From an uncultured virus (IMG/VR IMGVR_UViG_3300012920_000026) (taxonomy: Duplodnaviria; Heunggongvirae; Uroviricota; Caudoviricetes), in the IMG/VR virus record IMGVR_UViG_3300012920_000026, positions 57,099-77,098 of that record: a stretch of 20,000 nt of DNA; one strand, given 5' to 3'. The position numbers and the translations under genes are program-made. A model generated the notes under the pieces. The model was not told where the DNA came from. It searched no databases and saw only the letters and a program-made list of their open reading frames with translations. Of this stretch, positions 1 to 20,000 are shown piece by piece. The first letter of the stretch is position 1, and the number at the start of each line of letters is the position of its first letter.

Positions 1-1467
1 CCTTATTATATCTAATTTTGTTGAATCCTTTGTAATATTACCCATAATTGAAGTAGTGTCATCACTTGTATAATCACATTCATATTCTAAGATACTCTTA
101 AGACTCATACTTCCTAATTCATCTTTAACTTGTTTTTTTATAAATTGAGTAGCAGTTGATGTAACATCCTCAACAACCCTATTCATATCTGGATCACCAA
201 AAATAGATGTGAATGCGACACCAATAGGACCAACTAAAGGAAGTGATTTCCATCCACTAAAAATTGCTTGTGCCTCTGGGTCTAAAGTTACACCACCCCC
301 TAGAAGATATTCGGATATATATGGTGCATAACAATCCTCAAAATTAATTGGTTCTGTCATCGTCTTCAATTCTCTTAACGCCTCTTTTTCATCCACCGTA
401 CCATCCACCATTTGATTTCTTAATTCTTTATAATCATCCATCACACCACTTTTAATTCTTTTGAATTCGTCTGATGCATAAACATTAGCACAATAAATAA
501 TATCAGCAATTTCTTGTGCAGTTAGAGACACCAACAGTGTTCGAGTTAGTGCTCTCAGATTTGGATTTCTTACCATAACCGTTTCGTCACCAAATAACCA
601 TCTTTTTACATATCCTCTTTTAGGATAAAATTTAGCACCATCCTCAACAGTAAACCCTTTTTTCTTTAACTCTACTAAAAGTTCTCCATCAAGTTTGTCT
701 TTAGAAAATATCATATATTCTCCCGGTTGTTTCTTCATAGATAATACATAATAATCTCCTGCATTACCTGTTAAACTTTTAACATATTTTTTTAAACCTC
801 GTCTTTTTAGTCTTACATCATTAGCATAAGATTTTAATAGTTTTATCCTTAGTTTTTCATCACTAATACCATAAACATTTTGTAACACTTTATCTTTAAT
901 TATCTTACGTCTTGTAGCACCCATTTCACCACCTGGAAATAAATCCAATTGATCACCAAATTTAGTTTTAAATGCTTCAGGTGCATCGTCTAATAAATCA
1001 TCTATTTTTGCTATAGCGTTATCAACATCCAAGTTTTTATTTTTTGTTAAAAAATCAATTAATTCAGGATATAGAGTTTTAGGGTTTTCATTTTTTCCAA
1101 CAACTACCATCATATCTAAAAAGTCATCTAATGATTTTTCAACTGATTTATTCCACAGTCCGGGATAATATTTTAAAGAATTTCTTACCATTCCTTTAAA
1201 CTTTGTAACATTAGTTTCTTTTAAAGCATCTATTAAATCATCAAAACCCTGTCCATTTATTGCTGCACCAATTGCTTTAAGTTCTTTACTTGCTTTATTA
1301 TATACACTAGGATTAGACATAAGTTCTTTCATTGCCTTACCTATTGGAGATTCTATTAATAATTTCTTTTTTAATACAACAGATTCATCATAATTAACTT
1401 TATGTTCCATTCTTTCTAACATTAAGTTAAATTTTTTAACATCTAAAAATAAACTTTTTCTTTTCAT
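1..1467 (-). CDS. Large hypothetical protein, 3'-truncated by the window edge (>=489 aa); putative virion-associated protein
   Basis: Not in the ORF track because it has no stop in the window. ATG at 1467-1465 lies 7 nt after the upstream gene's stop; my translation (MKRKSLFLDVKKINLMLERMEHK...KKKLLIES...DSTKLDIIR) stays open to position 1. No family recognised. Confidence 0.8.
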   Translation of the reverse strand, partial: MKRKSLFLDVKKFNLMLERMEHKVNYDESVVLKKKLLIESPIGKAMKELMSNPSVYNKASKELKAIGAAINGQGFDDLIDALKETNVTKFKGMVRNSLKYYPGLWNKSVEKSLDDFLDMMVVVGKNENPKTLYPELIDFLTKNKNLDVDNAIAKIDDLLDDAPEAFKTKFGDQLDLFPGGEMGATRRKIIKDKVLQNVYGISDEKLRIKLLKSYANDVRLKRRGLKKYVKSLTGNAGDYYVLSMKKQPGEYMIFSKDKLDGELLVELKKKGFTVEDGAKFYPKRGYVKRWLFGDETVMVRNPNLRALTRTLLVSLTAQEIADIIYCANVYASDEFKRIKSGVMDDYKELRNQMVDGTVDEKEALRELKTMTEPINFEDCYAPYISEYLLGGGVTLDPEAQAIFSGWKSLPLVGPIGVAFTSIFGDPDMNRVVEDVTSTATQFIKKQVKDELGSMSLKSILEYECDYTSDDTTSIMGNITKDSTKLDIIR

Positions 1468-1474
1468 TTTTATA

Positions 1475-2341
1475 TTAATTTATTAATTGACTTATTATTT
1501 TAGATATGTCTCCACCTGAAAAAGTTGATCCGCCACCACCAAGTGCTTCATTACATAAACCTTGTTCGGTTTTAGCTATGGAATATGCCCTACTACCACC
1601 AATTATTGGATTATAACGTTTAGACATGTTATTTATATATTCTAATACTAAATCTCTTGTACCTTTCCTAATTTTTTCTCCACTATCATCATACATTGAC
1701 TCTAAAAATACTTGACCATATTTCATATTATCTACATCAGTTATTGGGGCTTGCCACCTAAACCATTTTATTTTTTGAGTAATACCAGCAAGTTTATTTC
1801 CTAAAACATGTTTTTCAATACATCCAGTACATGTTCTATCCCAATGGGTATTCATAGTTTCTTCAAATACTGTTTTATCACTTAAATCTATAGGTGTACC
1901 TAAAGTAGTATAAAATGTTACATATTTATTTGCCCAAATTGAGACATTACTAATTTTTATTACAGTTGTTGCGGCGACATTGTTAGTGTTTCTAGCCTTT
2001 AAAAAACAAACACCACCATCACTTTTTATCGACCAAGAAGTATTAGGTTTAATATCATCACTAAATTCAGACCATGCTTTAGATATAACGGGTTGTTGCA
2101 TACACAAAGATAATGCAGAATTTAGGTTAGGATTATCCGTTAACTTATTGTTAACAAAAAGTTGTGCTTCATCAAAATCAATTATGTCACCAGATGCAGA
2201 AAATTCGGTAGCATCTATTTGTCCATCACTATTAGTATCAGGATTAATAACTGATTGTTCATTTATGATGTTACCATAAAGTCTTTCTTCACTAAATAAA
2301 GACTTTATTCTCTTTATTTGTTTATTTAAATTATTTTCCAT
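1475..2341 (-). CDS. Hypothetical protein (288 aa) with RIKSLF..LYGN..INE leader and an EF-hand-like loop
   Basis: ORF track; N-terminus shared with the 5848-6285 protein; DTNSDGQIDATE at aa 35-46; TATTTAT motif 4 nt upstream. Confidence 0.8.
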   Translation of the reverse strand: MENNLNKQIKRIKSLFSEERLYGNIINEQSVINPDTNSDGQIDATEFSASGDIIDFDEAQLFVNNKLTDNPNLNSALSLCMQQPVISKAWSEFSDDIKPNTSWSIKSDGGVCFLKARNTNNVAATTVIKISNVSIWANKYVTFYTTLGTPIDLSDKTVFEETMNTHWDRTCTGCIEKHVLGNKLAGITQKIKWFRWQAPITDVDNMKYGQVFLESMYDDSGEKIRKGTRDLVLEYINNMSKRYNPIIGGSRAYSIAKTEQGLCNEALGGGGSTFSGGDISKIISQLIN

Positions 2342-2345
2342 AATA

Positions 2346-2352
2346 ATAAATA
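2346..2352 (-). promoter_or_regulatory. TATTTAT motif (candidate late promoter)
   Basis: GATATTTATT on the sense strand, 4 nt before ATG 2341; one of nine equivalent sites. Confidence 0.55.
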
Positions 2353-2362
2353 TCTTTATTTT

Positions 2363-5191
2363 TTAATAAATACTCATAATATCGTTATAGTCAACAAAAC
2401 TGTCTATTTTATCTTTTTCTTCATCCGTAACTTGATTCTCAATCTTTTTTGATTCTTTTTCAAGTAGTTCTAATAATTCATTATTTTTACTTTCTTTCTC
2501 AGCAATATTTAAAATATTATTATAACTATCGGTAATATATTTTTTAATTTCTTCTTTGGTGTTACCATTCTTCACCATATTTTTCTCTTGTCTATCAATA
2601 TCATCTATCTCCATTAATAATATTTCTAGTATGTCATTATCAGTAATAGATTTAACACCATTAAAAACAATATCTTTTATATTTTTATCTATATTAATAC
2701 CATATTTTATTAATAGTTTACTTATATAAGGGGCGGATATATTAATTGCATTAGCAAAATAATGGTATTCATCCATATCATCAAAAAGTTCTGCAATTTT
2801 TTTAGAGGATGCATCGTTTGGGTTCGCATCAATTGTTATACCTACCCATTTATCTACCGGTAAACCAGTTAATCTAGTTAAATCTCCCACTGCTTCAGCT
2901 AACCATTCTGCAATATCCTTACTTTTAGCTTGAAGTGTACCAAAAATAGTTGCTTGTATAAATGCTTGTTTAGTATTATATCTAATTGAGTATTTTCTTA
3001 AAACTTTATTAACGTTGTAATCTAATTTTTCAATATCTTTTGCAAATTTAGTTAGTTTATTAGGATCTTTCTTTAATTTACTTAATAATTTATCAAATGC
3101 TTCTTTTTCTACTTTATTTAATTTAGACAGTCCATTCGCTATTTTTGCGTAATCATCTACTATTGCTTTATCCATTTTAACAAATGCGTCTAAAACATCA
3201 TCTAGTTGTTGTAAATCAGCGGCAGACAAATCATCTAGTGTCTCCCTCATAACTTTCTTCCATTTTTCTGCAGCTTTTGCTTTAGTTAATCCTTTAAATT
3301 CAGCCCCACCTAATTCTTTTACTGATTTTCCTAATGCCTTTGCCCATTTTGCACTTGTGTAACCACCTTTTAAAGCGTTTTTACTATATTTTAATGCTTC
3401 TACGCCAGTAAATAACGCACCTAATAGTGTTAAAGATGCATCTATTTGCCAACCTTCTTTACCTTCTACCATATAAGATGTTGCGTTTGCTAAATCTATT
3501 GCCGCTGATAATGCCACATTTAATCCTGGAACCGGAATAAATAAAACCGCAATAGAAGCTATATCTGCAACACAGTGGTAATCACCAATACAATCTTCCG
3601 CCCAGTCAGTAAACTTTTCCCATCCACTTCTTATATCATTAGTTTTTACTCCATTTTGTACAATAGCAGACATATTATATTTAAATTCACCTACTTCTAG
3701 TGGTTTTTCAGGGTTATGTACACAACCACAAGACCCTAAATTCTTACCACCAGAGTAAAACCAAGTACCACCTAAATTATAATCGTCACATATTTCAAAA
3801 AATGTTTCTTCACCCCCATTGTTTAGTTCATCCATTGCACCATATAACCAATCGTGTAAAAAAGGTATTTCCATACCTATACCCTTACTTGCATCTCTAA
3901 CATTTTGTAATTCTGGTGATATGGCTCTTGATGAGGATATGGGTTTACTACAAAATTCTCTATATTTAGTGTCACTTTGACTTTGGAATCTTTTATTATG
4001 TTCTGTTGCTGCCTCAATTATATGTAACCACAAATCTAATATGTTTTCTGCATTACTTTTTTCATCCATAACTCTAGAGGTTAAGTCTTTCATCTTAAAC
4101 GGTGTAGGTTTTGGTGGCGGTGGTTTAATCAGACCTTTAATATCATACCAATAAGATGCACCATAAAGACTCCACGCCTTCTTAGTTCGTGGACCAAAAT
4201 TACCATAACCAGGAATTTTTTTATTTAATGGTTCACCGCTACCAGTCCATTTAGGATAATTTTTATCCAACCAATCTTGAAATTTTTTAATATTTTCAAT
4301 TTTACTAAGTTTTTGTGGTATTTTAATTTCACCTATTTTATCATTTAAATTTTGTATTGTTTGTACATGATTAATAATATTATTCTCTTCTACATCACTA
4401 TTGTATATATCATTACTATTATATTCGGTATAAAGTGGATTTAAATTTAAATAAGAATTATCAACTCTAGTGGTGGAAGCAACATTACTCAAATTATTTC
4501 TTTCCCAATTCAAATATTGTGCATTTGTTTGTGCATCTTTTACATCTTGAATTACACCCATAAGTTCGTCATACTTTTTACCGTATATTTTATACCACTC
4601 ATCCCATTCTTTGTTCCAGTTTCTAACTTTTTTATTGTACTCTTCTTTTAATTCTTTTTGTTTTTTTATAAATAAACTTTGTTTAAGTTGTGTACGAAAA
4701 TCATCTTCAAGTCGGTTTAGTAAGTTAAAATAATCTTTTATTAGTCCCTCAGTATAAAATAAGTTAGTATTTTCTATACCAACACCTTGAGTATCATATG
4801 GGCTATTAAACCATTTAGATATTGTATCTAAACCATAATTATCAATTATTTCTGCATTTAAGTTCAAAACTTTACCCGTCCAATCTCCTAATACTTTTAA
4901 TTTATTCCATTCACTAGCCACGCTATTATATGTCCGTATATTTTTATTTATTTTATCGTCATCCCAAAATTTAAATGCTAATTTTAAACGATCACTACTA
5001 CTTTTTATATCGTTTTTGGGATTTATACTAAAATTCATAGACTCCGGTGCCTTACTTTTAGAAATCCAAGTATTTGGTTCAGGACTATAAATAGCAGCAC
5101 CACTTATACCATCCACTTTTTGTTCAAAAATATTTAATATATCTTTATTAAAAAGTTGTTGGTATTGGACTTCTGAAATAATTATTTTCAT
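2363..5191 (-). CDS. Large hypothetical protein (942 aa) with peptidoglycan-binding-like motif and pre-toxin-like hydrophobic module
   Basis: ORF track; IKKFQDWL...GYGNFGPRTKKAW (aa ~299-340) resembles the PG_binding_1 pattern (LQ..L...DG.FGP.T..A); HCVADIASIAVLFIP...IDLANATSYMVEG (aa ~539-596). The ORF is secure, the domain calls tentative. Confidence 0.7.
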   Translation of the reverse strand: MKIIISEVQYQQLFNKDILNIFEQKVDGISGAAIYSPEPNTWISKSKAPESMNFSINPKNDIKSSSDRLKLAFKFWDDDKINKNIRTYNSVASEWNKLKVLGDWTGKVLNLNAEIIDNYGLDTISKWFNSPYDTQGVGIENTNLFYTEGLIKDYFNLLNRLEDDFRTQLKQSLFIKKQKELKEEYNKKVRNWNKEWDEWYKIYGKKYDELMGVIQDVKDAQTNAQYLNWERNNLSNVASTTRVDNSYLNLNPLYTEYNSNDIYNSDVEENNIINHVQTIQNLNDKIGEIKIPQKLSKIENIKKFQDWLDKNYPKWTGSGEPLNKKIPGYGNFGPRTKKAWSLYGASYWYDIKGLIKPPPPKPTPFKMKDLTSRVMDEKSNAENILDLWLHIIEAATEHNKRFQSQSDTKYREFCSKPISSSRAISPELQNVRDASKGIGMEIPFLHDWLYGAMDELNNGGEETFFEICDDYNLGGTWFYSGGKNLGSCGCVHNPEKPLEVGEFKYNMSAIVQNGVKTNDIRSGWEKFTDWAEDCIGDYHCVADIASIAVLFIPVPGLNVALSAAIDLANATSYMVEGKEGWQIDASLTLLGALFTGVEALKYSKNALKGGYTSAKWAKALGKSVKELGGAEFKGLTKAKAAEKWKKVMRETLDDLSAADLQQLDDVLDAFVKMDKAIVDDYAKIANGLSKLNKVEKEAFDKLLSKLKKDPNKLTKFAKDIEKLDYNVNKVLRKYSIRYNTKQAFIQATIFGTLQAKSKDIAEWLAEAVGDLTRLTGLPVDKWVGITIDANPNDASSKKIAELFDDMDEYHYFANAINISAPYISKLLIKYGINIDKNIKDIVFNGVKSITDNDILEILLMEIDDIDRQEKNMVKNGNTKEEIKKYITDSYNNILNIAEKESKNNELLELLEKESKKIENQVTDEEKDKIDSFVDYNDIMSIY

Positions 5192-5207
5192 ATTTATGGA
5201 TTTATAT

Positions 5208-5214
5208 ATAAATA
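5208..5214 (-). promoter_or_regulatory. TATTTAT motif (candidate late promoter)
   Basis: CTATTTATA 16 nt before ATG 5191, just after the tube terminator. Confidence 0.55.
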
Positions 5215-5226
5215 GTTAATTGCAAT

Positions 5227-5251
5227 AAAAAAGTCGCATAAAGCGACTTTT
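5227..5251 (-). terminator. Intrinsic terminator downstream of tail tube gene
   Basis: Perfect 9-bp stem AAAAGTCGC (5229-5237) / GCGACTTTT (5243-5251) with a 5-nt loop, ending in a T-run on the minus strand, about 24 nt after the tube stop codon. Confidence 0.85.
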
Positions 5252-5274
5252 AATATTATATATGTTAGTTTGAT

Positions 5275-5763
5275 TTAGAATACGTTAATCGCTCTATCAA
5301 ATCTTAAAGTACATGTAATGTCTGCTAAGTCAGAAGAACTATAATCTAAACCACCAAAGTCAGCGTCATTTAATTGAGTTCCTTCTAAAATCCATTTTTG
5401 TACCACTACACCTGTTGGATCTAACATTTCTAATTCTACATTCTTTTTGTATCCTGCTGCGTATCCTTGTCTACCAGTTACAGATTCAGAGTGTAATCTT
5501 ACCCATTCCATTAATGCTTGTGTAGCAGAAGGACCAATAGGGTCTCTAAAAGTTACAGAGATAGTTTCCCATCTAAATCTACCAATAACATAAGTTTCAG
5601 TGTTTAAAAATGGTATTGATACTTCATCACTAGTGTATTTAGGTCTACTTGCAGTAGAAATCCACCATTCTTGAATACCTAAATCATCAGGAAATCTAAG
5701 AATCCATCTATTCTTTCTTAATGGTTCATAAGGAACCGGCATTCTCATTAATAAATCTGCCAT
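5275..5763 (-). CDS. Tail tube protein (T4 gp19-like)
   Basis: 162 aa; YEPLRKNRWILRF, SRP, W.TISVTFRD, ALMEW, GYKKNVELEMLDPTG.VVQKW.L.G, LDYSS, TLRFD pattern typical of gp19-family tubes; near the sheath gene. Confidence 0.92.
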   Translation of the reverse strand: MADLLMRMPVPYEPLRKNRWILRFPDDLGIQEWWISTASRPKYTSDEVSIPFLNTETYVIGRFRWETISVTFRDPIGPSATQALMEWVRLHSESVTGRQGYAAGYKKNVELEMLDPTGVVVQKWILEGTQLNDADFGGLDYSSSDLADITCTLRFDRAINVF

Positions 5764-5801
5764 AATTTCTTTTTTTTATCGTTGTTTTTTATTCTTTATT
5801 A

Positions 5802-5808
5802 ATAAATA
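5802..5808 (-). promoter_or_regulatory. TATTTAT motif (candidate late promoter of tail tube)
   Basis: GATATTTATT 38 nt before ATG 5763, followed by an A-rich leader. Confidence 0.6.
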
Positions 5809-5847
5809 TCTAAAATTTAAAAAAATATAAATCTTTAATGTTTTTTA

Positions 5848-6285
5848 TTATCTTTCTAATTGTGAAGTAGGTTTATCTTGTGCCCTTTCGTCTTCTCTAT
5901 TAGAACTAACAGAAAAATCTAAATCTTCTATAATAATCTCATTAGTCTCAATAGTCATTTTATAAGTATCTATCGCATCTCCCACATGAAGAGTTAATCT
6001 ATCATATGCGTCATTACTCATTTTAGATTTATTTGATTTATCTATTATTTTTTCAACTTCTTTAATTGTTTCTTCTAATTCTTCGTTAAGTTCTTTTAAT
6101 GCACCAGATAATTCATAAGCATATTTAGTATAACTATATCCAGTACCCCTAAACATTCCACCAATACCTTTTAATGTAGATTTTAAACCTTCATTAATTG
6201 GTTCGGTAGGTGTATTACCATATAAATTATTATCATTAAATAATGATTTAATTCTTTCTAACTCTTCTCTAATGTTTTTTTTCAT
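5848..6285 (-). CDS. Hypothetical coiled-coil protein (145 aa) with RIKSLF..LYGN..INE leader
   Basis: ORF track; leader shared with 1475-2341; heptad-like LKELNEELEETIKEVEKII. Confidence 0.8.
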   Translation of the reverse strand: MKKNIREELERIKSLFNDNNLYGNTPTEPINEGLKSTLKGIGGMFRGTGYSYTKYAYELSGALKELNEELEETIKEVEKIIDKSNKSKMSNDAYDRLTLHVGDAIDTYKMTIETNEIIIEDLDFSVSSNREDERAQDKPTSQLER

Positions 6286-6295
6286 ATTTCATATT

Positions 6296-6763
6296 TTACC
6301 AACCAAAAATTCCATCAACATCTATTTCTGGATCAACAATATAATCAGATGATCTACCATCTTTAGAAGATAATGTTAAAAGACATTCGTGTTGAAAAGT
6401 ATCATCTATCTCATTTACTATTTTATCCAACCAATCTTTTATATCTAAATAATACGTATTATTATCACTTAATGTATTTTTTAGATGTGTAAAAATCATA
6501 TTTTTATATGCTTTTGCGGCATTTTTTTCATTATCATCCAAACCATTAAATCTAGAAAAGAAGTCAACATAATTAGTACCTGTGCTATCATTTGTTTTTT
6601 CTGGGTCATCAAAAATATTACTACTACCTTCCCACCATTTTTCTACTTCTTTACAGAATTTAATCGCTTCATCATAGTCTTCATCCGTAGATGTGTTTTC
6701 ATTTAATATTCTTTTATTTGCCTCTAGAATAAAATGTCTTTTCATTTTTTCAATTCTTCCCAT
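6296..6763 (-). CDS. Hypothetical acidic protein (155 aa) with basic leader ending ILNE
   Basis: ORF track; TATTTAT 16 nt upstream; fills the gap between co-oriented genes. Confidence 0.78.
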   Translation of the reverse strand: MGRIEKMKRHFILEANKRILNENTSTDEDYDEAIKFCKEVEKWWEGSSNIFDDPEKTNDSTGTNYVDFFSRFNGLDDNEKNAAKAYKNMIFTHLKNTLSDNNTYYLDIKDWLDKIVNEIDDTFQHECLLTLSSKDGRSSDYIVDPEIDVDGIFGW

Positions 6764-6779
6764 AACTTCTATTTTTTAT

Positions 6780-6786
6780 ATAAATA
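6780..6786 (-). promoter_or_regulatory. TATTTAT motif (candidate late promoter)
   Basis: AATATTTATA 16 nt before ATG 6763. Confidence 0.55.
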
Positions 6787-6806
6787 TTAAAAAAATAAAT
6801 AAAACA

Positions 6807-9776
6807 TCATTTTTTAATAATAATTCTTTTTTTCTTTGGGTTATTTGGGTCTGAAGTATCATAAACTAAAAATTTAACATCAGGATATATTTTTTTTAAT
6901 TTCTCCTCAATGTACTTTTCCGCACTTTCTATATTACCTAAATCATCATCACTAAAACCTATACTCATACCATTATATTCTGGATTATCTTTTATTTCTT
7001 TAACTGCACTAACTACTCTATCTACAAAAGTTTTTAATGCAATCATTTTACCGACTTCTGGGTTTGTTACACTTACATCAGTATCAAATTCTTCTACAAA
7101 CTCGTCAGAAGTCACAGGATAGTAGTCCTGTAAGTTTAGATATTGTTCTATAGATGTACCATGTAAGTTAGATAACATTTTTTCTTTTTGTTCTTCAGTG
7201 AAAAGAGTGTCAATTATCACTTTTATACCATCTTTAATTGCTTTAGGTGGGTTTCCTCTAGCAGTTATTATAGAGAAGTCGTTACCATATAATAATGCTT
7301 CTTTAAATTTATCAAAACTGGGTCCAAAAGATTTTTTTCTTAATGCTTCTTTTGTGTCTCTTATAAATGCGTCATAATCTCTGAAATCTTTAAACGCATA
7401 ATATAAGTCATCTTTTTCATATCTATAATCTTTACCAACTCTATTCCTAATTTCTCTAAATTCTTCAGTACCTACTAAAACAGGTATCCATCCATCACCT
7501 ACCTTTTTCTCTAAATAAATTTTAGTGGGCATAAATAAAATATTATCGTCCCAATCAAATGAATATGCTCTTTTTTTAAATTCCGTTAATAAACCTTTTT
7601 GGTGTTGATTAATTATTATTTTTTTAGGTTTCATAGATTCTTTTAAACCTGATGTTTTAAGATTTTCTAATTGTTTGTATATTTTGTTTACAACTTTTTT
7701 ACCCTTTTCTGGATCAGTATCAAATAATTTTCCATAATTTAACATTTCCCTGTAAAAACTATCACTTACATGATAATCCCTTAAAGTTCGTGCAGCATTA
7801 TAATCGTTATTAGTACCAAGTGATTTTAACCACTTTTTCATATCTTTAATAAAGGTACTAGTAATTTCACCTTGTTCAGGTTTAATTGATTTTTTAGCGT
7901 AGTCAATTAAATTACTAATAAAAGGCGATAAATTTGCTTCTATTTCCCATTGGTGTTCAGTATACCCGACATTATGTAAAATATCTCGTACTATTGATTG
8001 ATGGGACTTATCAGTACTATTTAAATAAATTTTAAATACCTTATCAACCTCTTCCTCACTTTTGTTTAATAAATTCTTATAAAATTGATTATAATCGGTA
8101 TACCGGCTATCAACTTCCTTTAATTCATCGAACATAGTTTTTAACCAAGGATTGTCTATTTTGGATCCTTTTTCTTTAAACCATAAATCATAATTTTCCC
8201 TAAACATAACCTTATCCTCCTCCGCCACAAATTTTTTAATAAAATCATCCTCATATTTACTTATCTTTGCAAATTTCTTCAGTGCTTCGGTATATATTGC
8301 TCGTTTAAAATGATTTAACTTAACGTGTTTAGGGTATTTACTCAACGTTTTTACCACATTTCCAAAATTCATATTTTTTATCTCTGTATCCGTTACATAA
8401 GAAGATGATAACTTATTACTCATTTTAGATGGTTGTTTGATATGTACTAATTCATGTTCTAACGAAAATAAAATATCGTCAAACGTCTTATGAGATCCAG
8501 GTCTCAAAATAACCCAATCAACTCCCTCATCATCCGTTAGACGTACTCCCGCAGCATTTTGAGTCTTTAAATCATATCTTTCTAATCCCTTACCCTTAAG
8601 TCTATGAGGCCCATAATCACTTACTGTTAATTTAACTTTTGTTTCTACACCATCAATATTCATTATAGTCTCAATAAAATTGGGATCGCCCGTCTCACCG
8701 TCATAACCCCAAACATCATCCCAACCCTTTTGTTTAAAAACATTTTTTATTTCTTCTATTTTTTCTTTTGCAATTTTAACTACCCCTATTTTTTTTATTG
8801 GTGGTTTTTTAACACTACCCTTCAGTAAAGAAAAAAACTCTTCTTTAGTTTTTTTACCTTCTAAAACTTCTTTTAAATATTTGCTATATAATTCTTCTGT
8901 ACCACCATTTTCTAAAAATATTTCTTTTTGTTTTTTTAAAAAACCAATTTTATCTGTGATAAGTTTTTTATGTGTTATTAAATCGTTTATAAATTTTTGA
9001 AGAAAAGTAAATTGTTGTTTAGTTAATTCTTGACCTTTACGTAGTTTCTCAATTATAGGTAACATTATTTTAGTAGAAACCTTTTCAAAACCGGGTATTT
9101 TATTAAGAAAAGGTAGAAATGCAAATATTATTGAGATTCCACCTGTTACTGGATCTCCTTCTTTAATATATAAAGCACCATTAGCTAACTCTATTACACC
9201 AGAAATAACGATACCGCCAGGAATGAATGCAAATACAATAGCAGCAATATCTAAAATTTCATGTCTATTTTCATATATTAACTCATGAGAATGACCAATA
9301 ATATCTTCAACAGAAGTATAATCACATAACGTCCCATATTCTTTTCCATCTATATAGTTTATGAAGTTATTAAGCATTGTCTTAGTATACTTTTTTTGAT
9401 TATCGTCCCAATTTTTAGTAGGTACTACCGTATCTCTATACTTTTGTAATCCCTTAACTATAAAATCATTATATTGCATAGTTTTTGCACCTGTAAAAGA
9501 AGGTCCACTAGGATTTCCTGCTAATTTAAATATTAAATCTCTAAACTCTTTTATCTCTTTATTAGGTAATGATTTATTATCACCTAATTGATTGTATTTT
9601 GGACAAAAATAACTAGAATGAAACCCCTTACCACCAAATTTCCACAAATATTTATCTTGTTTACCTACACCATCCCTATAATTACTGTTAGTAGATAACC
9701 AACCGTAATCCATATCTACTTTACGGGTAGGTCCCATTTCCCCATCAAAATTTTTAGATTGTTCATTTAAACTCAT
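6807..9776 (-). CDS. Multidomain protein (989 aa): pre-toxin-like hydrophobic module + HExxH zincin-like motif + C-terminal HAD-superfamily phosphatase domain
   Basis: HAD motifs I (FDWDDN), II (IITARG), III (K in PEVGK) and IV (GFSDDDLGN) in the last ~275 aa; LEHELVHIKQ at aa 439-448; HEILDIAAIVFAFIPG...ELANGALYIKEGD at aa ~172-224. Confidence 0.78.
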   Translation of the reverse strand: MSLNEQSKNFDGEMGPTRKVDMDYGWLSTNSNYRDGVGKQDKYLWKFGGKGFHSSYFCPKYNQLGDNKSLPNKEIKEFRDLIFKLAGNPSGPSFTGAKTMQYNDFIVKGLQKYRDTVVPTKNWDDNQKKYTKTMLNNFINYIDGKEYGTLCDYTSVEDIIGHSHELIYENRHEILDIAAIVFAFIPGGIVISGVIELANGALYIKEGDPVTGGISIIFAFLPFLNKIPGFEKVSTKIMLPIIEKLRKGQELTKQQFTFLQKFINDLITHKKLITDKIGFLKKQKEIFLENGGTEELYSKYLKEVLEGKKTKEEFFSLLKGSVKKPPIKKIGVVKIAKEKIEEIKNVFKQKGWDDVWGYDGETGDPNFIETIMNIDGVETKVKLTVSDYGPHRLKGKGLERYDLKTQNAAGVRLTDDEGVDWVILRPGSHKTFDDILFSLEHELVHIKQPSKMSNKLSSSYVTDTEIKNMNFGNVVKTLSKYPKHVKLNHFKRAIYTEALKKFAKISKYEDDFIKKFVAEEDKVMFRENYDLWFKEKGSKIDNPWLKTMFDELKEVDSRYTDYNQFYKNLLNKSEEEVDKVFKIYLNSTDKSHQSIVRDILHNVGYTEHQWEIEANLSPFISNLIDYAKKSIKPEQGEITSTFIKDMKKWLKSLGTNNDYNAARTLRDYHVSDSFYREMLNYGKLFDTDPEKGKKVVNKIYKQLENLKTSGLKESMKPKKIIINQHQKGLLTEFKKRAYSFDWDDNILFMPTKIYLEKKVGDGWIPVLVGTEEFREIRNRVGKDYRYEKDDLYYAFKDFRDYDAFIRDTKEALRKKSFGPSFDKFKEALLYGNDFSIITARGNPPKAIKDGIKVIIDTLFTEEQKEKMLSNLHGTSIEQYLNLQDYYPVTSDEFVEEFDTDVSVTNPEVGKMIALKTFVDRVVSAVKEIKDNPEYNGMSIGFSDDDLGNIESAEKYIEEKLKKIYPDVKFLVYDTSDPNNPKKKRIIIKK

Positions 9777-9780
9777 ATTA

Positions 9781-9787
9781 ATAAATA
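9781..9787 (-). promoter_or_regulatory. TATTTAT motif (candidate late promoter)
   Basis: AATATTTATT 4 nt before ATG 9776, just after the sheath terminator. Confidence 0.55.
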
Positions 9788-9798
9788 TTTAACCGCAT

Positions 9799-9824
9799 AA
9801 AAAAACCCACATATAGTGGGTTTT
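9799..9824 (-). terminator. Intrinsic terminator downstream of tail sheath gene
   Basis: Perfect 9-bp stem AAAACCCAC (9802-9810) / GTGGGTTTT (9816-9824) with a 5-nt loop and a 7-T run on the minus strand, about 21 nt after the sheath stop. Confidence 0.85.
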
Positions 9825-9845
9825 AATATTATAATTTAATTATTA

Positions 9846-12671
9846 TTAGATATCATCAAAAGATGCTCCAGTATTAGTAATATTAAATTCAATACTAATG
9901 TATTCTAAAGATCTGGTTGGTTTAATGAATATTCTACCGTTTAATTCATTTCTATCAATAGATTCTGGTGTATCATCTAATACAACTCTAAAGTCAGTTA
10001 AACCTCTCTCTTTTCTAATATTATCCAATATTGGATTAACTAATGAAAGGAATTGATTTCTTACAACATCATCATTCTGTTCGAATAATAATCTAATAGA
10101 TACTGCCGAAATAAGTTTTCTAGCTTGTAATAACAATCTTCTAACATTAATTCTGTTAAGTGCCGTATCTTTAGATTGTAAGGTTTTATTACCCCAAATA
10201 CAAACACCTACATCTGAGAATGTTGCCATTGGATTAATTCTTCCTTCATATAAATCATCTCTTTGATCTAAAGTTAATTTTGTTCTCGCTTTAATTGCAT
10301 TTGTAGTACCTCTGTTTAAACCAGCTGCTGCGAACCAAGGGAACGCCACGTTATCCGTTAATGCAATGTTTCTAACAACTTCTAATGTTGGTGGTAACCA
10401 AATGTATTGATTATTTTCTGTATCATTCATCTGTAACCAAGGGAAGTAAGTTGCAGAATAGTTACTATCTATTCCTGAATCATCTAATATTCCTGTTGCT
10501 TCATCTGGTGTTAAAACAGTTTCTCCATCGCTACTAGTATCTGGTGTAGTAATTACATACAATGAATCTGCTCTATCATTTTCAACCATATCAACCGCTG
10601 CATCAATTAAGGAAGGTTGATCTCTTAAATCTAATCCTGGTGTTGCAAAAACATTTATATTTACTGCTTCTGGATTATTATAAGTATATATTCCTTCTAA
10701 ATATGCAAAGTAATCTGAAGTTATACCATCATCTCCTTCAGAAGTAGTATAAGTTGTAAACGTTCCATTAAGTAAACCTTCATTACCCTTACTACCAGTT
10801 TTGGTATATGAGTCAGTATTTGTTCTGTCTAAACGATACACATCCCAACCATCAAAACCACCGTATGGTGCGAAAGTAAATTTCCTAGCAGTTACTTTTT
10901 CATATGGCCCACTTTGTAAAGATGCTTCAGTAGTAAATGCTGATATACCTACTTGTAATGATGGAAAATAACTATCATTACCTGCTGATATTTCTGCCCC
11001 TTTTGCGTTTACGTCTAAGTGAAAACCATCCGATTTACCAGTATACGCTACTTTAGTTACTGCGTCTAATCCTTTGTAATCGAAGAAATCTTGATCTACA
11101 CCAATAGTCGTATTAAGACCTAAATAGTATTTTCTTATTTGTGAGTTATTCAATGAAGGGTATTTTGTACCATACTCTATTTGTGGTGGTAATGCCGTAG
11201 TATCACCGATATAGTCTCTGACTTGTACTCCCTCAAAACCTGCAGGTACACCATTAGTTGGGTAATCGGTTGCCATATCTACCATAATATAATTACTTCT
11301 TAATGGGAATTCACCATCTGACGTACCAATTTTTCTACCAATAAATCCGTTATCTGTAGGGTCTAAAGAAAGTTTAGAAAATTTCTCTAAAACACTTAGA
11401 TTGGCGTCATTATCATTATATCTTCTTACTATTAAATCAAATGTTTTTTCATCTGGTTTAATGTTGATAATAGAAAATTTAATATCTCTGTTAGCCGCAT
11501 TACCATCAGATATTGTAATAAATCTAAATAATCTCTGAAGTTTATTACCCCTTAATTCAGATAATACGTATGGGGAAGCTGCAGACTGATATTTTTCTTC
11601 ATAATTACTTAAATTATAAGTAGAATCTGCACTTATTCTAACAAAATCAATGTTTAAACCTCTTACTTTACCAGCAGTATTTAAATCATCTAAACTGTTA
11701 ATAAACAATTCTTCTACAAAAAGTTCTGTTTCTTTATCTTGTGAACTAACACCAAAAACATTAGGTAAATAGTTCTTTTTAGTCTTATCTAATGACACAT
11801 TATAGTCAAAGTCAACACCACTACTTGTTGTACCATTTATTGTAAAACTACCAAAAGGATTAGTTACAATTGCCGAAGTATTTGACATACTTACATCTGT
11901 TATACCTGATACTGTGTAATCTAATATTTGATCTCCACCATAATTACCTCTAGATCTTAAAGTGGCAACCACACTACCATCAATATTATAAGATGATGCA
12001 GTATAAGTTATTACCGTACCTGAAGTAACACCTGTTACAAAACCTGGTGTAGAACCAGATGTTGCGATAACTTCCATAGAGAAAGTAGCACCAGAAAAGT
12101 CACTACCCACTTCTATATATTTAGGTGAAGTTATTGATATAGTATCACCAGTTGCACTTAAACCTATTGCAGAAAAACTATTACTAATTTCCCCTTGATC
12201 ATATAATTCTTGTAAAAGAGGATCACTAAATGTCATTGTAACTGGTGTTCCACCTGTACTCGCACTATAAGTTAATAATGTAGGATAAGAAGTAGTACCT
12301 ATTACTTCTTCTGTTGATGGATCAAACTCTGCATCCAATGTAATACACCAAGCATTACCTGCTTTATATCCTGATAATCCTAATACTCTACTAACATAAA
12401 GTTGATTTGTTTGTGTTAAAAACGATCTAGCTATATAGTTAAGTTCATATTTTGGATATCCATTACCTTTATATTTTTCAGGGTTTAGGTTACCAAAATA
12501 TGATGTGAATTCATCATAATTAGAAATGAATACTGGTTCAAATGCAGGACCTTTAGGTGTTTCCCCTAGTAAACCTAATGTAGTTACCCCCACTTGTCTT
12601 GTTACGAATGTTAAATCCTTTTCTGATGTAAAAACACCTGGACTAACGAAAATTCTATTTGTTGAAGCCAT
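9846..12671 (-). CDS. Contractile tail sheath protein (T4 gp18-like)
   Basis: N-terminal SPGVFTSEKD...G.TPKGPAFEP; C-terminal YFPW, PWFAAAGLNRG, RDDLYEGRINP, WGNKTL, LNRINVRRLL, LFEQND, IKPTRSLEYI are hallmark sheath motifs. Confidence 0.96.
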   Translation of the reverse strand: MASTNRIFVSPGVFTSEKDLTFVTRQVGVTTLGLLGETPKGPAFEPVFISNYDEFTSYFGNLNPEKYKGNGYPKYELNYIARSFLTQTNQLYVSRVLGLSGYKAGNAWCITLDAEFDPSTEEVIGTTSYPTLLTYSASTGGTPVTMTFSDPLLQELYDQGEISNSFSAIGLSATGDTISITSPKYIEVGSDFSGATFSMEVIATSGSTPGFVTGVTSGTVITYTASSYNIDGSVVATLRSRGNYGGDQILDYTVSGITDVSMSNTSAIVTNPFGSFTINGTTSSGVDFDYNVSLDKTKKNYLPNVFGVSSQDKETELFVEELFINSLDDLNTAGKVRGLNIDFVRISADSTYNLSNYEEKYQSAASPYVLSELRGNKLQRLFRFITISDGNAANRDIKFSIINIKPDEKTFDLIVRRYNDNDANLSVLEKFSKLSLDPTDNGFIGRKIGTSDGEFPLRSNYIMVDMATDYPTNGVPAGFEGVQVRDYIGDTTALPPQIEYGTKYPSLNNSQIRKYYLGLNTTIGVDQDFFDYKGLDAVTKVAYTGKSDGFHLDVNAKGAEISAGNDSYFPSLQVGISAFTTEASLQSGPYEKVTARKFTFAPYGGFDGWDVYRLDRTNTDSYTKTGSKGNEGLLNGTFTTYTTSEGDDGITSDYFAYLEGIYTYNNPEAVNINVFATPGLDLRDQPSLIDAAVDMVENDRADSLYVITTPDTSSDGETVLTPDEATGILDDSGIDSNYSATYFPWLQMNDTENNQYIWLPPTLEVVRNIALTDNVAFPWFAAAGLNRGTTNAIKARTKLTLDQRDDLYEGRINPMATFSDVGVCIWGNKTLQSKDTALNRINVRRLLLQARKLISAVSIRLLFEQNDDVVRNQFLSLVNPILDNIRKERGLTDFRVVLDDTPESIDRNELNGRIFIKPTRSLEYISIEFNITNTGASFDDI

Positions 12672-12713
12672 TTAATTTTTTATTTTAATCTTTTTTATTA
12701 TTTTGTTTTTATT

Positions 12714-12720
12714 ATAAATA
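12714..12720 (-). promoter_or_regulatory. TATTTAT motif (candidate late promoter of tail sheath)
   Basis: CATATTTATA 42 nt before ATG 12671, followed by an A-rich leader. Confidence 0.6.
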
Positions 12721-12768
12721 TGCAATTATTTTTGAAAGTAAGTGAATTATTTTAATATTCAGATATTT

Positions 12769-12800
12769 AGTATGATATTTTTCATACTTTTGTCATACTT
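12769..12800. promoter_or_regulatory. Candidate operator: inverted plus direct repeat of TCATACT
   Basis: AGTATGA (12769-12775), 6-nt spacer, TCATACTT (12782-12789), then TCATACTT again (12793-12800, 11-bp period), directly upstream of a small RHH-like gene. Confidence 0.6.
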
Positions 12801-12815
12801 ATATAAAAAACAACT

Positions 12816-12974
12816 ATGAAAAGGACTAAAAATCTTAAAATTACACCCAAAACACATTTATTGTTAAAAACTTATTGTGAAGAAAATGGATTAAAAATGT
12901 TTGCATTTGTAGAAAAAATAATAAAAGAAAAATGTGTCCCTAAAAAAGATTTGTACGGTGAAGTGGTAAGATAA
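12816..12974 (+). CDS. Small ribbon-helix-helix-like DNA-binding protein (52 aa)
   Basis: Below the ORF-track size cutoff. Translation MKRTKNLKITPKTHLLLKTYCEENGLKMFAFVEKIIKEKCVPKKDLYGEVVR*; alternating strand KNLKI, helix A, conserved G turn and helix B fit the RHH (Arc/CopG/MetJ) pattern. It fills the gap, with its stop 1 nt from the convergent gene's stop. Confidence 0.78.
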   Translation: MKRTKNLKITPKTHLLLKTYCEENGLKMFAFVEKIIKEKCVPKKDLYGEVVR

Positions 12975-12975
12975 A

Positions 12976-13266
12976 TTATCTCACTATTAAAACTAAATCA
13001 AAATCTGGAGTTAATTCAAAATCACCTAACCATATAAGTTTATTATCTTCTATGTTATAATCTGTATTAACAACATATCTTAAACCGTTAACATATAATT
13101 CCGTTTTTTCTACATCGTTAATGTTAACTTTAATTTCATCAAAGATAGTTTGTCCTTTAATAGAAGGTTTTATATTAATTGCATTATAATTACTTACACC
13201 CCTAAGTATTGCGTCCATTATAGGTTTTGGATCTCTTACTACATAATTTCTAACTATCCTTTTCAT
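12976..13266 (-). CDS. Hypothetical beta-rich protein (96 aa), probably virion structural
   Basis: ATGA overlap with the gp15-like stop (13263-13266); LYVNGLRY...DY.I...L.W...F.L beta-sandwich-like pattern. Confidence 0.7.
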   Translation of the reverse strand: MKRIVRNYVVRDPKPIMDAILRGVSNYNAINIKPSIKGQTIFDEIKVNINDVEKTELYVNGLRYVVNTDYNIEDNKLIWLGDFELTPDFDLVLIVR

Positions 13267-14294
13267 TTTGCGTTTCCTATTACTGTTAAAAATGCAGGAT
13301 TTCCTACATCTAATTTTGTTATTGTAATTTCTAATGAATCTCCATAAGAAACATCAAAAGGTAATGTTTTTACGTTACCATTTACTGTTACAGTAAAGTT
13401 ACTAATATTTTGTTGTGAAACACTACTGTAATTGGCGTCGTTCTCAATTGATAATTGGAAAACATTAATACCTGGTGCAAATTGAATATTTAATTCGATT
13501 GATGTGTCTTCTTCTCTTTCTTTAATCTGGTGGGTAGCTAAATTAACATTTTCTGCAATTTCAAAGAAAGTAATTGCCCTACTAATTGCTGGTGTCACCT
13601 CAAACTGTTTTGGATCTAATAAATAACCTAACATTTTTATACTGAATAATTGTACGTAGTATCTTTTCTCATCTAAATTTTGTATAGAACTTTCATCACC
13701 TATACTATCCATCATAAGTGGTATTGGATGACCATTTACCCTAATATATTTTTCACCTGCAGAAAATGAGTCTAACATTAATCTATTTAACACGTTTAAA
13801 TCTCTCATTCTTGTACAAAATAATCTAACTTCATAGTTTAAATCTACAGAAATAGGTTGTGGTATTTTATAAATGTCAAAACTTTTTATATTACCATCCC
13901 ATGTAGGTATTTTCATATATGTAAACGTAGGTTTTCCTGGCACATTAAAAGTTCCCGCATAATTAGTACCAGTTTGTGCATCTGGTTTTCTTATTATGGT
14001 AATAAAGGGCATTGTAATATTTTTGTATTCATCTGAAAATTGCCAAGTTTTTGCAAATTCTGCCCATCTTTGTATACTTAAAAAAATAACTGGTACTTTT
14101 TCACCATTTAAAACTAAACTTATATCATCCTCCATATATTGAACAAACTCTCTATCCATATCTTCGTGTAAAATACCTTTAGGTAGATATGTACCAGGAT
14201 TAGCAATATCATTTAATATATTTTGTCTAGCCTCAAAACCCTCTGGAGTAGGGGTAAATTTTAAATTTTTTCTATAATTCTTAGGAAGTCCCAT
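13263..14294 (-). CDS. Tail terminator / sheath stabiliser (T4 gp15-like) with C-terminal extension
   Basis: VPVIF...QRWA...MPFITIIR...PQPISVDLNYEVRLF..RMRDLN pattern; position between the gp14-like gene and the sheath. Confidence 0.65.
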   Translation of the reverse strand: MGLPKNYRKNLKFTPTPEGFEARQNILNDIANPGTYLPKGILHEDMDREFVQYMEDDISLVLNGEKVPVIFLSIQRWAEFAKTWQFSDEYKNITMPFITIIRKPDAQTGTNYAGTFNVPGKPTFTYMKIPTWDGNIKSFDIYKIPQPISVDLNYEVRLFCTRMRDLNVLNRLMLDSFSAGEKYIRVNGHPIPLMMDSIGDESSIQNLDEKRYYVQLFSIKMLGYLLDPKQFEVTPAISRAITFFEIAENVNLATHQIKEREEDTSIELNIQFAPGINVFQLSIENDANYSSVSQQNISNFTVTVNGNVKTLPFDVSYGDSLEITITKLDVGNPAFLTVIGNAK

Positions 14295-14299
14295 TTTAA

Positions 14300-14821
14300 T
14301 TAAATACCTTTAAATTCATCTTCAGGTGTAGGTACACATGTCACAGTTCTGTAAAAACCTTTATAACCTGCAATAGTGTGTGCGTTGTCTGATGTTATTA
14401 TACCATTATTAGATACTGTCCAGTAAGTCATCTTATCTTCAGTTTCATGATATCCTATGTAATCCCCATAATTAATCTCAACACCTAATTCATCTAAATG
14501 TGACTGATATACACCTAAAGTTAGATTACCATGTTCCAAATGCCTTAAACTACCATTAGGATTCCAAGCTTCATTTTTAGGAGTTTCCATTTGGAAATTA
14601 ACTGTTAACTCAACCGGTGTTTTAAATCTTATTTCATTAGGTGCAGATTCTCCATATATATCATCAGTTAATGATTTACTTTGATCTACTTGAAAAAGAA
14701 CTACTTTTATGTTTATATCACCCTCTAACCATTCCCTACCAAAATCTACTTCTAAATTAAAATCTTCTTGTGAAAAAAACTTGTTTACTCTCGTAATTGG
14801 GACTTTTCTGTTATTTTTCAT
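14300..14821 (-). CDS. Neck / head-completion protein (T4 gp14-like)
   Basis: DDIYGE...F..PV and GDYI motifs, size, and position upstream of the gp15-like and sheath genes. Confidence 0.6.
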   Translation of the reverse strand: MKNNRKVPITRVNKFFSQEDFNLEVDFGREWLEGDINIKVVLFQVDQSKSLTDDIYGESAPNEIRFKTPVELTVNFQMETPKNEAWNPNGSLRHLEHGNLTLGVYQSHLDELGVEINYGDYIGYHETEDKMTYWTVSNNGIITSDNAHTIAGYKGFYRTVTCVPTPEDEFKGI

Positions 14822-14833
14822 GTATCTTTTACC

Positions 14834-14847
14834 TATAAATATTTATA
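14834..14847. promoter_or_regulatory. 14-bp palindrome TATAAATATTTATA in divergent intergenic region (candidate bidirectional promoter)
   Basis: Perfect palindrome placing TATTTAT on the sense strand of both the gp14-like gene (-) and the helicase (+). Confidence 0.5.
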
Positions 14848-14859
14848 CTTTGCAAAAAA

Positions 14860-16677
14860 ATGATTATAATTAGAAATATGTTAGATATAAAAGACATTAA
14901 AGGATTGAAAATTGAAGAACTATTAGTTACATATAATGGTAAGAATCCCTATATTAATTATATAAAGAAAAAATATCAAACCGAAAAATCATATTTTTTA
15001 ACTAATAGTCAAACAAAATATATTACTAATTATTTTAATTACATACCTAAAAATATTAATAAAATTGTAGAAATCACTGAATATTTTTCAAATCAATTAA
15101 AAGAAGAGTATAAATTGACTACACCAATTAATAAAATATTAGTAGAAACTATATTAGCAGAAAGTGATAAAGCAATACACGCAATATGTAAATTTTATAA
15201 AAATCAAAAAGAAGTTAAATTAATATGGATACCTAAAACTCAATTAATTGAAGATATTCACTATGAGGAAGTAGAAGTAGAAGTAGACTTTGAAAAGTAC
15301 ATAGATTTAGATAAAAGGGGTTGGAGAGCATTTAAACATCAAGAAGAAGGTATAGAATTTTTATTAAAAAATAAAAAATGTATTTTGGCGGATGATATGG
15401 GTTTAGGTAAAACATATCAATCTATAGTTGCTGCATTAGAATGTAATGCAGAAAGAGTTTTAATTGTTTGTCCAGCATCTTTAAAAATAAATTGGATGAG
15501 AGAAGTACAAAACTTTTGTGAAGATGTTTCTATAATAAAGGGGAAACATTGGAATCCAGATAGATTTACTATTATAAATTATGATATATTAAAAAATTTT
15601 CATACTATAGAAGAAAGAGGTAAAAAATATGAAGAGTGGGAATTAAGAAGAGAAATAGTTGAATTTAATCCAGATTTAATAATATTAGATGAAGCACACT
15701 TTGTAAAAAATCACAAAAGTATAAGGGGTAAAATTTTAAAAGACATCTCAAAAAGATTTTCTCCTGAAAGATGTTGGTTGTTAACTGGTACACCCATCGC
15801 TAATAGACCAATGGACTATTATAATCTTTTGTCCATAATAGAATGTGGTGTTGCAAATAATTGGGTACATTACGCTAGAACTTATTGTGAAGGAGTAAGA
15901 TTTAAAAAAGGTGGTAGGTTTGTTTGGGTAACTAAAGGTGCATCTAATTTAGAAGAATTAGCACAAAAAACTAAAAGAACTATCTTAAGACGTAAAAAAG
16001 AAGAAGTATTGGATTTACCAGATAAACTTATAACACCAATTTATTTAGAATTACAAAATGTAGAAGGTTATAAAAATGTGTGGGAAGAATATTTGGCACA
16101 ACGTAAAGTAGATGGTAAAAAAGGTAATCCCGCAAGAGATTTAGTAGAAGCTACATTGTTAAGAACTTTTATAGCTATGGAAACTGTTCCATATACTATA
16201 GAAAAAGTAGAAGAAGCATTAGAATTAAATAAAAAAACTATTATATTTTGTAACTTCAATGACGAAATGGATGCGTTTATTAGGTATTTTGGAGATAAGT
16301 GTGTTTGTATAAGGGGAGGAATGTCAGATAAACAAAAACAATTGGCGGTTGATAGATTTCAAGAAGATGATAATTGTAAAGTTTTCGTAGGACAAATAAA
16401 GGCTGCCGGTGTAGGATTAACCTTAACTGCTGCAGAGATAGTAATTATGAATTCATTAGACTGGGTACCGGGAAATCATGAACAAGCGGAAGATAGAGCA
16501 TATAGGATAGGTCAAAATAAAACAGTTAATATATATTATATGTTAATAGATGAAACAATAGACACATTAGTGTGGGATATTTTAAATGAAAAAAAGAAAA
16601 TCATCGGAACTATTATGGGTGAAGAAAATATTATAGAAGAATTTATTAAAAAGATTGAAAATGATGTGGAAAAATAA
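14860..16677 (+). CDS. SNF2-family (SMARCAL1/HARP-like) SF2 helicase/ATPase; start may be ATG 14878
   Basis: Motifs LADDMGLGKT (I), VCPASLKINW (Ia), ILDEAH (II), LTGTPIANRP (III), AAGVGLTLT (V), QAEDRAYRIGQ (VI). Confidence 0.93.
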   Translation: MIIIRNMLDIKDIKGLKIEELLVTYNGKNPYINYIKKKYQTEKSYFLTNSQTKYITNYFNYIPKNINKIVEITEYFSNQLKEEYKLTTPINKILVETILAESDKAIHAICKFYKNQKEVKLIWIPKTQLIEDIHYEEVEVEVDFEKYIDLDKRGWRAFKHQEEGIEFLLKNKKCILADDMGLGKTYQSIVAALECNAERVLIVCPASLKINWMREVQNFCEDVSIIKGKHWNPDRFTIINYDILKNFHTIEERGKKYEEWELRREIVEFNPDLIILDEAHFVKNHKSIRGKILKDISKRFSPERCWLLTGTPIANRPMDYYNLLSIIECGVANNWVHYARTYCEGVRFKKGGRFVWVTKGASNLEELAQKTKRTILRRKKEEVLDLPDKLITPIYLELQNVEGYKNVWEEYLAQRKVDGKKGNPARDLVEATLLRTFIAMETVPYTIEKVEEALELNKKTIIFCNFNDEMDAFIRYFGDKCVCIRGGMSDKQKQLAVDRFQEDDNCKVFVGQIKAAGVGLTLTAAEIVIMNSLDWVPGNHEQAEDRAYRIGQNKTVNIYYMLIDETIDTLVWDILNEKKKIIGTIMGEENIIEEFIKKIENDVEK

Positions 16678-17581
16678 AATGGTATGGGAAAATATTAATA
16701 TATTTTCTAAAGAAGAAGCAAAAAAAATAGAGAATTTATTCGAAACTAATTTACATCAATTCGGACTAACTGTAAATCATGGAAGTTTTAGACTTTCAGT
16801 TTATGAATCTACATTAAATGATACATTTCCTGAAGTACATGAACTTATAGTAAATAAGATTAAAAAAATACCAAAATTAAAAGATTATACCGTAACAAGA
16901 TCTGCCGGTCTTAGATATACTAAAGATGCACCTTCTATGCCCCATCATTACGATGGAGATGATTATACCATTTTAATTTTTATTAATGATAATTATGAAG
17001 GTAGTGGTACTGTATTTCCGTTGTTGAAAAAAACTGCACATGCTTCAGAATTTGGTGTGGGAAACGCTCTTTTATTTTCAGGTAGAAAAATAAAGAGTTG
17101 GCATGGAGCATTACCTATAAAAAATGGGGTTAGATACACTATTAATGTAAGACTTAACAAAAATAAAACTTTCATAAAAAAAATAAAAAGTTTTTTTAAA
17201 CTATTGATTTTATTCGCTATTGAACCTATAATAAACAAATATGAACGTCATTATAATAAAGAAATAAAAGATACAGAAAAAATAATTATGAAAACAATAC
17301 CAATAGTATTTAGTATGCAAGGTTGTCCACATTGTGATAACCTAAAAAAACAACTTAAAGAATCTAATATAGATTTTAAAGAAATAGATACAGACGCAAA
17401 AGAAAATGAAGTTTTATATGAATCCTTTTCAAAAAAAGTTGGTAGTGATTTTTTACCTGCAGTAATTATAGGAAAAAAAGCATTTTTACCTGATAAATCA
17501 TTTAAAACTATTGATGATGGGGTAAATATGATTAAGGAGTACCTTCAGGAGCTTTCTGATCGTGAGAACCATTTAGATTAA
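16661..17581 (+). CDS. 2OG-Fe(II) oxygenase domain fused to C-terminal glutaredoxin-like (CPHC) domain
   Basis: HYD...WHG...RYT facial triad plus 2OG-binding Arg, and YEGSGTVF; C-terminal VFSMQGCPHCDNLK...F.EID...LPAVII. The ORF track starts at TTG 16655; ATG 16661 or 16679 is more likely. In-frame ATG at 17288 opens the glutaredoxin part. Confidence 0.8.
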   Translation: MMWKNKMVWENINIFSKEEAKKIENLFETNLHQFGLTVNHGSFRLSVYESTLNDTFPEVHELIVNKIKKIPKLKDYTVTRSAGLRYTKDAPSMPHHYDGDDYTILIFINDNYEGSGTVFPLLKKTAHASEFGVGNALLFSGRKIKSWHGALPIKNGVRYTINVRLNKNKTFIKKIKSFFKLLILFAIEPIINKYERHYNKEIKDTEKIIMKTIPIVFSMQGCPHCDNLKKQLKESNIDFKEIDTDAKENEVLYESFSKKVGSDFLPAVIIGKKAFLPDKSFKTIDDGVNMIKEYLQELSDRENHLD

Positions 17582-17942
17582 AGTTATCGTTACCGTCACT
17601 ATACTTTTCAATTAATGAACCTAATTCATTAATTATATTATCATGTTCTTCTGTACCATTCCATCCCGCACCTTGTCCACTACCATGAAGTAAAGATTTT
17701 CTAATATCCTCTAATCCCTCAATAAGTTCTTCATTATTGGTATCCGCTTCATAAGCGAATTGTATTGCAGATTCTATATCTCTAAGTGCAGATGCTAAAT
17801 GATTCATTGCTTTATGCATTAAACCTACGGCAATATCAGTAGACGTATGTGTATCAGTTTTAGTATATGGAAAAAGATTTTTTTCTACTTCGTAAGTAGT
17901 TTCTTCTCTTAAAATTTTTTTTATTATGTTTCTTTTCATCAT
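17532..17942 (-). CDS. Hypothetical helical protein (136 aa) with IIKKILREE leader
   Basis: ORF track; own TATTTAT motif upstream; 3' end overlaps the convergent gene by 50 bp. Confidence 0.72.
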   Translation of the reverse strand: MMKRNIIKKILREETTYEVEKNLFPYTKTDTHTSTDIAVGLMHKAMNHLASALRDIESAIQFAYEADTNNEELIEGLEDIRKSLLHGSGQGAGWNGTEEHDNIINELGSLIEKYSDGNDNFNLNGSHDQKAPEGTP

Positions 17943-17945
17943 TTA

Positions 17946-17970
17946 ATAAATATCTTAATATTTATAAATA
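17946..17970. promoter_or_regulatory. Back-to-back TATTTAT motifs in a 41-bp divergent gap
   Basis: Minus strand GATATTTATT (core 17946-17952) 3 nt before ATG 17942; plus strand AATATTTATA (core 17959-17965) 18 nt before ATG 17984, part of the palindrome TATTTATAAATA. Confidence 0.55.
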
Positions 17971-17983
17971 AATACATAGAATT

Positions 17984-19138
17984 ATGGCAAATGCATTAAA
18001 TGATAAATTAAAAGATGAATTATTCACATTAATAAAGCATAGATTAGGTGCACCTATTAGAAAAATTGAATTAGATAATGATCAAATGTGTTCATTATTA
18101 GAAACTGCGATTGAAGACTATGCACAAAGAGTACAGGATTGGTTAATAGAAAACCAATGGTCATCTTTATTAGGTAACGAAGCAGATAATATTGATATTG
18201 CTTTTGCACTAACCACTCGTTCATTAGATTTTGAAAGTAGGTTTTCGTACGCATATTCTAAACAAGTAGGTTTACAAGATAGAGGTCCGTGGGAAATGAA
18301 AAAAGATTATGTAACAATAGTTGCGGGACAACAAGTTTATCAAATACCTGGCGGTAGAGAAGTTAACGAAGTGTTGTGGATAACACCAAACAGTACTGAT
18401 CATGCATTATATTCGTTTGCAGGTTTTGGAGATTATGGTTTTGGTGGTGGTTTCGGACAAGTACCTTACGCTGGTTGGGGTCAAGGTGGAGGATTAGGTA
18501 ACGGTGGATTTTATGTTGCACCTGCGTTTGACGTATTACTTAGAGCTTCCGATTTTAGTCTAAAATCTAAGTTATTGAGAAGTGAATTAACTCACAAGGT
18601 TACTGCAGGACCTAATGGTACTAGATTATTACATTTAATGCCTATACCGGGAAGTAGATTATCTTTTAGTGCAGCTGGTTTAATAGGTAATCAGATAGGT
18701 TTAGCGGGAACTAAAGTGTGGTATTATTATTATGATACTAATGGTATGTCCGAAGATGAATTAAATTTATGTTTAAATGAGAATAAAGATATAATAAAAT
18801 TACCTAATGATGTTCCACTATCTAAATTAATGTATTCTGATTTAAATGAACCAACAAGAGTTTGGGTTAGAAGATATCTAACGGCATTATTTAAAGAAGC
18901 CTTAGGTAGAGTAAGAGGTAAATTTAGTGGTGCATTAAAAGTACCAGACGCTGAATTAACAATGGACTATGACAGTTTATTGAGTGAAGGTAAAGAAGAA
19001 CAAACTAAATTATTAGAAGATTTGGATGCTAGATTAGAAAGATTAAGTAACGCTAAACAATTAGAATTAAAAGCGGGTGAGGCAGAAAACTTAAATAAAT
19101 CTTTACAATATAGACCTCTCGGACTGTTTGTTATCTAA
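17984..19138 (+). CDS. Neck protein / head-tail adaptor (T4 gp13-like)
   Basis: N-terminal RLGAPIRKIELDNDQ and C-terminal WVRRY..AL.KE.LGRVRGKF...P..ELT.DY..L..EG..E...L are typical of gp13-like neck proteins. Confidence 0.8.
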   Translation: MANALNDKLKDELFTLIKHRLGAPIRKIELDNDQMCSLLETAIEDYAQRVQDWLIENQWSSLLGNEADNIDIAFALTTRSLDFESRFSYAYSKQVGLQDRGPWEMKKDYVTIVAGQQVYQIPGGREVNEVLWITPNSTDHALYSFAGFGDYGFGGGFGQVPYAGWGQGGGLGNGGFYVAPAFDVLLRASDFSLKSKLLRSELTHKVTAGPNGTRLLHLMPIPGSRLSFSAAGLIGNQIGLAGTKVWYYYYDTNGMSEDELNLCLNENKDIIKLPNDVPLSKLMYSDLNEPTRVWVRRYLTALFKEALGRVRGKFSGALKVPDAELTMDYDSLLSEGKEEQTKLLEDLDARLERLSNAKQLELKAGEAENLNKSLQYRPLGLFVI

Positions 19139-20000
19139 ACAATTTTCATCTACAATATTGTATTCTTCGAACATATATGTTGGGGATAAGTTTATTAAAT
19201 CCCAAAACAACCTTTCTTCATTAGTTATAGTTAATAAATCCTCTATTGTATCTTGATCACCTTCTTTCATAGGTTGTCCAGAAGTCAAAGTTAATTGTTT
19301 TTGAGTGAAATATTGTCTATCTAAAGGTGTAGTAATTAAAATATCGTCTCTTACTTCCGGTGAGAAACATACTAATAAGGGTTTTATTCTTTTGTTAAAT
19401 GCATCTATATACCTTTCTATATTATATTCACCTGTAGCGTCAGGATTATTTTCTATTACATCATTAGGTATTAATCTACAATTAAGTTTAACTATAGAGT
19501 CACCCATAAGAGTTCCGTATGCTTGATCGGTTGATATACCAGTGTTGGCTTCTTTATTTTTTGAATTACTACGAACCCAATTATCTTCAGACCATGACAT
19601 CTCCCACCCATTTTTTAAAAGGGTATTCTTTTTTTCTTCATAATTTTTACCTTCTTTGGCAAACATATCCATCTGACTTTCACTCCACCCTTTCTTTGGT
19701 TTATTAACTTTTTGTACGTCACCGTGTGACTTTTTTGTACCAGTATTAACGTAATAAATAGTATCACCTAAATCTACAGTTAATCCTTCTTTTATAATTA
19801 ATTCCATATGTGCTTGTTTAGGTAAGGGGTTACCAGCAACATTTAATTGTAATGATCTTTTTTCATAATCTTTAACCGACATTCTAACTCTTGATTTATT
19901 AGCAATTTTAGAAAGTGGTACTTCTTGATTATATATCTTTTCTATTGTGTCATAATATTCATTAACAAATTCGTATCCCTTACCTTTTAATAACATGTGA
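19103..20000 (-). CDS. Family B DNA polymerase, C-terminal (thumb) part; 5'-truncated by the window edge
   Basis: Frame remains open past 19996; IANKSRV, AHMEL, LGDTIYYVN and YNIERYIDAFNKRIKPLL resemble the PolB thumb region. Catalytic motifs lie outside the window. Confidence 0.72.
   Translation of the reverse strand, partial: HMLLKGKGYEFVNEYYDTIEKIYNQEVPLSKIANKSRVRMSVKDYEKRSLQLNVAGNPLPKQAHMELIIKEGLTVDLGDTIYYVNTGTKKSHGDVQKVNKPKKGWSESQMDMFAKEGKNYEEKKNTLLKNGWEMSWSEDNWVRSNSKNKEANTGISTDQAYGTLMGDSIVKLNCRLIPNDVIENNPDATGEYNIERYIDAFNKRIKPLLVCFSPEVRDDILITTPLDRQYFTQKQLTLTSGQPMKEGDQDTIEDLLTITNEERLFWDLINLSPTYMFEEYNIVDENCLDNKQSERSIL

Follow-up and report, generated by a model that had tools for sequence, protein, structure and literature searches.

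A hydrophobic three-helix module in large, variable proteins encoded among the tail genes of uncultured giant myoviruses

The window analyzed here is a 20,000-nt stretch from an uncultured member of the Caudoviricetes (IMG/VR record IMGVR_UViG_3300012920_000026, positions 57,099 to 77,098), in which two large genes, encoding proteins of 942 and 989 aa, flank the gene for the tail tube (Table 1). The tube was assigned by its PHROG match, its similarity to PF06841 reaching an E value of only 0.018, which is under the cut-off. Several of the surrounding genes, small and large, encode proteins with short conserved N-terminal leaders, which are described below. Searches of Pfam and PHROGs with 36 leader-bearing neighbors and 33 other proteins of the contig assigned almost no functions. 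Scanning for promoters and terminators yielded no useful information, and the T4 late-promoter word TATAAATA was not enriched (10 found versus 8.5 expected).

Table 1. Genes and protein features discussed in the text, with nucleotide positions in the window
Feature	Position	Strand	Evidence
837-aa protein, N-terminal 489 residues, leader-like N terminus	1..1467	-	ORF
288-aa protein, type-B leader	1475..2341	-	I-N-E-Q at residue 28
942-aa module protein, tube-hub slot copy	2363..5191	-	ORF; five collinear homologues, 31-84% identical
Helical C-terminal region of 942 family (residues 613-942)	2366..3355	-	Many invariant columns; C-flank cluster of 78/105
Hydrophobic module, 942-aa protein (residues 536-612)	3356..3586	-	BLASTP, HMM, invariant columns, KD 2.08, AF2 helices
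Small Cys-bearing alpha/beta domain before module (942 residues 464-535)	3587..3802	-	AF2, pLDDT above 90
Type-A leader of 942-aa protein (residues 1-23; ends in I-F-E, followed by Q)	5123..5191	-	Leader consensus; h-x-E-[QN] at residue 23
Tail tube	5275..5763	-	phrog_4542, E 4.5e-24
145-aa protein, type-B leader	5848..6285	-	N terminus 46% identical over 28 aa to 288-aa protein
155-aa leader-bearing small protein	6296..6763	-	L-N-E-N at residue 22
989-aa chimeric protein	6807..9776	-	ORF; homologues align over residues ca. 340-989 only
HAD-like C-terminal domain (989 residues 733-989)	6810..7580	-	92-97% identical to free-standing 272-aa proteins, L007 and L010
Internal leader-like junction (989 residues 718-732, ending L-T-E then F)	7581..7625	-	Matches leader of 272-aa homologues
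HExxH region (989 residues about 341-717)	7626..8756	-	Alignment; H441, E442, H445, Q448 invariant
Hydrophobic module, 989-aa protein (residues 165-225, short variant)	9102..9284	-	BLASTP, HMM, invariant columns, KD 2.47
989 N-terminal part, homologous to 467-aa module protein P0041 / L021:8278-9681	9297..9701	-	Sequence identity
Vestigial leader of 989-aa protein, M-S-L-N-E then Q	9762..9776	-	N terminus; five residues
Tail sheath	9846..12671	-	PF17482, E 6e-8; phrog_23, E 3.8e-61

The two large proteins have one segment in common, whose core lies at residues 539 to 596 of the 942-aa protein (exactly nt 3404 to 3577) and at residues 172 to 224 of the 989-aa protein (exactly nt 9105 to 9263). 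BLASTP between them returned a single significant high-scoring segment pair (HSP), located at this motif (22 of 72 residues identical, E 2e-5), while all remaining HSPs had E values of 0.86 or above, bearing out the original prediction of a shared motif with no similarity elsewhere. When an HMM was built from six sequences of the 942-aa family, leaving the 989-aa protein out, the latter emerged as the top nonself match among the open reading frames of the contig (E 0.0014), and its segment scored 13.8 bits compared with at most 5.7 bits for 2,000 shuffles of the same 120 residues. We observe only these two copies of the module in the 77-kb contig, and in either protein it is the sole stretch of transmembrane (TM)-grade hydrophobicity (Kyte-Doolittle mean over 19 residues, given as KD in Table 1). 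Its invariant columns are H, P, G, S, Y, and G plus an E-G-D loop, and a conserved Arg is absent. In an AF2 model of residues 455 to 625 of the 942-aa protein, the module forms three helices (residues 538 to 551, 557 to 576, and 581 to 608) with a pLDDT of about 80 to 87. Fold searches of the PDB and BFVD with this 171-residue model gave nothing at an E value of ≤0.001, and a wider fold search (VIA) gave generic three-helix matches only (Z 7 to 8). The module is a genuine, previously undescribed hydrophobic three-helix unit common to both large proteins.

A profile of the module, searched against 1.84 billion proteins, retrieved 108 cluster representatives at an E value of ≤1e-3, 24 of them at ≤1e-10. 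With few exceptions among the 108, these are phage proteins without Pfam annotation, and the 942- and 989-aa proteins are members of this undescribed, Pfam-dark family. The family belongs to an abundant clade of uncultured myoviruses, whose heads are of the T4 type and whose genomes measure about 330 kb; stretches related to the tail tube number at least 598 in viral contigs. A tblastn search of 50,697 phage records with the 942-aa protein found no match and thus no cultured relative, and the 837- and 626-aa proteins likewise matched none of the phage records. An "IPGVG" stretch also occurs in two proteins of L061, which were rejected as members because they belong to a different family.

Within the family, 78 of 105 C-terminal flanks of the module, including that of the 942-aa protein, fall into one homology cluster, whereas the N-terminal flanks are spread over 20 clusters. 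This layout is the inverse of the variable C-terminal payload that had been proposed for these proteins. The 942-aa protein is a standard copy, with a conserved helical C-terminal region, and its five homologues are collinear with it through to the C-terminal end. In a 34-sequence alignment, C468 and C490 are invariant and C534 and C540 nearly so. Searches of PDB sequences with the 942- and 989-aa proteins yielded nothing significant. We also considered a peptidoglycan-binding reading of residues ca. 300 to 345 of the 942-aa protein and rejected it: six family members showed no Pfam match at an E value of ≤5, and the best pairwise HSP with a true PG_binding_1 neighbor reached only an E value of 0.25. 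In L018, one neighboring protein with a type-B leader has a PG_binding_1 domain (E 2.9e-11).

Module-family genes occupy two hypervariable slots, one between sheath and tube and one between tube and baseplate hub. The tube-hub slot holds a module gene in all 10 relatives whose tube is 88 to 100% identical, yet the encoded proteins range from 439 to 1,322 aa. Across 49 relatives in which this interval is fully covered, the module gene is missing from the slot in 39, and in 23 the slot is empty, the hub following within 161 nt of the tube. Records of relatives with a module-free slot (fragments of 77 to 163 kb) contained the module in zero of five cases, compared with five of five positive controls. 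The order of genes around the module gene flips between relatives: the 288-aa gene always adjoins it, on either side, and the place of the 837-aa gene is filled by relatives of 775 to 867 aa. The three small genes had been suggested to sit where immunity or chaperone genes would, but the 288- and 145-aa proteins have their own common leader, the 155-aa protein has four tandem, leader-bearing paralogues in L018, and their positions switch, which argues against such a role.

The tube-hub position would also suit a protein of the tail lumen, that is, a tape measure or its partner, carried inside the tube and forming a membrane channel, with leaders unrelated to the capsid. T4 gp29 is described as a coiled coil, a TM segment (residues 207 to 246), and a helical bundle (residues 273 to 518) and is proposed to form a channel in the inner membrane (bioRxiv 10.64898/2026.03.06.709160). 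The 942-aa family resembles this description in having a hydrophobic hairpin ahead of a long helical region and in the proximity of its gene to tube and hub; in addition, the conserved tape-measure candidate of the clade (614 to 710 aa) is without a hydrophobic segment, so that a hairpin might come separately. We nevertheless regard a tail-lumen protein as unlikely. The searches gave no sequence or fold match, and the module proteins vary widely in length beside nearly constant tubes and are missing from most relatives; moreover, no tape-measure match was obtained in PHROGs or Pfam, no phage record was matched, and the same leaders are found on genes beside the head module.

In the sheath-tube slot, the 989-aa protein fuses three parts, namely a module protein, a region with HExxH, and a HAD-like protein. 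Its N-terminal part shows 40% identity to P0041 over 131 aa (E 2e-23) and 31% over 322 aa (E 5e-32), while its C-terminal flank is unique among 110 module proteins, of which it is the sole bearer of HExxH. This motif, which would suit a zincin-like metallopeptidase domain, is invariant in nine aligned sequences, and the region has no match in Pfam or among PDB sequences, profile search included. A full-length AF2 model of the 989-aa protein from nine sequences had a pLDDT of 37 and was not used. HAD-superfamily phosphatases have four motifs in the order DxD, T/S, K, and DD, and in the C-terminal part, the columns D-W-D, T, K, and D-D-D do not vary across 11 sequences, with no Pfam match at an E value of ≤1 and no significant match among PDB sequences. 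In the Atlas, free-standing viral clusters of this part have 67 to 271 members, and one neighboring cluster carries PF11019 on 10% of its members. The internal junction of the fusion resembles the leader with which the free-standing 272-aa HAD-like homologues begin, and its L-T-E could let a protease separate the fused parts. In combining disparate modules, including HExxH, and in being encoded among virion genes, the 989-aa protein is reminiscent of the polyvalent proteins known from phages and conjugative elements, for which packaging, injection, and processing have been predicted (Iyer et al. 2017, PMC5512222). Unlike in those proteins, the junction here resembles a prohead-protease site rather than a self-cleavage site, and the HExxH and HAD-like parts match no known family in Pfam or in PDB sequence searches.

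A strict type-A leader is present in 49 of 103 module proteins, and conservation collapses immediately after its E-Q. More generally, 81 of 95 module proteins starting with Met have h-x-E-[QN] within the first 45 residues, compared with 7 to 9% of later 45-residue windows. Leader patterns are nearly confined to N termini; the tripeptide [LI]-x-E is frequent in internal 45-residue windows (19 to 34%), the proteins being Lys/Glu rich. The leaders, 15 to 30 residues long, are of no fewer than four or five types, and the same types recur on unrelated proteins, among them the HAD-like protein, of which the L111 orthologue is without a leader. Seven leaders show synonymous codon variation, including Ser TCN/AGY, and since the leaders are kept despite these changes, selection acts on the peptide. 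Just upstream of terminase and portal, the near-identical relative L028 likewise has leaders on a 433-aa, very basic protein and on two others.

By analogy, the leader end h-x-E-[Q/N] is the kind of site that is cut by T4-type head proteases. The capsid-targeting propeptides of T4 comprise 10 to 20 residues and are removed by gp21, and Alt is cut at ITE-6 and LTE-619 (PMC5694885). A Peptidase_S77 gene scores above the cut-off in two of five related records (90 to 91 bits), one of them near-identical to the phage of the window, and in L028, at positions 9535-10224, it lies in a portal-protease-scaffold-capsid block. The capsid protein of this block contains V-K-E-N, L-Y-E-N, and L-T-E-A in its N-terminal 60 residues. 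The protease gene is absent from the 77-kb contig of the window and from a 146-kb contig of the same phage, both of which are fragments.

At roughly even confidence, our best reading is that the family consists of ejection proteins that are targeted to the capsid, trimmed by a protease, and equipped with a membrane-inserting hairpin. The leader would act as a capsid-targeting propeptide that docks the protein into the assembling head, where it would be cut at h-x-E-[Q/N] by the Peptidase_S77 prohead protease of the phage, as with T4's internal proteins and with Alt. Once mature, the proteins would exit the virion along with the DNA, and the hairpin might insert into the host membrane, aiding DNA passage or anchoring attached domains. 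The parallels with T4 IPI-III and Alt comprise a short conserved leader on unrelated, fast-evolving proteins, a hydrophobic-x-Glu end, an S77 protease encoded within the clade, in two of five related records, and hypervariable loci (PMC3012670, PMC5694885). The module proteins differ from T4 internal proteins in the number and length of their leader types, in sizes of up to 1,322 aa, and in their location among tail genes; they also carry a hydrophobic module, of which the passages on T4 internal proteins in PMC3012670 and PMC5694885 make no mention. A closer parallel in this respect is SPN3US gp47, a head-packaged ejection protein described as having a TM domain in its mature part and an N-terminal propeptide that a gp21-related protease removes (PMC5694885), steps that we infer for the module proteins. 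This likeness is one of description, and unlike here, SPN3US propeptides are reported as mostly over 100 residues long with the cleavage motif A/S-x-E (PMC5694885).

Some observations count against capsid targeting, namely that the module genes sit among tail rather than head genes, that the leader of the 989-aa protein is a five-residue remnant, that the two contig fragments of this phage hold no protease gene, and that h-x-E is a common tripeptide. Genes of the T4 Alt family adjoin baseplate genes, and their products are packed into the head (PMC5512222). A longer leader on the 989-aa protein is impossible in frame because a stop codon and a terminator-like hairpin lie directly upstream. Counting against membrane insertion, the AF2 model looks like a soluble three-helix bundle and lacks a specific fold match.

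A single TM-grade hairpin in accessory, hypervariable genes could also be expected of late-expressed membrane proteins that do not enter the virion, such as factors in superinfection exclusion, lysis control, or assembly at the host membrane, and the PG_binding_1 neighbor in L018 would fit among these. This explanation seems to us rather improbable, since it leaves unexplained the protease-type leader ends on many soluble-looking proteins, the large sizes, and N termini that are not signal peptide-like.

The module had originally been likened to the PT-TG pre-toxin region (PF14449), as part of a polymorphic-toxin system in which C-terminal toxins vary and immunity or chaperone genes lie alongside. 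PF14449, which matched B. subtilis as a positive control, gave no match on 91-aa segments of the two proteins at an E value of ≤10, on six members of the 942-aa family at an E value of ≤5, on the whole contig in six frames, on 106 module proteins, or on the genome of P0099, an actinobacterial protein among the 108 module matches (E 2.5e-4). Conversely, the module profile misses two genomes carrying true PT-TG, and hhalign of the module alignment with three true PT-TG sequences, a shallow alignment, gave a probability of 0.75% over 6 columns. The hairpin had been said to precede the toxin domain in many bacterial toxins, yet P0099 is the one actinobacterial protein among the 108, and the profile matches only 2 of 301 Actinomycetota genomes, one being that of P0099 itself. 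No toxin domain was detected by Pfam in the 106 module proteins.

Some resemblance is nevertheless apparent. In an Atlas language-model feature search restricted to named clusters, two PT-TG clusters ranked first (0.87 and 0.86), with 92 of 256 features in common, under the bar of 0.9, and LXG-, DUF637-, and Tle1-related clusters are also listed. Both the module and PT-TG are short, hydrophobic, Gly/Pro-punctuated segments of large modular proteins, with a hydrophobic-Pro-x-x-Gly turn in common, and in P0099 the module is followed by a 240-residue C-terminal part. PT-TG is described as having a conserved 15-residue loop with Gly, Asp, and Arg and a TG motif (PMC13483458); the module instead has E-G-D without a conserved Arg and precedes a conserved domain rather than a variable one. 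With C termini conserved, N-terminal parts variable, and neighbors that bear leaders and switch sides, we consider a polymorphic-toxin system highly improbable: PT-TG membership is largely refuted, and the large proteins are probably not relatives of bacterial pre-toxin domains. What holds of the original interpretation is that a large family of modular proteins (leader, variable part, and hydrophobic module) is encoded among tail genes, for which virion delivery is plausible. In the MuF toxins of temperate phages, a conserved MuF domain is N-terminal and the variable toxin C-terminal, with immunity proteins alongside, whereas here the variable part is N-terminal and Pfam finds no MuF domain in the window proteins or the 106 module proteins. 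MuF toxins are otherwise likewise modular, phage-encoded, and virion associated, and their delivery to the host has been suggested (PMC12226406).

If the reading as ejected capsid proteins holds, the "address label plus protease" loading of T4 would have been expanded in an abundant clade of giant phages into a large modular repertoire, including big proteins with a membrane-inserting module. The leader together with h-x-E-[Q/N] would then provide a sequence rule to predict injected proteins from metagenomes, and the module would be a new conserved candidate for envelope penetration. The attractive link to bacterial polymorphic toxins is hereby corrected as unsupported. In a further scenario, which we regard as a long shot, the hairpin would be a portable membrane-translocation device common to phage-ejected proteins and bacterial pre-toxin regions (of the P0099 type, perhaps PT-TG), by descent or convergence. 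The device would bring fused cargo, such as the variable N-terminal domains or the HExxH and HAD-like enzymes, up to or through the inner membrane of the target cell, and the clade would run a capsid-loaded, protease-armed system of polymorphic effector delivery. When relatives of P0099 were sought around its module, a single one came up.

The hydrophobic segment predicted to be common to the 942-aa and 989-aa proteins is real: residues 539-596 of the former and 172-224 of the latter form the sole significant BLASTP HSP between them (E = 2e-5), and, as also predicted, nothing significant lies outside it. An HMM built from the 942 family alone retrieves the 989-aa protein among the contig ORFs (E = 0.0014), the real segment scoring 13.8 bits versus a maximum of 5.7 in 2000 shuffles. 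In each protein the module is the only stretch of transmembrane-grade hydrophobicity. A profile (A3) built from six module sequences and searched against 1.84 billion representatives matches 108 proteins at E <= 1e-3, 24 at <= 1e-10, and 4 at <= 1e-30. Three matches were put aside as repeat proteins aligned through numerous short segments, and one is bacterial (P0099, from an actinobacterium); the remainder span 142-1332 aa, with the module at unrestricted positions. Columns H, P, G, S, Y, G and an E-G-D loop are invariant in 16 diverse copies, including the bacterial one, and two variants are observed, a long one (942 type) preceded by conserved Cys residues and a short one (989 type) without them. 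An AF2 model of 942-aa residues 455-625 (34 sequences, pLDDT 79.5) predicts a small, confident alpha/beta domain bearing these Cys residues, followed by three helices; fold searches with the module model gave no specific match. Pfam offers no explanatory domain in any of 106 module-profile matches, PHROGs has no family for either protein, and no publication on the module or leaders was found in the main-text literature on PT-TG/polymorphic toxins and phage virions or on capsid-targeting sequences and uncultured/jumbo phages.

The original prediction likened the module to the bacterial pre-toxin domain PT-TG (PF14449), a kinship that fails at the sequence level in every test that could be run. 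PF14449 has no match in either segment, the contig, the 106 relatives, or P0099's genome. True PT-TG is present in 5 of 401 Actinomycetota genomes, a tally that takes in one unpublished genome left out of further use, and three of these sequences show the motif described in PMC13483458. These three align with the module profile over 6 columns only (probability 0.75%), and the profile has no match in two genomes carrying true PT-TG. In an Atlas feature search covering named clusters, two PT-TG clusters rank top (0.87 and 0.86, scores below 0.9 counting as leads only, and 92/256 shared features being low), and other toxin-delivery families are listed too. We retain this ranking as a lead for an unlikely reading, in which the hairpin would be shared, by descent or convergence, between phage-ejected proteins and bacterial pre-toxin regions. 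The bacterial link is thin: the module profile matches 2 of 301 genomes of Actinomycetota, the phylum searched, that of P0099 among them, and one relative of P0099 was found. In P0099 itself (715 aa, Intrasporangiaceae), which has no Pfam domain, a long N-terminal part precedes the phage-type module (residues 416-473) and a C-terminal part of 240 residues follows it.

The window forms the 20-kb end of a viral contig of 77,098 bases (GC 29%) that CheckV rates 23% complete; together with related records of 126-198 kb (38-60% complete), this points to a genome of ~330 kb. The minus-strand order is sheath (941 aa), 989 aa, 155 aa, 145 aa, tube (162 aa), 942 aa, 288 aa, and 837 aa and, past the window edge, a hub-like 261-aa protein (phrog_150), 402-, 626-, and 1154-aa proteins, and a wedge subunit. 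The nearest cultured sheath is only 33% identical. Loci were sampled through the tube protein, an unbiased anchor: 80 were taken from at least 598, and 49 of the 80 fully cover the tube-hub interval. A module gene occurs there in 10 of the 49 (439-1322 aa; two genes in one locus). Tube identity to the window's is 88-100% in all ten and 68.5-84.6% in the 39 loci that lack a module gene, 23 of which have at most 161 nt between tube and hub. The module is absent throughout five records of module-less relatives (positive controls 5/5, one copy each). The slots carry shifting sets of leader-tagged genes, frequently tandem paralogues. This patchy presence and changing content mark the module genes as accessory and cargo-like rather than core tail parts, which argues against the 942 family being the tape measure; a better candidate for that role is a 614-710-aa protein retained by every examined relative. 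In some relatives, three to five small paralogues in tandem fill the sheath-tube gap, sharing a 15-25-residue leader within each array and diverging in the body.

The expectation of a variable, swapped C-terminal payload was not borne out. Five 942 homologues are collinear through to the C-terminus, and in a set of 110 module proteins one cluster takes in 78 of the 105 C-terminal flanks, the 942-aa protein's included, and is linked to 16 of the 20 clusters of 82 N-terminal flanks, although single-linkage clustering may over-merge. Judged from these flanks, the architecture is the polymorphic-toxin layout reversed, with the 989-aa protein as the exception. By its alignments, the latter is a fusion: its first ~340 residues match a relative's 467-aa module protein and residues ~340-989 match module-less proteins, with residues 733-989 being 92-97% identical to free-standing 272-aa proteins of two close relatives. 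The junction (residues 718-732) is leader-like, as in these free-standing proteins, and terminates in L-T-E. An HExxH motif and D-x-D, T, K, and D-D-D columns are invariant in the homologues; neither the HExxH part nor the HAD-like part matches a known family (Pfam, PDB sequence search), so "zincin-like" and "HAD-like" are motif-based labels. The HAD-like protein is a conserved occupant of the sheath-tube gap clade-wide, with a type-A leader, another short N-terminus (L104), or none (L111); its fusion to larger proteins is confined to the window's phage and a few others. The interval from the sheath stop to the start codon of the 989-aa gene contains a terminator-like hairpin (5-bp GC stem, 5-nt loop, T run), unlisted by the pattern scan.

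A small set of conserved peptides supplies the N-terminus of nearly every module protein and of many unrelated neighbors. Of 103 module proteins, 49 fit the strict type-A pattern, whose conservation drops off immediately past E-Q; h-x-E-[QN] occurs by residue 45 in 81 of 95 proteins versus 7-9% of later windows. A type-B leader is common to the 145- and 288-aa proteins; codon differences among seven type-B leaders are synonymous, so the conserved entity is the peptide. A related locus encodes a 562-aa type-B-leader protein with a PG_binding_1 domain (E = 2.9e-11) directly after the leader, a hint of cell-wall activity in some leader-tagged proteins. A 5'-open 524-aa frame outside the window has a type-A leader-like stretch mid-frame (residue 274) after L-D-E and may be another joined, polyprotein-like gene.

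Coordinates and leader ends of the features discussed (L and G003, related records or loci; G000:C1, contig coordinates beyond the window; all others, window coordinates)
Feature	Location	Leader end
942-aa protein	2363-5191(-)	I-F-E-Q, residue 23
989-aa protein	6807-9776(-)	L-N-E-Q, residue 5
288-aa protein		I-N-E-Q, residue 28
155-aa protein		L-N-E-N, residue 22
HAD-like protein	6810-7580(-); L007:5737-6555; L104:9007-9828; L111:4914-5621	
Terminator-like hairpin	9799-9824(-)	
308-aa protein	16655-17581(+)	
524-aa frame	G000:C1:1-1575(+)	
131-aa protein	G000:C1:2464-2859(-)	
1903-aa protein	G000:C1:42206-47917 (= L003:11807-17518)	
P0099	L025:877-3021	
Paralogue arrays	L054:6443-8104; L018:136-2494; L012:1700-3204	
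562-aa protein	L018:6515-8203	
433-aa protein	L028:382-1683 (G003)	

In T4, the capsid-targeting sequence is the only common part of the internal proteins (PMC3012670), spans 10-20 residues, and is removed by gp21, Alt being cleaved at ITE-6 and LTE-619 (PMC5694885). Two of five related records contain a Peptidase_S77 gene. In one of these relatives (L028), whose sheath and tube share 99-100% identity with those of the window, the protease sits inside a portal-protease-scaffold-capsid block, and three leader-tagged genes precede the terminase. The product of one of the three, encoded just upstream of terminase and portal, is a very basic 433-aa type-A-leader protein, extremely Lys/Arg-rich and Cys-rich, that resembles a DNA-associated internal head protein. 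Leader and motif are observed; beyond them we infer, as the likeliest course and with an even chance of being correct, that the leaders would direct the proteins into the prohead, the S77 protease would trim them, the products would exit the virion together with DNA, and the module hairpin would then insert in the host membrane. We liken this to SPN3US gp47, an ejection protein that has both a propeptide and a transmembrane domain (PMC5694885), and the proposed hairpin to the T4 gp29 transmembrane segment in function (bioRxiv 10.64898/2026.03.06.709160). The location of the module genes among tail genes is not decisive, because T4 Alt-family genes adjoin baseplate genes and yet their products are head-packaged (PMC5512222).

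Elsewhere on the contig, downstream of the wedge-subunit gene, an endolysin-like segment (phrog_181, E = 1.6e-5) occupies residues 1605-1734 of a 1903-aa protein, possibly the cell-puncturing or hub protein. The N-terminal region of a 308-aa protein matches phrog_2297, a weak signal for a 2OG-Fe(II) oxygenase, and its C-terminal region is a glutaredoxin domain (PF00462, E = 3e-8). Beyond the window edge, PF20274 (cREC_REC, E = 1.8e-22) identifies a cyclic-phosphate-processing receiver domain in a 131-aa protein whose gene adjoins that of a 314-aa protein with a type-A leader.
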